IMG/VR virus record: IMGVR_UViG_3300033120_000761 | Span: 1 to 64,000 of that record | Length of the DNA: 64,000 nt | From: a virus | Taxonomy: Duplodnaviria > Caudoviricetes | Reading direction: 5' to 3' (one strand) | Shown here: positions 1 to 64,000 of the stretch, in pieces | How positions within the stretch are numbered: the first letter of the stretch is position 1 | Layout: every line of letters begins with the position of its first letter | Made by a program: the position numbers and the translations under genes | Notes under the pieces: model-generated | Databases searched by the model: none | Told to the model about the DNA's origin: nothing | What the model saw: only the letters and a program-made list of their open reading frames with translations

Positions 1-1718
1 GTCCACATATTGAAGTTTGCATGAACTCTGTCTCGCTCATCTAAATATTTTAAGAATCCACCCACTGATGCAGTCTCACCTTTCTTTGAGTTTCCATCAA
101 CATAAGTTCCTTTGATCTTTGCGAGTTTCTTGGCATCCAGAATTAAATTAGGAACTTCTTGAAACTTTTTATATTTAGTAAACTTTTTTAATTCAACCGC
201 AGCTGTTGAGTAGCCAGATTTATTTTTTGCAATCTTTAACTTCTCAAGCGGATAATCATTATTTAAAAAGTAATCATTAATTTGTTTTGGAGAGTTAGGG
301 TTGAAGTTCTCAATCCCTGTCACTTCTTCTAGCTTAGATAAAATTTTAGTTTGTTTCTTCTGGATGATTCGAGAAGTTTTTTGAATCAATGCTCTATCGG
401 CTTTTACTCCGGTATATTCCATCTGACAAAGATCTAATAGGGCATCCATTTTTCTGCCGACCATGTGATCAGTTAAATCAATTTTCTCAATCTCTTTAAC
501 TTGCTTTTGGAATAATCGCATATCTCCATCAACGTCAATGCCGAGATAATTTGTAAGCATCAAAGGGGGTACGTGTTTATAAGATTTTTTCTTATCTCCA
601 TCTTTATTTACATAAGGCCAGAGTTTAGTATCGTAAGGGCCGTAATCGATTCCTCTTCTTTCCATGGCATGATTCAAACTATGTCTCATGTTCTCATCGA
701 TCAATGAATCAGCAACTAGCGTACACCATTTAAAATTTCTATATGGGATACCGTTCTTCTTTGCAAACTTCCAGTCGAACTTTCCGTTATGTAGGATGAA
801 GTTTAGATTATCAAAGTCATTTACTGTTTGAAGAGATTTATGAATTAGATCATGATTCTCTTTAACAAAATAATTGATTCGTTTTCCTAGTTCAATATTT
901 TCTCTATCCCATTTCTTGATATGTTCTTTTTTATAAGTCGAATAATAAATTACATCTGCCTCGCCGACCTTAGTGCAATAACCTGCATTGATGATCTCAT
1001 CTTTAAAGAACTCAAAGCCCGTTGTCTCTAAATCGGTAGTAGCATATTTTTCTTCTCTCATTTTTTCAACGAACTGATTCAAAGATCTTTTATCTAGAAT
1101 GAGATTTACTTTTGGTTCAGGGGTTTTGTTAATGAATCCATCTTTTAAGAATCGAGCACCCTTTGAGAAGTGCCTGATTATCTCGGAATCATTTTCCCAT
1201 TTCCTCATAGACCCCATTAAAGAATATGTCGGCATCAATTTACATTTGAATTTAATATCGGTGGTCTTTCCCATCCCGATCTCAGCTTCATACATAAATT
1301 CAAAATCATCGAAGTGGCCTGCAAAATCATCTACTGAAGTTTTATCTGTCAGAGATTGATGCGCGTATTTTCCCATTACAATAATAAGTTTGGGTTTTCT
1401 TTCAACGATCTCCGTTAATAGATAATCTCTACAGGCTTCAATGTTTTTATTTTTAATATCGGATAATTCTTTAGGCGCACATTTTAAAGCTGAAGTAAAA
1501 TAAACCGTTCTGTAATCAATCCCTGCCTGCTCTAAGAAATAATTAATCTTAGCCTTTGTATCTCCGGCAGGGGTTTGAGCACAGCGATCATCAAAGAACG
1601 TGGGAGCGTCCTGAATGATCATTACCTCAGTCTTGTTCTTTCCAGATCCTTTTCCAAAGATTAATGGATTTTTGCAAGAGTTAGATAGGTTACATTTATC
1701 ACATCTTTTTTCAGACAT
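1..1718 (-). CDS. polA: Family A DNA polymerase with N-terminal uracil-DNA-glycosylase-like domain and 3'-5' exonuclease (partial; runs off the left edge, absent from the ORF track)
   Basis: Manual translation from ATG at 1718: MSEKRCDKCNLSNSCKNPLIFGKG...VMIIQDAP...KCAP (family-4 UDG-like), then TTDLETTG (ExoI), LHNGKFD (ExoII), YLGIDVD (ExoIII), FNPNSPKQI and DRVHANFN (PolA). Open to base 1. Confidence 0.92.
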   Translation of the reverse strand, partial: MSEKRCDKCNLSNSCKNPLIFGKGSGKNKTEVMIIQDAPTFFDDRCAQTPAGDTKAKINYFLEQAGIDYRTVYFTSALKCAPKELSDIKNKNIEACRDYLLTEIVERKPKLIIVMGKYAHQSLTDKTSVDDFAGHFDDFEFMYEAEIGMGKTTDIKFKCKLMPTYSLMGSMRKWENDSEIIRHFSKGARFLKDGFINKTPEPKVNLILDKRSLNQFVEKMREEKYATTDLETTGFEFFKDEIINAGYCTKVGEADVIYYSTYKKEHIKKWDRENIELGKRINYFVKENHDLIHKSLQTVNDFDNLNFILHNGKFDWKFAKKNGIPYRNFKWCTLVADSLIDENMRHSLNHAMERRGIDYGPYDTKLWPYVNKDGDKKKSYKHVPPLMLTNYLGIDVDGDMRLFQKQVKEIEKIDLTDHMVGRKMDALLDLCQMEYTGVKADRALIQKTSRIIQKKQTKILSKLEEVTGIENFNPNSPKQINDYFLNNDYPLEKLKIAKNKSGYSTAAVELKKFTKYKKFQEVPNLILDAKKLAKIKGTYVDGNSKKGETASVGGFLKYLDERDRVHANFNMW

Positions 1719-1975
1719 TAGTTCAATCCTAATTCCATTCGATTGTTTGGTAATACTTCTTCACTAGATCTGACAATCGCTGATCCCGTAGAGAATGGGA
1801 TTAGATTTCCGAAAGTAAGAATCGTATCAGCATTAAGTTTTATTCTTAATGTTTGTCCTGGGCGACCTCTCTTTTTTGCCTGCTCTACTTGATTGATCAT
1901 AGTTCTCAATCTTTCTTCTGTCATAGGGATCTCGTAATTTAATTCAATGTCATTGTGGTTCATTTCCAGCTCCAA
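1718..1975 (-). CDS. Hypothetical protein, 85 aa
   Basis: ORF in the replication operon; its stop overlaps the polymerase start (TAATG). Confidence 0.6.
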   Translation of the reverse strand: MELEMNHNDIELNYEIPMTEERLRTMINQVEQAKKRGRPGQTLRIKLNADTILTFGNLIPFSTGSAIVRSSEEVLPNNRMELGLN

Positions 1976-1990
1976 TTCAAATTTATATAA

Positions 1991-2485
1991 CTAGTCCTCG
2001 CGTCTCTTTTTCTTTTTAGACTTAGGCATAGGGTTTGTTTCAAATGTTTCGAAATCATCATCTTCACCATCGAACGTCTTTGCAACCTTTCTTTTCTTTT
2101 TTGGTCTATCATCTGTTACTGTCTGAAACTCATCATCTTCAATGTTTGTAAGATCTGCTTCAAGTGGTGGAATGTTGAATAGTTTTTGGCCCTTTAGGAC
2201 TAAGAGATCATCAACAAATTCCTGAACTGTAGTCCTCAATTCTTTTTCGTCTGCGTCTAATCGAGTCCTGACTGTAGAGATTGCCTTATCGATAGTCTCA
2301 TCAATAGTTTTATTCGGATAAACCTTTAGAGTTTCTCTATCAGAGATAGTTACTTTTTGTTCTTTAAGATTAATCGAGACAATTTTCTGAGTGACAGATA
2401 GTCCGAACTTCCTTGATTCAAATGAACCGATATTAATTGTTCTATCTTCCCAGTACGATACGCTGTCCGGTTCAATTCCACTCAT
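1991..2485 (-). CDS. Hypothetical protein with acidic/basic C-terminal tail
   Basis: 164-aa ORF tightly packed in the minus-strand operon; no family recognised. Confidence 0.65.
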   Translation of the reverse strand: MSGIEPDSVSYWEDRTINIGSFESRKFGLSVTQKIVSINLKEQKVTISDRETLKVYPNKTIDETIDKAISTVRTRLDADEKELRTTVQEFVDDLLVLKGQKLFNIPPLEADLTNIEDDEFQTVTDDRPKKKRKVAKTFDGEDDDFETFETNPMPKSKKKKRRED

Positions 2486-2700
2486 ACTCTTCTCCTGTAT
2501 TTAATCTTCTTAACTTTATAATAATTGGGATCTGTTAATTCATTCATACCGTTTTCCATATTCGATGCAATAACTAATTTAGCAATTCTATTTCCAACTT
2601 GTTCAGGGGTAAGGGCATTGAAAGTATTTTCATTAATGAATTGAAAAACTTTTAATCCTAAAATCCCATTTCTCTTTTTATTAAAAATTAGTTTACTCAT
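2482..2700 (-). CDS. Hypothetical protein, 72 aa
   Basis: 4-nt overlaps with both neighbours, consistent with translational coupling. Confidence 0.6.
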   Translation of the reverse strand: MSKLIFNKKRNGILGLKVFQFINENTFNALTPEQVGNRIAKLVIASNMENGMNELTDPNYYKVKKIKYRRRV

Positions 2701-4577
2701 AGCCCCTTACCTTTTCCTTTCTTCTTTCCAGATCTCAGAGTTTTCATACATTCCATATAAAGACTTCCACGATCCCAAAATCTAGATCTTCTACCATCAA
2801 AGGCAAGATAGGTTCTACCACCTTCAACAAAACGGCCAGTGACTAAGAACTCTGCTCTAGGAGACATCGCCCCGTCTGAAACTCCACTCTCTGCTTCATC
2901 GGGAGTCATATCAGCATCATTCATCGGTCTGTGCATTAGGATAACTAAGTCAGCATCTTGGAAAATAGATGATGAACCTTTCATATCTTCGTTCTTAAGT
3001 TGTTTATTATTATTTGTTTTTCTCGGATGAGTAAGAAGACAAATAGTAATCCCAAGGTTTTCAGCTAAGAGCTTAAACATCTGAGTTGCTTTATCGATCA
3101 ATTCTTTTTCATTCTCACCACGACAAAGGAAGTGAAGGTTATCAAAGATAAAAAATTTGATTCCGTATCGTTGAACCATTTCGATAATAATCTTTTCAAC
3201 TTTATCTACTTCAAGTTCATCTCTCTGAGGATATCTAACATGAACTTTTTCATGAAATTTTCTCATCATGTAGTTGGCATATTTTCTATCGATGATAGTC
3301 ATATCCTCGAGCGTATTATAGTCTTGAGTCACCATCTGGATATATTTATGCGCGAGTGCTGGTGCTTTCATTTCACAAGAAAACATTCCAACGTGCTCAC
3401 CATAGTGATCAGAGATATGTCTTGCAAGATCTAGTGCCAGTGTTGTCTTACCGGCTTTAGGCTTACCACAAATTACAATTAAATTTCCTGGCTTAAACTT
3501 TCCAATGACCTTATTAAATTTAGGCCATGGAGTTTCAAAACCATTTACATCTGCTTCACCGTAATCAAGGTTATTCCAAAGATCTCTAACGGCAGACTTA
3601 ATCGTAACAACGCCCTCAACCTCAAAGGGTCTAGACTTTTTCGCAAGCTCTAAGAACTCACCTTTAGAATACTTCTGAATGAAATCATTTGGATCTTTTA
3701 CATCATCTGGAAGAATGATATTAAAACATCTCCCTAGACCTAATTGTGAGGCGATTTTACGAGCACCTTTTTGTCCCGCCTCATCTCTATCAAGAACTAG
3801 GTAAATGCGCTCATAACGAAGCAGACGATCTTTCCAGCCCTGTTTAAAAGCATCAGCACCTGTCGTTAATCCAACATTGTTCTTAATTCCTAATTCCCAT
3901 AAAGAAATTGTATCGATCTCTGATTCCGTGATGAACATTTCTTTATAGTCCATTTCGTTCAGAACATCTTCATTGAATAGGATGGAAACCCCACCTTTTT
4001 CTCTGCGCCACTTTTTCTTTTTAGGAATTTCAGGATCTAATGAGCGATATTTAATGTTCATACATTTGCCTTCCCTTAGATAAGGAATAGCTAAATGTTC
4101 TCCGGCATTATATTTTTCAATATCGCCATCTTCATTTCTGAATGTAAAAATAGATTTAGATCCAAGCTTAAAGTGTTCAACTGCTTCTTTAGTGATCTTT
4201 CTTTCATTCTTAAGATATTTATAGGCAGTGGTCTTTTTTGTATTTCTTAATTGCTTATGAAATTTTAAATGAAGATCATGCTTGATAGTGCATTTATCTT
4301 CACGCTTATCTTTTTCAGCAGATTCTACGGTTTTTACTTTATCTTTATTAATCCATGCCCAAGATAAATTTTGAGCTTTCTTTCCACTTGTTCCGCAATT
4401 GAAGCAACGCCAAGGCTGTTCACCTTTTTCATCCGGCTCAATTACAATTCCAAGACGCTCTCTTTGATCAGTACAAAGAAAACAGTTCATCTGATAATGA
4501 GTATCAGTTTTTGTAAACTTGATATCATGCTCTTTCATGAACTCTAAAATATTAAATGACTTATTACGTTTCATCAT
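2697..4577 (-). CDS. Bifunctional primase-helicase (Zn finger + TOPRIM + DnaB-like helicase)
   Basis: CFLC...CFNC zinc motif; TOPRIM ITESEID and LVLDRDEAG; Walker A GKPKAGKT; FIFDNLH; HPRK...DMKGSSSIFQDAD. Confidence 0.95.
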   Translation of the reverse strand: MMKRNKSFNILEFMKEHDIKFTKTDTHYQMNCFLCTDQRERLGIVIEPDEKGEQPWRCFNCGTSGKKAQNLSWAWINKDKVKTVESAEKDKREDKCTIKHDLHLKFHKQLRNTKKTTAYKYLKNERKITKEAVEHFKLGSKSIFTFRNEDGDIEKYNAGEHLAIPYLREGKCMNIKYRSLDPEIPKKKKWRREKGGVSILFNEDVLNEMDYKEMFITESEIDTISLWELGIKNNVGLTTGADAFKQGWKDRLLRYERIYLVLDRDEAGQKGARKIASQLGLGRCFNIILPDDVKDPNDFIQKYSKGEFLELAKKSRPFEVEGVVTIKSAVRDLWNNLDYGEADVNGFETPWPKFNKVIGKFKPGNLIVICGKPKAGKTTLALDLARHISDHYGEHVGMFSCEMKAPALAHKYIQMVTQDYNTLEDMTIIDRKYANYMMRKFHEKVHVRYPQRDELEVDKVEKIIIEMVQRYGIKFFIFDNLHFLCRGENEKELIDKATQMFKLLAENLGITICLLTHPRKTNNNKQLKNEDMKGSSSIFQDADLVILMHRPMNDADMTPDEAESGVSDGAMSPRAEFLVTGRFVEGGRTYLAFDGRRSRFWDRGSLYMECMKTLRSGKKKGKGKGL

Positions 4578-4583
4578 ATTCCT

Positions 4584-5318
4584 TTAAGATGATTTCAGTT
4601 TCTTTATATAAGCAAGAACCATTGACGTGGCCTTACCTTTTCTTTCAATCATTAGAAGCTTTACAAATTCTGCTTCTGCCATGGTCGCCTTACCGTCTTT
4701 TACTTTCTCGTATGCTTCAACAAAACGAGGATTTTCCATAAGGGCCGTTTCTTTATCTTTAGCCGTTATATAAATTGGCTTCTGATTATGTTCTTTTAGA
4801 GATTTGTCTTCTTTAGATTTTCTATAATTAAAAAATCTATCTTCAGCATTTGCCCCGTGGAGCATAGAGGGTTTAGGGAAAGCCCCATTACCATTATTTG
4901 CAAATTCTAATCCCTTAACCTGAGCTGCCAAAAATTCAGTCGAGGTAGTCTGTAGGCTCAATATCGTTTGATAGGCCTTAACGAAATCAGGAAACTCCTT
5001 AGAAGATTTTGTAATCTTTGAGGCATTAGCAATTCCGTAAAATTTCTTTTTCATCAAAGTATATTCATTCACAAGAACAAGGGCCTTGGCTATTACGGGA
5101 CTCTCAGCATTTTGTTTTAATGTGCTCTCTACTTGGAATTGATCAAAGAACATATCTTTTAAATCTTTAGATCCAGTGTCTACGATCAATTGCTTTAAAG
5201 CTTCTGTTCTGATCGTGAGCAGAGATTTCTTATTATAATAAACAGTCAGCTTATCCGGCTTTTCCTGAATATCTAATAATGCTAAAAATCTTTTTATCTT
5301 AACCGATGCCATTTCCAA
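4584..5318 (-). CDS. Hypothetical protein, 244 aa
   Basis: Long ORF in the replication operon; no family recognised. Confidence 0.7.
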   Translation of the reverse strand: MEMASVKIKRFLALLDIQEKPDKLTVYYNKKSLLTIRTEALKQLIVDTGSKDLKDMFFDQFQVESTLKQNAESPVIAKALVLVNEYTLMKKKFYGIANASKITKSSKEFPDFVKAYQTILSLQTTSTEFLAAQVKGLEFANNGNGAFPKPSMLHGANAEDRFFNYRKSKEDKSLKEHNQKPIYITAKDKETALMENPRFVEAYEKVKDGKATMAEAEFVKLLMIERKGKATSMVLAYIKKLKSS

Positions 5319-5387
5319 TTCCCTTTTAAGAGAGCAGGATTTTTACGTCCTGCCCTTATCATCGAATAACTAAGGAGAGGTTGCTTC

Positions 5388-6539
5388 TTAGTTATCATCA
5401 ATTTCAAAATCATCATCATCATCTAAAAGATCATCGGCATCATCCTCTAGATCTTCTAAATCAACATCAGACAAATCAAATTCTTCCTCTTCCTCTTCTT
5501 TCACAGGAGCTTTCTTTTTTGCCTTAGGCTCTTCTTTTACAGGAGCTTTTTTCTTAGATGGAGTTTTCACAACTTCTACTTCTTCCTCTTCCTCAATCTC
5601 GAAATCGTCTTCGTCAGGTTCAACTACTGGCGCTTTCTTTTTCTTAACTTCTTCTTTGACAGCTTTCTTTGGAGCTTCTTTCACCGGAGCTTTATTTTTC
5701 TTAGTAGGGTTAATTTCTTCCTCTTCCTCAATTTCAAAATCATCTTCGTCTTCAATCTCTTCTTTCACCGGAGCTTTCTTCTTAGCAGTTTCTTTTACAA
5801 GAACTTTCTTAGGTTCTTCTTTTACAGATTTCTTTGGTGGAGTTTTTACTTCTTCAACTTCTTCCGTTTCTTCCTCTTCACCTTCTGCCTCTGCAAGATC
5901 ATCTAATGCTTTATTACAAGCAACTCTTAAATCTTTTAATTTAAGTTTCTTATAACCTTTTGGCATACTAAGAGAATGTTCATCTGCAAGTTCATAGATC
6001 TCTGTTTCAGACATTGCATTAACTTCATCTGCTGAAGGAAGTAATGTCTCTTCAGTTTCTTCAAAGGCATCATCGATCTCTTCCTCAGTACCTTGGAAAG
6101 ATTCTAGTTTCTCAGCAACTTTATTCTTCTTAGGGGTAACGGCCGCTTCAACATCAACAGGGGATTCTTTTACTGTTTTCTTTTTCTTAGGCTCTTCAAC
6201 TAATTTAAGATCTGCCTTTTTTGTTTCTTTAGGTTTATCAGCAACTTTTGTTGGCTTTGATTCTTTCTTCTCAGAAGATGAAGTGCTCATTAGATGCTCA
6301 CCACAGAACGGGCAATCGCCATATTCAAGTAAAATAGGAGAAGCACATGATGGGCATGGAAGGTGAATATCACCGCCGTGCTTAGTGAATACTTCTCTGA
6401 CTTCGTGATATTTCTGAGCATGAGCTTGAATGATTTCTGCTACAGCCAGTAATTGAGCAAATGCACTTTCATCACCTTTCGATAACTCAGAGATCGCTTC
6501 TTCGTGTAATTCTACAAATTTCTTAACATTTTCCAACAT
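5388..6539 (-). CDS. Zn-ribbon protein with long Lys/Glu-rich low-complexity repeats
   Basis: CPSC...CPFC near the N-terminus; repeated KKAPVKE and DDFEIEEEEE blocks; SD-like GGAG upstream. Confidence 0.8.
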   Translation of the reverse strand: MLENVKKFVELHEEAISELSKGDESAFAQLLAVAEIIQAHAQKYHEVREVFTKHGGDIHLPCPSCASPILLEYGDCPFCGEHLMSTSSSEKKESKPTKVADKPKETKKADLKLVEEPKKKKTVKESPVDVEAAVTPKKNKVAEKLESFQGTEEEIDDAFEETEETLLPSADEVNAMSETEIYELADEHSLSMPKGYKKLKLKDLRVACNKALDDLAEAEGEEEETEEVEEVKTPPKKSVKEEPKKVLVKETAKKKAPVKEEIEDEDDFEIEEEEEINPTKKNKAPVKEAPKKAVKEEVKKKKAPVVEPDEDDFEIEEEEEVEVVKTPSKKKAPVKEEPKAKKKAPVKEEEEEEFDLSDVDLEDLEDDADDLLDDDDDFEIDDN

Positions 6540-6540
6540 T

Positions 6541-8094
6541 CTAGTTCTCCTTTTTTCTTATTATTAAGTTGGTATCGACACTTGTTTTAACCCATGTAAC
6601 TACTTCTTTCCCATAATGCTCACGAACTTTATTTGCGGCCTCTCTAGAGTTTTCGTTCTTATCAACGATAACGTCCCAAGTGGGAACAGGCTTCAAATGA
6701 CCGAAGAAAGCTTCTTGTTTCTCTGAATATGTTCTTTCGATTCTTCCTTTAGTTTGGTTGAATCGTTCAATATTATTTCCCTGCGGTGTTGTGATAATCC
6801 CGTGATCAAAAGTTCTTACTGATAATCCAACTTCTGCTTTTTGGGTTGCTACAACATAATCAATATTCTTAGTCTCTGCTAATTCAAGGATTCTCTTATA
6901 GGCAGTATCCTCATCATAGTCTTCAATAATTTCTTTAATACGAGAGGGAGCATTAACGATCTCAGGATCTTTCATGTTGAATTTACCTAAGAGCATATCG
7001 CCTCTAAATTTAGACAACATCTTATAGATAACTGCTGCCTGAACTTTTCTTTCAACAAAAATGATAACTAACTTACCTTCTCTAATTTTTCTAATCGCAC
7101 GTTTGCAGATCAAAATATTACGATCTTTATCTTGGCTGGCACGAGTAATGTAGGCAGAATAATTTTTCTCAAGATCATATTCGATATCGTAGTAATCACT
7201 TTTAACAAGTGAGATCCTAGATAGAATTTTTGATCCTGAATTCTGTTCTTTCGCTATAAACTTCACAGGTCCAAAGGTATCAAAGGTTAAAACCTCTTTT
7301 CCATCTTTACGAGTTAAGTTAGCAGAGGCCGTATAACGAAATCTGGCGCGAAATTTATTAGTAACTGTTTGAACATCTTCGATAGGAGACTTCTGCCCCT
7401 CATCGAAAAAAATTAATCCAACTTTCTCTTTATATACTTCAAGATGCTTTTCATTAGCGAGTGAGTGATAGAGACAAATATTTACCTTTCCTAATCTGGC
7501 CTTAGCTTTAAAAACTCCACCTACTCCACCGATATCAGCTTTCTTCATATTGAATAATTTAGGATCTAAACAAGCTTCTATCCATTGTTCCTGGAGGAAA
7601 GTCGTATGCACGATCACAAGGGCCGGTTGACGCTTTCTTCTGATCATTTCAAGGTATGTTACTGTCTTACCGAATGAGGCATAAGCAACAGCAGAAGCAT
7701 CATCAAATACTTCTACTGCGTCTAATAACTCTTCTTGATCCTCGCGCGGAACGATGTTTGAGTGCTCGAAGGACACCGATGGGAGGACCAGAGTTCTATC
7801 AATGAAATTAGGAATTAATTTAAACTTCTTAAAATGCTTAATCAGTTTTTCTTTACCACCACGAGAGATGCAGAGCTGATTATCCTCATCGATCTCATAA
7901 CTCATTAGATATTTTTTAGTCTTAAAGTTACTTCGGCCGTATTTTTCATTCTCAATATATTTAGGATTCTTATATCTGAATAAGTCTTTGGTCGTCTCAA
8001 GAATTGTTTTACCGTTTTCCAGTTTCAACAATCTTCTTACGCTAATGATCAATGTCGATTCGATTATTACATCGATTGATTGAATCTTTTCCAA
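6541..8094 (-). CDS. Superfamily 2 DNA helicase
   Basis: Walker A-like AYASFGKT, FFDEGQK, TAS motif III, QTKGRIER motif VI; TTG start with GAGAGG 8 nt upstream. Confidence 0.88.
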   Translation of the reverse strand: MEKIQSIDVIIESTLIISVRRLLKLENGKTILETTKDLFRYKNPKYIENEKYGRSNFKTKKYLMSYEIDEDNQLCISRGGKEKLIKHFKKFKLIPNFIDRTLVLPSVSFEHSNIVPREDQEELLDAVEVFDDASAVAYASFGKTVTYLEMIRRKRQPALVIVHTTFLQEQWIEACLDPKLFNMKKADIGGVGGVFKAKARLGKVNICLYHSLANEKHLEVYKEKVGLIFFDEGQKSPIEDVQTVTNKFRARFRYTASANLTRKDGKEVLTFDTFGPVKFIAKEQNSGSKILSRISLVKSDYYDIEYDLEKNYSAYITRASQDKDRNILICKRAIRKIREGKLVIIFVERKVQAAVIYKMLSKFRGDMLLGKFNMKDPEIVNAPSRIKEIIEDYDEDTAYKRILELAETKNIDYVVATQKAEVGLSVRTFDHGIITTPQGNNIERFNQTKGRIERTYSEKQEAFFGHLKPVPTWDVIVDKNENSREAANKVREHYGKEVVTWVKTSVDTNLIIRKKEN

Positions 8095-8139
8095 AGTGTA
8101 AACCTCTCTAAACTTTTGGATGAATGAATGTACTTTGGA

Positions 8140-8169
8140 AGATTAGATCTTTTTGGGTAGCTATTACAA
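8140..8169 (-). promoter_or_regulatory. Putative sigma70-type promoter for the replication operon
   Basis: TTGTAA-N18-TAATCT on the minus strand; the spacer contains AAAAAGAT, as do the promoters at 9769-9797 and near 35067-35096. Confidence 0.45.
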
Positions 8170-8279
8170 GGATGAAAAAATAAATATTACGAGTCTTCAT
8201 TGTTTCCGAATATTTAATTTGAAACTAGTTTCATGACTCGGAAGTAATAAGTTTGTGACTGAATTTTTTGATCAACTTA

Positions 8280-8351
8280 TGGTGGCCCGTGGATTTTCGA
8301 ATTACCACTTCTGCAATCGATGAGCAGCGTTACCATTTAAACTACCGAGCC
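8280..8351 (-). pseudogene. Degenerate tRNA (anticodon unresolved, possibly UCG)
   Basis: 72 nt with a GGCUCG/CGGGCC acceptor, ACCA end, UGGUA D-loop and UUCGA T-loop, but broken T stem and a non-canonical anticodon loop. Confidence 0.55.
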
Positions 8352-8358
8352 ATAAAAT

Positions 8359-8531
8359 TGGTGGGCTGGAGAAGGAGTCGAACCCTATAGTAAAAGCCAC
8401 TTCATCCGCTACATCTGACATCTATTCTAGCTTCGATGGCAGACTCTATATTTCTCGTCTTGGGAAAGCCTACTCACTGATGATCAATCAATTTTCAAAG
8501 TCCCACGTCTTTACCTATTAGACTACAGCCC
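8359..8531 (-). ncRNA. Expanded 173-nt tRNA-like RNA (Gln-like CUUUGAA loop, large insertions)
   Basis: GGGCUG/CAGCCC acceptor + ACCA, GUCU/AGAC D arm, GGUUCGACUCC T arm; about 95 extra nt between the anticodon loop and the T arm. Confidence 0.75.
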
Positions 8532-8762
8532 ATAATGAGAAATCAGATTAAACTGAGTTTAATTTTATGTCTAGAATTTTCTGAAATCGATCTGATGTAT
8601 GTTTAGACTAGACTTGAGGATCGCGACAATCACTTTAAAGACGGTAACTTGAAAATTATACATACATGGGCGCATTTTGCTAAGATCATGTCTAGACATG
8701 GAAATGTAATCTTCTACTTACATTTTATCAATGAGAGTGGGTTTTGTAAGCGATACCTTACA

Positions 8763-8837
8763 TGGTTAGCCTAGAAGGAATTGAACCTTCGACTTCTTCC
8801 TTATCAGGGAAGTACTCTACCACTGAGTTACAGGCTA
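8763..8837 (-). tRNA. tRNA-Ile(GAU)
   Basis: Full cloverleaf; CUUCC-CUGAUAA-GGAAG anticodon arm; encoded CCA. Confidence 0.95.
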
Positions 8838-8845
8838 ATATGAAA

Positions 8846-8922
8846 TGGTTGCGGAAGAAAGACTTGAACTTTCGACCTAACGCTTATGAGGCGTTCGCTC
8901 TGACCAACTGAGCTATTCCGCA
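8846..8922 (-). tRNA. tRNA with CAU anticodon (Met, or lysidine-modified Ile2)
   Basis: Full cloverleaf; AACGC-CUCAUAA-GCGUU; U1-A72 pair, so not initiator-type; encoded CCA. Confidence 0.92.
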
Positions 8923-8945
8923 AAATGATACGATACGTGTAAAAA

Positions 8946-9022
8946 TGGTTGGCAAGGAAGGACTCGAACCTTCACATACGGGAATCAAAATCCCGGGACT
9001 TAACCAATTTGTCGACCTGCCA
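8946..9022 (-). tRNA. tRNA-Gln(UUG)
   Basis: CGGGA-UUUUGAU-UCCCG anticodon arm; U1-A72; encoded CCA. Confidence 0.92.
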
Positions 9023-9072
9023 AAAACTATAAACGTAATTAAGAAACTCTATAATTAACCTTTTTATCAAAA

Positions 9073-9149
9073 TGGCGGGTAGTAAAGGACTTGAACCTTT
9101 GACCTGTCGCTTAACAAGCGAATGCTCTAACCAACTGAGCTAACCACCC
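9073..9149 (-). tRNA. tRNA-Asn(GUU)
   Basis: Cloverleaf with UUGUUAA loop; GCCA end. Confidence 0.94.
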
Positions 9150-9152
9150 TAA

Positions 9153-9230
9153 TGGCGCGATGTATCGGATTTGAACCGATGACCTCTTCCGTGACAGGGA
9201 AGCGTGAACTCCAGACTTCACCAACACCGC
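9153..9230 (-). tRNA. tRNA-Asp(GUC)
   Basis: CUUCC-CUGUCAC-GGAAG; GCCA end. Confidence 0.94.
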
Positions 9231-9249
9231 ATTAAATTTTAAAGAACAA

Positions 9250-9333
9250 TGGTGCTCGATAAAGGACTCGAACCTTTACACCTTACGGCCTCAGATTCTA
9301 AGTCTGAGTTGTCTACCATTCCAGCAATCGAGC
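9250..9333 (-). tRNA. tRNA-Leu(UAG)
   Basis: UCAGA-CUUAGAA-UCUGA; long variable arm; ACCA end. Confidence 0.94.
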
Positions 9334-9355
9334 AAAATTTTAAAGATCATAAAAA

Positions 9356-9431
9356 TGGTCAGAGCGGTGGGGATCGAACCCACGACCTCAAGAATCCAAG
9401 TCTTGCCATCTACCGCTGATTTTACGCCCTG
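9356..9431 (-). tRNA. tRNA-Pro(UGG)
   Basis: CAAGA-CUUGGAU-UCUUG; C1-G72; ACCA end. Confidence 0.93.
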
Positions 9432-9533
9432 ACAAAAAACGTTACGAAAATCCAGTAACACTTAGTAACGTTACGAGATTTCATAACAACTGCTAACATC
9501 GTACCTTTTTACTCCACTAGTTCTATCTAGTGG

Positions 9534-9610
9534 TGGTGGAATCGACAGGACTTGAACCTGCAACCCTCTGCGTGCAAGGCAGATGCTCTACCAATTGTAG
9601 CTACGACCCC
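9534..9610 (-). tRNA. tRNA-Ala(UGC)
   Basis: UCUGC-CUUGCAC-GCAGA; G3-U70 Ala identity pair; ACCA end. Confidence 0.96.
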
Positions 9611-9617
9611 ATAAACG

Positions 9618-9647
9618 AAAAAAGCCCGGGAGATTAATCCTGGGCTT
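9618..9647 (-). terminator. Intrinsic terminator (attenuator) 7 nt upstream of the first tRNA
   Basis: AAGCCC-A-GGA/UUAAUC/UCC-C-GGGCUU hairpin ending in a U6 tract on the minus strand. Confidence 0.85.
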
Positions 9648-9679
9648 CATATTTAGTTTCTTAATTTTGTATTTCTACT

Positions 9680-9760
9680 TTAAGCGCCTAATATAAATCC
9701 CACGATGATCATCTGATCATTCATCTGTGCGGGGATAATATTGGCTGTTAGCTTTTTCAT
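9680..9760 (-). CDS. Putative attenuator leader peptide MKKLTANIIPAQMNDQMIIVGFILGA (26 aa; not in the ORF track)
   Basis: ATG at 9760, TAA at 9682-9680; lies between the promoter and the terminator; its last codons can pair with the terminator 5' arm. Confidence 0.75.
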   Translation of the reverse strand: MKKLTANIIPAQMNDQMIIVGFILGA

Positions 9761-9768
9761 ATTTGGAA

Positions 9769-9797
9769 AGGATAGTTGATCTTTTTTATTATTGCAA
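9769..9797 (-). promoter_or_regulatory. Sigma70-type promoter of the tRNA array
   Basis: TTGCAA-N17-TATCCT; the -10 box ends 8 nt before the leader ATG, implying a leaderless or near-leaderless mRNA. Confidence 0.75.
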
Positions 9798-10045
9798 GTG
9801 GGTTTGCGCTTTTTCTAATATTATCCAAAAGCCTCGGTGGAAAAACCTGAGTCCACTAATCGTGGGGTTTTAACCTTCGACCATTTACCGTTGTGATAAT
9901 TATCTCTACTGTTCGTAGAGCAATTCTAACAACTTGACTATAAAACAGTCAAAATTTTGGATATAGGAGAGTATCTGAATGTAGAAATCATTATTTCTGA
10001 GACTCCGTCTCTTTATTTTTGATTGAAATTAATTGCCTTAATGTG

Positions 10046-10074
10046 TTGATGAAATTTAAAATAGTGGATACGAT
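10046..10074 (+). promoter_or_regulatory. Putative sigma70-type promoter for the plus-strand region
   Basis: TTGATG-N17-TACGAT upstream of the first plus-strand gene. Confidence 0.5.
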
Positions 10075-10141
10075 TTTTTGAGAATTAGAGAGAAGCTACC
10101 TACGAAAGTTCCTTCTCTCTAAAAAATAGAGAATATTCACA

Positions 10142-11332
10142 ATGAAAGATTACCAAGATTCAAAATCAAAAACAATTAAAAAGCTTATTAAAAGTAGTCT
10201 TTTTTTTGAAATTCCTTTGGTTAAAGAAAACTCTGATCAATTCATTTCCTTCTGCTCTGCTAAGAACCTAAAAACACTAAGACCATTTCTTAAGACCGTT
10301 AAACAACCAGAAGATCTTCCTCTTCCAAAACTTAAAAAACTATTCTTTGTTTTCTTAATCGCTAAGAAACCAGAGCTTTTTATTACCAAGTGGCAGCTAT
10401 GTTCTACTTTTTATGGAAAACAATTAGAGGTAAACTCTGCGACTGTTATCAATTGGCTTAAGGAATTAATGAAATTAGAGTGGCTAAAATGCACTTCAAA
10501 AGCCTTTTATGAGGGATCTCAATCAAGAAGTTATACGATTGAGAAGACCGATAAGAACCAATCTTTCACCGACATGATCAATGACTTCAATGGATTTAAG
10601 AAGAAATATCCAGGAGTAAAAAAGAACGAAACCGTTATTAAGATCAGAAAAGAAAGAATCAAAAAATTCCCATTTACCTCTTATCGTGTTGAAAATTGCT
10701 GTTATCTAGCTCAATCATATCTAGATAAACCGGAAGAATACCTAAAGCTTTTTATGCAAAAACGTTTTGATTTCTTTAATTTTTCTCCAAGAACTCAAAA
10801 TCCATCTGAGATAAATCTAAAATCTGCTGTGATAGCCTTCAATTATGTAATGAAAAGAAATAATAGAAAGAGTAGAATTAACAATAAGCTTTTAGAATCT
10901 ATGGGAATTTTTGATCTAAAATCATTTATTGGCGAACATAGAAAAGCATCAAAACTAGAAAAGAAAAGGCTGGTCCAAGTAAAGAATCATGCCATGATCA
11001 CCGTTCAATTAGCCCCAGGACTCAAGAAAACTCGTCAGGCCATCCAAGATATTGCAACTGTCGACTTAGCCTTTACGGGTGGTTTTGATTTTGAACTAGG
11101 TAAGGTCCGTCATAGAAAAATAGAAATTAGTTCAAATAACTATGCCCTTATGGTGGCCGGAAAACTTCTAACGATGCGAGTACCAAAAGAAGTCTACTCG
11201 AGCACTGCGAAAAACCTTATTCATGAATTACCGGATAAGATTTCATTAAATCCAGCGAATATGAAAAAACTCCAATCCCTAAAACCATATTACTCAACTT
11301 ACAGAGCGAGAACGCGAACTCTCTCAGCTTAG
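10142..11332 (+). CDS. Basic protein with a winged-helix-like segment (possible replication/origin-binding protein)
   Basis: FYGKQLEVNSATVINWLKELMKLEWLKCTSKAFYEGSQSRSYTI resembles an HTH plus wing; first gene after the strand switch. Confidence 0.5.
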   Translation: MKDYQDSKSKTIKKLIKSSLFFEIPLVKENSDQFISFCSAKNLKTLRPFLKTVKQPEDLPLPKLKKLFFVFLIAKKPELFITKWQLCSTFYGKQLEVNSATVINWLKELMKLEWLKCTSKAFYEGSQSRSYTIEKTDKNQSFTDMINDFNGFKKKYPGVKKNETVIKIRKERIKKFPFTSYRVENCCYLAQSYLDKPEEYLKLFMQKRFDFFNFSPRTQNPSEINLKSAVIAFNYVMKRNNRKSRINNKLLESMGIFDLKSFIGEHRKASKLEKKRLVQVKNHAMITVQLAPGLKKTRQAIQDIATVDLAFTGGFDFELGKVRHRKIEISSNNYALMVAGKLLTMRVPKEVYSSTAKNLIHELPDKISLNPANMKKLQSLKPYYSTYRARTRTLSA

Positions 11333-12548
11333 GTTCTCTTTACAGATCGTGACACAATCCTTAAACTTTCTGGATGAGTAAGAAAAAGAATGAAGATCTC
11401 CCATTTGCGGATTATCAGGATCAGTTTGGTAAAATGTATCACCTGACCCTGTATGTAAAAAACGCGCCTGAGCAATTAAGATTTGTTCATTATTCTAATC
11501 AAAGATACACAACTTATAATGGCTATCCGATATTTTATTCAGAGAATAAAGAGTTTTGTATGGCCCTAGATTATACGATTGTTTTCCCTAAAATTTACGT
11601 TAGAAGATACCGCCCGATTTCTGAAATCATGCAAAAGTCTCTGCAGACTGCTTTTTTCCATTGAGATAATTATGGCCAAGAGAGAAATATTAGGGGTTTT
11701 CAAGAGCGCAATCGAAAATATCGCCGATTGCTCAACTCCAATTCAGCTCAGAGGCTATTTTAACAAGTATCGTGGGAGAGTCCTGCACTCAGATATTAAA
11801 GAAGAGTTTTATGATCGAATCGAGTTTTTTAGACAAAAATTTGAGGGTGATCGATTCTATGTGAAGCAATTGGATGCCTTGGCAGATGATATCGAGTTCG
11901 ATACTTTATCAGGCCCTAAATACATTAACATAGCAAAACATGACCTTATAGACATCTCAGCTTTTGATGCTTTATCAAGCGATATACGCCCATTAGAAGA
12001 GAGTTTATTAAGGGAGCTTTTCACCATTACCAATGGGCTAAAATCCGAGGTAATCAAGGTTTTAAAGACTAATTCGATTGTCATGACTCGAAAGATTGAA
12101 ATCTATAAATTGGCGAAATTCATTAGCCAGCTCAGAAGAGAACATCGTATGGGTACCAACTTTTCAACCCAGTTTACCGACACCTAATCCCATTTTTGTG
12201 TTTTTTGAATTTAACGCTACTATTAAAGAATGAAAAAATTCTTGATGGCCTGCTATTTGATAGTGATCATCGACCCGTATAGAGGACTCAGATATGATGA
12301 GGTCCAGTCCTTTTATTATGAGAAAAGTTATCGAGAGCTCACTATTACAGAAATTTCTAATCAAGATGATTATCCTACCGAGGACTATGTTAAATTGCAG
12401 TTCAAGGAAGCAATGGAATCAAAGTTTGCAAAGTATCGAGAAGACGATGAGGATGACTCACTAGACAGTGATGAGGATTTTGAGTAGAATAAAGGCTCAC
12501 GATTAAATTTGGGAATAATCATCCATTCACACTAACCAAGGAAAAAGC

Positions 12549-12896
12549 ATGGAAACAGCGGTTACAAAACTCTACGGAATCAAAGAAACATCAGAAGTTC
12601 TAGTTTTTGCATTCAAATTCGGATCTGTTGTTAAAGAAGCAAAAGAAAATGATGGAAAATTCTCGTACTTCGACCTTATCCTTTTATCAAAAGTTGCGCC
12701 TTCATTCGTAGCGGCTATGGATAATGTTGATGATGTAATTAAAGAAATGAAAGATATTGATGGTGAAGAGCTAAATCAATTGGCTTCAATCGTTGGTGCA
12801 AATATCAGTATTCTTGGAAAAGAAAAACTTGTATCTCAAGTTATTGCTGGTCTGAACATGATCAAGGGAATCCACGCTTTCGTAGAAACTCTATAA
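12549..12896 (+). CDS. Hypothetical protein, 115 aa
   Basis: AAGGA SD upstream; followed by a terminator. Confidence 0.7.
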   Translation: METAVTKLYGIKETSEVLVFAFKFGSVVKEAKENDGKFSYFDLILLSKVAPSFVAAMDNVDDVIKEMKDIDGEELNQLASIVGANISILGKEKLVSQVIAGLNMIKGIHAFVETL

Positions 12897-12920
12897 GAAG
12901 AAAGAAAATTTAGAATATAA

Positions 12921-12944
12921 AAGGGGCTTAACGGCCCCTTTTTT
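12921..12944 (+). terminator. Intrinsic terminator
   Basis: AAGGGGCT-TAAC-GGCCCCTT followed by a T tract. Confidence 0.85.
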
Positions 12945-12960
12945 GTATCAGGACTCATAA

Positions 12961-13104
12961 ATGAATAAAAAACTACTTTGGATATTTCTAGGGGCAGGAC
13001 TCGCAGCTGGAAGTTATTTTCTAGTAATGAAAGTTCCAGGAATGGGACTAAACTTCATCGTCGATAAAATCAACAAGGTAATCGACATCATCTACGGGAG
13101 ATAA
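12961..13104 (+). CDS. Small membrane protein, 47 aa (not in the ORF track)
   Basis: MNKKLLWIFLGAGLAAGSYFLVMKVPG...: one hydrophobic helix; CAGGA upstream. Confidence 0.55.
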   Translation: MNKKLLWIFLGAGLAAGSYFLVMKVPGMGLNFIVDKINKVIDIIYGR

Positions 13105-13345
13105 TTTATGGCGTGGTTAGCATCACTCAAAGTCGTGGTCGAGACTCTAAAAATGATCAATGAGCTTTATAAGCAGTTTCTGGCATGGAAGGATAAACTC
13201 ATGCAAAAGAAGTCTGACGAGATTAAAGAACAAAATACTGAGAGTGCCAATAATACTCAAATTGAGATAGCAAAACCTATGTCTGAACAAGATAATGATG
13301 TTCTAAGAGATGAGCTTAGAAAAAAACACAATAGGGGATAATGTC

Positions 13346-13783
13346 ATGAAAAAGTATCTAAAACTCTCTTCTTTTCTACTCCTGGCCACTTTATTAATGA
13401 GCGCGAGATGTGATCAAGCCGATAAGTATGCAGCTCCTTTAGCAGAGGATTGCAGTGTAATAACAACATGGGATCCGGAAATCTTATTAGATAAGGGATC
13501 TTGTTTTTGTATCGATGAGAAAATCACAAAAGATAACTTCGATACTCTTCTAACAAATAGAGTAACTAAAGCGTTTAACGGGCATCCGATGAAACAATTC
13601 GCGCTTGATTACTTAACTGACAATAAAGAGAAGATTATCTCAAAGAAAGAATACGAGATCCCATATCTTGCTTATTGCAGAGGTTATTCAGCTACAAATC
13701 CTTTAGATAAAGCAAAGTTGGAAAATTGGGCCGAAACTAACAGAGTTGAAAGAATCAGAGCAGAAAGCAAAGCAAAAAAATAA
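13346..13783 (+). CDS. Putative lipoprotein (possible spanin-like or envelope protein)
   Basis: From the internal ATG: MKKYLKLSSFLLLATLLMSARC, a signal peptide ending in Cys; follows small membrane and coiled ORFs. Confidence 0.45.
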   Translation: MKKYLKLSSFLLLATLLMSARCDQADKYAAPLAEDCSVITTWDPEILLDKGSCFCIDEKITKDNFDTLLTNRVTKAFNGHPMKQFALDYLTDNKEKIISKKEYEIPYLAYCRGYSATNPLDKAKLENWAETNRVERIRAESKAKK

Positions 13784-14354
13784 CTTATAAAAAACACTTG
13801 TTAATCCATTTTCCGTTTTATAGCATAAGGACTCAAATCGAGTCCTTTTTTATTTTACAGGAGAGTCTAATGGATAAATCATCTTTTCACGAACATCTAG
13901 GCAAAAAAATCATTCACACAGATCCTACTTCAGGACATTCTTTCAACGGTACTTTGGTTGAGATCGCAAAAGATATAAAAACTGGCGAAAATCTAGATCA
14001 GGGAGTTATGAAAGAAACTGCTTCTCCGTCTACTTATATCGTATCGTCAGAAACGTGCGAATCAGATGAGCCAGTTCAGTCAGAACAAATCCAGCCAGCA
14101 GGAGTTAATTTAACTGATTTAAAACCTGGAGAGGAGCCGGATATTAAGTTCACGGTTGCAGGAAGAGTTCGCTTAAGAGTCACAGAAACTGAGTTTTTTA
14201 TAGATGAAGTTAAAACAGCAGATGATCAAGAAATTTATCATGCTATCAGAGCTGCTTTCAATCTTCCTGATCTAAGAAAGCCAGAAGTAGATCCTAATCA
14301 ACAAACATTAACTGAGCCTACAAATGATGGCTCACCAGCAGGGGATAATCACTA

Positions 14355-14765
14355 ATGGCCTTAAAAACCTTAAAAAACGTTCATTCTATCGGCGGATTCA
14401 CGGTAGTTAATATGGAAGAGCTAAAAAGAGATCATCCAGAACAATTCAATAAAGAATCTGGTCAAATGAACTACGCTTGGTATGAAAAAGAGATTAGACC
14501 CTCTAATTTCATCACGATTAGAGATGATGTTAATTCATTAACTTTTACGCTCCAAAACGGCCCTGTGAAAGAAAAAGGGATTAATGGATGCCAAGTTGTG
14601 ACTATGTTAGAAACTGCTCAATTGATCATTGAAAGATTAAATGCAGAGTTTCCATCGGATTATAACGTAAATACATTATCTGCTCTAAAATCAGCGATTC
14701 ACTGGCAACACCAGAGAACTATCGATCGTGAGAAAAGGGGAGTAGAGGGGAAGAGTTTAGCATGA
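14355..14765 (+). CDS. Tad1-like cyclic-nucleotide sponge (anti-Thoeris/anti-CBASS family) with N-terminal extension
   Basis: LQNGPVKEKGINGCQVVTMLE...FPSDYN...L..AIHW..RT.DRE.RGVEG follows the Tad1 pattern (Q.G..KE...G...LLE...F.S..N...A..W..R..DR..R.V.G). Confidence 0.75.
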   Translation: MALKTLKNVHSIGGFTVVNMEELKRDHPEQFNKESGQMNYAWYEKEIRPSNFITIRDDVNSLTFTLQNGPVKEKGINGCQVVTMLETAQLIIERLNAEFPSDYNVNTLSALKSAIHWQHQRTIDREKRGVEGKSLA

Positions 14766-15138
14766 ATGTAGTAATTACAATTCTTCTCGTTATGTTTCAT
14801 CTTTATAATAGAAATTATATGACTGCAAAAATAGCATTGGTTGCAATCATCGTAGCGATTATTCTAAATATGTTGCTGAAAGTGATGGCAGATGCAAACC
14901 CGAACAAAGAAATGATCAAATATGCCAAAAGTAGAGGCAGAGAAGCTGATCATCTAGAGACAAGACCAGAACATTATACTGGAATTGCAGCTGGAGCATT
15001 AGTCTTTGTTTTTTGGTTCGCAACAATAGTTTTGGCATTTCAGGTAATTTTTTAAAGTATATCAGTGATGTAGTTTTCTGCGCTAAACAGTTCAAAAACT
15101 ACATCATTCGTATATAAAACAGCATAAAAGGGTAATAA

Positions 15139-15501
15139 ATGAGATTAACTAATAAGGCCCAAATTGGGATAGCAGTTGTAAAATATTGCGGGGAACACCC
15201 AAACGTAGTTTTTAATACAAAAACTCTAGCAGAAGAAATTGGAGCAAGTCCTGAATTTGTAGGTGGGATTTTATCTAAATTAAAAAATAGCTCAATTCTT
15301 GAATCAACAAAAGGTCCAGGAGGGGGATATAGATTAATGGTCCCTTACTCAAATATCCAAATTATCGATATTTTGACAGCATTGGATGAAAAGCTAGAAA
15401 ACAGATATTTGCCCTCAAAATACTTCAGTGAGAGCATGGCAAGAACTATTGATAATATCATAAGTGAAGCATTAACCTTAGAAGTGAAGCGTTTAATATG
15501 A
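15139..15501 (+). CDS. Rrf2-family winged-helix transcription regulator
   Basis: LAEEIGASPEFVGGILSKLKNSSILESTKGPGGGYRL; lacks the IscR Cys ligands. Confidence 0.88.
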   Translation: MRLTNKAQIGIAVVKYCGEHPNVVFNTKTLAEEIGASPEFVGGILSKLKNSSILESTKGPGGGYRLMVPYSNIQIIDILTALDEKLENRYLPSKYFSESMARTIDNIISEALTLEVKRLI

Positions 15502-15921
15502 TGGATCCATTTTTTCTATTATTTATAGCTTTTGTCCTTTTATGGTGGAAGGTAGAAGAATCGAGTCCAGAAAAGGTAGAAAAACTGGATAAATTCGCAA
15601 GGGAGAATATAAAGATTATCTTCGATAATACCAAGCTTCTCCAACAGCAAAATAATGCCCAGGATGAGCACCACAACCATTTAAGGCAAATAGTCCAGAA
15701 TATCAAAGACGAAGATGTAAAGATTCTAGATCTGATCAGACAAATAGGGGAAGAATTAGCGATAACGGATAAGAGATCAAAAACCGCTTTTATGGCCGAT
15801 TTAAAGATGATCCACTACTTTCTGACTACATTAGAGCAGACAGGCTCAGTGAAGCTTCCGGAGCCAAAGGAAGATCGCATGAGGACTATTCTAAGCGTTT
15901 ATTTAACGATTAATCCAGATG

Positions 15922-16512
15922 CTAAAGGGATTTTAGATATCGTAGAATCAAAGAGCGCAGAAGAGAGTTCAAAGTAGAGCCTTTGGTAGAACAATGTGAA
16001 AAAAGCTTCAAAATCATCTTATGGGGTAATTTTATAGAAACAAATCTAGGAATTATCTCATCTATAAAGTCTGCTCCATAATATTCCATTCCAGCATCCA
16101 TTCCTCGATTAGCGATAAAATCACGATAATTCATGGCCTCCAAACGATCGGAGAAGTAAGCAAGAATTTGTGTCTCAAACTCTCCAAGCCCATATTCTTT
16201 AAAATCTTTTGAGAGAATGGGATCAAAACGTTCAAAAATCTTGGTATCAAAACCTTCGGAATTAAGATCCCGAACATCAAAAATCCCGATATAGAAGCGA
16301 TTATTTATCTTACAGCGAACCTTTATAACCCCGACTCTATTACGGGTGAACATAAAAGAAGCTCTATCAATCTTCTTTCCAAGACTATCTTTTCTGCCAT
16401 GAGAATCAGTTCCACTCTCGCAGACCATTAGTTCCTTTAATCTAAAGGGATTCACACGACAATTAATAGTAGATCGGAGTAGTTCACCAGATTTAGAGGA
16501 TTCTATCTTCAT
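15922..16512 (-). CDS. GIY-YIG-like protein with C-terminal ribbon-helix-helix-like segment
   Basis: GVIKVRCKINNRFYIG and DFKEYGLGEFETQIL (GIY-YIG pattern); C-terminal FVSIKLP...LNSLLRSLI. Start placed at MKIESS rather than the track start. Confidence 0.55.
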   Translation of the reverse strand: MKIESSKSGELLRSTINCRVNPFRLKELMVCESGTDSHGRKDSLGKKIDRASFMFTRNRVGVIKVRCKINNRFYIGIFDVRDLNSEGFDTKIFERFDPILSKDFKEYGLGEFETQILAYFSDRLEAMNYRDFIANRGMDAGMEYYGADFIDEIIPRFVSIKLPHKMILKLFSHCSTKGSTLNSLLRSLILRYLKSL

Positions 16513-19500
16513 ATCTAATAAATATACCAAAAAACACATCAAGTCTTTCAAAATATTAAGGAAACAAACCACGCAATACAAAACGCAATACAAAATCGAG
16601 AAATAGGGTAAAAATGCCTTCTCAGACCTATTTGATTGCGGTAGATTTTTTATATTAATTGAATTGGAAATGGGGTTGGCAGTATGGCTAAAGCATCTAA
16701 TAAGTTTACTTTAAAAGTCCTGATGGATAAGTGGAAATCTTTTACATCTAAAAAAGCTACATTCAACTTCGGTGATGAGCATCCAGTTGTTTTGGAATTT
16801 GAAGGACTTTGTCATTACGACCAAGTTTATCAGCACGGGGATATTTATTGTCCTCAATGTGGTGAGCAGTCAGTTTGGTTTGATAAAGAATGCGAGGATA
16901 ATCAGAATCTTTGTGTTTCTTGTAACCATTACTTTGATCTAGATCGATTGATGAAAATGGAGCCAGCTAGGCTTCATGTCGCTTATCAGATCGTATCAGG
17001 TCTTACCATCGATCCCTCAACTCCCACTAAAAAAGAATATGATAAAAAGCTTCATAAAAAGGAAAAACATGAGCACAAGTAATAAAGTGATCGTCTTGGT
17101 CATTATCGTTCTATCGTTTATTTTTGGAAGATTTACAGCAAAGGTATCCGATACCGATGTGATCAACCAAATTAAGTCAAAAGGGAAGATCTGCGGAACC
17201 GTTTATATCGATCCGGGACCAGTTCAAAAATGCTATGGGTTAATCGAGCAGGAAGTTATTCAATGATCAAGCCTACTAGATTTTTCGTAACTGATGAAAC
17301 ATTAGCCAGGATAGCCGGAGCTTTTGAGCCTTCGTTAGGCCCTACGTTATCTAAAGAAAGAGATGAGGATTATCGTCATGAGGTTTCTGTTTGCTATCAG
17401 ACAGAATCAATCGAAGAACTCTCAGAAGACTATCAAAAAGCAATCAAAACAAATGGGCCATTAAAATGAGAAAATTCGATTTATTCAATTGTGGCTTTTT
17501 CCTAACTATAACGATCATTCTTGGCGCATATTCTATTCTCGCCATGAGTAGGGGTGATCTGACTTTTGCGGGTTTATTCTTCTTAAGTTCTATCTTCTCG
17601 GGAGCATCCACAGCCCAATTTCTCATGACTGCCATTATCGCAAGAATGGATGAGAGATCAAAGCCTGAACCTGATCCAACTTATAATGACGATATCTTAT
17701 ACGAACATCAACTGAGGTAATTATGTTACAAGGATCTAAATTTTATCTGATCTATCAAGACAATCAAATGAGCCAACAAACTGAAGGTTTTGAGGCCTAT
17801 GAAGCATTGGGTGTCAGAGCAAGGGAATTGCTTGATAGAGGCGTTCTAATCGCTGAGAGCTGCAAACATACAACTATCTTTGGAAGAGTGATCACGGGGC
17901 TTTTTGATTACTATTCTTTTAAGAAAGATTATGAAGAGCAACAAGTTAAAGATGGGATCTATCTAAATAACGGTGGATTGAGAAATGTTGTCTATAAAGA
18001 AGACGGCACGATTCATATCTCTCAATTTGGTTATAAGAATAAAGCTCACTTCGAACTCATGACTAAAGATAAAGAGTTTTTGGGATTCATTACTGAACCA
18101 TACGGAGATCTTCAAAAGTGAGACTATTAAAGAAGTTCATCCATCTGCCACTATTCATTCCTCTAATCTTCTTAATGATCATTCCAGCATTAAATAATCT
18201 ATTTGAGTGGCTTGCAAAACATCAGAAGAATTTTGGGAATAAAGGGTGGTTGTTAAAGTTCTTCCTTTATCTAGATAAAGTCTATGAGCCAGCAGATCTA
18301 AAAGAACAACAAGCAGAACATTTTAGGGCCAGCATGGAAAGAAGAATGAGTCAGGTCCAGTGGGTTGATAAAGACGGTAAAGCAACCGATAGCCCATATA
18401 AAAAGAAATAAGCCATGAATGAAATATTTGATAAGAAATGGATCTCCATCGTAGGAGAAGATTATAAACCAAAGCCAGGAGAGTTTTTCGTGAATAAAGA
18501 AAATGAAGTGATTTCCGGAGTAATTGAAGAATCAAGTGAACGGGATATCGATGAAGTATTATCGGATATGCCCACAAGATCAGAACGAGATATTGATGGC
18601 ATTACAGCGGGTGAATTAATCGCATTATTGCAGAAATATCCAGCTGAAACCCCTGTTCAAGTCTCAGAGATAAATTGGTCGGGAGCCACAGATCTCACGG
18701 GAGTCCTAGATAATAAGGACTATGGGAATGATAACGATCTGATTATTTTAGAGTTTAACCAAGCAAAATATCATAACTAAAAGAATAGGTATTTTGAGTC
18801 TTTTTTGATAAAAAATACCTATTAAAATATGCAAAGGAATTGGAAATGGAAACGAAACAGGTCACACCCCGACAAGCAGTTTATATCGAAACAAATGCTG
18901 CCAGAGCAACCGCTAAACTTAAATCCATAAAAGGCAAGGCCAGTAAGAACGTTCACAGCAAGGCCATTAAAGTAGAGCGATCTGTCGTATCTTCTAAGAG
19001 CGATAGAATAAGAATTTCGGAACATGAGTATTTTTCTAAAGAACACTTCTCCAAGATTAATCCGGATCTAAGATTTATGGGCTGGTTTTTAAAAGACTAA
19101 TAAAGGAAATAAAATGGTATCAAGAAAAATCCCTAAGAGAAAAACTATTAATACTGATTTAGAAGTCGGAGTCATGTGGCATGGACATGGTTACAGCAAG
19201 GTCGCCATTTATTTGAGCACAGAAGAGTCTAGCGATCTAGATATCGGAACTCATGAAGTAGAGGTAGAACAAGACGATGATGGATTCGATATCGAACATG
19301 AAAGAGCAGATGTAAATTTAGCCATTGATGATGCCATCGATAATCTAAGCTTAATGATCGCAAGATTACAAAAGCTAAGAAAGTTAAAAGATAATGATAG
19401 AGATTATGTATTAGAAAAAGTAAACGCTCTCAGAACTTTCTCAACGGGCATCACTACAAAGGCCAAGAATAAATGAAACCCGAATATAATGAAGTAGCCG

Positions 19501-20614
19501 ATCAAACTTTTGAATCCTTAGATCATAGGGTTCTATTTGCGTTATTCATCTTAGATTCACAACTCAAAGGCGGTTATCAAATATCGCCTTGCTATCAGAG
19601 CACGGGATTTTCAAATGCCGAGGTAGAAACTTTTATCGTCAATGATGTTATCAATCATCACAATCTAAGCTGGCATGATCGAACAAGACTCATATTTCCT
19701 GAGAAGTCTTGGAATGAGTTATGGGAAGATGATGAATTAGATATTGATCATGGACAAAGATTCGAAGCAGTCCTGAGACATGTAAATCAAGATCTTAATC
19801 TTCCAGATGAACAAATGTTTCTAACTTGCCGGGAAGATGGATATAAGGATGATGATGGAGATGAGATCTCATTTAACTGGAACATCATTAAATGGAGAGA
19901 AATCTAATGGGTCTTCAAGTAAAACTCTACCATGTAAATATTTGCACTTATTGTTGGAATGATGATTTCGATATTCATTGCCCGAATTGCAGACCACAAG
20001 TCTCGGCCAAATATTCACAACAAACTCGAATCCCCATGGATATTCTTCCGATCACATACACTAATTTAACTCCGTTAGATATTCCAGTGATTAAGAAAAA
20101 CTATTATCTAGAGGTAGAGAAACAACGCTTTGAAAAAGATGTATCGGATGCTGAATTAGAATACTTCTTATATTGGGCAGCTCATACCGGAGTTTATCCG
20201 ATTAGAACATCTGACATCGGTTGGGTAAAAGATAATGAACCATTAACGGGCCATGCCTTTAGAGGCTTTGTAACCGGAGTAAAATTTAATAAGAGATTGG
20301 TGAAATAGTATGAGTATCTTTCAATGTGATCAATGTGGCTGTTTAGAAAACTCGGCACTCTCAGGAACCTATCATATTAGAAACGCGAAGGATCTAATGC
20401 CAAAAGAACTCTTAGGTAAAAAACTCTGCTGCGTCTGTGGGCCTGAGTATTATCCTGGCGGGACTAAAAATCCTAAAACGGGTAAGTGGCATGAGAGATT
20501 CAAAAGGTTATTCTTTCCAAAAAATACGCTCTATACAGATGGCCAAGGAAACGTAAGAGAAATCTTATCTGATCTTCCACCTGATAGATCAAAAGGATCA
20601 GAGGAAGAAATTAA

Positions 20615-21082
20615 ATGAATGGTAAATCTGCTCTATTCTCAAAGTGTGGAAAGTATCGATATCGATTACATCGAGTATGGGATGAGAAATTACCTCACGC
20701 CAATATTCTAATGTTCAATCCATCGACTGCCGATGCTGAAACAGATGATCCAACGATTAAATCATTAACCAGAATAATGACGGCAAACGAGTTTGGATCT
20801 TTCACGGTTTATAATATTTACGCTTTCATTAGTCCTTATCCGGCAGGGCTAAAGAAGATGACCGAACAGGATAAGCTGGGAGATAATCTTAAGATCTTAA
20901 GAGAGATAAAACATGAGCCTGTCATTATTGCTTATGGGAAGCTCGGAAACTCAGTAGAGAATAAAAACTTTGTTGAAGGTTACTTCGATCAGATCTACAG
21001 CTTCGGATCTAATAAAGATGGATCACCAAAACACCCTTTATATCTAAAAACTGAAACTAAAATAATTACTCACTGGTGGTAA
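20615..21082 (+). CDS. DUF1643-family protein
   Basis: GKYRYRLHRVWD, MFNPSTADAETDDPT and KHPLY motifs. Confidence 0.85.
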   Translation: MNGKSALFSKCGKYRYRLHRVWDEKLPHANILMFNPSTADAETDDPTIKSLTRIMTANEFGSFTVYNIYAFISPYPAGLKKMTEQDKLGDNLKILREIKHEPVIIAYGKLGNSVENKNFVEGYFDQIYSFGSNKDGSPKHPLYLKTETKIITHWW

Positions 21083-24000
21083 GATGGGAACATCAATTGA
21101 AAACAAAGATCTATTAAAGTTTGCTCTAGATGAAGCACGCGGTGAAAACCATAAGCTCAGATTAGAGAACATAGAATTGAAAGATTCTAATCACGAGCTA
21201 TCTATGAAGCTTGATAATCAACAAGCTCAGATAGAACTCTTACAGCAAAATCTATTTGAGAAATTGCCAGGATATCAGGACTGTTGGGGAGATCTAGAAA
21301 CTCTCACTCATGATGAATTAAAGGAACGAACTAAATTAATTCATTCATGGGTGAAACTTCATCAATTTGGAGTCAATCAGGCAAACAAGATTAAGAACGA
21401 TACGATCGATGATATTCGTTTCATGGCGGGATGGGTGGTTCTTCCAGCAATTCATCACCAAGATATTTGGCAGGAAGAAATGGATAGATTAAAAACATTT
21501 GAACGTAAATACGGGATTAACAGATAATGGATAAAGAAAAACTAATTGAGAACAGCACTACAATTTTGATGGGTGCCATAGAGAAGATCGAAGATGTTGA
21601 GAAACAAGTGAATAACGTTTTCACCTTATTTAATCGAGCTATTGTAAATCTTCAACGATTAGCTCCCGTGAAAGCTTATTATGACTCTATTTACCCGCCA
21701 GATTTCAAATGGGATACCTGTTGTAACGGAAGAGATTGCGCCTGTATGGGGATGCCTATCGATCCAGAGTGGCACATTCAACAGCTCTTAAATAAGATCG
21801 TTGCTGAGACGGAAGAGATCGCTAAAGAAATGGGTATAAAACCATGAGCACGATAAGTAAGAAAGTGGCGATAAAGAAAGGATTGAAGCTACTAAGAGAA
21901 ACATTAAAACATTCGCATTGGACATCTAGATTCGCAGTCATGACCGTGAAGAGTTTAAATATTCTAGAAAAGAGAGTTCCAGGATCGAAGCATCTAATCA
22001 GAAAAGCTGTAGATGTGATGTACGAAAATGAAAAAACCACTTAAAAAGCATTGGCCCAATAACCAACCTGAAAAACAAGGCAGATCTGTATGCGGAGCCG
22101 TAGGGTTCTTTATGGAATATGCTGATCAAAAAAATCAAGTCGATTGTAAAGTTTGTAAGGGACTTCTCATGGTAGAAGCTGGTAGAATCGATCAGCTACC
22201 GTTCGGTGGAGATCTCGATAAAAATGGAAATGAAAGAAAACGTAAAGGCAGAGAAAGGAGTAATGAGTGGACAAATTAATTGATCTAGAAAGTATCGATC
22301 CCGTGAGAGCTATATTCAAGCGTCATGATTATATGTTTTATAAGGCCCAAGATCGCTTATACGAGGCTAAGAGAAGATCAGATAGATCAAGTATCGCCGA
22401 GATGAGTTCAATCGCCCAGTACTTCATTATGGACGTTATAAAGACCCTTGAACAAAGGGGTGAAATCAGATCCGGTAGGGTCACAGCAAAATACGATAAA
22501 GAAAAGGATCAATTTGAATTGTATCTAACCGTCGATATTGGATTCATGAAAGGCCCTAAAGATCTTGAGATGCTATTAACAGAACAAAATGTTTACTTTG
22601 TTGAGCGTAATGTATGAATAAAAAACTAAATGATGATATCGGATTAGACCTTGATATAGTGGATCGAACTGTAGATTTCAGATCTTATAATGACACATCT
22701 GTTTTTAATCCAGCAGAGGTAGAACTTAGATTATTGAGAGAATCGGTTCAAAGAATCATCGATCACATGAACCCATTATCGGGCATAGGATATATGGAAG
22801 CCGGATCTCCCATTCACGCAGAACTTCTTCATTCAATGAGACAATATTCTAGACGGCCCTCACCACCAAAGTATCTTAGATTCATTTCTCATAAAGATTT
22901 AGGTATAGAAGAGTACAAGAATATGTTCCAGAGTTTGAGATGTATGAATTAGATCGAACAACATTCTTAGAAACGGTAGAATCTCATCCGATCAAAACCC
23001 AGGAAAAGAAAGATGAGATGATTCAAAACTATCTCGATTATAACGTCAATCATCGAATCCAGTTAGAGTGTAAAAAGTGTTATTCAGAAAATAGTCCTGA
23101 AACTGCTGAATACCTCAGAGAGTTAAAATCCTTCGCTATGGCATCAATCAATTATTTAATTATGGGCGGACTCATTGAAAACTCATCAATCGACTTTGAT
23201 TTAAGAATTGTTCATTTTCAAAAGGGTGATTTCAGGGTTAAAGTATTTCACAAAGATTGGTATAGAAACGGTAAAAAAGAAATTGAATATCAATTCAAAC
23301 ATAATAGCAGGAGAAGCCTATGACGCAGAAAAAATGTTACATCACAATTGAGACTTTCACTCGAAGCAGTTTATTTTCATTATCTATGTTCGATCAAACC
23401 CCATCATTAGTAGAATCAACTATGGTAGTTGATCTAGATAAATTATCGGCAACACTGGCAGGGATCGGAGCAGACTCTAATAAAAAAGTTAAGAGAATCG
23501 TAGTCGGTGAAGAAATATCTTTTATCACAACTTATGAAGTACCTGATCTAACAAGATTCAAACCAAACTTGAAGACAGAAAAATATAGAGAAGATGGGGC
23601 GCTTTACTTAAACGCCAATGCAAGCGAATTAAGTAATGCACCAATCACGCAGGAAGAATTATCTAGAGGTCAAAGAGTTGTTAATCTTAAACCATTAACT
23701 GATGATGAGATGCTTGATATGTCTATGACTAAATCTCAATTTGATAAACTTCATACAGGCCCTAGAGAACGCGAAGTCGGAGAACAACCATTCAAGCCTG
23801 CAACGCGAGATGAATTAATGGCATTTGATAATATGGATCTTCCAGAACTTCCGGGATCTGATAAAAAAGAAAAGAATATTCTGGATGCAATCAACCCACA
23901 AGATCGTAACTTTTCTACAAAGAAACTTGTAACAACTTCTTATCCTAGAGATCCTCATGGTCCAATGTTTGATTCAGTCGAAGACATTGATGATGAAGCT

Positions 24001-24530
24001 GGAACACCGATTGGGAAAGATCTAGAAAAGGCGACTTATGACGAGGAAGATGAGAACTCAGCGTTATTTGACGATCATTATAACGAAGCTCCAGACTTTT
24101 TCTTAAATAAAGAAACCGGTAGATATGAATCATTGATCTTATCAGAAGATCTAGAAGTCGATGATCTATTAGGTGTTGATACTGAAGCCTCACATTCCGC
24201 CGGTCATGTTGTTTTTGAGCAAGACTATACTCCGCTATCTAGGAGATCGGAATCGATTGAACCAGAAGTTGAAACAGTTATCGAAGAGCCAACAGTAGAG
24301 ATTGAAGACACAGAAGAACCAAAAGAAACTCTAGCCTCTGCTCTATCAAATGCAATCGATAAATCAACTGAAGCAAAAGTAACAAAGAAAATCGAGGATA
24401 GAGATTATCCAGAAATGGGTGGTGTATCTGAACACAGAAGATCTATGCAACAGAATAAAATCGTGATGCCTAAGATCGAACATAATCCACCGACTAGAAA
24501 GAAAACATTTACTAGAAGATAAGCCCACTG

Positions 24531-25373
24531 ATGGGCCTGGAGATTTATATGAAGAAAATTTTACCCTTATTACTATTGATGGTATTAGCGAGCTGTGGAA
24601 CAACGCCAGTTCAAACTAAGCCAGAAGTTAAACCAGATCCTATTATCACTCCATCAGTTCCAGAAACTCCGGTTGTTGAAGTTCCTGCTACTGTAGATCT
24701 ATCGGCGATCTCGAATATTGCAAAGGAGAGTTCTTGCTCATCTTATAAATGGAAAGATAGAAGCAAAGCTCCCGCAGGATATATCAGAGGAATGGCATTA
24801 GCTTATGCTCGTGAGATCTGCTTCCCATCGGCTGTAGCGAATCAAAAACTTGGATCTGATCAAACGGATGCCCTAACTTGGTTAAAGCTTCCAGCGACCT
24901 CTAAAGCTCTTTATACAATGATCATTGGTGCAGGGATGAGAGAATCATCTGGAAAGTATTGTGAAGGTAAGGATGCTTCAGCAAGTAACGCAACGGCGAC
25001 TACCGCAGAAGCAGGATTATTTCAAACATCTTATAATGCAATGTCTAGTTCACCAGAGCTAAAAGCATTATTCAATGACTATAGAAACAATAAACATAAT
25101 TGCATCGAAGACTTTAAAGATCCTGCAATCACTTGTACTAAAGCAATGTTGAAGAACTGGGGAACGGGAGATGGTTTAGTTTTTCAAGAACTAGCGAAGT
25201 CATGCCCAGTATTTGCAGTTCAAGTAAAAGCTATTACCTCAAGAGTGATCAGAAAACATTATGGCCCTATCAACAGAAGAGAAGTTGAATACAATCTCTC
25301 ATGCGAATCGATGCTGACAAAGGTTGAAGCCGTAATCAAGACTCATCCTGAACTTTGCGAAGGCTTAAAATAA
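24531..25373 (+). CDS. Lipoprotein with lysozyme/lytic-transglycosylase-like domain
   Basis: Lipobox VLASC after MKKILPLLLL; Pro/Val linker; MRESSG catalytic-Glu motif and AGLFQ. Confidence 0.7.
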   Translation: MGLEIYMKKILPLLLLMVLASCGTTPVQTKPEVKPDPIITPSVPETPVVEVPATVDLSAISNIAKESSCSSYKWKDRSKAPAGYIRGMALAYAREICFPSAVANQKLGSDQTDALTWLKLPATSKALYTMIIGAGMRESSGKYCEGKDASASNATATTAEAGLFQTSYNAMSSSPELKALFNDYRNNKHNCIEDFKDPAITCTKAMLKNWGTGDGLVFQELAKSCPVFAVQVKAITSRVIRKHYGPINRREVEYNLSCESMLTKVEAVIKTHPELCEGLK

Positions 25374-26260
25374 GATGATAACAGCGACTCTGAAATCAGA
25401 AGTAATTACTGAGCTAGACTATATTCCTGGGGAACATCAGAGAATTATCCTGAAAGATCCAGACTATAATAATGGTAAAGAATCTCACTTTCTGGTTTCA
25501 GAGATCGTTCATCACGTCGATATCGGGATAGGGCATACGGTTGAAGTAAAGCTTATCAAGACGAGAAAAAGATGAATGTAGAAATATCGGTCAAAGACCA
25601 TAGACAGGTGAATGAAGATTTCGATAAAATAGTTAAGTTCTTGAGAGGATATAATTATGCTAGATAATCCGCAATACCTAGAATCAGATAAAGAATATCT
25701 TTTCTTAAAACCCAAGACCTTTTATCCTGTTTTAGTAAAACTTACGATCAGAACTCATTACGGTAAGCCACGTGGTTGCTATTTCATTTCAACTGAAAAG
25801 GCCGGCTGGCTCAGGATCTCAGATCAGAAGTTAAAGAAGATGAACCTAAAGTTTATATGGGAGATATCATGAACTTTGTTAAAGCAGTTTTTAATCGATA
25901 CAAGATAGAGAAAAAATTAAATGAGATTGACCCATTTCTATCAATCAGAAAAGAGATCGGAGAATCTAATAGAGATTCAACTTGCAAGATTCACATTATA
26001 ATTGATCAAGGAAGAAAACACGGATTCCATGATGATGATTATATTTGGAGAGTAAGATTTCAACTTCTCAAGACCGGGACTAAAAGATTGATCATTCACC
26101 ACCTGTCATATGATATGGATAATAAGATTCAACCGTTAATCGAGACTTATCAAGCTGTTTATGGCGATGCTGTAGGACTTCATAAGTATGGAAGAAATAA
26201 AGAAGTTGTCAGTTTGTTAATAGATTATGCTGAAACATATCTGTAAAACTCAAAATTAAT

Positions 26261-26289
26261 TTGATTTCGTATTTTTTAAATAATAAGAT
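26261..26289 (+). promoter_or_regulatory. Putative sigma70-type promoter
   Basis: TTGATT-N17-TAAGAT. Confidence 0.55.
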
Positions 26290-27833
26290 TCTTTTTAAAT
26301 CCTCAACTATAAACATCGTTCTCGCAAAATCTGGTTATGTTCTGAGGATTGTTACACAGTTAAAGTATGGATTGCTGGGTTCGGGACGCTGAATAATTCC
26401 TGGCCCTGCTTTAACTAATTTGGAAATGGTAATGGAACAGCTTGGAAAAGATTTAATTCATTTAGTTAAGCTTAGAAAATTAGCTCAAAGCCACGGTTCT
26501 CATCCAAAGATCATCGAAAACTTATCTACCCAAATATCAAATAAATCAAAACAAATTATGGAAGATCCCACCGTGAAAGAATCGGTGATCTCACAATTAA
26601 AACTAATCAAGGAGAATTCAAATGTTAGAAGTAATCAAAACTAACCCACTGGCAACGGCATTCATTATCTTATCGACTCTGCAATTAGGATTCAATCTGC
26701 TAACTATTCTAAGATTTAGAAAAGCAGAAAAGAAAATTGGGGATCTGATTTATAAAACTAGAAGAGTACAATAATGGAGCCGGTAGATATAACATCTCTG
26801 ACTAAATTATTCTTAAGCCTTGGTTGCATCTATTTTGCCTGCAACATTGGGTACATATTCTTTGCTATAGTCAGGGATACTCAAACGGCCCATAAAGCGA
26901 ATAAGCACGCTGAGATCGCGCAAGAGCATTTAAAGCTTCATCATAAGCAATATGATATTCAATTAGAGAATAAGGTTAAAACCTGCACTCAATATTTAGA
27001 AGAAGTTGATCGAATCATCAATGAACAATTAAATCAGAACAGGTGGATCTTAGCGACTAAAAATCTGAAAAAGAAATTAGAGCAAGCAAGGGCAGGAGAG
27101 GAAGAGGCCAGCAATAAAGATATAAATAGGATCGACTCGTAACATTAGCAATCAAGCAAGTTGTGGGTGTCGAAGAGGTAGTTATGGGAGTAGGAGAAGA
27201 TGAATAAGATATTGAAGATTAGAAAAGGTACAGCAGTTTTTACTACGAAAGCTATCACGAATTCGATCGGTGATATAATCATCCCTAAAGGATCACTTGG
27301 AATTTTTAATTACTACAATCCCAAGATGATAAACTATCATATTATCTTTGATAACGTCGAAGTTAAGTCAATGAATCAAGGTGAATTCAAGATCTTAACA
27401 AAAGAAAATTTTATTACATCGATTGAGAATTGGTTAGATATAGATTAAGAGTATCGAATTTATCCCATTAACAAAAGAAACCTTCAGGAAAAGATAATGG
27501 ATAATTTAATTATTCCCGGCCCTAGAACAGATGATTGGGATAAGCTGACAAAGATTCAGAAGAATAAGTGCCTTTGTATGCTGTCGAATGATGTAACCAA
27601 TCTTAGAGTTTATATTCAACCCATCGATCAGAGAAATGATCCTGGATTAGCATTGAAGACTCAATACGGATCTTTGAAACTAGTTTACATCAGACAGGGA
27701 AAAGAAGTTCATTCAATCATTTCTGCTCAGGCAGGTGGTGGCGAGAAGTGAGTGATAAAACAAAAGAAGAAAAGGCCAGACGAGAAGAGGCAGAAGCTAT
27801 TGAGAAAAGTATCATCACAACAAGGATCGATTC

Positions 27834-28298
27834 ATGATAGCAGAAGCCATCACATCAGAACTCATTAGAGGGGCAAGGCCGCAGTCTCACCAAGATCTGA
27901 AAGACTTAGGTTGCACGGCAGTCATAGAGCTTCAATCGGGCGTATTTGAGTTCTTTCATAACGATACTTATGAATATGAAAAAGCTGAGAACTTTGATCT
28001 AGCGGGCTATGCAATCAAATGTAATGACTTCTTTCCACCATCGACTAATCAAGCCAGAAAATTCTTATCTATTATAAAAAGAAATCAGAGAACTTATGTT
28101 CACTGTCTCCATGGAAAAGATAGGACTGGTTTTTTATGCGCAGTTTATAATATGCAAGTTCTTGGTTGGGACTATTCTAAAGCCGTGAAAGATATGTTCG
28201 ATCATGGATTTCACAAGTGGCCGTATATTTGGTGGGTGCCATTCCTCTACAAATTCAGGAAGAATGTTCCATTAATTATTAATGGGGAGTCCCGATGA
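27834..28298 (+). CDS. Dual-specificity/tyrosine-phosphatase-family protein
   Basis: HCLHGKDRTG CX5R P-loop. Confidence 0.88.
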   Translation: MIAEAITSELIRGARPQSHQDLKDLGCTAVIELQSGVFEFFHNDTYEYEKAENFDLAGYAIKCNDFFPPSTNQARKFLSIIKRNQRTYVHCLHGKDRTGFLCAVYNMQVLGWDYSKAVKDMFDHGFHKWPYIWWVPFLYKFRKNVPLIINGESR

Positions 28299-28936
28299 AA
28301 CTTTTCTTACTAGAAAATAAAAGTCCAGATATGTTGGGGGATAGAGATATCTATGTTTCAGCCGTTGTTATTGCAGAAGATAAAGAAAGCGCAAAACGCA
28401 TTTATCCCAATGCTATGGTTAAGCATAAGCACGTTGACGGAACTGGGTGGTGTTATCGTTCAGGTCTAGGGAGGCTCCTAAATACGGCTTGGCCTGATAA
28501 TCTAAAACATATCAAAGCAACAGAGATCGGGATTGCAAAAACAAAGAGTGCAAAAGTCGTCTGCTCTGACTTTAACGGGGGTTGATCTTGAGAACAAGAG
28601 TTACATTTACGGCAATTATAGAATCAGTTAATGAAGTCGATTATTCAGTGATCGCATCTGAGATAGAATTATCTATTAAGCAGGTTGCGGGGGTTGAAGA
28701 AGTAGACGTTGGAATCGGGGAAGATGAGTAAAATAAAAACCGATGTTCTTATGATTGTTTTTCACACGGTAGATCCTCGACCGCCAGAAATATTTTATAT
28801 GAATAACTCAGAAGACGTAATTAAATATTCAAAGAGACTCGTAGAAATAACAAAGGCGAGATGTAAATTTGCAATCTATACTATTGGCGCTTGCATTGGA
28901 GATTATTCATGATCAACTGGACAATCGAACGATTTT

Positions 28937-29569
28937 TTGGAAAAGTCGCAGAGAAGATTTAAAATCATGCGAACAGGAAGAGATAAAGAACCTTCAATGG
29001 TTAAAGGAAGAATAACTATGTTCAGTTCATTTAATATTTTAAATTGGAAGCGGAAGAAAAAACATTCTCAACTTGCTCCCGCTACCTATTGGAATCAAGA
29101 TGGAACACCTTGGGATAAAGATGATGAATTGTCTACATCCCAACCCATCATTTATTGCTTCCTTCAACAGCATGGAGAGTATCACCCAGGATGGTATTTT
29201 ACCGACGAGGCAGAACAACTTCATGGCCCATTTGAAACAATCGAAGAGACTTGCAAAATATCAGAAGAGTATGGGTGGAGACTCAGATCGATTTACGATA
29301 TGTCTAATTCTAAATTAGATAGAAACGGAAAGGAGATTAAGATTGGTGATGTGGTTGCTCAGGCGATAACTCTCAATCACGATACATTTAAGGGATTCAC
29401 TTTCACTACAAGAATTTGCAGATGGTATGAAGGTGAAGTAATTCTAGATGGTGTTTACGGCTATTCTTGGCTCTATGATACTGATTCAAAAGAGCTGGAA
29501 GTAATCGATAAAGATACTGATATGAGTTCTTTAGAATATTATTTCTCAACAACATTCAGGAAACGATAA
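28937..29569 (+). CDS. Protein with C-terminal YopX-like segment
   Basis: LDRNGKEIKIGDVV resembles the YopX DKNGKEIYEGDI motif; start uncertain. Confidence 0.45.
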   Translation: MEKSQRRFKIMRTGRDKEPSMVKGRITMFSSFNILNWKRKKKHSQLAPATYWNQDGTPWDKDDELSTSQPIIYCFLQQHGEYHPGWYFTDEAEQLHGPFETIEETCKISEEYGWRLRSIYDMSNSKLDRNGKEIKIGDVVAQAITLNHDTFKGFTFTTRICRWYEGEVILDGVYGYSWLYDTDSKELEVIDKDTDMSSLEYYFSTTFRKR

Positions 29570-30903
29570 TGTCGGATAAGGCGAAAGAAGAGGAAGCTCT
29601 AAAGGCCCTAGCTAATATTTTTAGAGAGGCGGCAACTTTCGTTGATGAAAATAAAGAAGAGATAATAGTTGTACTATCATTTGTAAACGCGATTAAAAAA
29701 CTAGGAAATAATAATGACGAAAAAAATGAACTATGAAACAGATACGGGCGATCAGATCATGCTACCTATTTCAGAGGTAACGGGATTCACGATTGAAGAT
29801 GGAGAGTTTTTAATTCATTCAACAGGCGGCTCAAGACCGTCAGATGAATTAGAAAAAGATGAGTTCATTAGAAAGTTAGGTGAATGGCATACTTATCTAA
29901 AATCAGAAAAGGGTAAATAATCATGACCAGAAAAGTTATCTTCTTTAATAACGCCAACCCTGAGCTAGAGCAAGAATTGGAAAAGGAATACCCGATTGGC
30001 ACGTCTGATGTTCAGATCGGGTTTGATTTTGATCAGTGGATTCTATCAGAATTAGAGGGGGCAATCGGCTGGTACGATAAAGAAGAGAAGAATATCAAAC
30101 GGATAGACGATTAATATTTATAGCAATTTTGAGTTAGGAGAGATATCTTCCGGTGAAATATCATAGGACGGTCCCATGAACGAAGAAATCTATAAAGATC
30201 AGGCTCCGATAAATAACTCTGTTGGCGAGAGAACTTTCTCAAGCGCTCATACCCGATGGGGGATCAAAGGAATAGAATCGGCCTTTGCTCAAAGGATAAG
30301 AAACGCTCGTAACTTTGATGAGCTTGATACAATTCAGATCGAAGTAAAAGCAGATATTCATCTACATCAAATGATAAAAAATAATTTATTAATCAACATT
30401 GACCGCCAAAGAGAAGATCTATAATTATCATTATAAATTACATGGCATTATTTTATTCAAGCCTACTATTACTATTTTCAATAATGGCCAGTCATGGTTG
30501 CTGCAAAAATAACCTGTCTGCCATCTATCCCTATAGCGGGGTTTTTATTTTATCAAATGTGATCGGGTATCTTACTCGACGGAAGATTCCTTATTTTTTA
30601 TGCGAATGACGATATCTAAATTAAAAGAAATGATCTTGGAGAGAATATGATAGCTCAAGTTTTAAAATTCAGAATCGGGCAGGGTGAGAATGATATCATT
30701 ATGACTGAGGGATCTAAGGTCATTGAATTTAATTCTCAGGGTGATGATTTATTTATATGGGCAGAAGTTCCTAAGACTGATGATCATATTAAGAGGAGAG
30801 TTAAATATTTTGGAACCGGATGGGAAGTAGATACTGAGAAATGGTCATATCTAAAGACGACTCATCATCACGGATTCGTCTGGCATCTTTACGAAGCTAA
30901 ATA

Positions 30904-31254
30904 ATGAAAGAAGCAATCATCACGGGTGGGAGAACCTATTCTAATCGATCCCACCTATTCAAAATATTAAAGGCACTAAGGGTTAAGAAAATAATCAACG
31001 GCGGTTGTTCCGGTGCGGATGAACTATCGACCGATTTTGCTATAGAGCATAAACTCGAATTTGAAATAGAAAAGGCGGATTGGAAAAAGTATGGCAGATC
31101 CGCAGGCCCTAAGAGAAATAAGAGGATGCTGATAGATCATCCCGATGCCGTAGTAGTGGCTTTCAAGGGTGGTGATGGAACTGAGAATTGCATCAATCAA
31201 GCATTAAGAATGGAAAGGCTCGTTATCAGGGTAGAAGAGCCAGAAGATTTTTAG
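30904..31254 (+). CDS. SLOG-fold protein (DUF2493/YspA-like)
   Basis: IITGGR, GGCSGAD, ADWKKYGRSAGPKRN, AFKGGDGT. Confidence 0.85.
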   Translation: MKEAIITGGRTYSNRSHLFKILKALRVKKIINGGCSGADELSTDFAIEHKLEFEIEKADWKKYGRSAGPKRNKRMLIDHPDAVVVAFKGGDGTENCINQALRMERLVIRVEEPEDF

Positions 31255-31305
31255 CTTTTAAGGAATCATGTTACACTGGAATCTCAAATATTCCAGGAGA
31301 TAACA

Positions 31306-31923
31306 ATGTTAAAAAAGCTATTAAACAAATGGTTTGGTTGGTTCAAAGATGAGTTCAATCCGATCGAAGTAAAACCAATTGAAGCAAAGCCGGAAGTTAT
31401 TCAACCTCCGATCAAAGAAGAAATTCCAGCTGAAGTAAAACCAGTAGAAGAAGTTAAGCCGATTGAGGTGAAACCAGAACCTGTTAAGCCCGCTCCTGTT
31501 GAGATTAAATTATCAGCATACGAGATTGCAAAAAAGGAAATGGGAGTATCTGAGATCGAAGGATCTAAGCACAATCCAAAAATTATTGATTACCATGCGA
31601 CTACAAAAGGTAAGGCAACAACAGATGAGATCTCGTGGTGCTCGGCCTTTGTTAATTGGTGTTTTCTAAAGGCCGGAATTATCGGAACTAATGCGGCTAA
31701 TGCTAGATCTTGGTTGAAGTGGGGAGTCGAAGTTAAGGAACCAAAAGAAGGTGATGTCGTAGTTTTTTGGAGAAACAAAAAAGATTCTTGGGAAGGTCAC
31801 GTAGCTTTCTTTGTTAGATTCGATGGAAACTATGTTGTTTGTCTTGGCGGTAATCAGAGTAATAAAGTCTGTAAGGCAAATTACTTGAAGTCTCGCGTTC
31901 TAGGATATAGAAGAGAGAAATGA
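31306..31923 (+). CDS. TIGR02594-like CHAP/NlpC peptidoglycan hydrolase (endolysin candidate)
   Basis: DEISWCSAFVNWC, ARSWLKWG, GHVAFF, LGGNQSNKV; EVKP-rich N-terminal linker. Confidence 0.88.
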   Translation: MLKKLLNKWFGWFKDEFNPIEVKPIEAKPEVIQPPIKEEIPAEVKPVEEVKPIEVKPEPVKPAPVEIKLSAYEIAKKEMGVSEIEGSKHNPKIIDYHATTKGKATTDEISWCSAFVNWCFLKAGIIGTNAANARSWLKWGVEVKEPKEGDVVVFWRNKKDSWEGHVAFFVRFDGNYVVCLGGNQSNKVCKANYLKSRVLGYRREK

Positions 31924-32317
31924 ATCGTGAAATGAATAATTTTTTTGATAATACTAAAAGGCTTTCACCGGATAAGCTAACGAAGGTTTTAGACATTCTT
32001 AACAATGCCTATTTTGCCCTAGAAACGAATCCGGTGACCTTAGCCGATGCTGAACGAACCCTTTGTGACGAACCCCTTAAAATAGGGCAAGAACTCATTA
32101 TAGAGGCCATAGAATCTTTACAAGATCTTGAATGTTCGGGACTAAATAAACTTGATGAGATGCTATACGATCTCTCAACCTCTATTAATAAAATCAACAG
32201 TCTTAAGATCGATGTCTCGGTCGTTGAAAGAAACTAAATAAAATATTGAAATTCTCCATTTCGAATTATATAGAATTATATAAAATTATATAAATTTGGA
32301 ATTGGAAATGGTGAATT

Positions 32318-33226
32318 ATGTTCGACAGTGAATCGGTAAAAATAAAAAGCAAATTGGGCGATTTGCAAATATTAAGAGATAATCTTTATTCGAAACTCTT
32401 AGATATGCAGAGACTATCAGATGAGATCATGACTTCGTTTGATCAATTAGATGATCAAAAACTCCCAGGATTTTTTTCTATCGACAGATGCTTTGCAATC
32501 GAAGATGGGCAGATATCAGAACAAATGCAAAAGGCCGATTCATTCTTATGGGATATGGTTCTAAAAGAATCCGGAATTTTCAATATCGTATCTAGCGATT
32601 TAAAAGATAAGCTCAAAGAGAAATACAATTTTTATTCGATAGAACATAAGAGAAAAAGAAATAACGATAGAACCTACGATATCGAAGTTCCCATATTTTC
32701 ATCAAAAGATGTCAGCAAAGTAATCGATGATATAGCAGCTAATCTACCATCTATACGATCAGCATCACTAAAAGAAGTGTTTGATAAATTAAATCAAGCA
32801 TTTTATCGAAGAGATAAACATGATCGCTCTAAAAATGAGCAACAATCAAAATTAAAGATAGAAAAGAAAATGAGATTTAATTATTTCTCTGATCTAGCGA
32901 CGAATAAATATCCGAGCCTGTATGATTGGAGTAGGGATTACAATAGTCATGGGAATCCTAGAATATTTGGCGATCTAGAGAATGCTTTTAGGATGATTGA
33001 TAACAAACAATGTTTTGGTATTGAGGATAGGGTTTGTACGCGAATGATAAACTTCTTTCTAAAGACATCATACGAGTCGGCAGAATTTCCTTTGATGTTT
33101 TCAACCGATTACTTTCAAATATTATTATTCAAGAAAGGAACAGTATTACTAACATTCAAAGATGATTCAAAAAAGTTATTAGACTTATTTAATAAATATT
33201 CAACGAATGGGAAAACATTAGCATGA
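32318..33226 (+). CDS. DUF4942-like protein
   Basis: C-terminal YFQILLFKKGTVLLTFK...LLDLFN pattern. Confidence 0.55.
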   Translation: MFDSESVKIKSKLGDLQILRDNLYSKLLDMQRLSDEIMTSFDQLDDQKLPGFFSIDRCFAIEDGQISEQMQKADSFLWDMVLKESGIFNIVSSDLKDKLKEKYNFYSIEHKRKRNNDRTYDIEVPIFSSKDVSKVIDDIAANLPSIRSASLKEVFDKLNQAFYRRDKHDRSKNEQQSKLKIEKKMRFNYFSDLATNKYPSLYDWSRDYNSHGNPRIFGDLENAFRMIDNKQCFGIEDRVCTRMINFFLKTSYESAEFPLMFSTDYFQILLFKKGTVLLTFKDDSKKLLDLFNKYSTNGKTLA

Positions 33227-34671
33227 TCTTAAAAGTTATTATAAAAAGAACTTGGGTTGAATTAATTACCTCTGTCGGTTTATTAGTATTCTGTAGCGCC
33301 ATCATGGCATGGGGTAAATAATGTTCAAATTATTATTCATGATCATAAGGACGCGCAGACTTCCAGATTATAAAATAAATGCCTATAGGTATGAATATGG
33401 TAACGCTCTTATGGAAGATAGATGGAAGATCCGATTATTTTCTAAATACGGTAGAACCTATTTCAGAACTTGGTACTCAATTGATTGCAGAATATTCAAT
33501 CAATTGAAGGGAACGCATAGAATAGCACTTGATCCGTCTTACGCTAATGAATATTATCCCGATAACCATTGGATTCAATTATTCGATTGTGCCTGCAATC
33601 CATTTCAATTGCAGAAATCTTGCTACTCGACAATAGATCGCAATATGTTCATGCAACTTATGGAAGCCCGATGCTACGACGAAGAAAGTGATCGAAATTC
33701 AACAAAAGTAAAAACCCTGGCATATCTTTGGTTGGAAGATGAAAAAGTAATTAGCCGAGTAATTTATAAATAGGAGAATGCGATGTTTGGATTTACGCAG
33801 AAATATAAAGATGAGATAACCGATCTTAAAGCGGCCATTGAATATAAAAAGGGTGCCGTCGATACCCTAAAAAAAGAAAATGATAATCTTAGATCAGATA
33901 AGAAAAATATAGAGCATAAGTTTGAACTTAAAGTTAATGAGATCGCAGATCTCAAAATTGCGGCAGCTAAATTAAAAGCAGAGAATGAAAAATTATCAAA
34001 AGATAAAGAAACATTCGAAGGTCAATATGATTCTGTGATTAAAAAACTAAAAACAGATGCGGCAGAGATGGAAGATAAATTAAGATCAGAGCTTAGAATC
34101 GCCAACATCGAAATCAAGAAATACCGAGAAGATAATAAAGAGCAGATCGATAAAGAAATTAATAAAATCAAAACAGATATTCTGACTGCTGATAAAAAAG
34201 ATAAGCATGACATCATGATGGCATTGGCCGGAAGAACCGTGATCAAAGAAGAGGGAAAAGTAGCAATCAATAATTCACCTCATTTTGATGCCCCTAGAAA
34301 TGTTGGATATGACGATCGTAATCGCCACGGAAGATACTAATGGAAAACGAAATCAATTCAGACATCACAGAGATTCTAAAAGAGCTTAAAGATCGATTAG
34401 ACCTTTCTAATACCCCTAAGAAGGGAAACCTCTATCATAAGGCCTATAAGGTGATTGAGGCAGATACCACGCTTAATGGATTACCTACAGCCGAGAGAGC
34501 GTATCATCTCTGTATCGTGAAAGGAGTTCCCGAGAATGAAGCCATTCTGAAAGAGCGTGAATTTTTAATTCGACAAACAAGAATGATTGATCATAAAGGT
34601 AATGTTCATAAGGTTTATCCGGGAGGAAAGAAGATCAAGCCCAAGCAGAGCCAATTCGGAAAGAAATATTT

Positions 34672-35025
34672 CTAATTACAATAATTCATATTATACCAGT
34701 GATCTCGCTCTTCAGGAGTTGGGTCACGGTATCCCGTTATTTTAAAATCATCCTCTCTGAATATAATATCCATCTCATTCGATAATCTTTCATTGGCAGG
34801 TTTGAATCCCTTCTGATGTAATTTCTCAATCATCTTTCTAGTCTTGCTTTTATTATTAGTTTCAGGATTAGAGATAATAAAATTTTGAAGTGTCTTAGGC
34901 GCTATTCCAAGTTTTTCAGCGGCCAGGACTCTATTATAACCACACATCATTAGAACATAATTTATATGATTAGTTTTCACGGACTCTAGAGTTTCAATGA
35001 TAATTTCTGTGTTTGGGTTATTCAT
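34672..35025 (-). CDS. Fis-type HTH protein
   Basis: INYVLMMCGYNRVLAAEKLGIAPKTL. Confidence 0.7.
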   Translation of the reverse strand: MNNPNTEIIIETLESVKTNHINYVLMMCGYNRVLAAEKLGIAPKTLQNFIISNPETNNKSKTRKMIEKLHQKGFKPANERLSNEMDIIFREDDFKITGYRDPTPEERDHWYNMNYCN

Positions 35026-35116
35026 ACTAACAGGTTAACGAATAAAAAATAAAAGATCAATCTCACTTGAATTATCTTACTAAAAAGATATATCATCTTT
35101 GAAAATTGAATAGGAA

Positions 35117-35635
35117 TTGGAAATGGCAGTAAATAGAAAACCAGATTGGGCGATACACAGTCCCGATGACGAGTTTGTAGTGGCCGCTTACATCAGCGAG
35201 AACTCAACAGCTAAGATATCTTTTGTTAAATTTATTTTATTCAAACGAGGTAAAGCGATCAGAAGATTAGGTGAAGCGCATATTATCTTGGCGACTAAAA
35301 GATATCTCAGACGAATGAATGAGGCGAATCTGGTAGGGCCAGTAAATAAAATCGTAATTAACAACATGAAAGATATTCCTGATTATAAAGAAGTTAAGAT
35401 CCTGGAGATTATTAAATTAAAGAAAGGCAGCAGAGGAAAAGGTTTAGCAAAAACTTTCTTAGATGGAATAGAACAATATAATTCTCAACCAACTTTTTTA
35501 TATTGTCATGCCTTCGATGATGATGAAGAAACGACTGAGCAAGATAATTTATTACTTCAGATGAAATATCATCGATTGGGTTTTAACTTGATCGATAAGA
35601 CTTGTGTAATGTGGAGAGATAAATCAGATGTTTAA
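35117..35635 (+). CDS. GNAT-like acetyltransferase
   Basis: RGKGLAK acetyl-CoA-binding motif; YHRLGF motif B. Confidence 0.55.
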   Translation: MEMAVNRKPDWAIHSPDDEFVVAAYISENSTAKISFVKFILFKRGKAIRRLGEAHIILATKRYLRRMNEANLVGPVNKIVINNMKDIPDYKEVKILEIIKLKKGSRGKGLAKTFLDGIEQYNSQPTFLYCHAFDDDEETTEQDNLLLQMKYHRLGFNLIDKTCVMWRDKSDV

Positions 35636-35842
35636 TTTTAAGAATGTAACAAAGCTAGGGCAGTTGATTATCACGGGCGCTATAGATGCCTGTCAGACCA
35701 ATGGATATGAGATCGAGGGATATGAAATTTATCACGATGAAATAGTCATGATCATTCATCCTCATAAAGTTCCCAAGACTAAAGAGAATGAAATGAGATA
35801 CGCAATCCAATTGGATAAGAATTTAAAAATAGTAGAGGGATT

Positions 35843-36400
35843 ATGATCACGTCTGAGGTTAAACCTAAGAAGATCAGAAAATCTCAATCGATGCTTGATA
35901 ACCCTTATCTCGTCGGCCCTAAAGTTGATCTATCTGATCGACCAAAAAAGATCGTTCTGAAAAAATCATTTCACGTATTTCAGGCCGGAAAAGAATGGCT
36001 CGGTAAAAAGTATGAACACGTTCACGAAGAGTTCAACTTTATGGATATCTTCGCATTTAATGTTGAGGGTGAATGCTGTGAGTTAGAAGTCAAGATGGCA
36101 GACTACGATTTCTATAAAGAGAGGACTAGAGATGCGAAAGTATTCAAGCACACCTCGTATAAAGCAGATGATATCTTCTGCCCTAATTATTTTTATTTTC
36201 TAGTTCCAAGATCTACCGTGAAGAAAGCTCTGAGAACGGTAGAGGCTTATTTTCCTAGATACGGAGTCATAGAATATTGCGATAGCGCTGGTTTGATAAT
36301 TCATAAAGAGTCAGAAAAACTAACAGATCGAATCTACAGGGGTGAACTCCTGGAATATAAATACCGAGATCGTAAGCATACTTTTTATTCAAAGATTTAA
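35843..36400 (+). CDS. MmcB-like PD-(D/E)XK nuclease-fold protein
   Basis: MDIFAF...ELEVK...DF and NYFYFLVP...YGVI; paralogous to 49617-50312. Confidence 0.55.
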   Translation: MITSEVKPKKIRKSQSMLDNPYLVGPKVDLSDRPKKIVLKKSFHVFQAGKEWLGKKYEHVHEEFNFMDIFAFNVEGECCELEVKMADYDFYKERTRDAKVFKHTSYKADDIFCPNYFYFLVPRSTVKKALRTVEAYFPRYGVIEYCDSAGLIIHKESEKLTDRIYRGELLEYKYRDRKHTFYSKI

Positions 36401-36485
36401 TTTTTCCTTTTCAATCCCAAATATTTTAATATACCATTTCTGTATCAAATTATTTTTTAGCTAAATATGTAGCGGGATTAGAATT

Positions 36486-36848
36486 ATGTCTAAGAAAATG
36501 TCAAAGGCTCAGGCCATAACTCTTATCGATAAAAACCCTATCAGAGATATTGAATGTGAAAAGTTCGAGTCAGGATATGTTGTAACTTTTGTTATTGGTA
36601 AGGCTAAAGATTTTCCAAATAGAACAAAAAAATACATCTCTTCGATGGGGCCGTTTATCCGAATGATGAGAATCAAACGAGGATATTCACAAAAGGGATT
36701 CGGAAGATATTCTGGATTCTCTCCATCAACTCTAAAATATATAGAGGAAGGAAAATCTGAACCAGTATTCGGATCGGTAATGAATATCTTTGAAGCACTA
36801 GAAGTAACAATGCAAGACTTTATAAACTACGTGGAGAAACAAAAATGA
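36486..36848 (+). CDS. XRE-family HTH protein
   Basis: IRMMRIKRGYSQKGFGRYSGFSPSTLKYIEEGKSEP. Confidence 0.8.
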   Translation: MSKKMSKAQAITLIDKNPIRDIECEKFESGYVVTFVIGKAKDFPNRTKKYISSMGPFIRMMRIKRGYSQKGFGRYSGFSPSTLKYIEEGKSEPVFGSVMNIFEALEVTMQDFINYVEKQK

Positions 36849-37420
36849 AATGTGTAATCTCAGGAATGGAAACAAATAATAAATGGAAAGGCACTCCTAT
36901 CGCTAAAGAATTTATGGAAGCGGCAAAAGAGCTTCGCGCGGATAGAAAATTTCTAACGATCAGAGAATCGCTACAAGAAGTTCAAAAGCAATTTAATAGA
37001 GACTTCGTAAAGTACCAAGCTGATAAAATTAAAGCTAAAAATGCTGAAGGTAAATCTTCCGTTGAATTGACGAAGCAGGGAATTGATATGGTATGGGCGC
37101 AAGTCATTCAATCATTCCAATTACCGAACACGATTAAATTGAATAGAGAGAAAAGAGAAATGTCTCTAGACGCTCTTGCTAAGATCTCAGGTATTTCAGA
37201 AGAAACATTAACTGAAATGGAAGCGGGAGAACTGGCAATCTCTACTGAAAATGCAATCGAGATTATGAAGGCAATGAGCATCACTTACGAATCGATTAGC
37301 GATATCGTAACTAAGACAAAAGAAATCGAAGCAAAGAAAGAAGAGGATCGTATTGCAGAAGAGGCATTAATGATTAAAACTCCGGCAGAAGTCGATGAGA
37401 ACATACCACAACAAGGATAG
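36845..37420 (+). CDS. Protein with XRE-family HTH domain
   Basis: IKLNREKREMSLDALAKISGISEETLTEMEAG. Confidence 0.75.
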   Translation: MKCVISGMETNNKWKGTPIAKEFMEAAKELRADRKFLTIRESLQEVQKQFNRDFVKYQADKIKAKNAEGKSSVELTKQGIDMVWAQVIQSFQLPNTIKLNREKREMSLDALAKISGISEETLTEMEAGELAISTENAIEIMKAMSITYESISDIVTKTKEIEAKKEEDRIAEEALMIKTPAEVDENIPQQG

Positions 37421-37551
37421 GTTATGAAGGCACTAAAATTAGCAGAAGTGACACCAGATAAAGAAGTCATGGTAGAAGAGATCAGAAAAGTTACAAAGGC
37501 AGCGACATTAGAAGAAACGTATATTAAGAAACCAGAATCTAAAGGAAAGAA

Positions 37552-38001
37552 ATGAAACCGATCAAAACAATTATCGTAGATCTAGATGGGACTCTTGCCC
37601 TTTGTGATCATCGCCGTCACTTCGTTGAGAATGTAAAACCGGATTGGGATTCATTCTTAGAGGCTTGTGATAAAGATGAGCCTAATAAGCCGTTAATCGA
37701 GCTTCTACATCGTTTAGATGAGAGCGACGATATCATCATCAGGATTTTCTCAGGGCGCTCAGAATCGGTAAAGGGTAAGACTATCGATTGGCTTAAGAAA
37801 CACGATATTCCCTACTACTCATTGACCATGAGAAAAGAGGGAGATTACAGGCCCGATGAGATTGTTAAAGAGCAGTGGCTAGATGAATTACTTCATAAGG
37901 GTCATGAGATCCTATGCTGTTTTGATGATCGCGTTAAGGTTTGCGAGATGTGGAGAAGGCGCGGACTCTTATGTAATCAGGTAGCTATCGGTAACTTTTG
38001 A
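37552..38001 (+). CDS. HAD phosphatase resembling the 3'-phosphatase domain of T4-type polynucleotide kinase
   Basis: IVDLDGTLA, FSGR, FDDR...WRRRGL.C.QVA.GNF. Confidence 0.88.
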   Translation: MKPIKTIIVDLDGTLALCDHRRHFVENVKPDWDSFLEACDKDEPNKPLIELLHRLDESDDIIIRIFSGRSESVKGKTIDWLKKHDIPYYSLTMRKEGDYRPDEIVKEQWLDELLHKGHEILCCFDDRVKVCEMWRRRGLLCNQVAIGNF

Positions 38002-39967
38002 AAATAATAACTAAGAAGATTTATATTTTACACAAGCGCGGCTTAACTGATAGGGCTATAGGCAGGAAACTACATATTCATCATAGAACAAGGGATGATA
38101 AACCTATTCCAGAATACAAACAAGGTAATGGCCCGATGTCTTTAGATGTTCTTAGAATGCGAATCAATTCTGAATTTAGAGATAAATTTAAAGAACACCA
38201 AGACAGTATGTATGCTCTAGAAATTAAGAATAAGAAATTAGAATATGAAAACCAAACACTGAGAAATGCTATATTAATCGTTTCTCCGCAAACACCGGAT
38301 AAGGATCACCATCAATGAAAATTTCAGATGTAAAAGTAGATGATTGTTTTTATTTTATTAATAAGGTCGATAATACCAGAGAGTATTTAAGAGTATTAAT
38401 TTGGAATCCTAAAGATGGTTGCGTATGCCAATTGAATGAATCTCATTATTGCGCGGTAAATGATAATCAACTATCTGCCATTGAAACATTTGAATCTTAT
38501 ACAAGAGTGTCTATGGAAGATTATAAGGTCGCCATGGATATGTATTGGGGATCTAGAGAAGATTCTCCAATAAACAGATATGAGAATGCCCAGGAACTTA
38601 TTGATTCATTTTATGAAGACGATGATGATGGAATGAATGATAACGATCCTTTTACTGTAGAAGTAGATCGAGATACTAAGGATACAAAGGTCACTATGGA
38701 AAACGGTAAATCAGAAGTCATTCCTTTTGAAGATGGATCTGAAGGATCTTTAATGGCCATCAAGGTATCAAGAATGCAGCTCATCTTTTATAAAAACGAT
38801 GGGAGAGTTCCCTCTAAGGAATTACTAGCAGATATCGAGGCGTTAGATTACATTGTAGATGCCCCAACAGTCACAGAGAAGAACTTGAGGGCAGAGCAAT
38901 TTTTCTCCGTCATAGATCTTTTACATGAGCCTCGTAAAGTAGCTCAAAAACTCAGAAGAGATAAAGTGTGGAAGTAACATCTTTCTTTCCTGAAAAATGG
39001 GAAATCATTAATGATTTGGATTGGGAGTTGTCTCGCGCAACTTATGCCAAGGCAGTCAAAGAAGATTTATCCGCAAAGATGTTTCAGGGGATAAGACTTC
39101 TTAAGTGGTATGATTCTGAGACAGGCGAGAATAGCGTGGTTGTTCATTCTATGGCGTGCTGTGATATCGAAGGTAAATTTAGTGTAGCGATCTATCGACC
39201 AGAGCTTAAGGAAAAGTCATTTTTTGAAAAAATAAAGCAATTTTTTAGAGGATCGATAATGGAAGCAGACACAATAGTAGCGCACAATAGAAAACATAAT
39301 GTTTTCGTTACAAAAATTCGCAAAGGTCAGGTCATTGAACTTGAAACAATCGATGGTATTATTAGAATTGGGATCTCAAATAGTAACCCTAACCCTATGA
39401 GTTCTATTTTTATAAGATCAGATAAAAAATTAAAAGCAACATTATCAGAGGATACAAGCAAATGGGCAACAGAATCGAAACACCCTCAGAACTCTTAACT
39501 TTAATAGATAGAGAGATGAAAAATTTAGAGGGTGAATTAAATGATCATCCCTTCTTAAGAGAATACGTTAATCTCGATTCGATCAGCAGAGAATTAAAAA
39601 CTGAGATCGCCCATCAAGCAATGAAAGCTGGATTCTCTATGCGAGTACCGATTGGAAGATTGAGAGATTTTAAATTTTTAAAAGCAGAGTCGTTTGAATT
39701 TTTTGAGGCTAACCCAAACTCATTAGATCAGAAGAGAATGGAAGTTTTAAAATTTAAAAATTTCTATATGAGATGGGCTAAAAATTTAATCGCAGAACTT
39801 AATAAAGCTAAGTTACAAAATAGATGGTCATGGATGCAAATTAAACCCGTGGCCCAAGCATTGGCAGATCTTGAAATGAATGCTCCAAAGAAAGAAGAAT
39901 CGAAAGGGTTCTCATTTAAGCTTCTTACTCTTGCAGAGAATGAAGATATGATTGAAAGGAAATTTTC

Positions 39968-40582
39968 GTGAATCCAGATTTATCTCAAGAAGTAGATATT
40001 ATTTTGACAAGACCTAAGAATGTTTTCTTGCCCATATTCTCATGGTTGATTAGATTATTTACTTGGTCTAAATCTTCTCATAGTTTATATTTTTTTAAAG
40101 ACGATCCTATTTGGGACAATAGAGTTTTTGAAATTCATTTTAATAATCCAAGATTTATTAATGAAGGATATCTAACTAGAAGCGTTCATATCTTAGCAAG
40201 ATACAGATTAAATATTACTCCAAGATCTTATCAGATGCTAAAATGTAGGGCCGTAAATTGGGCTAAGAATGAGACGAAAGGATATTTACCTAGATTAATC
40301 GGTGTAGCAATTGCTAAGATCGGTGGTAAGATTTTTAATACAAAATTTGGAAATCCTATAAAGCTTGGTCATGCTCAGATGTGCTCTGAATATATCTTCA
40401 AAGATCTTATGATGAGCATTTATATGCACCCTATGGTTTCTACTTACTGGGCAGACAGGTTGAGAAATAGTGATACCTTTACTCCAAAAGAGTTAGAGGC
40501 ATTTCTAGATTATTGTTGTGATCTTCAGCGCAAGCATTCTCAGGGAGATCTTGGCGTGATGAGTATTAAAAAAATTATCTAA
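39968..40582 (+). CDS. Permuted papain-like (YiiX/YebB-type) amidase
   Basis: SWLIRLFTWSKSSHS (His) preceding QMCSE (Cys). Confidence 0.55.
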   Translation: MNPDLSQEVDIILTRPKNVFLPIFSWLIRLFTWSKSSHSLYFFKDDPIWDNRVFEIHFNNPRFINEGYLTRSVHILARYRLNITPRSYQMLKCRAVNWAKNETKGYLPRLIGVAIAKIGGKIFNTKFGNPIKLGHAQMCSEYIFKDLMMSIYMHPMVSTYWADRLRNSDTFTPKELEAFLDYCCDLQRKHSQGDLGVMSIKKII

Positions 40583-40593
40583 GTGAAAATAAA

Positions 40594-41370
40594 ATGATAA
40601 CAGAAATAGAAATGGAAGATCGTCAATGTGTGAGCGCGAATTGTAAAATGCAATTCAGGGTCAGTGTTGGTTCTAATCAACTTTACCACTCTTCTTATTG
40701 CGCCGATAACGATCCCAATCGTGAAAGGAATGAAAAAGAATGGCAGAGAACAATGAGGAAAATAAACACCGGCCATGTGAAGCTGAATCAACAACAGAGA
40801 ATGGAGAAGAAAGGCCCCTCACCCGTGATGAAAAGCGAAAAGCTTATAAGCGTTGGAAGTGGAAGAACGACTCAGCCTATCGAGAAGAAAAAAATCGAAA
40901 GAGAAGAGAGCTTGCCGCCAATAATCGAGAAAAAGAAAGAGCGCGTTCTAGAAACTATTACGCCAACAATAAAGAAAAAGATAATGCCAGAAGAGCAGAA
41001 AACAGAAGAAAGAATCTTGAATATAACAGACAATACAATCGAGACTATTATGCCAGAAACAAATTTAAACTCCTCGAAGGAATCAAATTCAGGCGATACG
41101 CCAATGATCCTACCCGAGGACTTCATACAGCCATCTCAGACTTTAAAAACGGTCGTATTGGATTCGATGAGCTTGATCGACGATTCTATGAAGCTAATGC
41201 ACGACTCAGCTCAATCATTAGTGAAGGATTCAACAGAGGGCGGGAAAGTAACGAGTGATGATTATAAAATCAAAACCGCTATTCAGTGTGTCGCCGAGGT
41301 AAGAAACTTAATGAAAACAAAAATCGAAATCGCTCGATTGGTTCTGGATATTCCAGGAAAAAAGAAATAA
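40594..41370 (+). CDS. Hypothetical protein, outer ORF of an overlapping pair
   Basis: 258 aa; N-terminal C-x4-C...H-x3-C and a helical C-terminus; abuts both neighbours. Confidence 0.55.
   Translation: MITEIEMEDRQCVSANCKMQFRVSVGSNQLYHSSYCADNDPNRERNEKEWQRTMRKINTGHVKLNQQQRMEKKGPSPVMKSEKLISVGSGRTTQPIEKKKIEREESLPPIIEKKKERVLETITPTIKKKIMPEEQKTEERILNITDNTIETIMPETNLNSSKESNSGDTPMILPEDFIQPSQTLKTVVLDSMSLIDDSMKLMHDSAQSLVKDSTEGGKVTSDDYKIKTAIQCVAEVRNLMKTKIEIARLVLDIPGKKK
40740..41258 (+). CDS. Basic helical-repeat protein nested in another frame
   Basis: 172 aa with repeated R..YYA.NK blocks typical of phage basic DNA-binding helices; AAGGA upstream. Confidence 0.55.
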   Translation: MAENNEENKHRPCEAESTTENGEERPLTRDEKRKAYKRWKWKNDSAYREEKNRKRRELAANNREKERARSRNYYANNKEKDNARRAENRRKNLEYNRQYNRDYYARNKFKLLEGIKFRRYANDPTRGLHTAISDFKNGRIGFDELDRRFYEANARLSSIISEGFNRGRESNE

Positions 41371-43298
41371 GGAATTTATGAAAAAGTTATCACTTCTACC
41401 ATTACTATTAGCTTCAACTATGGGGATCGGAAATGATCTCTTTGGATTACATGATCACTATCCGTATAGCAGATCTTCTCAGAAGTCTGATCCTTATAAT
41501 CCGAAGATGAAATTATCTTCTAGTGATGAAGCAAAGTTGGCAGAGCTTCACGGTAAAGCAAAGAAAGCGTTCGTAAAAGAATTACGAGAGAAATATAAAA
41601 ACTAAGGAGAGTCTTATGGACAAAGCATCTAAGTCATTCATCGTTGTAGTTATGCTCATCGTTCTGGTTATGGTCGGAGCAATCGGGATCTTTAAATTCA
41701 AGGATAAACCGGCTGCAAAGCCTTATAAACCCACTTCAAAGGAAGTCTATATGGCAGGAATGTATAACGGTTACCTTTCCGGTTGCTTCGCTGGTTTAAA
41801 TGATGCAAAATCTCACTCGCCGAGATCTAATCAGGTCTGGCAAGAATGCAAGCAAAGAGCTGAAGGACACGTTAAATTTAATTACTGCTTGATTGATATG
41901 TATCCATGTAAATAAGGAATTGGAAATGGCCTCTGAAATTGAGAAAACAGACTTCGTTAAATTATCTAGAGAGAATGCTTCACTTCATGCAAATGTTTTG
42001 ATGTATGGTTCTGGCTTCATAAAAGTAAATCCTGATGATAGAAAAAAATTCTCTCATAAGAAGATTTATGAAACCGTAGATATGGCGACGAATATGGGGC
42101 AGACTCAAGCTTTAGAGGCCATTTATAAACATCTGAAAGATATCTCTCAAGATACCGATGTGCCTAAAGAACAAAAATTCGCCATTCTATTTGGTGAAGT
42201 TGAGTTGATGCTCAAAGAAACCACCACCTATTTTTTCAAGACCTATGACCCTAAGAAATTGACGGTCCCCCATGATACGATAACTATCGATGATATGAGA
42301 ACTCGCTATCTGATCGAAGAATCAGTCTTATAAATTATCTAAAAATCTACTGGTTTTAAACGGTTAGAGGGATGCTCATTCTTTCATAGCCAGTTGATAA
42401 ATGCCCCCTGAATGGATAGATTGAGTTATCTATTTATAGGGAGGAAGCATGGAATTATTGCCGGGATTTTTAGATAATGTAGATCCAGAAGATTATTACG
42501 TTTTTATCGCCCCTCAACCGGAATATAAGATTTCTTTAGAGCTATTCAAAGCAACGGTTAAGCCTAAAACATTTAAAGAAAAACTAGCTGAAATTTTCGG
42601 ATCTGTATTCGCATGAGTGAAGTTAGAAAATCAGAAGATTTTTATCAAACTTATTTGAAGCAATTAAAGGGTAAGAAAGTAGCCCCTCGTGATCTAATTC
42701 AGATCGGGGTATCGGATAAGTTTTATCCAGCAAGTTTCGTAGCTCAATTTTTTAAGTTAAATCACGAATCAGAAAAATTCATTTATTTAGATGAAAGAAA
42801 TTTCTTAGATGTGAGATCTATTAAGCATCATCTCTATGTATCAACTCTTTCTATATCACCAATTGAAACAAGATATACAGATACCAATAAACTCCAGGCC
42901 AATTGGCCGGAAGTGAAAGATGGTAAAAAAATTGATAGATGGTTCTATGTTCCTCAAACTTTTTTAATGTGGTTTTAAATGACTAAAAAAATATCTAAAA
43001 GACAGGTCGAAGGAATCATCGATAGATTGATGTATGAAAGTATTATCGAGCGTGGTGATGATGTTGATAGGGCATATAAAATAGTTGCCTCTACGTTTAA
43101 GAGAATACCATTACCAAAACCTAAGAAGAAAAAAGATTTAACCCACAAAGATATCCATATTCAACTTCATAGAAGTCTTGATCAACTGGCCGCTGATTTT
43201 ATGAGACATACTCAGCAGCTCCCATCTAAGACTTCAGTGATGGATCTAATGAAATGGGCAAGCGAGCAGGCTAAGAATCCGACAGAGGTAACAGATTA

Positions 43299-43622
43299 AT
43301 GAAGTTTGATCTAACTCATCCATGTAAGGATTGCCCGTATAGAACCGATGTAGTTCCTTATCTAAAACAAGATAGGGCAGAAGAGATCATTCATGAGATT
43401 ACAGAAAATCAAAAGACTTTCACTTGCCATAAAACAACTGAATTAGATGATAGAAATAGACAACATTGCGCCGGAGCTCTTATTTTGCTTGAGAAGAATA
43501 ACGAGCCTAATCAGATGATGAGAATTGCTGAACGATTGAGATATTACGATAGAACGAAATTAAAAATGAGCGCACCGGTATTTGATACTTATCAGGAGTT
43601 CATAGATGCTCAACCAGAATAG
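43299..43622 (+). CDS. Cys/His-rich phage protein
   Basis: PCKDCPYR...FTCHK...HCAG probable zinc-binding motifs. Confidence 0.6.
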   Translation: MKFDLTHPCKDCPYRTDVVPYLKQDRAEEIIHEITENQKTFTCHKTTELDDRNRQHCAGALILLEKNNEPNQMMRIAERLRYYDRTKLKMSAPVFDTYQEFIDAQPE

Positions 43623-43811
43623 CCTATCTGAATTTTCAATAAAGACAGGCCATCGACCTAGAGAATGTAAAGATGAGCAATGTTCTGGAACTTGTTTTCT
43701 GTGCGTTCTTTATCTTTGTGGATTATGTAATCAAGCGGAAGGCGAATTAGAATCAAAATGCCCTAAGAATCCGAACCCCAATAACGTGCTTTATTTAAAA
43801 AGGAGAGAAAA

Positions 43812-43994
43812 ATGAAATTGAATCAAAAGATCGAACTTCACTTAGTTCAAAACCCGGGAACTGTTTTTTCTTATAAACAGATCGCAGAAGTTTTTCAAAC
43901 GGGTTGCAGAGCCGTTGGTTCAGCAATGAAGGCAATCGGCAAAAGAAATAGTGAAATCTGTAATCGCGTAGTATTTTCTCGCGAATTAAAATAA
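43812..43994 (+). CDS. Minimal MGMT/ATL-like alkyl-guanine-binding domain
   Basis: PGTVFSYKQIAE...RAVGSAM...N..ICNRVV parallels PxGxVxSYxxIA...RAVGxA...NxxPCHRVV. Confidence 0.6.
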   Translation: MKLNQKIELHLVQNPGTVFSYKQIAEVFQTGCRAVGSAMKAIGKRNSEICNRVVFSRELK

Positions 43995-44975
43995 TGGAGG
44001 TAAATATGTCTGAGAATTTTGAAACACCATCTGACGAAGTAGAAAATGATGAGCCACAACTACACCGTTTAAATACGGAATCTAGGGGTATTGTGATCGC
44101 ATCCCAAGATCCTGAATTAAAGCCAGCTTATGATAAGTTCATGGCAGCGAGAGAACACGCTAATACAGTAATGGCAGAAGCAGCGGAAAAAGTAAAAGTT
44201 GCAGCAAATGCTTTATCGGCTCAGGAAGATTCTTTCTGGACTGAAGTAACTGAAGTTTTAGTGAAAAGAGGCGTTGTAGCAAAAGAAACAAATCTTGAAC
44301 TTCACTCTGATGTTATCTTAAAGGCAGAGCCAGCAAGAAACCCACTAAGAGATTTTCTAAGAAATATGCACCATTAAGATACTTTAAGCCCCCTATCGAT
44401 ATAAATGGTAGGGGGGGTTCTGCCAAGCGATAATACCTGATTTCCCCATCTTCTTAAAAATACCGATAAATCCATTCTTCCAAATAAAAACCCCGGCAAA
44501 ACGGCTCTAATCGCCTCTCCATCGACCTCGGGAGCTATCCCCGAACCCGAAAAATACTATTTTGACTTTACGCGGGTCTATAATTAAGGCACACTTTAAT
44601 TACAAGTCAAGTCATAGGGGTATTTAAAATGAAAGTACGCGAGCACGTTTACGTCGAGGAAACTCTGGCGCAAGTAATGTCTAATCCGGTTGTAGCGGTA
44701 AATTTTGAGAATTTGAAAAAAGATTTCGAAGCGTGTTATGATGGATTCTTATCTCAAGAAATTACGACAATGACTGATTCTCAGATCAGCGATTTAAAAA
44801 CTGATATTTTCCTAGCCTACATCATGGGTTGTGTTCAATCGATGGATGTCAGATCCTTTTTCAGAATTGGATTTAGAGTCCCTCAAGAAGCTGTCGTAGA
44901 AAAGAAACCGGATATTTTTATGGGTGAAGAGAAGAAAATTCTCAATCCCCCTAAATTGATTCTATAGGTAATTTT

Positions 44976-45494
44976 ATGGCAAAAAAATTCAGTAGAAAAC
45001 CATCGAATAAAGAAGATGTAGAAGTTGAAGTAACTCAACCTCGGGTAAAAACTATTCCTCTTGAGCCATTAACGGGAAAGGTATTACCTCCATTAGATCC
45101 TCTTTATGAATTGACTCCTTTAGAAAGGTTCAATCAGCTTCCGACCTATACGACCAAATTAACCAATAAGCATTATTCGAATATTATTCTTCATTATCTT
45201 TTAATGAGGCCGGATAAGTTTAAGGAAATAGCTCAGAACGCATCAAAGCTTTCTATCTTAGAAGCTCAGATCGTAAAGGGATTAGCTAAATCAATCGGTA
45301 AATCAGAAGAAGCGCATGATATGGAAAAATATTATGCTGATAGAGCTTTTGGTAAATCTAAACAGGGTATTGAGCATACGGGTCCAGATGGAACTCCAAT
45401 GCAATTAATGTCTGGAAGTATTCAATCCATAATGGATGAATTTTCGCCCGAGGAAATCGCGGCCATCAGGAAGATAGCGGATGAGCAGAGCTAA
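44976..45494 (+). CDS. terS: Terminase small subunit (putative)
   Basis: Directly upstream of and overlapping terL; C-terminal DRAFGKSKQGIEHTGPDGTPMQ typical of small terminases. Confidence 0.75.
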   Translation: MAKKFSRKPSNKEDVEVEVTQPRVKTIPLEPLTGKVLPPLDPLYELTPLERFNQLPTYTTKLTNKHYSNIILHYLLMRPDKFKEIAQNASKLSILEAQIVKGLAKSIGKSEEAHDMEKYYADRAFGKSKQGIEHTGPDGTPMQLMSGSIQSIMDEFSPEEIAAIRKIADEQS

Positions 45495-47127
45495 TAAAGC
45501 AGCAGAGCTATTATCTTTTTTCAAGAATCCTACTGTAACTAAACAGCAGAAGGATTTAGAACAATCTATAAAGTTGGCTAAGACAAGTCTTCTAGAATTT
45601 ACTAAATTCACAAAACCAGAATATGAAGTAAATTGGCATCATGAACTTATTTGTTCTGAGGTTGATGATTTTCTAAAAGATCCTACTAGAAAAAGATTGA
45701 TGGTTTTCGTTGCTCCAAGAAGAGGTAAATCAGAAATTATTTCAAGACGACTTCCAGCCTATGCTTTAGGGTTGAATCCAGATCTTCAAATTATCGCAAC
45801 TTCATACGGGGCAGATTTAGCTTCTGCTATGAACAGAGATACTCAAAGAATTATCGATGCAAATGAATATAAATTAGTTTTCCCAAATACATATTTGAAC
45901 TCTAGAAACGTTAAGAATATGGCATCTGGATCTTATATCAGAACTTCAGATAAGTTTGAGGTTGTAGGTAGAAAAGGTGCTTATAGATCTGCCGGTGTTG
46001 GTGGAGCTATTACAGGGATGGGAGCCGATTTAGCGATTATCGACGACCCTATCAAAGACTGGAAAGAAGCAATGTCTCCGGTTCGTAAACAAGCCGTATA
46101 TGATTGGTACACATCAACTTTATATACTCGTCTTTCTACTGAAGGAAAAGTAATTATCGTTCTTACAAGATGGGCAGAAGATGATCTTGCAGGAAGATTA
46201 TTAAAAGAGGCAGAAGCGAATCCCGAGGCAGATCAATGGGAAGTTATTTCACTTCCAGAGATCTTTGAATCAGAGGATGCTTATACTCACCCGCTAGATC
46301 CTAGATCGGAAGGTGATTTATTATGGCCTGAAAAATATAATCAAAAAAATATCAACAGAACAAAAGCTTCAGTTGGTTCAAAAGTTTGGGCTTCTTTATT
46401 CCAACAGAAACCATCTCCAGGAGACGGAACAACATTCAAGTCTCAGTGGTTCCAATATTACAAAGAGCTTCCAGAATTTGAATACACCATGGCTTCGTGG
46501 GACTGCACATTCAATGATTCTGCTGGCTCCGATTTCGTGGCCTGTACTGTATGGGGTATTAAGGGCGTTGATAAATATCTTATCCATGTTGTGAATGAAA
46601 GATTATCTTTCACCAATACCTTAAAAGAAATTTTAAAAGTTAATATGATGTTCCCTAATCTAAGAGGAACTATTATTGAAAATAAAGCCAACGGTCCAGC
46701 GATTCTAAACGTAATCGAATCTAAGATCCCCCGAGTATTAAAATATACTCCGACAGATTCTAAGGTAGCGAGAGCCGAGGCAGTTTCTCCGGTATTTGAA
46801 GCAAAGAATATTCACCTACCAGATCCTTATTATGCAAAAAATAGAGAACGCTATTCATGGGTTCCAACTATCTTAAATTTATTTGTAGAACAATTTAAAG
46901 CATTCCCTTTTGGTAAGCATGACGATATGGTTGATAGTACAGTGCAGTTCTTATTAAAAGATTCTTCTGGCCCTAAATGGCTTCAGGATCTCGCTAATCA
47001 AGTTGATGAGACAGCGAAAGTTGATCTTGTTGTTGATGAGGCAGTTGCTGAATTAATGGGATGGGATCTGGATAGAATTGCAGCTCAGAATGATCCATCA
47101 TCTTGGCATGGTAAATTAGGATTTTAA
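45481..47127 (+). CDS. terL: Terminase large subunit
   Basis: Walker A APRRGKSE, Walker B LAIIDDP, TRW..DDL, nuclease WDCTF...SDF, IENKANG, HDDMVD. Confidence 0.95.
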   Translation: MSRANKAAELLSFFKNPTVTKQQKDLEQSIKLAKTSLLEFTKFTKPEYEVNWHHELICSEVDDFLKDPTRKRLMVFVAPRRGKSEIISRRLPAYALGLNPDLQIIATSYGADLASAMNRDTQRIIDANEYKLVFPNTYLNSRNVKNMASGSYIRTSDKFEVVGRKGAYRSAGVGGAITGMGADLAIIDDPIKDWKEAMSPVRKQAVYDWYTSTLYTRLSTEGKVIIVLTRWAEDDLAGRLLKEAEANPEADQWEVISLPEIFESEDAYTHPLDPRSEGDLLWPEKYNQKNINRTKASVGSKVWASLFQQKPSPGDGTTFKSQWFQYYKELPEFEYTMASWDCTFNDSAGSDFVACTVWGIKGVDKYLIHVVNERLSFTNTLKEILKVNMMFPNLRGTIIENKANGPAILNVIESKIPRVLKYTPTDSKVARAEAVSPVFEAKNIHLPDPYYAKNRERYSWVPTILNLFVEQFKAFPFGKHDDMVDSTVQFLLKDSSGPKWLQDLANQVDETAKVDLVVDEAVAELMGWDLDRIAAQNDPSSWHGKLGF

Positions 47128-48356
47128 TATGGAAGAATATAGAAACGGTATGCCCGTAGTAAAAAGAAAAGCGGCATTATTATTCGCTGATAATTTAGCG
47201 GCAGTAATCGATGTAACTATACCATGTGATATCGGTAATCACATGGCCCCGAGATGGCCTATGACTATTAATTTTCATGGTAAACAATTCCAGTTTCAAA
47301 GAGATAGTCATGAGCCTCAAAAAAGACCCATGTATCGCGAGGTCGTAGAGTCCCAAGAACCGCCAAAAGAAGTAACGATAGAAGATTATAAAGTAATGCA
47401 CGAGTATCATGAAAAACTAATTATGAAACTCGCCATGAGAGTCCTAGCGCAAAATCCGAATGTTGGAAGTGTTGAAAATGTAGTTTCACATTTTATGCAA
47501 ATGGTTGATGAAGATGAGTTGAATAAGTTGAATTGATTCCATATACTTTTTATAAAAAAAGGAGTTTTTATGGAAGATCTATTTTTGCAAGCGGGCGATT
47601 CTATACCTGAGAAATCAATCCCCGTTTATAAACCCTACTCACCAACTTTCGATTGCAGACTTTGTGGAAACAATTTTGAGAGAACAAAGAAAAATGAAGG
47701 TGACTTCGACATCTGTTATTGGTGCGGTCACGAGGAGGAAGGTTGAGAAACTTAAATGAGATTATCCCAAAGACTTATACTATTGAGTCAAAGCAAAATG
47801 AATTATTCAAAACGAATGATAGATCAGAAGCACTTACAAAATTTATGAATATGGGCGCATACCCTTATCCATTATTTTTAAAAGAAGATGGAAAAATTAT
47901 TCATGAAAAGTCTGGCGCAACAAATAAACCAATTACAACATTGGAACCGATTAATAGCTAAAAGGATTTATGTCTGAAGTATGTAAAACGGCCAGACATA
48001 AAAAGCAGCAACATTTCATCATAAGAATGATGGAGAGATTCGCAATTGTTTTTAAGCATAGCGACTTTCCTGATCTCATGGAATTGATTGAAAGCTACGA
48101 AGCACCACCAATTATGATCTCGGAAGAGGATGGTAAATCTTTTCATCCCGTGGTCATTCAAGGTGTGAATGTTGTTGTTTTATATGATTGGGAATTTAAT
48201 ACTCCGTTAACTGCTTTTTATCCTAACTGGTTCAGACAGCTTCCCTGTGGAAAATGGGAAAGAACTTTGAATCTGAAATCAAAAACGATCAGCTATAATA
48301 ATCGTAGGGTTGCTATAGAAAGAAAAATTAAGGGCTTCAAACATGGATATTAAAAA

Positions 48357-48938
48357 ATGACAGCTAGGAATCAATATAGTTCAGATGCACATAAAAAATT
48401 CAAAGTAAATAATTTGAAGAAATTTAAAACTCTGGGTTATAGAGCTTCGCGATTATTCGATGGATATCTAGTTAATGAGTGTGGTGAAGTTGTTTCGATT
48501 CATACGGGTAAAGTAAAAAAGCAACAAACAGATCCCAAGGGATATAAGAGAGTTCAACTACTAATTAATAAAGAGCAATTCTCCGTTCTAGTCCACCGCA
48601 TGGTTGGTATTGCGTTTTTAGGTGAGCCGCCGGATGATAAAAATACGATCAATCATAAGGACGGTAATAAAGCTAATAATCACTATTCTAATCTTGAGTG
48701 GTGCTCATATAAGGAAAACGAGCATCATAAAATTCATGTTTTAAAAACTGGATCTCAAGGTGAAAATAATGGGACGGCTAAGATCACAAGGTCAATCGCA
48801 GAAGAAATAAGAAAAGTTCTATTGCCATTGAAGATAAGAACCAGAAAAAGAAATCTGGCCCAACAAGAATTAATGGAAAAATACGACTTACAACAACCAC
48901 ATATTTGGCTAATACTAAATAATAAACTTTGGAAGTAA
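48357..48938 (+). CDS. HNH homing-endonuclease-like protein
   Basis: VHRMVGIAF and INHKDGNKANNHYSNLEWCSYKENEHH. Confidence 0.9.
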   Translation: MTARNQYSSDAHKKFKVNNLKKFKTLGYRASRLFDGYLVNECGEVVSIHTGKVKKQQTDPKGYKRVQLLINKEQFSVLVHRMVGIAFLGEPPDDKNTINHKDGNKANNHYSNLEWCSYKENEHHKIHVLKTGSQGENNGTAKITRSIAEEIRKVLLPLKIRTRKRNLAQQELMEKYDLQQPHIWLILNNKLWK

Positions 48939-48939
48939 T

Positions 48940-49620
48940 ATGGATATTAAAAAGATCCGAAAAAGTAGCTACAATCCTAGGGTAATGTCTCGTGATGCAA
49001 GAGTTGCTCTGAGAAAATCTCTAGAATCTTTTAATGATATTTCAGGTATAGTTGTAAACACTACAACCGGAAACTTAGTTTCTGGAAATCATAGATGGGA
49101 TGAACTTTGCCAGATCCACGATGAGAAAAACTTATCTCTTAGAGAAGTAGCACCAGATATTTTCTCAATCGATGCTAAGAAAAAAGCCACGGGGTTTATT
49201 CTTAGAACAGTTAAGTGGCCGTTGAGTAAAGAAAAGGCGGCAAACATTGCTGCAAATTCTGATCTTCTAATGGGAGAGTTCACATCTGGATTGCAAGGTA
49301 TCTTAGATGAATTATTCGATGATAATGAATTAGATATAAATTTAGAAGATTTAAGATTCGAAGAATTATCAATCGATACTTCAGCACTAGACGATGATCT
49401 AGATTTAGATGATGAATCGGTAAGAGAAAAAATTCAAACAGACTCAGAAGCAAAAATAAGAAAATTAAAAGAAGCTACGACAGAACCTCCTGGGGAAGTT
49501 AAGGTAGTTGTTGATTCATTCAAAATTATTTGTCCTGGAGAAATCTGTGATGAAGTAAAAGAGGATATTAAAAAATATGTCTCTAAGAAATATTACAAAG
49601 ACGATATTAAAATAGTATGA
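48940..49620 (+). CDS. ParB/Srx-like N-terminal-domain protein
   Basis: YNPR, GIVVNTTTGNLVSGNHRW; paralog of 50359-51069. Confidence 0.8.
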   Translation: MDIKKIRKSSYNPRVMSRDARVALRKSLESFNDISGIVVNTTTGNLVSGNHRWDELCQIHDEKNLSLREVAPDIFSIDAKKKATGFILRTVKWPLSKEKAANIAANSDLLMGEFTSGLQGILDELFDDNELDINLEDLRFEELSIDTSALDDDLDLDDESVREKIQTDSEAKIRKLKEATTEPPGEVKVVVDSFKIICPGEICDEVKEDIKKYVSKKYYKDDIKIV

Positions 49621-50312
49621 GTTCATCATTTATAAAAACGGCATTAGTTTCTTATCTCCGCTTTGCTAAAGGGGCTAAACAAGTTGCGACCGAGGCAGGG
49701 GAATTTTCTAGTGATGTGTTGGCGATAAAGAAAAAAGAACTTTATGAATTTGAAGTGAAGGTATCTAAGGCGGATTTAAAAGCAGATTTTAAAAAACCTA
49801 AACATAGAAAATACCAAACCAAATATCTAACTACAACTCAAGCAAAACACGTTCCAAATTATTTCTATTTCGCAGTTCCACCTGAGCTTGCAGAGTTCGC
49901 TCTTCAACAAAATCTAACTACGCCGTATGGTGTGGCCGTTGTTCATGTGGGGCAGTTTTGGAAACGCAGAAGACAGTGGTTCTACTACGGATCTCACCGA
50001 GATGAGCTGCTACAGCGTATAACCGATAATCCGGATAAATTAAAGTTGATCGAAATAGAAAATAATTTATCTTCCGTGAGATATGTTCAGCAGAGATCTT
50101 GTCACATCACTTATGAATCATGGGAAGATCCGGCAATGGAAGAGCGAGTTAGAATTATTAAAAGAGCAAAGAAGCTTCATAATTTTGAACCACACGAAGC
50201 AACCAATCATCAATTAAATGCTAGGGCATCAAGTGAACTTGCTAACTTAAGAGTTAAATATCACTGGGCAAAAGAAAAGCTGGAAAAGCTTGGGATTAAG
50301 ATTGAAAAATAA
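49617..50312 (+). CDS. MmcB-like PD-(D/E)XK nuclease-fold protein
   Basis: SDVLAI...EFEVKVSKADLKADF, PNYFYFAVP, YGV. Confidence 0.65.
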   Translation: MSSSFIKTALVSYLRFAKGAKQVATEAGEFSSDVLAIKKKELYEFEVKVSKADLKADFKKPKHRKYQTKYLTTTQAKHVPNYFYFAVPPELAEFALQQNLTTPYGVAVVHVGQFWKRRRQWFYYGSHRDELLQRITDNPDKLKLIEIENNLSSVRYVQQRSCHITYESWEDPAMEERVRIIKRAKKLHNFEPHEATNHQLNARASSELANLRVKYHWAKEKLEKLGIKIEK

Positions 50313-50358
50313 CAGACTCTAAACTAGTATTTTAAGTACAATCAATCAAGGAAAGTCT

Positions 50359-51069
50359 ATGTCAGCTAAGAAAAAAGCGACCTCAAATAAAAAGGTCCCT
50401 GCAAAGAAAGTTGTTATGCGCAGACGAGTTGATCCTACTCCTGACGCTCTAATTCCAGCTTCATATAATCCACGCGAGTTCGATGAATCAAATAAGAGAG
50501 CATTGAAGTCTTCAATGACTAAGTTTGCTGATATCTCAGGTATCACTTGGAATCGCCTATCTGGAAATATCGTTACCGGCCACCACAGATGGGAACAGCT
50601 CTGTGAGATGTATGGGAAAGATACTCTTACTTTTAAAGAAGTTTCAAAAGATCTCTACAATATTCTAACTGATGGTGAAGATACCTCATTCACTATGAGA
50701 GCCGTTGAGTGGTCTGAATTAGATGAAAAGGCAGCAAACGTTGCGGCTAACTCTCAATCTCTAATGGGTCGATTTACAGCTGATGTAGATTCTCTCTTAG
50801 AAGAAATTAAAGATGGTATGGATGAATTAGATTTCGCCGATCTTAGATTCGATGATCTTATGGATATCGAAGATGATGCTGAGGAAGACGCTGACGATGG
50901 TGTTTGGCATTCTGATATTGAAAAACTAGAGAAGACTGAAACTAACTTGAATGGGATCATCACAACGATTAAAGTTGATTGTCCTCAAGAATTAAGATCT
51001 GAAATCTTTGCTCTAATCAGCAAGGCAATCGGCGATTCTAAGTATTCTGATAAGGCAAAAATTAAATGA
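50359..51069 (+). CDS. ParB/Srx-like N-terminal-domain protein
   Basis: YNPR, GITWNRLSGNIVTGHHRW. Confidence 0.8.
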   Translation: MSAKKKATSNKKVPAKKVVMRRRVDPTPDALIPASYNPREFDESNKRALKSSMTKFADISGITWNRLSGNIVTGHHRWEQLCEMYGKDTLTFKEVSKDLYNILTDGEDTSFTMRAVEWSELDEKAANVAANSQSLMGRFTADVDSLLEEIKDGMDELDFADLRFDDLMDIEDDAEEDADDGVWHSDIEKLEKTETNLNGIITTIKVDCPQELRSEIFALISKAIGDSKYSDKAKIK

Positions 51070-51923
51070 AAGAAGAAGCAAAACTCAGAATATTAATCGC
51101 CTGGCCTTACATGAGTAAAGATGTAATTGAGTTTCTAAAAGAGAATCAAAAGAACATTACTTTCTTATTAGACTCGGGAGCATTCACTGCATGGAAAGCT
51201 GGTAAGGAATTAAAGGTTGAAGATTATATCGCCTTTATTAAATCCCTTCCTTTTAAGCCTTGGAGATATTTCAATCTAGATAAGATTGGAGATCCTGAAG
51301 GCTCTCATGAGAATTATGTAAAGATGCTGAAGGCAGGATTAAAACCGCTTCCAGTATTTACTCGTGGTGAATCACCAGAAATGTTAGAAGAATATTATAA
51401 GACTTCTGATGTAGTTGGGATCGGTGGATTAGTTGGTACTCAAGGGAATAAGGCTTTCGTTAAAGGGATCATGGAGCACGTTGGTGATAGAAAAGTTCAC
51501 TGGCTTGGATTCAACTCTAAAGAACATCTTGCTCATTATAAACCTTATATGTGTGATTCAAGTTCATGGGCCGCGGCGGTTAGATTCGCATCGGTTAAGT
51601 TATATGATAAGAACGGAAAATGGTATCAGGTAGGGAAGCAAGACTTCGCAACCAAACCACCAGAACATATTTTAAAACTCATTAAGTCTTATGGGATCGA
51701 CCCTAAGAGACTCGCTCAAGCTGATCAATGGAAAAATTCTGGTAGAGGCGATTACGCCCTAGAACTTTTAACTTGCAGATCGTGGGCAAAATACCAGATC
51801 GATATCATGGATAAGCTTGGAGTCAATTTCTTCCTGGCCTGTGCCTCAAAATGGCAGGTTAGATTGATGCTGGAATCCTGGGCTTATTGGAATGAAGTTA
51901 ATAAAAAGAAGAAACTCAAATAG
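51066..51923 (+). CDS. dpdA: DpdA-like 7-deazaguanine DNA transglycosylase (TGT fold)
   Basis: LLDSGAF (TGT DSGG-equivalent), LD.IGD, GIGG, HWLG, DSSSW; adjacent to ParB-like genes and queC. Confidence 0.75.
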   Translation: MKEEAKLRILIAWPYMSKDVIEFLKENQKNITFLLDSGAFTAWKAGKELKVEDYIAFIKSLPFKPWRYFNLDKIGDPEGSHENYVKMLKAGLKPLPVFTRGESPEMLEEYYKTSDVVGIGGLVGTQGNKAFVKGIMEHVGDRKVHWLGFNSKEHLAHYKPYMCDSSSWAAAVRFASVKLYDKNGKWYQVGKQDFATKPPEHILKLIKSYGIDPKRLAQADQWKNSGRGDYALELLTCRSWAKYQIDIMDKLGVNFFLACASKWQVRLMLESWAYWNEVNKKKKLK

Positions 51924-51932
51924 GAGGGGTTT

Positions 51933-52676
51933 ATGAGAAATGGTAAGGTAGTACTTATCTACTCTGGCGGGATGGATTCAACGGTAGCTCTTTATAAATT
52001 ATGTGCTGATTATGGCGCAAGTAATGTAAAGGCGATCTCATTCGATTATCAATCAAAACATAATGATGAGGAATTCAAGCGTGCGGCTGAAACGACTAAA
52101 TTCTTAGGTGTAGAGCATGCAAGAATTGATATTTCAAGTGTGGCGGCTCATCTCAAGTCAGATCTTCTTAAATCAGGTGGTGAAATACCTGAGGGGCATT
52201 ACGCCGAATCTAATATGAAGAAAACGGTGGTTCCATTTAGAAACGGGATCATGTTAGCTATCGCCGCAGGGATTGCAGAATCATTTGGAGCGGGGGAGAT
52301 CGCCATTGGAAATCATAGTGGAGATCACGCCATTTACAAAGATTGCCGCTCTACCTTTATCTCGGCGATGAATGAGGCAACCGCATACGGAACTGATCTA
52401 AATGTAAATATCATTTCACCTTTTCAACATATGACCAAAGCTCAAATTGCTCTTCTAGGATCTAGATTAGCGGTAGATTGGAATAAAACATATAGTTGCT
52501 ATGTTGGGGGGTCAGAACATTGTTCAAAATGTGGAACTTGTATCGAACGTAGAGCCGCCTTCATTGAAGCCGGTGTAGATGATCCTACCGTTTATACTGA
52601 CGGAAGAACATCGGAGGAATTCTATTCTGATTTTCAAAAACTCGAAGCAGAATTGAAAGAATCGGGTGAAATTTAA
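51933..52676 (+). CDS. queC: 7-cyano-7-deazaguanine synthase QueC
   Basis: YSGGMDS PP-loop, VVPFRNGIML, DH..Y.DCR, TYSCY...HCSKCGTC. Confidence 0.96.
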   Translation: MRNGKVVLIYSGGMDSTVALYKLCADYGASNVKAISFDYQSKHNDEEFKRAAETTKFLGVEHARIDISSVAAHLKSDLLKSGGEIPEGHYAESNMKKTVVPFRNGIMLAIAAGIAESFGAGEIAIGNHSGDHAIYKDCRSTFISAMNEATAYGTDLNVNIISPFQHMTKAQIALLGSRLAVDWNKTYSCYVGGSEHCSKCGTCIERRAAFIEAGVDDPTVYTDGRTSEEFYSDFQKLEAELKESGEI

Positions 52677-52899
52677 TTTTTTAAATTATATCAGATGGCA
52701 TGGAAATCTGTGCCATCCGCGGTTTAGAATTTAAGAGTCTTGGGTATAACCCTTTGTTATGAGTACCATAAGGGAACCTACGGCTATGATTAATATTCCT
52801 TCACTTATGTTAAAATTAAATAATTGCTAGTTTGATGTACGGTGCCTCCTTCCTGATTCGGGACTATAAAAGAGATAGCGAATAAAAAAGGAGGCCCTT

Positions 52900-53202
52900 A
52901 TGTCTAGTCCTAAGAAGATCGTATTCACTAAATCTGAATCTTACGCTAAGTTCTTTAGAGATTATCTAGCTTGGTGTAAGGTGAAAAAGGTCAACCCATT
53001 AACGAAAGATCCCAAGTCTATTAAGACCTATTTAAAAGATCTCTCTAAGGGTTATCCCTCTTATGAGAAGCCTCGTAAGCCTCAAACCCTAAAGATCAAA
53101 TTAAACGCGATTAAATGGCATTATGAGCTTAATCACAAAGAAGATCTTCTAGACTTCGAGACAGAATTCGACAGTAAGTTTTTCAAAAAATTCGCTGCTT
53201 AA
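52900..53202 (+). CDS. Stand-alone tyrosine-recombinase N-terminal (SAM-like/core-binding) domain, paralog 1
   Basis: FRDYLAWC...SIKTYLKDL...PQTLKIKLNAIKWHY; no catalytic domain. Confidence 0.55.
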   Translation: MSSPKKIVFTKSESYAKFFRDYLAWCKVKKVNPLTKDPKSIKTYLKDLSKGYPSYEKPRKPQTLKIKLNAIKWHYELNHKEDLLDFETEFDSKFFKKFAA

Positions 53203-53213
53203 AAAACTAATTC

Positions 53214-53236
53214 AAGGGCTGGCAACGGCCCTTTTT
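53214..53236 (+). terminator. Intrinsic terminator
   Basis: AAGGGCT-GGCAAC-GGCCCTT followed by a T tract. Confidence 0.8.
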
Positions 53237-53430
53237 CTTTCACTTTTCTTAACTAATCAAAATCTGTTAATCAATCGAATTATTCATAAATTTAGTCCGT
53301 GAATCATATAATATCATACCTAAATGATAGTTTATTTGAGTTGAAGAACGCCTTCGATCTGATCAATAATTTCTCAAAATTCAAATATCAACACACGCAA
53401 TAACATCTGCTAACGAAGGAGCAAAAAGTT

Positions 53431-53745
53431 ATGGTTACTGTTACTGAAGTTAAAATGCACGAGACAAACAATTACTATCGTCAGGCAACGACTCTTTTTC
53501 TGAATTTTAATAAAGAAAGAAAAAAGGTACCCCTACCTAAGAATGAAGAAACGATCAAGGCGTTTTTGAGAGAATTAAAAGAAGGATATCCAAACAATAA
53601 ACCAAAGGCTCAAGGGACAGTAAAAGCAAAGCTTGTAGCAATTAGAAATCTTTATAAGCTAAATGGCGTTGAAGATGTAGATTTCGATTCTCTTTATAAA
53701 TTTGTTCCGCAATTATTCCAGACCCAAGAACAGCAAGCTTCTTAA
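53431..53745 (+). CDS. Stand-alone tyrosine-recombinase N-terminal-like domain, paralog 2
   Basis: TIKAFLRELKEGYP..KPKAQGTVKAKLVAIRNLY aligns with paralog 1 (IK.YL..L..GYP...KP..P.T.K.KL.AI...Y). Confidence 0.55.
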   Translation: MVTVTEVKMHETNNYYRQATTLFLNFNKERKKVPLPKNEETIKAFLRELKEGYPNNKPKAQGTVKAKLVAIRNLYKLNGVEDVDFDSLYKFVPQLFQTQEQQAS

Positions 53746-53751
53746 TCTTTA

Positions 53752-53788
53752 TGGGATGGTAGAGCTGATCTTTATCATCCCAGTTTTT
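53752..53788 (+). terminator. Intrinsic terminator
   Basis: 13-bp stem TGGGATGGTAGAG/CTTTATCATCCCA (with G-U pairs), followed by GTTTTT. Confidence 0.8.
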
Positions 53789-53846
53789 ATTTGTAATCAC
53801 CTATTCTGTAATCTACAATGGAGTAAACCTATTCCAGGATTATTTA

Positions 53847-54317
53847 ATGTCAAAAAAGTATACCTCAACTAAAGTTTATGATGGCTTTTCAACTTGTTTT
53901 AGACAGTGGCGGGCAACCGATACACATTGTTCTAGACTTCATGGATACGGGGTCAGTTTTAAAGTCTGGTTTGAGGGTGAACTAGATCATAGAAATTGGG
54001 TTGCAGATTTTGGAATTATGAAAAGGGCTATTCATAAAATTGATGGTAAGTCTCCTATGGATTTCTTCAAATGGCTTCTAGACCATACCGTAATTATGTC
54101 TGAGGATGATCCGGCCCTGCCAACATTCAGAGAACTTGATAAACAGGGTGTTCTGCAATTAAGAGTTGTTCCTGATGTTGGATGTGAGAGATTCGCTGAA
54201 TTTCTTTTACTTAAAGTAAATGAGTTTATTCAAAAAGAAACCGGCGGGAGAGTCAAGGCTATTCAGCTTGAGTTTTTTGAGCATAATAAAAACAGTGCAA
54301 TAGCTAAGCTAGAGTAA
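53847..54317 (+). CDS. queD: 6-carboxytetrahydropterin synthase QueD
   Basis: HCSRLHGY, WVADFG, LLDHT, GCE, EFFEH.KN. Confidence 0.93.
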   Translation: MSKKYTSTKVYDGFSTCFRQWRATDTHCSRLHGYGVSFKVWFEGELDHRNWVADFGIMKRAIHKIDGKSPMDFFKWLLDHTVIMSEDDPALPTFRELDKQGVLQLRVVPDVGCERFAEFLLLKVNEFIQKETGGRVKAIQLEFFEHNKNSAIAKLE

Positions 54318-54392
54318 TCAGCGCAGTTTTTGATAAAATCTCGGTCCATGTTACACTTCTAGTATCTTTTTAATTGATACCAAGGAAGGTAA

Positions 54393-55760
54393 GTGATGGC
54401 CGAGACTAATACAAAGTCTAAGACCGACGATTCTCAATTCCGAAAGATAGCTCTCAAATATTACATTGAAAAAAAGAAAGCAGACCCTAGCTACATTGCT
54501 CAAAGAGAAGAAGTAGTTAATGGCTCAAAAGTTCCCCGTAGAGCAATCTATAGGATCTTTGGTTCTTTTCATAATTTTGTAAAAGAGGCAGAAGCGGAAT
54601 ACATCAGATCACTACCTACATCTGCGCGAGCTTTGCTCTCGGAGAGATCTAAGAAATTCTGCGTTAATGCAACTAAAGACGAGTGCATAGAAGATCTTAG
54701 ACAATTACAAAAAAGAAATCCCTTAAAGCATATTACAAGAAACTTTTATAGAGACTCAGGAACATTTTCGGATGCTACTTGGAACCAATTCTTTGGAACA
54801 TTCCAGGAATTTAGAAGATGTGCCGGTTTAGAGTTATCGAGAACTCAACATAAATTAGAAAGAGAGATTGCAAAGCACGCTTCCGCTGATCATTACTCTA
54901 AATATTATGAAACCCATGTAGCGCCTTTTTATAGAAAATTTGAGAAAGTTCATCAATCTTCTAAGCTAAAAAGAATCATGGTTATCTCAGACATTCATGA
55001 TATTGAATGCGAAGAATTTACATTAGAAGTTTTCATAGCAGAATGTAAAAGGAAACAACCTGACATCATCGTATTGAATGGGGATATTTTTGATCTATAT
55101 GAGTTCTCTAGATACACTCAAGATCCAAGGCATATAAAGATCAAGGAAAGGTTCGAGTTCATTCATAAAAGAGTCTTTAAAGCTCTTAGAGATGCCTGTC
55201 CTGATGCTCAGATCGATTTCATTATGGGAAATCATGAGTTCAGATTGATCAAGTATCTTGCAGATGCTACTCCGAATTTAAGAATTTTATTATCTGATGT
55301 AATGGGAATCACTTTTTCAAAAGTATTTGGATTAGATGAGTTCCAGATCAATTGGGTTTCTAAATTTGATTTAACTGCTTTTACAAAAACTGATATCGCG
55401 AACATCATGAAGCAAAATCATAAAATCTATTTCGATACGTTTTGTGTTTCTCATGAGCCAGATGCAGTTTTACAAAAATCATATACGGGAACAAATGGGC
55501 ATCATCATTCGGCCTCGTTAGAAAGCGGATTCAATATGCATACGGGAGTAACTTCATGGACTCAGACTCCAGCTGCTCACGTTCGGGATGCAGAATATCT
55601 ATATAAAGTTTCTAAATGGAACACCGGATTTCTAGAAGCAGTAATCAATACAGAACAAAGACAGGCCATTCAGCGTATTCATCACACACATAACGATTGG
55701 TGCGAGATCGATGGAGTTCTGTACGAGAGGAAGGAACGATATGAGCGAAAAGAAATTTAG
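54393..55760 (+). CDS. Calcineurin-like metallophosphoesterase with N-terminal HTH-like repeats
   Basis: SDIH, NGDIFD, GNHE, SH, GHHH. Confidence 0.88.
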   Translation: MMAETNTKSKTDDSQFRKIALKYYIEKKKADPSYIAQREEVVNGSKVPRRAIYRIFGSFHNFVKEAEAEYIRSLPTSARALLSERSKKFCVNATKDECIEDLRQLQKRNPLKHITRNFYRDSGTFSDATWNQFFGTFQEFRRCAGLELSRTQHKLEREIAKHASADHYSKYYETHVAPFYRKFEKVHQSSKLKRIMVISDIHDIECEEFTLEVFIAECKRKQPDIIVLNGDIFDLYEFSRYTQDPRHIKIKERFEFIHKRVFKALRDACPDAQIDFIMGNHEFRLIKYLADATPNLRILLSDVMGITFSKVFGLDEFQINWVSKFDLTAFTKTDIANIMKQNHKIYFDTFCVSHEPDAVLQKSYTGTNGHHHSASLESGFNMHTGVTSWTQTPAAHVRDAEYLYKVSKWNTGFLEAVINTEQRQAIQRIHHTHNDWCEIDGVLYERKERYERKEI

Positions 55761-56160
55761 TATCAGGAGATGCCACGACATAGAATTAGTTAAAAAGCTA
55801 CATTTAGAAACGTTCCCTACCGATGAGTGGTATTCGAATCCAAAAGCAGAGTCATGGGTTGTGTGGTTGGATAAGAAGCCCGTAGGATTTTGCATGGTAT
55901 CAATATGGGATGGAAAATATGGTTTTTTGGCAAGGGCAGGATTGTTAAGGGAAGCTCGCGGTTGTGGGCTACATATGCGTTTGATAAAGGTAAGAGAGTC
56001 TTTTTGCCGGAGAAATGGTTTTACTAAAGTTCTCACCTACACTAAGATGGATAATATTACATCGAATCGTAACTTACAGAAGGCGGGGTTTTATCTTTAT
56101 ATTCCCCAATATTCGTATGCAGATCCAGACTGTTTATACTGGATGAAGGAATTGAAATGA
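55741..56160 (+). CDS. GNAT acetyltransferase
   Basis: ARAGLLREARGCGLHMRLI; N.TSNRNLQKAGF; likely start MSEKKF at 55741. Confidence 0.85.
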   Translation: MSEKKFSIRRCHDIELVKKLHLETFPTDEWYSNPKAESWVVWLDKKPVGFCMVSIWDGKYGFLARAGLLREARGCGLHMRLIKVRESFCRRNGFTKVLTYTKMDNITSNRNLQKAGFYLYIPQYSYADPDCLYWMKELK

Positions 56161-56456
56161 AATTAGCAGAAGAAGTTTTAAGCTTATTTGAATCCGCCAC
56201 ATTGGTTTATACAGATGTCCTAACCATCGATCCCGATGCTTCCGATTCTTATAACGATGAGGCAATTAGGAAGCAGATCATTAAGGAAATAAAACCATTC
56301 AATCTGTCTTTTTTAAAATTTAAAGTTTTGGGAACGGAGGGTGAAGACGGTGCCGAGGTTGAGATTTCAATCAAGGGAGATCCAGATAAGCTTAAAAAAT
56401 TCGTTAACAAGTATGCTGGTATGGATAACGTAAAAAATCCGGAAGTATTAAAATGA
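56157..56456 (+). CDS. Hypothetical protein with shared N-terminal tag
   Basis: Begins MKLAEEVLSLFE. Confidence 0.7.
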   Translation: MKLAEEVLSLFESATLVYTDVLTIDPDASDSYNDEAIRKQIIKEIKPFNLSFLKFKVLGTEGEDGAEVEISIKGDPDKLKKFVNKYAGMDNVKNPEVLK

Positions 56457-56752
56457 GTGAGAAAAATCTATCGGTATGTTTGCCGATTCAAAAGGATAAG
56501 CCAGAAGATGTTCAGAGATATATGTTCCATTGTCCGGGATGCCAATATGGTCATGCATTTGATGAGAAAACATGGCATTTTAACTATGATCTTATTAAGC
56601 CTACCCTCACGCCCAGTTATCTTACAGGGCAAGATAATTTTACAAAAATGAGATGCCATTCATATATTAGGGATGGGAAAATCCAATTCCTAGATGATTG
56701 CTTCCACTCTTTAAAAGGACAGACGGTTGATTTACAACCTCTGCTAGACTAA
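56453..56752 (+). CDS. DUF6527-like Cys/His protein
   Basis: FHCPGC..GH, W.FN.D..KPTL.PS, RCHSYI.DG.IQFL.DC.H.L.GQTV.L. Confidence 0.7.
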   Translation: MSEKNLSVCLPIQKDKPEDVQRYMFHCPGCQYGHAFDEKTWHFNYDLIKPTLTPSYLTGQDNFTKMRCHSYIRDGKIQFLDDCFHSLKGQTVDLQPLLD

Positions 56753-56853
56753 TGAAATTAGCCAAGTCACTTACAGTCTTGATCGAAGGTTATTCAGATT
56801 CTCTAGATGGGGCAATTAAAATTTATCACGATATTATTAAGGAAACAGCATGA
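56752..56853 (+). CDS. 33-aa peptide consisting largely of the shared tag (not in the ORF track)
   Basis: MKLAKSLTVLIEGYSDSLDGAIKIYHDIIKETA; overlaps both neighbours (TAATG, ATGA). Confidence 0.55.
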   Translation: MKLAKSLTVLIEGYSDSLDGAIKIYHDIIKETA

Positions 56854-57764
56854 GTTTAGTTAACGACATCAAAGGTCTATTATCAGAAGAATTCATCACG
56901 CTTGAGGGATCTCTAGGTATTCCTCGTGATGAGATGCCTCAGATCGATTCTGAGCATATTGAACCATTCTTAGATTATCTAAAAGAAATTGGGTGCAATA
57001 CTTCTGAAGTTCAAAAAGAAGCACATGAATTAAAACCTTCTCAAGCTGAATTAGATCCTGCTAAGGCAGATAAAATTTGGTCAGATGGCGGAACATTCAA
57101 GAATCCTATTTTCACATCTAAAGATGGATATGTTCTAGACGGACACCATAGATGGCTTGCAGCTTTGAGAAATGCTGATAAAGAAAAGATGAATTGTATC
57201 GAGCTAGATTTAGATGCAAGAGAGGCAATTGAAAAAATGCACGAGTTTGAGCATACAAAAGTTAGAGGCATCGATGATAAATTGATTGAGAGTCTTGATC
57301 GCCTATTAAGAGAGGATGCTGAAAAACTATCTTCTTTAACCAAAGAAGTTCTCGGTGAATTAGAAATTGAGTGTGCAGAATTTACTAGAGACTGGCCGGA
57401 TGAAGTATTCACGGCAGATCTTGGTGAGACTATTTTGGACTCTAGGGGTAAAAAGATCTCAAAAGAACCCGTAATCCATTCAATTAAAATTCTATCTCCA
57501 TACGATTTATTATCTCAGTTCTTAGATAATTTTGATAAGCAAATTAATACTAAAGACGTTAAAGAATCGGACTATGCGACTGTTTTTTCAGGATTGATTG
57601 GAAATTCTTATGAACTTCAAAGCTCTACTGACTTCAAAAAAGAAGGTGGTGAATCTGAAGGATCAGAAGACATTTTCTTCACAATCAAAATTATTTCATT
57701 GAAATATAACCCGCGAGCTGGAATAATTGAGGTTAAGTTCAAAGAAAGTAATTTTAACCTCTAG
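56850..57764 (+). CDS. Tagged protein with ParB/Srx-like domain plus unknown C-terminal domain
   Basis: MSLVNDIKGLLSE tag; LKPSQ.E...PIF.S.DGYVLDGHHRW. Confidence 0.75.
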   Translation: MSLVNDIKGLLSEEFITLEGSLGIPRDEMPQIDSEHIEPFLDYLKEIGCNTSEVQKEAHELKPSQAELDPAKADKIWSDGGTFKNPIFTSKDGYVLDGHHRWLAALRNADKEKMNCIELDLDAREAIEKMHEFEHTKVRGIDDKLIESLDRLLREDAEKLSSLTKEVLGELEIECAEFTRDWPDEVFTADLGETILDSRGKKISKEPVIHSIKILSPYDLLSQFLDNFDKQINTKDVKESDYATVFSGLIGNSYELQSSTDFKKEGGESEGSEDIFFTIKIISLKYNPRAGIIEVKFKESNFNL

Positions 57765-57774
57765 ATTGTATCCG

Positions 57775-57833
57775 ATGGGGAAACTCATACTTTCAAACGA
57801 AAGAATTTTTCACATTCTCTAGGATGAAGGAAA
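57775..57833 (+). pseudogene. Decayed copy of the queE 5' end
   Basis: Reads MGKLILSNERIFHIL*DEG versus QueE MSGNTIVLANERIFHTLQGEG; 36/40 nt identical to 58464-58503. Confidence 0.75.
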
Positions 57834-57848
57834 TAAAAAAGGAAAAAA

Positions 57849-58388
57849 ATGAATTTATCAGAGAATGTACTAAAGTTATTAGGGGAAGATTCCACATTCT
57901 TCAAACCCGAAGTAGCTAAAAAGGAAGTATCAAAAATATTAGACTCGTTAGCTAAAGTATCTCATGGTTTAGTTGAAAAATATCAGGGAAGCATAGCAGG
58001 AAATAGCTCTAGTCCATCTGCACCCGATACATCTAAATTTATATCTCAACATTCGGGGATGATTGAATATATGTCTAATGAAGTAGTTAGAGACCGTTTT
58101 CCAAGATTCGTTTCGACGGGTGTTAAAATAGGCAGAAATGTCGATATAGAAACAACTAAAGCTATAAAGAAAGAATTTATAAAAATGTTTAATAAGTTTC
58201 AGTCTAAGTTTGGTGGTGATGGTACTTCGCATATCAGAGTCAGGTTTGGTGATGAAGAGTATGGCCCACACTACTCAATTACGCTCATCGACGTTAGTGG
58301 ATCAAATTGGGGCTGTGTCGGAGTGCAGATAGAGAAAAGGGATGGCAATGGAGATCATAATACCAAGATTTCGCATTTATATAAATAA
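57849..58388 (+). CDS. Hypothetical protein with shared N-terminal tag
   Basis: Begins MNLSENVLKLLGE; AAGGA SD. Confidence 0.7.
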   Translation: MNLSENVLKLLGEDSTFFKPEVAKKEVSKILDSLAKVSHGLVEKYQGSIAGNSSSPSAPDTSKFISQHSGMIEYMSNEVVRDRFPRFVSTGVKIGRNVDIETTKAIKKEFIKMFNKFQSKFGGDGTSHIRVRFGDEEYGPHYSITLIDVSGSNWGCVGVQIEKRDGNGDHNTKISHLYK

Positions 58389-58438
58389 GGAATAACACGA
58401 AACTAGCAAAAAGTGTAAATTTTACACATAGGTAATAA

Positions 58439-59170
58439 ATGTCCGGGAACACAATAGTACTCGCAAACGAAAGAATTTTTCACACTCTCCAAGGTGAAGG
58501 AAAGTATATGGGTTATCCATGTACGTTCGTACGTTTATCACTCTGCAATTTACGTTGTGAGTGGAGGAATAAAGATGGCAGTTCAACTAGATGCGATACA
58601 CCATATACCTCGTTTGAACCTGAAAAAAATGATGTAGAAATTGATCAGATTATAAAAGAAGTGTCTGATAAAAATTATCATGTGGTTGTTTCTGGTGGAG
58701 AACCATTTTTTCAAGCTAATGTTTCAGAGCTAATTAAAGAATTAAGACTTAATAATAAATATGTAACCGTTGAAACAAATGGAACTATTTATAGAGAAAA
58801 TCAAGCAGATTTCATTTCATTATCCCCTAAATTAAAATCATCATCTTCTAATCCTGAGCGCGGACAAATTCATGATAAGCAAAGAATCAATCTCGGAGCT
58901 TTATCTAAGTTTATTGTTAATCACGATTATCAATTTAAGTTCGTGGTTAATAATGAGGAAGAAGTCGAAGAAATCTTAGATATTAAAGGAGAGCTTTGGA
59001 AATTAACGGGTATCGATATTTCAGAAAAAATTTGGTTAATGCCTCAAGGTGTTGCTAAAGAACAATTTGATGAAAAGGCAGAATGGATCTGGGATATTTG
59101 TAAAAAACACCACTGGAAATATACTGATAGACTGCATATCAGAGTTTATGGTCAAAGAGTTGGTGTATGA
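58439..59170 (+). CDS. queE: 7-carboxy-7-deazaguanine synthase QueE (radical SAM)
   Basis: TLQGEG, FVRLSLCNLRCEW...CDT, VSGGEP, VETNG, SLSPK, RLH...YG. Confidence 0.96.
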   Translation: MSGNTIVLANERIFHTLQGEGKYMGYPCTFVRLSLCNLRCEWRNKDGSSTRCDTPYTSFEPEKNDVEIDQIIKEVSDKNYHVVVSGGEPFFQANVSELIKELRLNNKYVTVETNGTIYRENQADFISLSPKLKSSSSNPERGQIHDKQRINLGALSKFIVNHDYQFKFVVNNEEEVEEILDIKGELWKLTGIDISEKIWLMPQGVAKEQFDEKAEWIWDICKKHHWKYTDRLHIRVYGQRVGV

Positions 59171-59427
59171 AATTAGCGAATCACCTATTACTAGTCTTAG
59201 CAGAAGCTACCAAATTTCCTACAATAATCAGTTGTTCCAAATCATCCGTAACGGTGGCATGGAGTAAAGATTCTATTTTCAAATATGAATGTAATGATTA
59301 TATGAGAGGAATAGCTACCGATAGAATCGATGCGACTTCAAAACTATTGCCAGTATTAGATAGGAAAATGCTATCTTATATTTCTAAAAATAAAGACACG
59401 CTTAACGGAACAAAGGTAGAAGAATGA
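59167..59427 (+). CDS. Hypothetical protein with shared N-terminal tag
   Basis: Begins MKLANHLLLVLAE. Confidence 0.65.
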   Translation: MKLANHLLLVLAEATKFPTIISCSKSSVTVAWSKDSIFKYECNDYMRGIATDRIDATSKLLPVLDRKMLSYISKNKDTLNGTKVEE

Positions 59428-59873
59428 AATTAGCTCAAGAACTAAAAAAATTAGTTAATGAAGATCTAGATTCTTCTTATGTTGTTTTTGGCTTTGAGGG
59501 TAAACCCGATCTTGCTAATGATCATGTTACTCTAATGTATTTCGGTAAAATAGAGGAAGATAAGGTTCAAGAAATTATCTCTCTAATCGATTCATATATG
59601 GAAGAGAATAAACCAAAAGAGTTTGAAGCTGTTTTTGATAAAGTTTCTATGTTCGGCCCTGAGAATGATGTAAGGGTTTTAGAGGCTAAGGATAAGAACG
59701 TCTTTTTAATCAAGCTCAGAGAGCTTCTAGCGCCTTATAATGGCTCTAAGTTTACTGACTTCAATCCTCATTATACAAATGATTCATTAGATTCATTTAC
59801 GGGCATCATCGATAGATTACAATTTTCACAATCAGAATATAAAGAAATAAAAACTTGGAATTTAGGAGATTAA
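59424..59873 (+). CDS. 2H phosphoesterase (Acb1/gp57B-like candidate) with shared N-terminal tag
   Basis: Two HxT motifs (HVTL, PHYT); begins MKLAQELKKLVNE. Confidence 0.8.
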   Translation: MKLAQELKKLVNEDLDSSYVVFGFEGKPDLANDHVTLMYFGKIEEDKVQEIISLIDSYMEENKPKEFEAVFDKVSMFGPENDVRVLEAKDKNVFLIKLRELLAPYNGSKFTDFNPHYTNDSLDSFTGIIDRLQFSQSEYKEIKTWNLGD

Positions 59874-60078
59874 TCATGCAAGTAAAAAGCAAAATTCACG
59901 GATCAGCATCTATTACTATTAGAGGACAGAGAAGGAGAGGGAGCATTCGCTTATAACCAGATCTCTTTCCCTCACGTTGCGGGTCTTAACCCTAGAAACG
60001 TAAATATTCAAAATACGCTAACAATTATCCCGCTTGTTACTGAGCCGGTTTCTGTAGCTTAAATAAGGTAATTAATTT

Positions 60079-60735
60079 ATGGATGGAATTAAACTTAAAG
60101 ATTTAAAAAATATCCCTTCTACTCCGATGGTCGATAACGGCCTGACGAGAGAAGAGAAGAAAACAAAGATCGAAGAACATTTCAAAGCAATTATGGAAAC
60201 ATTAGGGCTTGATTTAACCGATGATTCTTTGATGGATACTCCTCGTAGAGTAGCTAAGATGTATGTGGATGAGATCTGCTACGGATTAGATGAATCAAGA
60301 TTCCCTAAGATCACGATGGTTGAAAATAAATTCGGATCTCAGATGGTAACGGAAGCAAAAATTACCGTGAACTCATTATGCGAACATCACTTCATTACTA
60401 TTTGTGGCTTTGCTCACATCTCATATATTCCAAAGGCAAATGGAAAGGTGATTGGATTATCTAAGATGAATCGAATCGTTGAATACTTTTCGGCAAGACC
60501 TCAAGTTCAAGAAAGACTAACTGAGCAAGTTCAAAAATGTTTGGCAGAGCTTTTAGGGACTGAAGATGTGGCCGTGGTAATTGATGGAGTCCACTTTTGC
60601 GTAAGAGCAAGAGGAGTAAAAGACGGATCTTCTGTAACAAGAACTTCTTCTTTGGGTGGAAAATATCTGAGTGATGCGGTTGTAAGATCAGAATTTATGA
60701 ACGCAATTCCTACGATTGCAGACTTTAAATTATAG
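60079..60735 (+). CDS. folE: GTP cyclohydrolase I FolE
   Basis: DTPRRVAKM, SLCEHH, IGLSKMNR, RPQVQERLT, HFCVRARG. Confidence 0.97.
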   Translation: MDGIKLKDLKNIPSTPMVDNGLTREEKKTKIEEHFKAIMETLGLDLTDDSLMDTPRRVAKMYVDEICYGLDESRFPKITMVENKFGSQMVTEAKITVNSLCEHHFITICGFAHISYIPKANGKVIGLSKMNRIVEYFSARPQVQERLTEQVQKCLAELLGTEDVAVVIDGVHFCVRARGVKDGSSVTRTSSLGGKYLSDAVVRSEFMNAIPTIADFKL

Positions 60736-60737
60736 GA

Positions 60738-61793
60738 ATGAAGATGTTATCGAGGCAAATTTTAAAACTGTTAGAAGATGCCTCGGAGCCTTGGTTATCC
60801 TATTTAGATGATAAGCCTAAGACTAGAGAGTATGTTGTAAAAGCAATTGAAGATCTGGATGCAGGCTTAGAAAATAAGGTGATCTGGAATACCGAATTTC
60901 TAAATATAAAATCTAGATTAGGATCTCTTTGTTATGATTTATTTCATGATGTGAAAAGAGATGCGATTAAGAAAGTCACAATGACACCGGAAGAATTAGC
61001 ATATTTTGAAGAAAAGATTTATATGCTCGCGGTTCAAGCTCCAAGAATGATTCTAAAGAAAATAGGATCAGATAATAATCCAGGCCTAAAGTTTATGGTT
61101 GAGACGCTGATTAAACCAATAGCGGATCTTCTGGAAAAAATAAATAAATTAAAAGAATTTGTTCAGAAGGGAAGAAAGCCTAACCCTAATGCTAAGACTA
61201 AGCCTGTTTTTGATCCCGGATATTCTTCTAAGGAAGATACTGAAAAAGTAAAAAATATCTATGAAGAATTATTAAAAGAATGGCTTCCTAAACAAATAGC
61301 TGAGATTGAAGATCAACAAGAAAAAATGATTGTTGATCTTCAAAAGTTATTAAGGGATGGTACGCCTGCTGAAAAATCTAATAAGAGATCTCACCCAGGA
61401 AGAATTTACTTTGACTTATCTGATAGGTTAGAAAAAGATTATAAGAAGAAAATAAAAGAAAAGGCCGTGAAAGAGGCGAAAGCTATCCAAGAAGCTTTTA
61501 CGATTAAGAATATTAAAAAAGTCACAAGTATTATTTCTAATAAGGGTGATTTAAAAGATTCTAAAATTGTAAAAACGTCTTCTAGGGACGGTATCATGGA
61601 AGGGATTATAAAATTTCTTTTTAGTGATGGATCTTCATTCTCGGTGAAGAATCAGGTAGTGGTTGTTTGGGATACTCGTAAACCATTTTATAGATTCCCA
61701 ACGACTTTCATTGATATTGAAATGCCAGATAAGGTAAAGCATAAAATGAAATCCGAAGAATGGATGAACATTAATTTCAAAAGAGTAGCGTAA
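60738..61793 (+). CDS. Hypothetical protein with shared N-terminal tag
   Basis: Begins MKMLSRQILKLLE; 351 aa, no family assigned. Confidence 0.75.
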   Translation: MKMLSRQILKLLEDASEPWLSYLDDKPKTREYVVKAIEDLDAGLENKVIWNTEFLNIKSRLGSLCYDLFHDVKRDAIKKVTMTPEELAYFEEKIYMLAVQAPRMILKKIGSDNNPGLKFMVETLIKPIADLLEKINKLKEFVQKGRKPNPNAKTKPVFDPGYSSKEDTEKVKNIYEELLKEWLPKQIAEIEDQQEKMIVDLQKLLRDGTPAEKSNKRSHPGRIYFDLSDRLEKDYKKKIKEKAVKEAKAIQEAFTIKNIKKVTSIISNKGDLKDSKIVKTSSRDGIMEGIIKFLFSDGSSFSVKNQVVVVWDTRKPFYRFPTTFIDIEMPDKVKHKMKSEEWMNINFKRVA

Positions 61794-63022
61794 TGAAATT
61801 AGCAGAGGAATTAATTAGATTGATACCCGTAGATGAAGTTATAAATGCTTCTAAGCTTAGGCATTCTACTCGCATGGTTTTTAATAATCCTGATTTTGAT
61901 CGATATACGGTTTTAAATCAAGGTGAAACTACCAAGGCCGTAGTAGTTAATAATAAAGAGCAGTATCGGATAATCGAATTAACCACTAATCAAAATTTAG
62001 CATCATCGAATATGATGATTTTTAATGATGATAAAAATTCTGCTATTGAATATCTTTTAGATGGCTATTATGAAGATGAATTGGTTGCACAAACCAAAGC
62101 TTTCTATATGCGCCACAGCCTATCTGGTGGCGACGTTCCTGCTAACAAATTACCTAAAATAAAAATAAAAAGTGATTCAAAGTGGATTAAGAAAGAAAAG
62201 CTATATCTTTGGTTGATCAAAGAAGGTATTCCAGATGTTCAAATTAAGATCGTGTTTCCTGACCTTATAAATTTAGATTCTGCTGAGACATCAATATCTC
62301 ATGGGGATTTTACCCTTATTGGATTCGCCGAAGATAAACATAAATTTTTATTATCCGTAATAGATGATTCAACAAAGCTGTTAAATAAGGCAGGGTTTAA
62401 AGATATTTCTTATGGAAAAGTCTATCTGGCCACGAAGAAAAACTCTTCAACTACTAGAACCCTAGCAGACTACATTTCTAATGATGATAGTATGCGCGTT
62501 TTTGATATAAAAACTTCTCAAGAACAATCCGTATTAACTTTCACTCATGAGCTTGGGCATAGATATTATTATAAGCGACTCTCTCCCCTATCTAGAGAAT
62601 TGATCGGAAAAGAATTTATCAAAAATATGCGCCTTGATATGGAAGATCAAAAAGAAGTAAATAAACAAATCAGAGGTTCTATTCCTGATTATAAAGTCGG
62701 GGATAAAATAAAAGATAAGAAATATGGCGATCTTGTTTTTTCTGGTGTCGGGGGTGTTAATCTTAACTCCAGAAAGATGGTTCTGAAATTCCACTTATTA
62801 AAAAATAATGAGAAGACCAATAAAATTTTAACTTTTGATAGTATGCTCGATGCTATACTGTATTTTAATAAAGATTCGCTAAAAGGTAAAAATAAAGCTA
62901 ATCCTTGGATTCCCACAGCTTACTCTAAAACCAGTGCAGTTGAATGGTTCGCGGAAATTTTCTCATACTCTGTTGTAGAGAAAAATAAAGAGATCTTAGA
63001 TTGGATAAAAGGGCTTAAATAA
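61793..63022 (+). CDS. Tagged zinc-metallopeptidase-like protein
   Basis: MKLAEELIRLIPVDE tag; HELGH motif; distal AYS..S..EWFAE.F. Confidence 0.7.
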   Translation: MKLAEELIRLIPVDEVINASKLRHSTRMVFNNPDFDRYTVLNQGETTKAVVVNNKEQYRIIELTTNQNLASSNMMIFNDDKNSAIEYLLDGYYEDELVAQTKAFYMRHSLSGGDVPANKLPKIKIKSDSKWIKKEKLYLWLIKEGIPDVQIKIVFPDLINLDSAETSISHGDFTLIGFAEDKHKFLLSVIDDSTKLLNKAGFKDISYGKVYLATKKNSSTTRTLADYISNDDSMRVFDIKTSQEQSVLTFTHELGHRYYYKRLSPLSRELIGKEFIKNMRLDMEDQKEVNKQIRGSIPDYKVGDKIKDKKYGDLVFSGVGGVNLNSRKMVLKFHLLKNNEKTNKILTFDSMLDAILYFNKDSLKGKNKANPWIPTAYSKTSAVEWFAEIFSYSVVEKNKEILDWIKGLK

Positions 63023-63331
63023 TAAAAAGGAATATCCATGGAAGGACCCATCAGTTCTAGAGTTTATGTAGAAGCTTCACCCGAGGCAATCGAATGTTGG
63101 CAACAACGAGTCAGAGATCTGATTTATCTTGAATCGCTGGATGCTTCAAAATTCAAAACATACGATGAGCGAGCAACCCATTACTTAAACCTGTCAACTC
63201 TAGCAATCAATAAGAAACTGCTAACAAGTATTGGATTCGACGTGAGAGATCTGCTGAATTAGTGGTTTTTGCGATATTCTCAATAAGTGTTAAAATCGTA
63301 GCTACTTCCACTTTGAAATTCGGAGCTACAG

Positions 63332-64000
63332 ATGCGTATAAAGTTCAATAAGCTTATCATCAAGTTATTGTGGGCCACTCGTCCTTTGATTACTTGGTTC
63401 GATCATACTTTCACTATAAAATCAGCAATTAAAAAAGTCACAGGTGATGATTATTACGTGCATCGTGATCTCGTTGTTAAGGGGATGGTCTTCATTACCG
63501 ATGCTAACGGGCATGGATCGAATATCATTAATCCATCTAGAAATGGGAGACATGGGGCAATTTATTTTGGAAGAGGCCTTGAGACTAAGATTAAACAAGT
63601 TTTAACTAAGCTCAATACCGAAATAACAGAGCTAAAATACAATCCAGGAAATGATAAAGAAAGGGCCGAGCTTTTAAAGAAAGCAGAGGATAAATTCTTT
63701 AGGATCCATAAAGTATTCAATGACTATAAGATCAATGATGAAATCTGCTATGTAATCGAGTCTGTAGAGGCGGGAGTTAAGCCAACTAACCTTGTTACTT
63801 TCATGACTTCAAAAGATTTATTCATGGCATTTACGCCAAACTTCTATTCCTCGCCAGAGGAAAAATTACAATTAATGAATGATGCGGCAGATTTTTCCGT
63901 AGAAGATCTTGGGCTTCCTTATGACTATGGGTTTGAGGATGGGGATGATGCAAAATATTGTTTCGAAGTCCCTGCCGATAATTATATCAAAGCAAAGCCA
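63332..64000 (+). CDS. Permuted papain-like amidase (partial; not in the ORF track)
   Basis: Manual translation MRIKFNKLII...HGAIYFG...VIES...GLPYDYGF....KYCFE, open to the window end. Confidence 0.65.
   Translation, partial: MRIKFNKLIIKLLWATRPLITWFDHTFTIKSAIKKVTGDDYYVHRDLVVKGMVFITDANGHGSNIINPSRNGRHGAIYFGRGLETKIKQVLTKLNTEITELKYNPGNDKERAELLKKAEDKFFRIHKVFNDYKINDEICYVIESVEAGVKPTNLVTFMTSKDLFMAFTPNFYSSPEEKLQLMNDAADFSVEDLGLPYDYGFEDGDDAKYCFEVPADNYIKAKP

Follow-up and report, generated by a model that had tools for sequence, protein, structure and literature searches.

The window analysed here is a stretch of 64,000 nucleotides from a phage, and the array of eight tRNA genes on its minus strand holds the only tRNAs of the whole 86.5-kb record. 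Both ARAGORN and Rfam (RF00005, 44-72 bits) called the eight tRNAs that an initial annotation of this DNA had listed downstream of a small leader ORF, in the order Ala(tgc), Pro(tgg), Leu(tag), Asp(gtc), Asn(gtt), Gln(ttg), a CAT-anticodon tRNA (Met or Ile2), and Ile(gat). Ahead of them lie a candidate promoter, the small ORF, and an intrinsic terminator, together with three segments that can pair in alternative ways. No homologues were detected for a neighbouring ORF of 396 aa. The features are as follows, in the order of transcription:

9797-9769, minus strand: candidate sigma-70-type promoter, TTGCAA-17 nt-TATCCT, from the sequence
9760-9680, minus strand: leader ORF of 26 codons, from the ORF call, translation predicted
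9754-9730, minus strand: segment 1, the 5' strand of the 1:2 hairpin, leader codons 3-11, from minimum-energy folds
9706-9682, minus strand: segment 2, the final leader codons to the stop, pairing with segment 1 or 3, from duplex and ribosome-mask folding
9656-9638, minus strand: segment 3, the terminator 5' arm plus 8 nt of flank, pairing with segment 2 or 4, from duplex energy
9648-9613, minus strand: intrinsic terminator, from sequence and folding, -13.9 kcal/mol
9610-9534, minus strand: tRNA-Ala(tgc), first gene of the array, from ARAGORN
9610-8763, minus strand: the eight-tRNA array

The terminator proposed ahead of tRNA-Ala was confirmed as a hairpin at 9648-9621 followed by a run of Us to 9613. 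Its stem has 10 pairs, 6 of them G-C, and one A.C mismatch; a consensus scanner reported the element on the plus strand only, where that mismatch is a G.U pair. Because it ends 3 nt upstream of tRNA-Ala, there is no room for an intervening promoter.

The 26-codon ORF is present as claimed. Its codons 4 and 6-19 specify exclusively amino acids that have a tRNA in the downstream array, all eight array amino acids occur in it, and once Met1 is set aside, 18 of the remaining 25 residues are amino acids of the array (background 0.41, P=0.0017). This background is the summed frequency of the eight amino acids, taken from the phage's own amino-acid frequencies, so that a matched run of 14 residues has a probability of about 4e-6 per position (0.41^14), in agreement with the rarity estimated earlier (3e-6 at 0.4). 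In a sample of 497 small ORFs from these DNAs, which includes the four leaders compared below, a run of 14 was reached by the window leader alone. The CAT-anticodon tRNA may be Ile2 instead of Met, in which case the matched run is interrupted at two Met codons.

Related cassettes and the start of the leader

Beside the helicase, tRNAs were found only in the window and in the two phages closest to it by helicase (70% and 63% identity). In more distant relatives the corresponding gap holds neither tRNAs nor a terminator, and helicase-profile scans of viral and metagenome contigs returned distant relatives without tRNAs only. A search of a phage collection gave generic tRNA matches only, while viral contigs gave no matches when scanned with an exact pattern or with a single protein. 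A cassette of promoter, mini-ORF, and terminator stands at all four array heads of the window, L002, and L003 phages. The three cassettes outside the window are:

L002: mini-ORF with NNTPAIQN, array Ala-Pro-Asn-Gln-Ile-Thr
L003a: mini-ORF with DWD, array Asp-Trp
L003b: mini-ORF with NGNNYNQNNQ, array Asn-Gln-Met

Short motifs are the only nucleotide-level homology that we claim among the four leader regions; a MAFFT alignment left their ATGs unaligned and was uninformative. Weak elements of a hairpin and a U-run also occur within the arrays (window 9471-9434; L002 about 3760-3795), so the regulated unit could be shorter than the full array. In phage phiCbK, terminators are annotated ahead of three tRNA blocks; by simple statistics the ORFs upstream of them show modest enrichment only (P=0.32; 0.002-0.1; 0.03-0.05), and we do not count them as support.

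The promoter claimed for the window has the sequence described, and a comparable promoter lies at a like distance from the ATG in all four cassettes, but the window match covers only 8 of 12 positions and falls under the scanner threshold. The promoters of L002, L003a, and L003b score 9; across 2959 ATGs of the same DNAs, a score of at least 8 has a probability of 0.066 and a score of at least 9 a probability of 0.0125. The -10 element of the window ends 8 nt upstream of the leader ATG, and in all four cassettes a -10-like hexamer precedes the ATG by 6-9 nt, a spacing which suggests that the leader mRNAs are leaderless or nearly so. The near-leaderless start that had been proposed thus draws support from the recurrent promoter position in related cassettes.

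A Shine-Dalgarno sequence is absent ahead of the leader ATG (one is present for 40 of the 86 long ORFs of the window), so translation hinges on this putative leaderless start. The absence favours an alternative in which the leader stays untranslated and the terminator is set by tRNA binding in the manner of a T-box, by a small RNA, or by an antiterminator protein; T-box elements do read tRNA status by RNA alone. We consider such an RNA-only or protein-dependent switch quite improbable. Within 7500-10500, only the tRNA family reaches its Rfam gathering score; the matches at E<=1 consist of tRNAs and a few sub-threshold chance matches, with no T-box among them, and no other Rfam family scores above gathering in the leader region. 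The leaders, at about 100 nt, are much shorter than T-box leaders, and each of the four cassettes preserves an open frame that begins at its predicted 5' end. What tracks the array, moreover, is the amino acids that the codons stand for, a property that nothing would maintain in an untranslated RNA.

Match between leader codons and tRNA arrays

The expectation that leader codons co-vary with array content in related phages held: across the three further cassettes, the mini-ORFs change along with the tRNA sets. Of the 19 array amino acids in the four cassettes taken together, 18 are found in leader codons 2-15 (Fisher P=1.8e-7), and 30 of 56 residues match their own array. In null sets drawn from six frames of the same DNAs, the array amino acids present numbered 8.6 +/- 1.9 and the matching residues 12.6 +/- 3.0, and neither observed value was reached in 200,000 simulations. 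For codons 5-15, own-array enrichment gives binomial P values of 9e-4, 3e-3, 0.049, and 1.4e-6 in the four cassettes, and the longest matched run has an empirical P of at most 0.002-0.006. Counting against the match, the stalling interval also holds residues that have no tRNA in their own array: in the window K, K, and T, and in L002 K, R, L, D, and H. The window, L002, and L003b leaders begin alike with MK(K/R)L, so common ancestry is possible and these leaders are not fully independent. Within L003, the Asp-Trp unit is preceded by a leader with DWD, and the Asn-Gln unit by one that has 6 Asn and 2 Gln within 10 codons and lacks both Asp and Trp. A codon-level match (Leu4 of the window is CUA, cognate to tRNA-Leu(UAG); L002 has UUA) was dropped, because L003b also has CUA there without a Leu tRNA.

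Could such a match arise by coincidence? AT-rich intergenic DNA yields small ORFs with a high content of Asn, Ile, Gln, and Lys along with many possible A-U pairings, and the pattern was noticed post hoc. Single-cassette statistics are modest, with whole-peptide enrichment at P=0.07 for L002 and P=0.14 for L003a, and the tests used a stalling interval and a flank length that had been picked after inspection of the data. We nevertheless hold coincidence to be highly improbable. The combined match was never reached by the six-frame nulls, the sole tRNA-Trp has Trp in the leader ahead of it, and terminators stand at all four array heads, against terminator-like hairpins within 90 nt upstream of at most 1 of 60 tRNAs in three unrelated control phages.

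Alternative pairings and ribosome-mask folding

The pairing of 9702-9690 with 9653-9641 at 12 of 13 positions, described in the initial annotation, is real and mutually exclusive with the terminator. The best antiterminator duplex joins 9706-9687 to 9656-9638 at -15.5 kcal/mol, against -7.6 +/- 2.2 kcal/mol in 500 shuffles (P=0.002). The alternative 1:2 hairpin that had been noted is part of the minimum-energy fold, in which the upstream part of the leader region reaches -21.6 kcal/mol, and in silico all four leaders form such a hairpin when folded to minimum energy. Pairing of the stop-codon segment with the terminator 5' arm exceeds shuffles in all four cassettes (P=0.002, 0.016, 0.002, and 0.028), and a terminator/antiterminator geometry like that of known attenuators recurs in each. 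Duplex energy was used here as a second test, after the ensemble free-energy measure (the gain from pairing the terminator 5' arm upstream) did not exceed dinucleotide shuffles (P=0.28-0.81).

Folding with and without ribosome masks, the check suggested for the window, took its terminator from formed to open and back to formed. In a simple model of full-length folds with masks, the window, L002, and L003a each pass through three states: a terminator without a ribosome, an open form with a stall at codons 10-12, and a terminator with a ribosome at the stop. Among 300 shuffles each, this pattern occurred in 6, 8, and 4 (window, L002, and L003a), that is, in 3% or fewer. The antiterminator pairing persists while the A site is no further than codon 13-15 and is lost past that, segment 2 being masked by a ribosome whose A site is past about codon 15 or at the stop codon. 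The proposed stalling interval is borne out in the model, since the region that leaves the antiterminator free is where the array-matched codons sit. In L003b, a terminator of -19.5 kcal/mol dominates every equilibrium state, so its switch appears only in the kinetic (prefix) model.

These folds also bear on a rival explanation, in which the terminator is a constitutive leaky terminator or insulator and the small ORF is an independent small protein, or incidental, with a composition that regulates nothing. Fixed read-through terminators are common, one antiterminator energy measure was not above chance, and the L003b terminator is very stable. The peptides themselves give this explanation some footing: the L002 small ORF matches the window leader in its MK(K/R)L N terminus, in a PA at its centre, and in a hydrophobic tail, as a small protein might. 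Left unexplained are the own-array amino acids in four otherwise unrelated mini-ORF peptides, the pairing of the stop-codon region with the terminator 5' arm in four of four, and the three-state switch in three of four, and we regard the leaky terminator as unlikely.

A probable attenuator of phage tRNA genes

The reading offered in the initial annotation, a ribosome-mediated (leader-peptide) transcription attenuator that controls the phage tRNA array, is supported, mainly by comparison, and on the sequences and folding models presented here we consider it the likely one. A leader written in codons that the array reads, followed by a switchable terminator, suggests that the phage probably makes its tRNAs only when ribosomes are short of them. 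Anatomy, recurrence, leader-array co-variation, and alternative pairings were computed here; from these we infer translation of the leader ORF, stalling, read-through, and a physiological trigger.

Transcription would start a few nucleotides ahead of the ATG at 9760, and a ribosome would translate the 26-codon leader while RNA polymerase nears the terminator at 9648-9613. If decoding is fast, the ribosome would reach the end of the ORF and cover segment 2 (9706-9682), the 3:4 terminator would form, and the tRNA genes would stay off. If a charged tRNA is scarce at codons of about 4-15, nearly all of which would be decoded by array tRNAs, the ribosome would stall over segment 1 and leave segment 2 free to form the 2:3 antiterminator, so that the array is read. 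Without translation, both 1:2 and 3:4 would form and transcription would terminate. The outcome would be negative feedback, with the supply of phage tRNA set by the measured decoding speed.

Multivalent attenuators are known from enterobacteria, where the ilvGMEDA leader carries Ile, Val, and Leu codons and the thr leader Thr and Ile codons, alongside trpL, hisL, leuL, and pheL. Like the ilvGMEDA- and thr-type leaders, the phage cassette has a promoter-proximal short ORF with regulatory codons, one leader that would sense several amino acids, an intrinsic terminator before the first regulated gene, and alternative 1:2, 2:3, and 3:4 pairings; the logic, in which a stall in segment 1 gives the antiterminator and a ribosome at the stop gives termination, is shared but here predicted. 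The phage cassette differs in that it would regulate tRNA genes instead of biosynthetic enzymes, lists up to eight amino acids, mostly once or twice each and not in long runs, has an apparently leaderless mRNA, sits in a phage, and would replenish the sensed molecule itself, the tRNA, and not an amino acid. The pheM leader of the pheST operon (phenylalanyl-tRNA synthetase) of E. coli also places a component of the translation apparatus under leader-peptide attenuation that senses the supply of charged tRNA, as is predicted here, but its target is a synthetase, it responds to one amino acid only, and it is a host gene. T-box riboswitches (RF00230) likewise choose between terminator and antiterminator by tRNA status, the choice predicted for our cassette, whereas they bind uncharged tRNA directly, need no translation, measure about 200-300 nt, and control synthetase, transport, and biosynthesis genes where the phage cassette would control tRNA genes.

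All leader-peptide attenuators known to us regulate enzymes of amino-acid biosynthesis or an aminoacyl-tRNA synthetase, unlike the one predicted for the window, downstream of which lie eight tRNA genes. We found no published account of leader-peptide attenuation controlling tRNA genes in the literature. The principle itself is thus known, and its trp/his/ilv-type application to tRNA genes is what the evidence supports as new.

Phage tRNA genes are usually discussed as constitutive helpers for codon usage or as stand-ins for host tRNAs that defence systems have destroyed, and the control of their expression is, to our knowledge, largely unknown. A bolder reading, which we find rather doubtful and offer tentatively, makes the cassette a multi-tRNA sensor that turns the phage tRNA set on once the host supply of tRNAs for any one of about eight codon families has collapsed (for example through anticodon nucleases, tRNA-modifying toxins, or host shut-off), and makes such codon-matched attenuators a widespread, undescribed layer of control over phage tRNA arrays. 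That host anticodon nucleases or toxins are the trigger is speculation. The attenuator idea is itself open to concrete, cheap tests. If true, it would mean that a phage gauges decoding speed codon by codon and makes its tRNAs on demand, and a long-established principle of regulation would reach a class of genes new to it, the feedback acting on the very molecule that is sensed. The sequence signature could then guide the annotation of tRNA regulons in phages, and could predict the tRNAs whose shortage a phage anticipates.

Layout of the tRNA locus

The window, which encodes a terminase, a helicase and a primase-helicase among other phage proteins, belongs to an 86.5-kb phage contig of 36% G+C. 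Between two diverging gene blocks lies an array of eight tRNA genes (Ala, Pro, Leu(UAG), Asp, Asn, Gln, a CAT-anticodon tRNA and Ile), with no other tRNAs in the record, and ahead of it a cassette made up of a promoter-like site, a small leader ORF and a terminator.

Features of the window locus
8095-10141: gap separating the two gene blocks
Minus: promoter-like hexamers TTGCAA and TATCCT, separated by 17 nt; 8 nt lie between the -10 and the leader ATG
9760-9680, minus: leader ORF, 26 codons
9648-9621, minus: G+C-rich terminator hairpin and U-run, the U-run ending 3 nt before tRNA-Ala
9610-8763, minus: eight tRNA genes (ARAGORN and Rfam)

The tRNAs, hairpin, ORF and hexamers were all found where the initial annotation had placed them, and the pairing it described between 9702-9690 and 9653-9641, at 12 of 13 positions, is present. 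The terminator hairpin (9622-9647) is better paired on the plus strand, on which a G.U replaces an A.C mismatch and on which the scanner lists it; it might be a stop for antisense transcription too. The region's best sigma-70-like match (9923-9952, minus; TTGACT, 18 nt, TAGAAT, with an upstream TG; 10/12 positions) shares a strand with the leader promoter and is 150 nt upstream of that promoter; beyond this site is a short palindromic hairpin with a T-run (9999-10011, plus). After the array come two CCA-ended tRNA-like elements (8364-8530 and 8281-8352, both minus), one of about 170 nt with large insertions and an Rfam tRNA score under the gathering score (21.8 bits, E=0.28), the other with no ARAGORN call and a seemingly oversized anticodon loop. 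A promoter-like site after tRNA-Ile (8683-8655) may drive both elements and the helicase independently.

Cassettes in related phages

Relatives were reached through homologues of the helicase adjoining the array. Gene order is common to the window and its two nearest relatives, L002 (helicase identity 70%) and L003 (63%), both of which have tRNAs in the same gap; none of the more distant relatives has tRNAs there, those whose whole record could be searched have none anywhere, and no terminator was found in their corresponding gaps. In L002, a 23-codon ORF (codons 7-14, NNTPAIQN), a hairpin and a U-run precede Ala-Pro-Asn-Gln-Ile-Thr. L003 carries two units on opposite strands: in L003a an 18-codon ORF containing DWD and a terminator are followed by Asp-Trp, and in L003b a 19-codon ORF (codons 5-14, NGNNYNQNNQ) and a terminator are followed by Asn-Gln, with a CAT tRNA further on. 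Each of the clade's four array heads therefore has a cassette, and in every case the mini-ORF matches its own array.

L002 also has an ARAGORN tRNA with a four-base anticodon (ttca; 3284-3360, plus), possibly of the suppressor or frameshift type; it directly precedes the leader promoter and is not part of the unit under attenuator control. Intein or homing-endonuclease domains (LAGLIDADG, Hom_end, Intein_splicing) occur in helicase homologues P0023, P0029, P0030 and P0047, and likewise in the DNA polymerase genes of L002 and of another related phage, L025.

In all four cassettes a -10-like hexamer stands 6-9 nt ahead of the leader ATG, with a -35-like hexamer another 16-18 nt upstream; the promoter scores are 8, 9, 9 and 9, against a background of 2959 ATGs in the same DNAs for which P(score>=8)=0.066 and P(score>=9)=0.0125. 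A Shine-Dalgarno sequence precedes 40 of 86 ordinary phage genes and none of the four leaders, which fits translation from leaderless mRNA. With one detector, a hairpin and U-run ending 8-27 nt before the tRNA were found at all four array heads, at 0 of 16 other clade tRNAs (including the odd L002 tRNA upstream of the leader) and at no more than 1 of 60 tRNAs in the unrelated control phages RTH11, Phass-1 and Bestia. Because the interval between terminator and tRNA is too short for a promoter, the arrays would be reachable by read-through only.

Weak hairpin-plus-U-run elements inside the arrays (window 9471-9434, minus, Ala/Pro spacer; L002 about 3760-3795, plus, Pro/Asn spacer) may be sites of processing or of partial termination, so read-through may be graded along the array. 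In phiCbK (JX100813, 46800-53200), the GenBank annotation places a rho-independent terminator immediately before each of three tRNA blocks, and small ORFs upstream of two of the three show modest enrichment for the block's amino acids.

Leader codons and tRNA sets

The test that the initial annotation had proposed was whether leader codons track their own tRNA set in relatives, and they do so in L002, L003a and L003b.

Leader-array match (binomial P, whole peptide; binomial P, codons 5-15; P of longest matched run). P values, here and in the pooled tests below, are optimistic because the codon window was picked after the data were seen and leaders sharing an MK(K/R)L start (window, L002, L003b) are not fully independent.
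Window: 0.0017; 9e-4; 0.002
L002: 0.07; 3e-3; 0.006
L003a: 0.14; 0.049; 0.004
L003b: 0.00019; 1.4e-6; 0.004

The background for the window's eight amino acids, from phage proteome frequencies, was 0.41; should the CAT tRNA be Ile2, which is possible, the window leader's two Met codons would drop out of the match. The longest-run null comprised 497 small ORFs from six frames of the same DNAs, the four leaders included, so that the lowest possible P is 0.002, and the window's run of 14 matched residues sits at this floor. When leader codons 2-15 of the four cassettes are pooled, 18 of 19 array amino acids are present against 17 of 61 non-array amino acids (Fisher P=1.8e-7); random 14-mers after any ATG in the same DNAs cover 8.6 +/- 1.9 and reached 18 in 0 of 200,000 trials. 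Likewise, 30 of 56 pooled residues match the array (null 12.6 +/- 3.0; 30 was never reached in 200,000 trials). L003a and L003b, within one genome, have disjoint tRNA sets and disjoint leader enrichments, which is hard to ascribe to composition. A fixed leaky terminator beside an unrelated small gene, or an untranslated RNA switch, would leave unexplained why the amino-acid meaning of four ORFs that are otherwise dissimilar follows their arrays. A T-box was rejected, with no Rfam T-box match in 7500-10500.

Alternative structures and proposed attenuation

When the leader is folded as far as the terminator loop, the stop-codon region pairs with the terminator 5' arm. Under a 30-nt ribosome mask this pairing is kept with the A site up to codon 13-15 and is gone beyond, a zone that coincides with the array-matched codons. 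In every cassette the duplex partner of the 5' arm overlaps the stop-codon region, and duplex energies of the upstream region with the 5' arm plus 8 nt are -15.5 (window), -11.5 (L002), -13.2 (L003a) and -11.9 kcal/mol (L003b), with P of 0.002, 0.016, 0.002 and 0.028 against 500 shuffles each; counting against the switch, the ensemble free-energy gain from 5'-arm pairing is not above chance. For the window, L002 and L003a, full-length folds contain the terminator together with the 1:2 hairpin when no ribosome is present, lack the terminator when a ribosome sits at codons 10-12, and regain it when the ribosome is at the stop, a textbook three-state switch found in 6, 8 and 4 of 300 shuffles, respectively. 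Also against the switch, equilibrium folds of L003b always favour its very stable terminator, which leaves only a kinetic argument for that cassette.

Leader-peptide attenuation of the tRNA array is the best explanation. Computation shows the anatomy, recurrence, leader-array co-variation and alternative structures; leader translation, ribosome stalling and read-through are inferred. The machinery is the same as in trp/his/ilv attenuation; the cassette differs in its regulated tRNA genes, many-amino-acid roster and predicted leaderless start, and these are new. In full-text literature searches, no account was found of phage or bacterial tRNA genes being controlled by leader-peptide attenuation. 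When codons cognate to the array are decoded slowly, the ribosome would stall early in the leader, letting the antiterminator form and transcription run into the tRNA genes; fast decoding would lead to termination. Anticodon nucleases or toxins are a possible trigger, and general host shut-off or a codon-usage mismatch would serve equally well. The attenuator would act as feedback on tRNA supply.

What the first reader, a model, noticed from the sequence alone, without database searches (positions are those of the whole stretch)
8359..8531. 173-nt tRNA-shaped RNA with large structured insertions inside the tRNA array
Seen in sequence: it keeps a tRNA frame (GGGCUG/CAGCCC acceptor, ACCA end, GUCU/AGAC D arm, UGGGA-CUUUGAA Gln-like anticodon 5' side, GGUUCGACUCC T arm). 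The partner strand UCCCA appears only after a 28-nt insert, followed by about 65 nt containing further helices (AGAC/GUCU, GCCA/UGGC, GCUA/UAGC, UAUAG/CUAUA). It has a D arm and G3-C70, unlike tmRNA, and is too short for a group I or II intron. Inference: a tRNA-derived structured RNA co-expressed under the attenuator, possibly a decoy for tRNA-targeting toxins or synthetases, a ribosome-binding RNA, or a tRNA with an unusual removable insert. A normal tRNA-Gln(UUG) is already present, so it is not needed for decoding.
Basis: partly seen in the sequence, partly recalled or inferred. Interest (0 to 1): 0.72.

Follow-up and report, generated by a model that had tools for sequence, protein, structure and literature searches.

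The report
Disrupted tRNA-Gln copy in phage array
This uncultured phage carries a second glutamine-tRNA gene, just downstream of its tRNA cluster and ahead of its replication genes, that keeps every tRNA stem but has two insertions making it unable to read codons; it looks like a one-off disabled copy, not a new conserved RNA.

Summary
The 173-nt element (window 8359-8531, minus strand) is real and derived from tRNA-Gln(UUG). All stems are perfect Watson-Crick pairs. Rfam's tRNA model aligns it end to end at 21.8 bits, below the 29-bit threshold. Cutting out two segments in silico (28 nt after anticodon-loop position 38, 67 nt inside the T stem) makes ARAGORN call a normal tRNA-Gln(UUG).

The claim of "structured insertions" is not supported. 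The inserts fold no better than shuffled sequence (z +0.2 to +1.1) and have background base composition. They do not pair with each other, are not repeated in the genome and match no Rfam family.

I found no homologue. GenBank phages, IMG/VR pattern scans and one pattern scan of GTDB species-representative genomes gave nothing. Nor did the syntenic loci of relatives, including the two relatives that have tRNA arrays at this site.

Most likely it is a young, disabled duplicate of tRNA-Gln that may still be end-processed (about 0.5). The main rival is a working non-decoding tRNA-like RNA of the kind annotated in T4 (RNAC/RNAD) and T5 (RNA1/RNA2), about 0.3. Splicing, tmRNA and Y RNA readings find no support.

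This scan has noted oversized tRNA-like RNAs in other phages before; none resembles this one in sequence. Interest is low to moderate.

The parts
8359..8531 (-). Whole 173-nt tRNA-Gln-derived element (el173). Element position p equals window 8532 minus p.
8532..8532 (-). U immediately 5' of the element. It is base 1 in standard tRNA numbering and pairs with A at 8362.
   Evidence: Infernal alignment register. Alignment to the phage's own tRNA-Gln, which starts UGG. ARAGORN on trimmed variants starts here.
8526..8531 (-). Acceptor stem 5' strand GGGCUG.
   Evidence: Six of six Watson-Crick pairs with 8363-8368.
8507..8523 (-). D arm: GUCU, loop AAUAGGUAA (A14, G18, G19, A21 present), AGAC.
8494..8505 (-). 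Anticodon stem 5' strand UGGGA plus loop CUUUGAA (U33, anticodon UUG, A37).
8466..8493 (-). Insert 1: 28 nt between loop position 38 and the 3' stem strand. It begins with UUGA repeats that continue the anticodon (UUUGA-AAA-UUGA-UUGA-UCA-UCA).
   Evidence: Sequence. z +0.19 for the 35-nt loop. 36% G+C. No other copy in the genome.
8457..8465 (-). Anticodon stem 3' strand UCCCA plus 4-nt variable loop AGAC.
8452..8456 (-). GAGAA, the 5' strand of the T-side helix. It pairs with UUCUC at 8369-8373.
   Evidence: Infernal T stem. MFE fold. Five of five Watson-Crick pairs.
8385..8451 (-). Insert 2: 67 nt branching from the T-side helix. Its ends can pair (UAUAG/CUAUA).
   Evidence: z +0.30. 40% G+C. 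No Rfam match. No second copy.
8369..8384 (-). GG, T loop UUCGACU, CC, UUCUC. GAA|GG / CCUUC is the same T stem as in the phage's own tRNA-Gln.
8359..8368 (-). Acceptor 3' strand CAGCCC followed by ACCA.
8280..8352 (-). el2: a second, degenerate tRNA-like element 6-7 nt downstream. It has a mismatched T stem, a 3-bp D stem, A33, an Arg-like UCG and the same U...A-CCA end.
   Evidence: Found only by ARAGORN's mitochondrial mode. No Rfam tRNA hit at E up to 10. z -0.04.
8532..8762 (-). 231-nt spacer between tRNA-Ile and el173. It holds a promoter-like site at 8683-8655, a perfect palindrome ATGTCTAGACAT at 8688-8699, and the motif GTCTAGTCTAAACATAC at 8597-8613, which is shared with relative L002.
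8763..9610 (-). Array of eight canonical tRNAs (Ala, Pro, Leu, Asp, Asn, Gln, Met, Ile). All encode a discriminator base plus CCA.
8946..9022 (-). Intact tRNA-Gln(UUG), the closest relative of the el173 core among 20 tRNAs compared.
6541..8094 (-). SF2 helicase, first gene of the replication module downstream (followed by primase-helicase and UDG-PolA).

Best explanation
el173 is a paralogue of the phage's tRNA-Gln(UUG) gene that two insertions have disabled as a decoder. One insertion adds 28 nt at the 3' edge of the anticodon loop, giving a 35-nt loop. The other adds 67 nt inside the 5' strand of the T stem. The acceptor helix, D arm, T loop and CCA end are intact. The transcript is therefore probably still recognised as tRNA-like, cut by RNase P and trimmed at its 3' end. 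That would separate upstream RNA from the helicase-primase-polymerase message (inferred). It cannot present a 7-nt anticodon loop to the ribosome, and I see no way for the inserts to be removed. It is most likely a young, lineage-specific pseudo-tRNA produced by the fast turnover of this phage group's tRNA array.

Shown here: the tRNA-Gln ancestry, the positions of the inserts, and the lack of structure signal and of homologues. Inferred: transcription, end-processing and the absence of function.
For: tRNA-Gln ancestry.
- Infernal aligns it to the tRNA model.
- ARAGORN calls tRNA-Gln(UUG) only when both inserts are deleted in silico.
- Its core is closest to the Gln tRNAs of this phage and of L003 among 20 tRNAs compared; L002's Gln ranked fourth.

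Redundancy.
- An intact tRNA-Gln(UUG) lies at 8946-9022.

Inserts look like filler.
- z +0.2 to +1.1 against shuffles.
- 36-40% G+C, against 51% in the core and 36% in the genome.
- The inserts do not pair with each other: 86 of 500 shuffles do as well.
- No Rfam family matches.
- Insert 1 starts with UUGA repeats that look like replication slippage.

Contrast with controls.
- The eight neighbouring tRNAs have z -0.8 to -2.2.
- T4 rnaC has z -4.6; T5 RNA1, RNA2, RNA3 and RNA2H have z -1.8, -1.2, -3.0 and -3.0.

No conservation.
- Absent from the syntenic region of the nearest relatives with arrays, L002 (helicase 70% identical) and L003 (63%).
- Four IMG/VR relatives have no tRNA at all.
- Array content differs between relatives.
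- L002 carries a stranded tRNA 5' fragment.

Neighbour.
- el2 next door is a visibly decayed tRNA-like element.

Ends.
- The 3' end is non-canonical, unlike all eight real tRNAs.
Against: - All 20-21 base pairs of the four stems are perfect Watson-Crick, with no G-U pair.
- The tertiary-contact bases (U8, A14, G18, G19, A21, U33, T loop) and the CCA end are kept.
- Two separate large insertions with no point damage is odd for neutral decay, unless both arose in one recent event.
- The ends of insert 2 pair to close a neat branch (UAUAG/CUAUA).
- Phage genomes usually delete junk.
- Expanded tRNA-like RNAs are annotated as stable RNAs in T5, and are present in T4. T5 RNA1 gives the same kind of sub-threshold Rfam tRNA hit (24.0 bits).
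- My homologue searches were exact-pattern or BLAST-level only. Diverged family members could have been missed.
Confidence: 0.5

Rival explanations
1. A working, non-decoding tRNA-like stable RNA of the T4 RNAC/RNAD and T5 RNA1/RNA2 kind. The tRNA frame secures processing and stability. The expanded loops carry the function, for example as a mimic or decoy for an enzyme or defence nuclease that recognises tRNA-Gln, or as a processing signal ahead of the replication operon.
For: - Same genomic setting as T4 rnaD/rnaC: same strand, at the distal end of the tRNA cluster. Also the same setting as the T5 RNAs annotated 'tRNA-like stable RNA with unknown functions'.
- T5 RNA1 also keeps a tRNA body with an expanded anticodon region (my reading). 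It scores 24.0 bits on Rfam tRNA, much like el173's 21.8.
- Stems and tertiary bases are perfect.
- The ends of insert 2 pair.
Against: - No homologue anywhere, and absent from the nearest relatives.
- The inserts show no stability or composition signal, unlike most of the T4 and T5 RNAs.
- No sequence similarity to the T4 or T5 RNAs.
- No candidate partner protein was identified.
Confidence: 0.3
2. A true tRNA-Gln precursor whose two inserts are removed after transcription, by intron-like or cut-and-rejoin processing, to give a second functional tRNA-Gln.
For: - Deleting exactly the two inserts restores a tRNA-Gln that ARAGORN accepts.
- The MFE fold places 3-nt unpaired stretches on either side of a 4-bp helix in the expanded anticodon loop, a loose echo of the archaeal bulge-helix-bulge motif.
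I did not test this.
Against: - Any insertion is 'clean' when removed, so the restoration proves nothing.
- It is not a strict bulge-helix-bulge: both 'bulges' face unpaired bases, and the central helix is three G-U pairs plus one A-U.
- 28 and 67 nt are far below group I or II intron size, and there are no Rfam intron or ribozyme hits.
- No splicing endonuclease, RtcB or CCA-adding enzyme is found in the 86.5-kb record, which is 73% complete.
- The nearest cultured relatives all infect bacteria.
- After removal the T stem would be 7 bp and the discriminator base would be missing.
Confidence: 0.05
3. Not an RNA gene in its own right. The tRNA-like DNA is incidental debris inside a long regulatory or origin region upstream of the replication genes, and its transcript has no defined ends.
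For: - Relatives keep 130-850 nt of non-coding DNA at this position whether or not they have tRNAs.
- Operator-like motifs and a promoter-like site lie just upstream.
Against: - The intact acceptor and T-loop module plus CCA is exactly what RNase P and 3' trimming enzymes recognise.
- Same strand and spacing as the tRNA array.
- No terminator separates it from upstream transcription.
Confidence: 0.1

Closest known systems
Phage T5 RNA1 and RNA2 ('tRNA-like stable RNA with unknown functions', AY543070), with RNA3 and RNA2H
   Same: - Encoded on the tRNA strand inside a phage tRNA cluster.
- RNA1 keeps the acceptor, D arm and T arm (GAAGG/CCUUC) of a tRNA with an enlarged anticodon region (my reading).
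- RNA1 gives a full-length but sub-threshold Rfam tRNA hit of 24.0 bits, against 21.8 for el173.
- Function unknown.
   Different: - No sequence similarity.
- The T5 RNAs fold better than shuffles (z -1.2 to -3.0); el173 does not (+0.32).
- The T5 RNAs are annotated as stable RNAs; el173 expression is unknown.
- el173 has a second insert inside the T stem.
Phage T4 species 1 and species 2 RNAs (rnaC 139 nt, rnaD 119 nt)
   Same: - They lie at the distal end of the tRNA cluster on the same strand, as two adjacent non-tRNA genes, like el173 plus el2.
- rnaC ends in a T arm plus an acceptor-like helix.
- Their roles are still unknown (PMC3014915).
   Different: - rnaC has no recognisable D arm or anticodon arm and is strongly structured (z -4.6).
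- el173 keeps the whole cloverleaf and its extra sequence is unstructured.
- No homology.
Phage pseudo-tRNAs (for example the T5 tRNA-Gln2 gene flagged as a pseudogene in AY543070)
   Same: - A redundant second Gln gene in a phage tRNA cluster that is no longer a standard tRNA.
- tRNA clusters of related phages differ in content, and a stranded tRNA fragment occurs in L002.
   Different: el173 is disabled by two large insertions while every stem stays perfect, not by truncation or point decay.
Archaeal multi-intron pre-tRNAs (bulge-helix-bulge introns at position 37/38 and in the T arm)
   Same: Short inserts at the anticodon loop and in the T-arm region of an otherwise complete tRNA.
   Different: - No strict bulge-helix-bulge motif.
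- No splicing endonuclease.
- The phage context is bacterial.
tmRNA tRNA-like domain
   Same: The 5' GGGCUG, the 3' GGUUCGACUCC and the CAGCCCACCA end look similar, and the element is oversized.
   Different: - It has a full D arm and anticodon arm, and G-C rather than G-U at position 3:70.
- It is only 173 nt long.
- No tag reading frame or pseudoknots.
- ARAGORN's tmRNA search and Rfam are both negative.

Membership tests
Canonical tRNA (Rfam RF00005) | Score at or above the family gathering threshold (29 bits) | tested here: not met
   21.8 bits. ARAGORN at default settings finds nothing.
Canonical tRNA (Rfam RF00005) | Four cloverleaf stems plus conserved U8, A14, G18, G19, U33 and the T loop | tested here: met
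   All pairs are Watson-Crick.
Canonical tRNA (Rfam RF00005) | 7-nt anticodon loop and a 5-bp T stem closed by a 7-nt loop | tested here: not met
   The anticodon loop is 35 nt. The T-side helix is 7 bp and is split by a 67-nt branch.
Canonical tRNA (Rfam RF00005) | 7-bp acceptor stem, then a discriminator base, then CCA | tested here: inconclusive
   Either 6 bp plus A plus CCA, or 7 bp (U8532-A8362) plus CCA with no discriminator. All eight real tRNAs in the array are canonical.
tmRNA | G3-U70 pair, tag reading frame, pseudoknots, about 260-400 nt | tested here: not met
   G-C at position 3:70. ARAGORN's tmRNA mode and Rfam are negative. Length is 173 nt.
tRNA with a group I or group II intron | Intron with a ribozyme core (P1-P9, or domains I-VI) of roughly 200 nt or more | tested here: not met
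   The inserts are 28 and 67 nt. No Rfam intron or ribozyme match at E up to 10.
Archaeal-type spliced pre-tRNA | Bulge-helix-bulge motif at both exon-intron junctions | tested here: not met
   The MFE fold gives internal loops (1x3 and 3x3) around a weak 4-bp helix at insert 1, and nothing comparable at insert 2.
Archaeal-type spliced pre-tRNA | Splicing endonuclease and ligase available | tested here: not met
   No PF01974 or PF01139 match in the 86.5-kb record. The host's enzymes cannot be tested. The nearest cultured phages infect bacteria.
Phage tRNA-cluster stable RNAs (T4 RNAC/RNAD, T5 RNA1/RNA2) | Encoded within or at the end of a phage tRNA cluster, on the same strand | tested here: met
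Phage tRNA-cluster stable RNAs (T4 RNAC/RNAD, T5 RNA1/RNA2) | tRNA-like acceptor and T-arm module at the ends | tested here: met
Phage tRNA-cluster stable RNAs (T4 RNAC/RNAD, T5 RNA1/RNA2) | Accumulates as a discrete stable RNA during infection | not testable with these tools
Phage tRNA-cluster stable RNAs (T4 RNAC/RNAD, T5 RNA1/RNA2) | Sequence or structure homology to a described member, or conservation among related phages | tested here: not met
   No BLAST, nhmmer or pattern hits. Absent from L002 and L003.
YrlA / bacterial Y RNA | Match to the Rfam Y RNA-like models, with a Ro-binding helix formed by the 5' and 3' ends | tested here: not met
   No Rfam hit at E up to 10. The ends form an acceptor stem with CCA.

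The most novel reading that the evidence does not exclude
el173 is a selected, functional mimic of tRNA-Gln. Its intact tRNA body would get it processed and recognised, for example by GlnRS, EF-Tu or a tRNA-Gln-directed defence nuclease. The 35-nt anticodon loop, with its repeated UUGA motif, and the branch on the T stem would act as bait or as a regulatory surface. Under this reading it would be the founding member of an unsampled family of phage tRNA decoys. An even rarer variant is that both inserts are removed by an unknown bacterial or phage cut-and-rejoin pathway.
Probability: 0.12. Interest if true: 0.7.

Novelty: new member of a known kind. Interest (0 to 1): 0.28.

Why it matters
If it is only a disabled duplicate, it is a snapshot of how quickly phage tRNA clusters gain, break and lose genes. 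It also shows how oversized tRNA-like genes might begin: loop insertions into an intact tRNA frame. If it turned out to be functional, it would add a Gln-type member to the still unexplained class of phage tRNA-like stable RNAs known from T4 and T5. It would also be a concrete candidate for a tRNA decoy against tRNA-targeting defences. The present evidence does not favour that reading.

Tried and rejected
Homologue searches, all negative.
- blastn (word 11) of 8250-8780 and of the 5' half against 50,697 GenBank phage records.
- Five IMG/VR pattern scans: a 27-mer, a 30-mer, a pattern for both ends, a pattern for the split T stem and a pattern for the expanded anticodon arm. The four hits are ordinary tRNAs or unrelated elements.
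- One scan of genome contigs for an uninterrupted parent tRNA. The single hit lies outside any ARAGORN-called tRNA, reads like coding sequence to my eye, and is taken as chance.
- blastn-short and nhmmer against the syntenic loci of relatives fetched up to that point, L002-L008.
- Rfam at permissive E-values on those loci and on L011-L013.
- The metagenome scan with the helicase alignment returned mostly distant helicases and only four true relatives. ARAGORN found no tRNA in three of these (L015-L017); the fourth, L014, is the same contig as L005/L010, which has none.
- The contig cluster holding the identical helicase is withheld.

Other tests.
- tmRNA reading: rejected.
- Ribozymes, introns and Y RNA: no Rfam match.
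- Mobile-element origin of the inserts: no second copy in the 86.5-kb genome.
- Kissing or pairing between the inserts: not above shuffles.
- ARAGORN at 70% threshold with introns allowed forces a tRNA-Ser(UGA) with an 80-nt intron. I reject this as an artefact of the relaxed settings.
- A 41-codon frame runs from insert 2 into el2, by my own reading of the sequence. It has no ribosome-binding site and I did not pursue it.

Full report
**Setting**

The window is part of an 86.5-kb IMG/VR virus record that CheckV rates about 73% complete. On the minus strand, ARAGORN and Rfam both find eight canonical tRNAs between 9610 and 8763: Ala, Pro, Leu, Asp, Asn, Gln(UUG), Met and Ile. A 231-nt spacer follows, then the element under study (8531 to 8359). 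Six or seven bases further on comes a second odd tRNA-like element (8352 to 8280). About 185 nt downstream, the replication module begins: SF2 helicase, primase-helicase and a UDG-PolA fusion. The nearest cultured phages are at most 30% identical in the primase-helicase, and all infect bacteria.

**The observation**

Read on the minus strand, the element has these parts, in order:
- GGGCUG, then UA.
- A D arm: GUCU-AAUAGGUAA-AGAC, then G.
- UGGGA, then CUUUGAA.
- 28 extra nt, then UCCCA.
- AGAC, then GAGAA.
- 67 extra nt.
- GG-UUCGACU-CC, then UUCUC.
- CAGCCC, then ACCA.

Three lines of evidence show the tRNA frame is real:
- Rfam's tRNA model aligns positions 3-68 at 21.8 bits, below the 29-bit threshold. 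It places one 30-nt insertion in the anticodon loop and one 76-nt insertion in the T loop. The E-value of 0.059 covers 4227 families, so for the tRNA family alone it is about 1e-5.
- The unconstrained MFE fold recovers the acceptor, D and anticodon stems and the GAGAA/UUCUC helix.
- Every one of the 20-22 pairs is Watson-Crick.

Deleting either insert alone in silico gives nothing. Deleting both makes ARAGORN call tRNA-Gln(UUG) at default settings. Among 20 tRNAs from this phage and its two array-bearing relatives, the core is most similar to the Gln tRNAs of this phage and of L003; L002's Gln ranked fourth. It shares the GAAGG/CCUUC T stem of the phage's own tRNA-Gln. The tRNA frame and its Gln ancestry are therefore confirmed.

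**Two refinements**

- The second insert splits the 5' strand of a 7-bp helix (GAGAA|GG over CCUUCUC) that carries a normal T loop. An alternative 4-bp AGGG/CCUU T arm competes with that helix and is 2.9 kcal/mol worse.
- Standard numbering (U8, A9, G10...) and homology to tRNA-Gln both need the upstream U at 8532 as base 1, paired with A at 8362. CCA then follows with no discriminator base. Otherwise the acceptor stem is only 6 bp. All eight real tRNAs in the array have a normal discriminator plus CCA.

**Are the insertions structured?**

- Insert 2 alone has z +0.30, or +0.50 with its left flank. The 35-nt anticodon loop has z +0.19, the whole T-side domain +1.10 and the whole element +0.32.
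- The eight neighbouring tRNAs give z -0.8 to -2.2.
- The stable RNAs annotated in the T4 and T5 tRNA clusters give -4.6 (rnaC), -0.8 (rnaD), -1.8 (RNA1), -1.2 (RNA2), -3.0 (RNA3) and -3.0 (RNA2H).
- The inserts have the genome's background G+C (36-40% against 51% in the core).
- They do not pair with each other beyond shuffles.
- They occur nowhere else in the genome.
- They hit no Rfam family even at E up to 10.
- Insert 1 opens with UUGA repeats that continue the anticodon, which looks like replication slippage.

The one hint of design is that the ends of insert 2 are complementary (UAUAG/CUAUA) and so close the branch.

**Relatives**

The helicase has about 54 relatives in metagenomes. I fetched the syntenic region from seven of them, plus four IMG/VR records and a few metagenome contigs.
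- Only the two closest, L002 (70% identical) and L003 (63%), have tRNA arrays at this site. Their tRNA sets differ from this window's and from each other.
- The four IMG/VR relatives have no tRNA anywhere in their records.
- None of the loci contains a look-alike of el173 or el2 by blastn-short or nhmmer. None has a sub-threshold tRNA-like hit with large insertions.
- Aligning the spacer regions of the window and L002 shows conserved operator-like motifs and the ribosome-binding region. It shows nothing homologous to el173 or el2.
- L002 carries a stranded 5' fragment of a tRNA just before its tRNA-Ile.
- Wider searches of GenBank phages, IMG/VR patterns and GTDB species-representative genomes found nothing.

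As far as these tools can see, the element is a singleton in a fast-changing array.

**What it is**

The evidence fits a duplicated tRNA-Gln gene that has taken two insertions and can no longer decode. It still has the acceptor and T-loop module and the CCA end that the processing enzymes recognise. No terminator lies between it and upstream transcription. A sigma-70-like site (TTAGCA-17-TATAAT, 8683-8655) sits in the spacer, although promoter-like sites in this region are not more frequent than in shuffles. The element is therefore probably transcribed in the leader of the replication operon. Whether it is then excised like a tRNA is inference.

I put about 0.5 on a young pseudo-tRNA with no function of its own. 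I put about 0.3 on a functional non-decoding tRNA-like RNA.
- The main argument for function is that two large insertions coexist with flawless stems and tertiary bases.
- The counter-argument is that a pseudogene visible in a phage genome must be recent, and that both inserts could come from one complex repair or slippage event.
- The neighbouring el2 is plainly degenerate: a mismatched T stem, a 3-bp D stem and A33. That makes this end of the array look like a place where tRNA genes decay.

**Other readings**

- Splicing: the inserts are far too short for group I or II introns. The anticodon-loop fold is not a strict bulge-helix-bulge. The record encodes no splicing endonuclease, RtcB or CCA-adding enzyme.
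- tmRNA: excluded by the full cloverleaf, G-C at position 3:70, the length, and negative ARAGORN and Rfam searches.
- Y RNA: no Rfam match.

**Comparison with known systems**

- T4 places two stable RNAs of unknown role, rnaD and rnaC, at the distal end of its tRNA cluster (PMC3014915).
- The T5 record annotates RNA1 and RNA2 as 'tRNA-like stable RNA with unknown functions', along with RNA3, RNA2H and others in the same cluster.
- T5 RNA1 keeps a tRNA body with an enlarged anticodon region (my reading) and scores 24.0 bits on Rfam tRNA, much like el173.
- el173 works like these in position and outline. It fails the tests of homology, conservation and excess structure, so I do not file it as a member of any described family.
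- T5 also carries a second tRNA-Gln that is flagged as a pseudogene.

Earlier notes of this scan report oversized tRNA-like RNAs in other phages' arrays. None shares sequence words with el173, and I used them only as leads.

**Verdict**

The 'structured insertion' part and the functional readings are not supported. The most likely reading is a lineage-specific, disabled tRNA-Gln copy, and interest is low to moderate.

Noticed in passing
window 8280-8352 (minus strand): A second tRNA-like element (el2) lies 6-7 nt downstream of el173. It has acceptor (U)GGCUCG/CGGGCC(A) followed by CCA, a 3-bp D stem, anticodon loop CAUCGAU (UCG, with A33) and a T stem with mismatches around UUCGAAA. Only ARAGORN's mitochondrial mode finds it, and z is -0.04. 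It shares el173's odd end, U...A directly followed by CCA.
   Followed up: partly
window 8532-8762 (minus strand): The spacer holds a perfect 12-bp palindrome ATGTCTAGACAT (8688-8699), further TCTAGAC-like repeats and the motif GTCTAGTCTAAACATAC (8597-8613). That motif is conserved almost exactly in relative L002 (around 5528-5546). These are likely operator or promoter elements for the replication operon. A sigma-70-like site lies at 8683-8655.
   Followed up: partly
window 9618-9647: The G+C-rich hairpin upstream of tRNA-Ala was flagged on the plus strand. On the minus strand it is followed by a cleaner T run (TTTTTTCG), so it could terminate transcription in both directions just ahead of the tRNA array.
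   Followed up: no
L002 4284-4360: The closest relative's array starts with a tRNA that ARAGORN reads with an 8-nt anticodon loop (four-base anticodon UUCA; Rfam tRNA 43.7 bits). It is a possible opal or frameshift suppressor.
   Followed up: no
L002 about 5210-5242: A stranded tRNA 5' fragment (acceptor strand plus D arm, running into GGUUCGAUA) lies directly before tRNA-Ile. It is debris that shows recombination within these arrays.
   Followed up: no
L097 about 1027-1100 and L099 about 480-535 (unrelated IMG/VR phages): In L097 a roughly 70-nt element with acceptor GGUCCGG/UCGGAUC, a GAAGG/CCUUC T arm and ACCA, but no normal D or anticodon arm, sits in a tRNA array and is not called by ARAGORN. 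In L099 an acceptor plus T-arm minihelix lies downstream of a tRNA-Ser. Neither is homologous to el173.
   Followed up: no
Proteins P0023, P0029, P0030, P0047; L002 12007-13557: Several relatives carry inteins (Hint and LAGLIDADG domains) inside the helicase and the PolA gene, by the precomputed Pfam hits. The window's copies of these genes show no such domains.
   Followed up: no
L094 4513-4643 (phage T5 RNA1): T5's annotated 'tRNA-like stable RNA' RNA1 gives a full-length Rfam tRNA alignment at 24.0 bits, below threshold. It is a useful yardstick for how such RNAs score.
   Followed up: yes

Follow-up and report, generated by a model that had tools for sequence, protein, structure and literature searches.

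Why do eight neighbouring genes of an uncultured T4-type tailed phage, whose products are otherwise unrelated, begin with the same kind of short amphipathic helix? The genes lie between positions 56157 and 63022 of a 64,000-nucleotide stretch (the window; positions 1 to 64,000 of IMG/VR record IMGVR_UViG_3300033120_000761) of a phage genome of 86.5 kb. By analogy with phage T4, we consider it likely that the helix is a capsid-targeting and cleavage signal (CTS) of the T4 type. It would mark a fast-changing set of proteins that is probably injected with the DNA.

The tagged genes and their products

On re-checking, the starts and N-termini of all eight open reading frames match the coordinates of the initial annotation. 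The tag is 12-15 residues long, ends in [LIVF]-x-E in every one of the eight proteins and is absent from the three genes interleaved with them. The features are the following:

56157..56456, + strand: tagged gene, 99 aa; tag at nt 56157-56192, 12 aa, ending in L then F-E (17.8 bits)
56453..56752, + strand: untagged interleaved gene, DUF6527 (PF20137, E 9e-10)
56752..56853, + strand: 33-aa ORF with a full tag at nt 56752-56787 (14.2 bits)
56850..57764, + strand: tagged two-module protein, 304 aa; tag at nt 56850-56888
57279..57314, + strand: internal tag relic of the preceding gene, residues 144-155, ending in L-R-E with D as the next residue, where the two modules meet
57849..58388, + strand: tagged gene, 179 aa; tag at nt 57849-57887; basic body, orphan
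58439..59170, + strand: untagged interleaved QueE, a radical-SAM enzyme without SPASM domain
59167..59427, + strand: tagged gene, 86 aa; tag at nt 59167-59205; basic body, orphan
59424..59873, + strand: tagged 2H (LigT-like) phosphoesterase, 149 aa; tag at nt 59424-59462
60079..60735, + strand: untagged interleaved GTP cyclohydrolase I FolE
60738..61793, + strand: tagged gene, 351 aa; tag at nt 60738-60776, with a weaker score (8.3 bits)
61793..63022, + strand: tagged protein with an H-E-x-x-H motif, 409 aa; tag at nt 61793-61837, 15 aa, ending in V-D-E

Five of the genes open with M-K-L-A, and in all eight proteins the tag is a short leader at the extreme N-terminus, as in T4 (10-19 aa). The tags have a hydrophobic moment of 0.55 and other N-termini one of 0.28 (Mann-Whitney p 9e-8), and the helix, residues 2-11, is predicted to be detached from the protein fold.

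That the bodies behind the tag are unrelated is borne out by a larger set, in which 80 tagged-protein bodies fall into 72 BLAST groups with different domains and folds. In the window, the 56157 protein has an acidic body of no known family. The 33-aa ORF at 56752, for which no homologue was found, is either a genuine micro-gene or what is left of a tagged one, and is the only doubtful gene of the eight. The phosphoesterase has both H-x-T motifs and matches PF02834 above the cut-off and TIGR02258 below it (E 6e-8). The body of the 351-aa protein is basic and of no family, an Atlas search with it gave no usable match, and its gene has an alternative start, an ATG two codons downstream. The 409-aa protein had been called an HExxH peptidase. 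The motif is present, and the protein is an orphan with only weak zincin-like leads in the Atlas, and its sole match among 5.8 billion proteins is its own near-identical copy.

The 56850 protein consists of a ParB/Srx-like domain (residues about 15-140, with a DGHHRW motif; the fold was confirmed) and a second module (residues about 160-304). The internal copy of the tag described earlier is real: a stand-alone homologue, P0106, begins at this very position, and its own N-terminal tag aligns with the copy. In the predicted structure, residues 141-154 form a low-pLDDT helix. The gene is a fusion of two tagged genes whose old tag survives at the joint, where it is a candidate internal protease site. 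Proteins of 1000-4800 aa contain an internal domain homologous to the ParB/Srx domain, which belongs to a family embedded in giant "polyvalent"-type proteins (PMC5512222). In P0111, a protein of another phage, the ParB/Srx domain is fused to a body of the tagged family next to the portal, which is described below.

Distribution of the tag in the genome and in related phages

The tag was searched for with a gapped profile, which gives 12-18 bits for tags and at most about 11 bits for genuine internal decoys. The apparent decoys with the highest scores were in fact tags at internal ATGs, in ORFs called too long at their upstream end. The gapped profile replaced an ungapped, Glu-anchored PSSM with leave-one-out, which was too weak because the spacing within the tag varies. 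Five further tag-like N-termini were found beyond the window, in the head/neck module (genome 67461, 73688, 74007, 74350 and 75276), which brings the total to about 13, although 5 of the 13 match the profile only weakly (4-10 bits). Of the genes of at least 60 aa located at 56-77 kb, 12 of 31 are tagged, some of them wedged among the portal, protease, capsid and sheath genes, versus no more than 1 of 110 in the rest of the genome (Fisher p 2e-8). The whole-genome scan thus limits the tag to the late/head part of the genome, and it does not bear out the objection, foreseen in the initial annotation, that the motif might be as frequent among N-termini at large. The N-terminus of the terminase (45481) resembles the tag at 8.3 bits, but it was dismissed as a chance match because its homologues lack the tag.

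The tag is not a DNA repeat, since all four codons are used for Ala4 and both CTN and TTR for Leu. Ser2 is encoded by both TCN and AGY; synonymous codons therefore vary freely, indicating that it is the peptide that is under selection. No enrichment of the T4 late promoter TATAAATA was seen, with 10 copies versus 8.2 expected, and a scan for sigma-70 promoters was uninformative. No DNA similarity to the region was detected among 50,697 phage records.

When IMG/VR was scanned with one protein at a time, neither the 409-aa protein nor the portal gave relatives, and related loci were located instead by portal alignment in IMG/VR, the portals of the closest relatives being 67-80% identical. Seventeen such loci, all from uncultured phages, were sampled within 10 kb of the portal; the enrichment near head genes was measured in the present genome. 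The tag is abundant in these relatives and conserved across the clade: this genome and 13 of the 17 loci together hold 62 strong tags. Each genome has its own tag "dialect", similarity at positions 2-4 being 0.78 within a genome versus 0.47 between genomes (permutation p <=0.0005). The tagged genes are an accessory, hypervariable set: their homologues occur in a median of 0 of the 17 loci, whereas those of untagged neighbours occur in 5. One tagged family alone (67461) is conserved. It lies directly after the portal gene, where T4 has its core genes 67 and 68, and the protein is acidic in its middle part, with a strongly basic tail of Arg and Lys. Among cultured phages, the nearest relatives are Rhizobium RHph_Y65 and E. 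coli IME392; near their head genes these show no more than one weak tag, so that no model phage backs the inference.

Prohead protease, cleavage sites and known packaging systems

The search for a gp21-like prohead protease proposed in the initial annotation led to a gp21-family gene at genome 69560-70939. Its product matches Pfam Peptidase_S77 (PF03420) with 36.5 bits (cut-off 27) as well as the head maturation protease phrog_207. A phmmer search of the PDB with the protein returned nothing and a profile was needed: the clade profile matches the T4 gp21 structure 5JBL (E 8e-7), and in this match the catalytic positions are taken by His78 and Ser135, both invariant. The C-terminal 240 residues are scaffold-like and hold 6.7 hydrophobic-x-E sites per 100 aa, versus a proteome median of 2.2. 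Protease and a scaffold-like part are thus fused in one polypeptide, unlike in T4. The genome also encodes a gp23-like capsid protein (26.9 bits; Pfam cut-off 24.4) and a gp20-like portal, the latter at 19.5 bits, under the Pfam cut-off of 22.9.

Sites of the kind cut by this protease family are conserved in the head proteins. Residues 61-63 of the capsid protein are an invariant [ILMFV]-x-E in 13 of 13 clade members, at about the position where T4 gp23 is cut, which sheds 65 residues (PMC5694885). A hydrophobic-x-E site is conserved at residues 17-19 of the protease, as T4 gp21 bears its LIE-9 site (PMC9026906), and a core protein likewise carries a conserved site. Among the tags, 55 of 62 have a hydrophobic-x-E ending at residues 8-16, versus 153 of 615 other N-termini (25%); the remaining 7 tags have none that is well placed.

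In T4, a CTS is found on its internal proteins (IPI, IPII, IPIII) and short propeptides on Alt and gp24, all of which are removed by gp21 (Mullaney & Black 1996; reviewed in PMC9026906, PMC5694885). The CTS is N-terminal, 10-19 aa long, has separate targeting and processing residues and functions on foreign proteins (PMC9026906, PMC5694885). The present system shares with it the short N-terminal leader on unrelated proteins, the terminal hydrophobic-x-Glu, the gp21-family protease, gp23-type capsid protein and gp20-type portal, and cargo genes that are poorly conserved among relatives. The likeness, as seen in the genes, is one of architecture: there is no sequence similarity between the tag and the T4 CTS (MKTYQEFIAE), which scores -0.5 bits in the tag profile. 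The tag also exceeds it by two to five residues and has a clearer amphipathic character, and about 13 genes are tagged in the 86.5-kb genome, as against a handful in the 169 kb of T4. The T4 IPs are uniformly basic, whereas the pI of the tagged bodies ranges from 4.5 to 9.3. The "distinct addressing code" initially postulated is therefore distinct at the level of sequence only; in architecture and logic it follows the T4 CTS.

Each computational check suggested in the initial annotation favoured its interpretation. The proposed mechanism is as follows. During prohead assembly, the tag would dock the protein onto the internal core, its partner probably being the protease protein, in its scaffold-like C-terminal half. 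Once the shell is assembled, the gp21-family serine protease would cut behind the Glu of the terminal hydrophobic-x-Glu, as suggested by the known specificity of the family and the conserved capsid-protein sites, and the mature protein would be released inside the head. The freed proteins may then remain with the packaged DNA and at least some may enter the host, by analogy with T4 IPI-III and Alt.

The identifiable cargo comprises the ParB/Srx-like domain, the 2H phosphoesterase and the HExxH protein. These domain types occur elsewhere in the giant polyvalent proteins of phages and conjugative elements, such as P1 DdrB and DarB (Iyer, Burroughs, Anand, de Souza, Aravind 2017, PMC5512222), and the phage therefore appears to load them singly, each with its tag. 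Shared features are a DdrB-like ParB/Srx domain, a 2H phosphoesterase, a zincin-like peptidase and the proposed delivery with DNA; the ParB/Srx and 2H domains belong to the polyvalent repertoire, the HExxH protein being a weak lead. As judged by homology, the ParB/Srx link supports the idea of cargo independently. However, polyvalent proteins have two to 15 effector domains in one giant chain anchored by MuF or portal-linked modules, whereas the tagged proteins are small, separate and single-domain, except for the two-module 56850 product. The giant phages phiKZ, 201phi2-1 and SPN3US have long propeptides on ejection or inner-body proteins, cut at [S/A/G]-x-E (PMC5694885, PMC7411985, PMC10052503). 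They resemble the present case in their head-internal proteins, related prohead protease, cleavage after Glu and the conserved N-termini of some paralogues. Unlike the tag, however, most phiKZ-type propeptides exceed 100 residues (P3 is small), and the protease is a far more diverged homologue.

Alternative readings and implications

The tagged proteins might enter the prohead core and be clipped, yet serve mostly in assembly or as structural parts of the interior (core, DNA-condensing or neck-associated) rather than as effectors in the next host. The conserved 67461 family, with its acidic middle and basic tail, does resemble a DNA-binding internal protein, several tagged genes are small, acidic and located among neck genes, and T4 IPIII has a morphogenetic role (PMC9026906). 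However, structural parts are not expected to be hypervariable across relatives as the tagged genes are, and the identifiable bodies (ParB/Srx, 2H, HExxH) are enzymes typical of injected conflict proteins (PMC5512222), so that we regard a mainly structural role as rather unlikely. Still less probable is a docking or regulatory peptide unrelated to the capsid, be it a handle for a chaperone or degradation adaptor, a membrane-targeting element or an oligomerisation helix. An amphipathic helix on heterogeneous bodies would suit such a function, and packaging is supported by inference rather than by direct evidence. Yet this would leave unexplained why the helix ends in a hydrophobic-x-E that matches both the rule of the resident protease family and the capsid maturation site, why it is restricted to the head-proximal late region and found on the core family adjoining the portal, and why a relic of it was kept as the joint of a fusion protein.

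Two other readings were rejected as very improbable. The radical-SAM gene inside the cluster (58439) raises the possibility that the tag is a RiPP-like leader for this enzyme, but its top five NCBIfam matches are all QueE, without SPASM, and it is part of a queC/queD/queE/folE set. Moreover, no homologue of it lies within 10 kb in the tag-richest loci (L018, L021 and L009), and the neck module, 15 kb distant, has tags as well. Chance, a bias of translation starts or a paralogous family conserved at its N-terminus alone might be invoked, since the motif is short and degenerate and M-K or M-S-K starts are frequent in AT-rich genomes. Such starts are nearly absent from the rest of the genome, however, the synonymous codons of the tags vary freely (including TCN/AGY for Ser), the amphipathic pattern spans 12 residues, and 72 unrelated body groups of different folds are hardly paralogues.

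Should the tag prove to be a capsid address, the virion-borne proteins of uncultured T4-type phages could be picked out from sequence by a signature of 12 residues. Such proteins would be the first to meet the host and, being mostly orphans, would be prime candidates for new counter-defence functions. A broader and tentative proposal, which is possible but which we hold with less than even confidence, is that a large uncultured clade of the T4 superfamily uses an evolvable capsid "postcode", its dialect drifting in step with a receptor on the protease-scaffold. Any gene could then become injected cargo by gaining about 12 codons, and fused tagged genes would give polyproteins with old tags as protease-cut joints. 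On this view, the injected proteome of hundreds of uncultured phages, new anti-defence enzymes included, would be predictable from the tag by sequence alone, and giant polyvalent proteins and tagged single proteins would be two solutions to one delivery problem. To our knowledge, the CTS receptor is still undefined even in T4; the genome-specific dialects are a natural co-variation data set for finding that of the tag. With such tags, the tools for T4-style protein packaging could also become usable in other capsids. Finally, the tag-retaining fusion and the link to polyvalent domains suggest a way in which sets of cargo are put together and reshuffled.

Distribution and coding of the tags

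The window makes up the initial 64 kb of one phage-like contig, 86,553 bp in length. The starts and N-terminal peptides that the initial annotation gave for eight ORFs were verified on the sequence, as was the absence of the tag from the interleaved DUF6527, QueE and FolE genes. All eight peptides, 12-15 residues long, conform to the pattern M-[KSN]-[LM]-[ASVL]-x-x-[LVI]-x-x-L-[LIVF]-(0-3 x)-E. A crude gene call on the whole contig adds five tag-like N-termini beyond the window:

Genome 67461: tag-like N-terminus, between the portal and protease genes
Genome 73688, 74007, 74350 and 75276: four tag-like N-termini, between the capsid and sheath genes

At 56-77 kb the tag is found on 12 of 31 genes (at least 60 aa), as against at most one of 110, a weak case, elsewhere (Fisher p = 2e-8). 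The tags have a helical hydrophobic moment of 0.55, as opposed to 0.28 in the remaining N-termini (p = 9e-8). They are also set apart from internal decoys by a profile derived from them; indeed, the few high-scoring decoys are true tags, located at internal ATG starts of ORFs called too far upstream. Ala4 of this genome's tags is specified by GCA, GCC, GCG and GCT, while in the tags of relatives Ser2 uses both TCN and AGY codons, and Leu both CTN and TTR. Such synonymous variety at conserved residues shows that it is the peptide on which selection acts. Neither gene conversion nor a DNA repeat nor an mRNA signal accounts for it.

A 33-aa ORF (window 56752-56853) with a perfect tag shares its last 4 nt with the start of the gene that follows. 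Clipping of the tag would leave 21 residues; the ORF may encode a micro-cargo peptide, or be all that is left of a former tagged gene. The ESM Atlas version of the 60738 protein begins at residue 3 of the ORF called here, so that its true start and tag register are ambiguous by two codons. The sole terminator-like hairpins on the + strand at 52-64 kb lie at window 53214-53233 and 53752-53782, and from 53.8 kb onward a common transcript may span the tagged genes and the head genes. Dispersed among the tagged genes (window 51933-60735) are those for QueC, a QueD-like protein, QueE and FolE, of the 7-deazaguanine pathway, all four devoid of the tag.

Relatives and tag dialects

The portal has more than 100 metagenomic homologues, and its alignment led to 19 IMG/VR loci of related uncultured phages, each comprising the portal gene ± 10 kb; 17 of them were scanned for tags. 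This profile scan, suggested in the initial annotation, detects 62 strong tags in this genome and 13 of the 17 loci, with a maximum of 11 per locus. A hydrophobic-x-E ending at residues 8-16 is present in 55 of the 62, versus 25% of other N-termini. At a looser profile threshold, 80 tagged proteins fall into 72 BLAST groups by their bodies. This genome's tagged genes have a median of 0 homologues in the 17 loci and their untagged neighbours a median of 5 (p = 3e-4). The exception is the 67461 family, found directly after the portal in 11 of the 17 loci, whose protein is acidic in its middle part and strongly basic in its tail.

The tags occur in genome-specific dialects: M-K-L-A in this genome, M-G-K-[FI] in locus L006, M-K-L-C in L007, M-S-K-A in L009 and L021, and M-N-K-A in L018. 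At positions 2-4, tags of one genome share an identity of 0.78 and tags of different genomes one of 0.47 (permutation p ≤ 0.0005). A shared receptor would yield this kind of concerted change on unrelated proteins. The nearest cultured relatives are Kleczkowskaviridae phages of Rhizobium and E. coli phage IME392, with capsid proteins only 30-40% identical; near their head genes at most one weak tag was detected.

Two further features of the relatives were observed. The large terminase homologues L021:2013 (855 aa) and L008:5049 (967 aa) exceed the 548-aa protein encoded here by 300-400 residues, and BLAST aligns each to it in two or three separate pieces, a pattern suggestive of interrupting inteins or inserted domains. 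At L003:6126-8347, flanked by portal-proximal genes and the protease gene, three paralogues of DNA-methyltransferase appearance, each about 240-250 aa long and nearly identical at the N-terminus, are encoded in tandem.

Head proteins and candidate cleavage sites

As judged from their sequences, the head genes encode T4-type machinery. The portal (genome 64446-66215) is gp20-like, albeit by a weak match under the Pfam cut-off, and the capsid protein (71048-72466) is gp23-like. A gp21-like protease, which the initial annotation had proposed to look for, is encoded at 69560-70939: it matches Pfam Peptidase_S77, the family of T4 gp21, above cut-off, as well as the PHROG head maturation protease. 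A clade profile of the protease domains matches the T4 gp21 crystal structure 5JBL (E = 8e-7), with whose catalytic positions the clade-invariant His78 and Ser135 are aligned. The C-terminal 240 residues of this protein are Glu/Lys-rich and scaffold-like. With 16 sites, this part has 6.7 hydrophobic-x-E per 100 aa, the median of the proteome being 2.2 (shuffle p = 0.006). T4 gp22 is likewise cut to pieces.

Alignment of 13 clade capsid proteins reveals an invariant [ILMFV]-x-E at residues 61-63, close to the position of the cut in T4 gp23, from which a propeptide of 65 residues is removed (PMC5694885). A neighbouring L-G-E was dropped as a candidate site since it is not conserved. The protease itself has a conserved site of the hydrophobic-x-E type at residues 17-19, reminiscent of LIE-9 in T4 gp21 (PMC9026906), and a conserved 241-aa protein encoded upstream of it has F-L-x-E at residues 12-15.

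T4 Alt is known to undergo C-terminal processing. A 200-aa protein (genome 74674-75276), conserved in 7 of the 17 loci, ends in a tag-like sequence with L-K-E one residue ahead of the stop (8.6 bits in a sliding scan); the likeness may mark a site for C-terminal processing, or be due to chance. Directly upstream of the portal lies a gene for a 90-aa RRM-type RNA-binding protein (genome 64154-64426; L001:154-423; NCBIfam NF058537 Rbp_regulator, E = 4.5e-20, below cut-off), a position kept in at least five related loci (L003, L004, L005, L006 and L010).

Putative tagged cargo and the proposed role of the tag

The 56850 product is predicted to fold confidently into two domains joined by a low-confidence helix (141-154), with the N-terminal tag modelled as a separate helix. 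Its first domain has a ParB/Srx fold and a DGHHRW motif, and belongs to a sequence family with 3,338 members in a library of 1.8 billion proteins. Many of these are proteins of 1000-4800 aa with the domain internal, one of them also bearing a Strawberry-notch-type helicase. This domain fits the DdrB-like ParB domain of polyvalent proteins, for which packaging and injection have been proposed and, for P1, partly shown (PMC5512222). The small stand-alone ParB-domain homologues from other phages all have a tag-like leader ahead of the domain.

The internal tag copy reported in 56850 is real: it aligns exactly with the N-terminal tag of P0106, a protein of 165 aa homologous to the second module alone (53% identity over its full length). 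By this alignment, two tagged genes have fused to give 56850, the joint being an old tag that still ends in L-R-E. In another protein, P0111, a tag, a ParB-like domain and a 67461-family body are combined (44% identity, E = 2e-30), a physical link between ParB-like cargo and the conserved protein next to the portal. As first described, 59424 encodes a 2H phosphoesterase, with both H-x-T motifs. H-E-L-G-H occurs in the 61793 product, an orphan for which a peptidase identity has only weak zincin-like leads. No recognisable family was found for the remaining tagged bodies.

On the number of body groups, the local enrichment and the codon variety, we reject chance, start-codon bias and paralogy as explanations. 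A leader for a radical-SAM enzyme is disfavoured since the adjoining enzyme is QueE, which is absent from tag-rich loci within 10 kb of the portal. That the tag is a docking helix unrelated to the capsid is improbable; such a helix would account neither for the protease motif at the tag's end nor for where the tagged genes lie.

The simplest account, which we consider likely, is that the tag is a T4-type capsid-targeting and cleavage leader. It is in keeping with the family to which the protease belongs, with the sites of cleavage type that essential head proteins contain, with where the tagged genes lie and with the kind of cargo they encode. A literature search found no published description of this tag. 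In T4, a short leader at the N-terminus addresses proteins to the core of the prohead, and gp21 cuts it off after [L/I]-x-E; the targeting and processing residues of this leader are separable, and it functions on foreign proteins (PMC9026906, PMC5694885). The two leaders differ in length and in sequence, the T4 one scoring -0.5 bits with the tag profile. Unlike in T4, the tagged set here amounts to about 9% of genes, protease and scaffold are fused, and the clade has genome-specific dialects. It is rather unlikely that the cargo acts mainly inside the head and not in the next host. As in T4, the tag would guide proteins into the prohead core, where the gp21-family protease would then clip them after hydrophobic-x-E.
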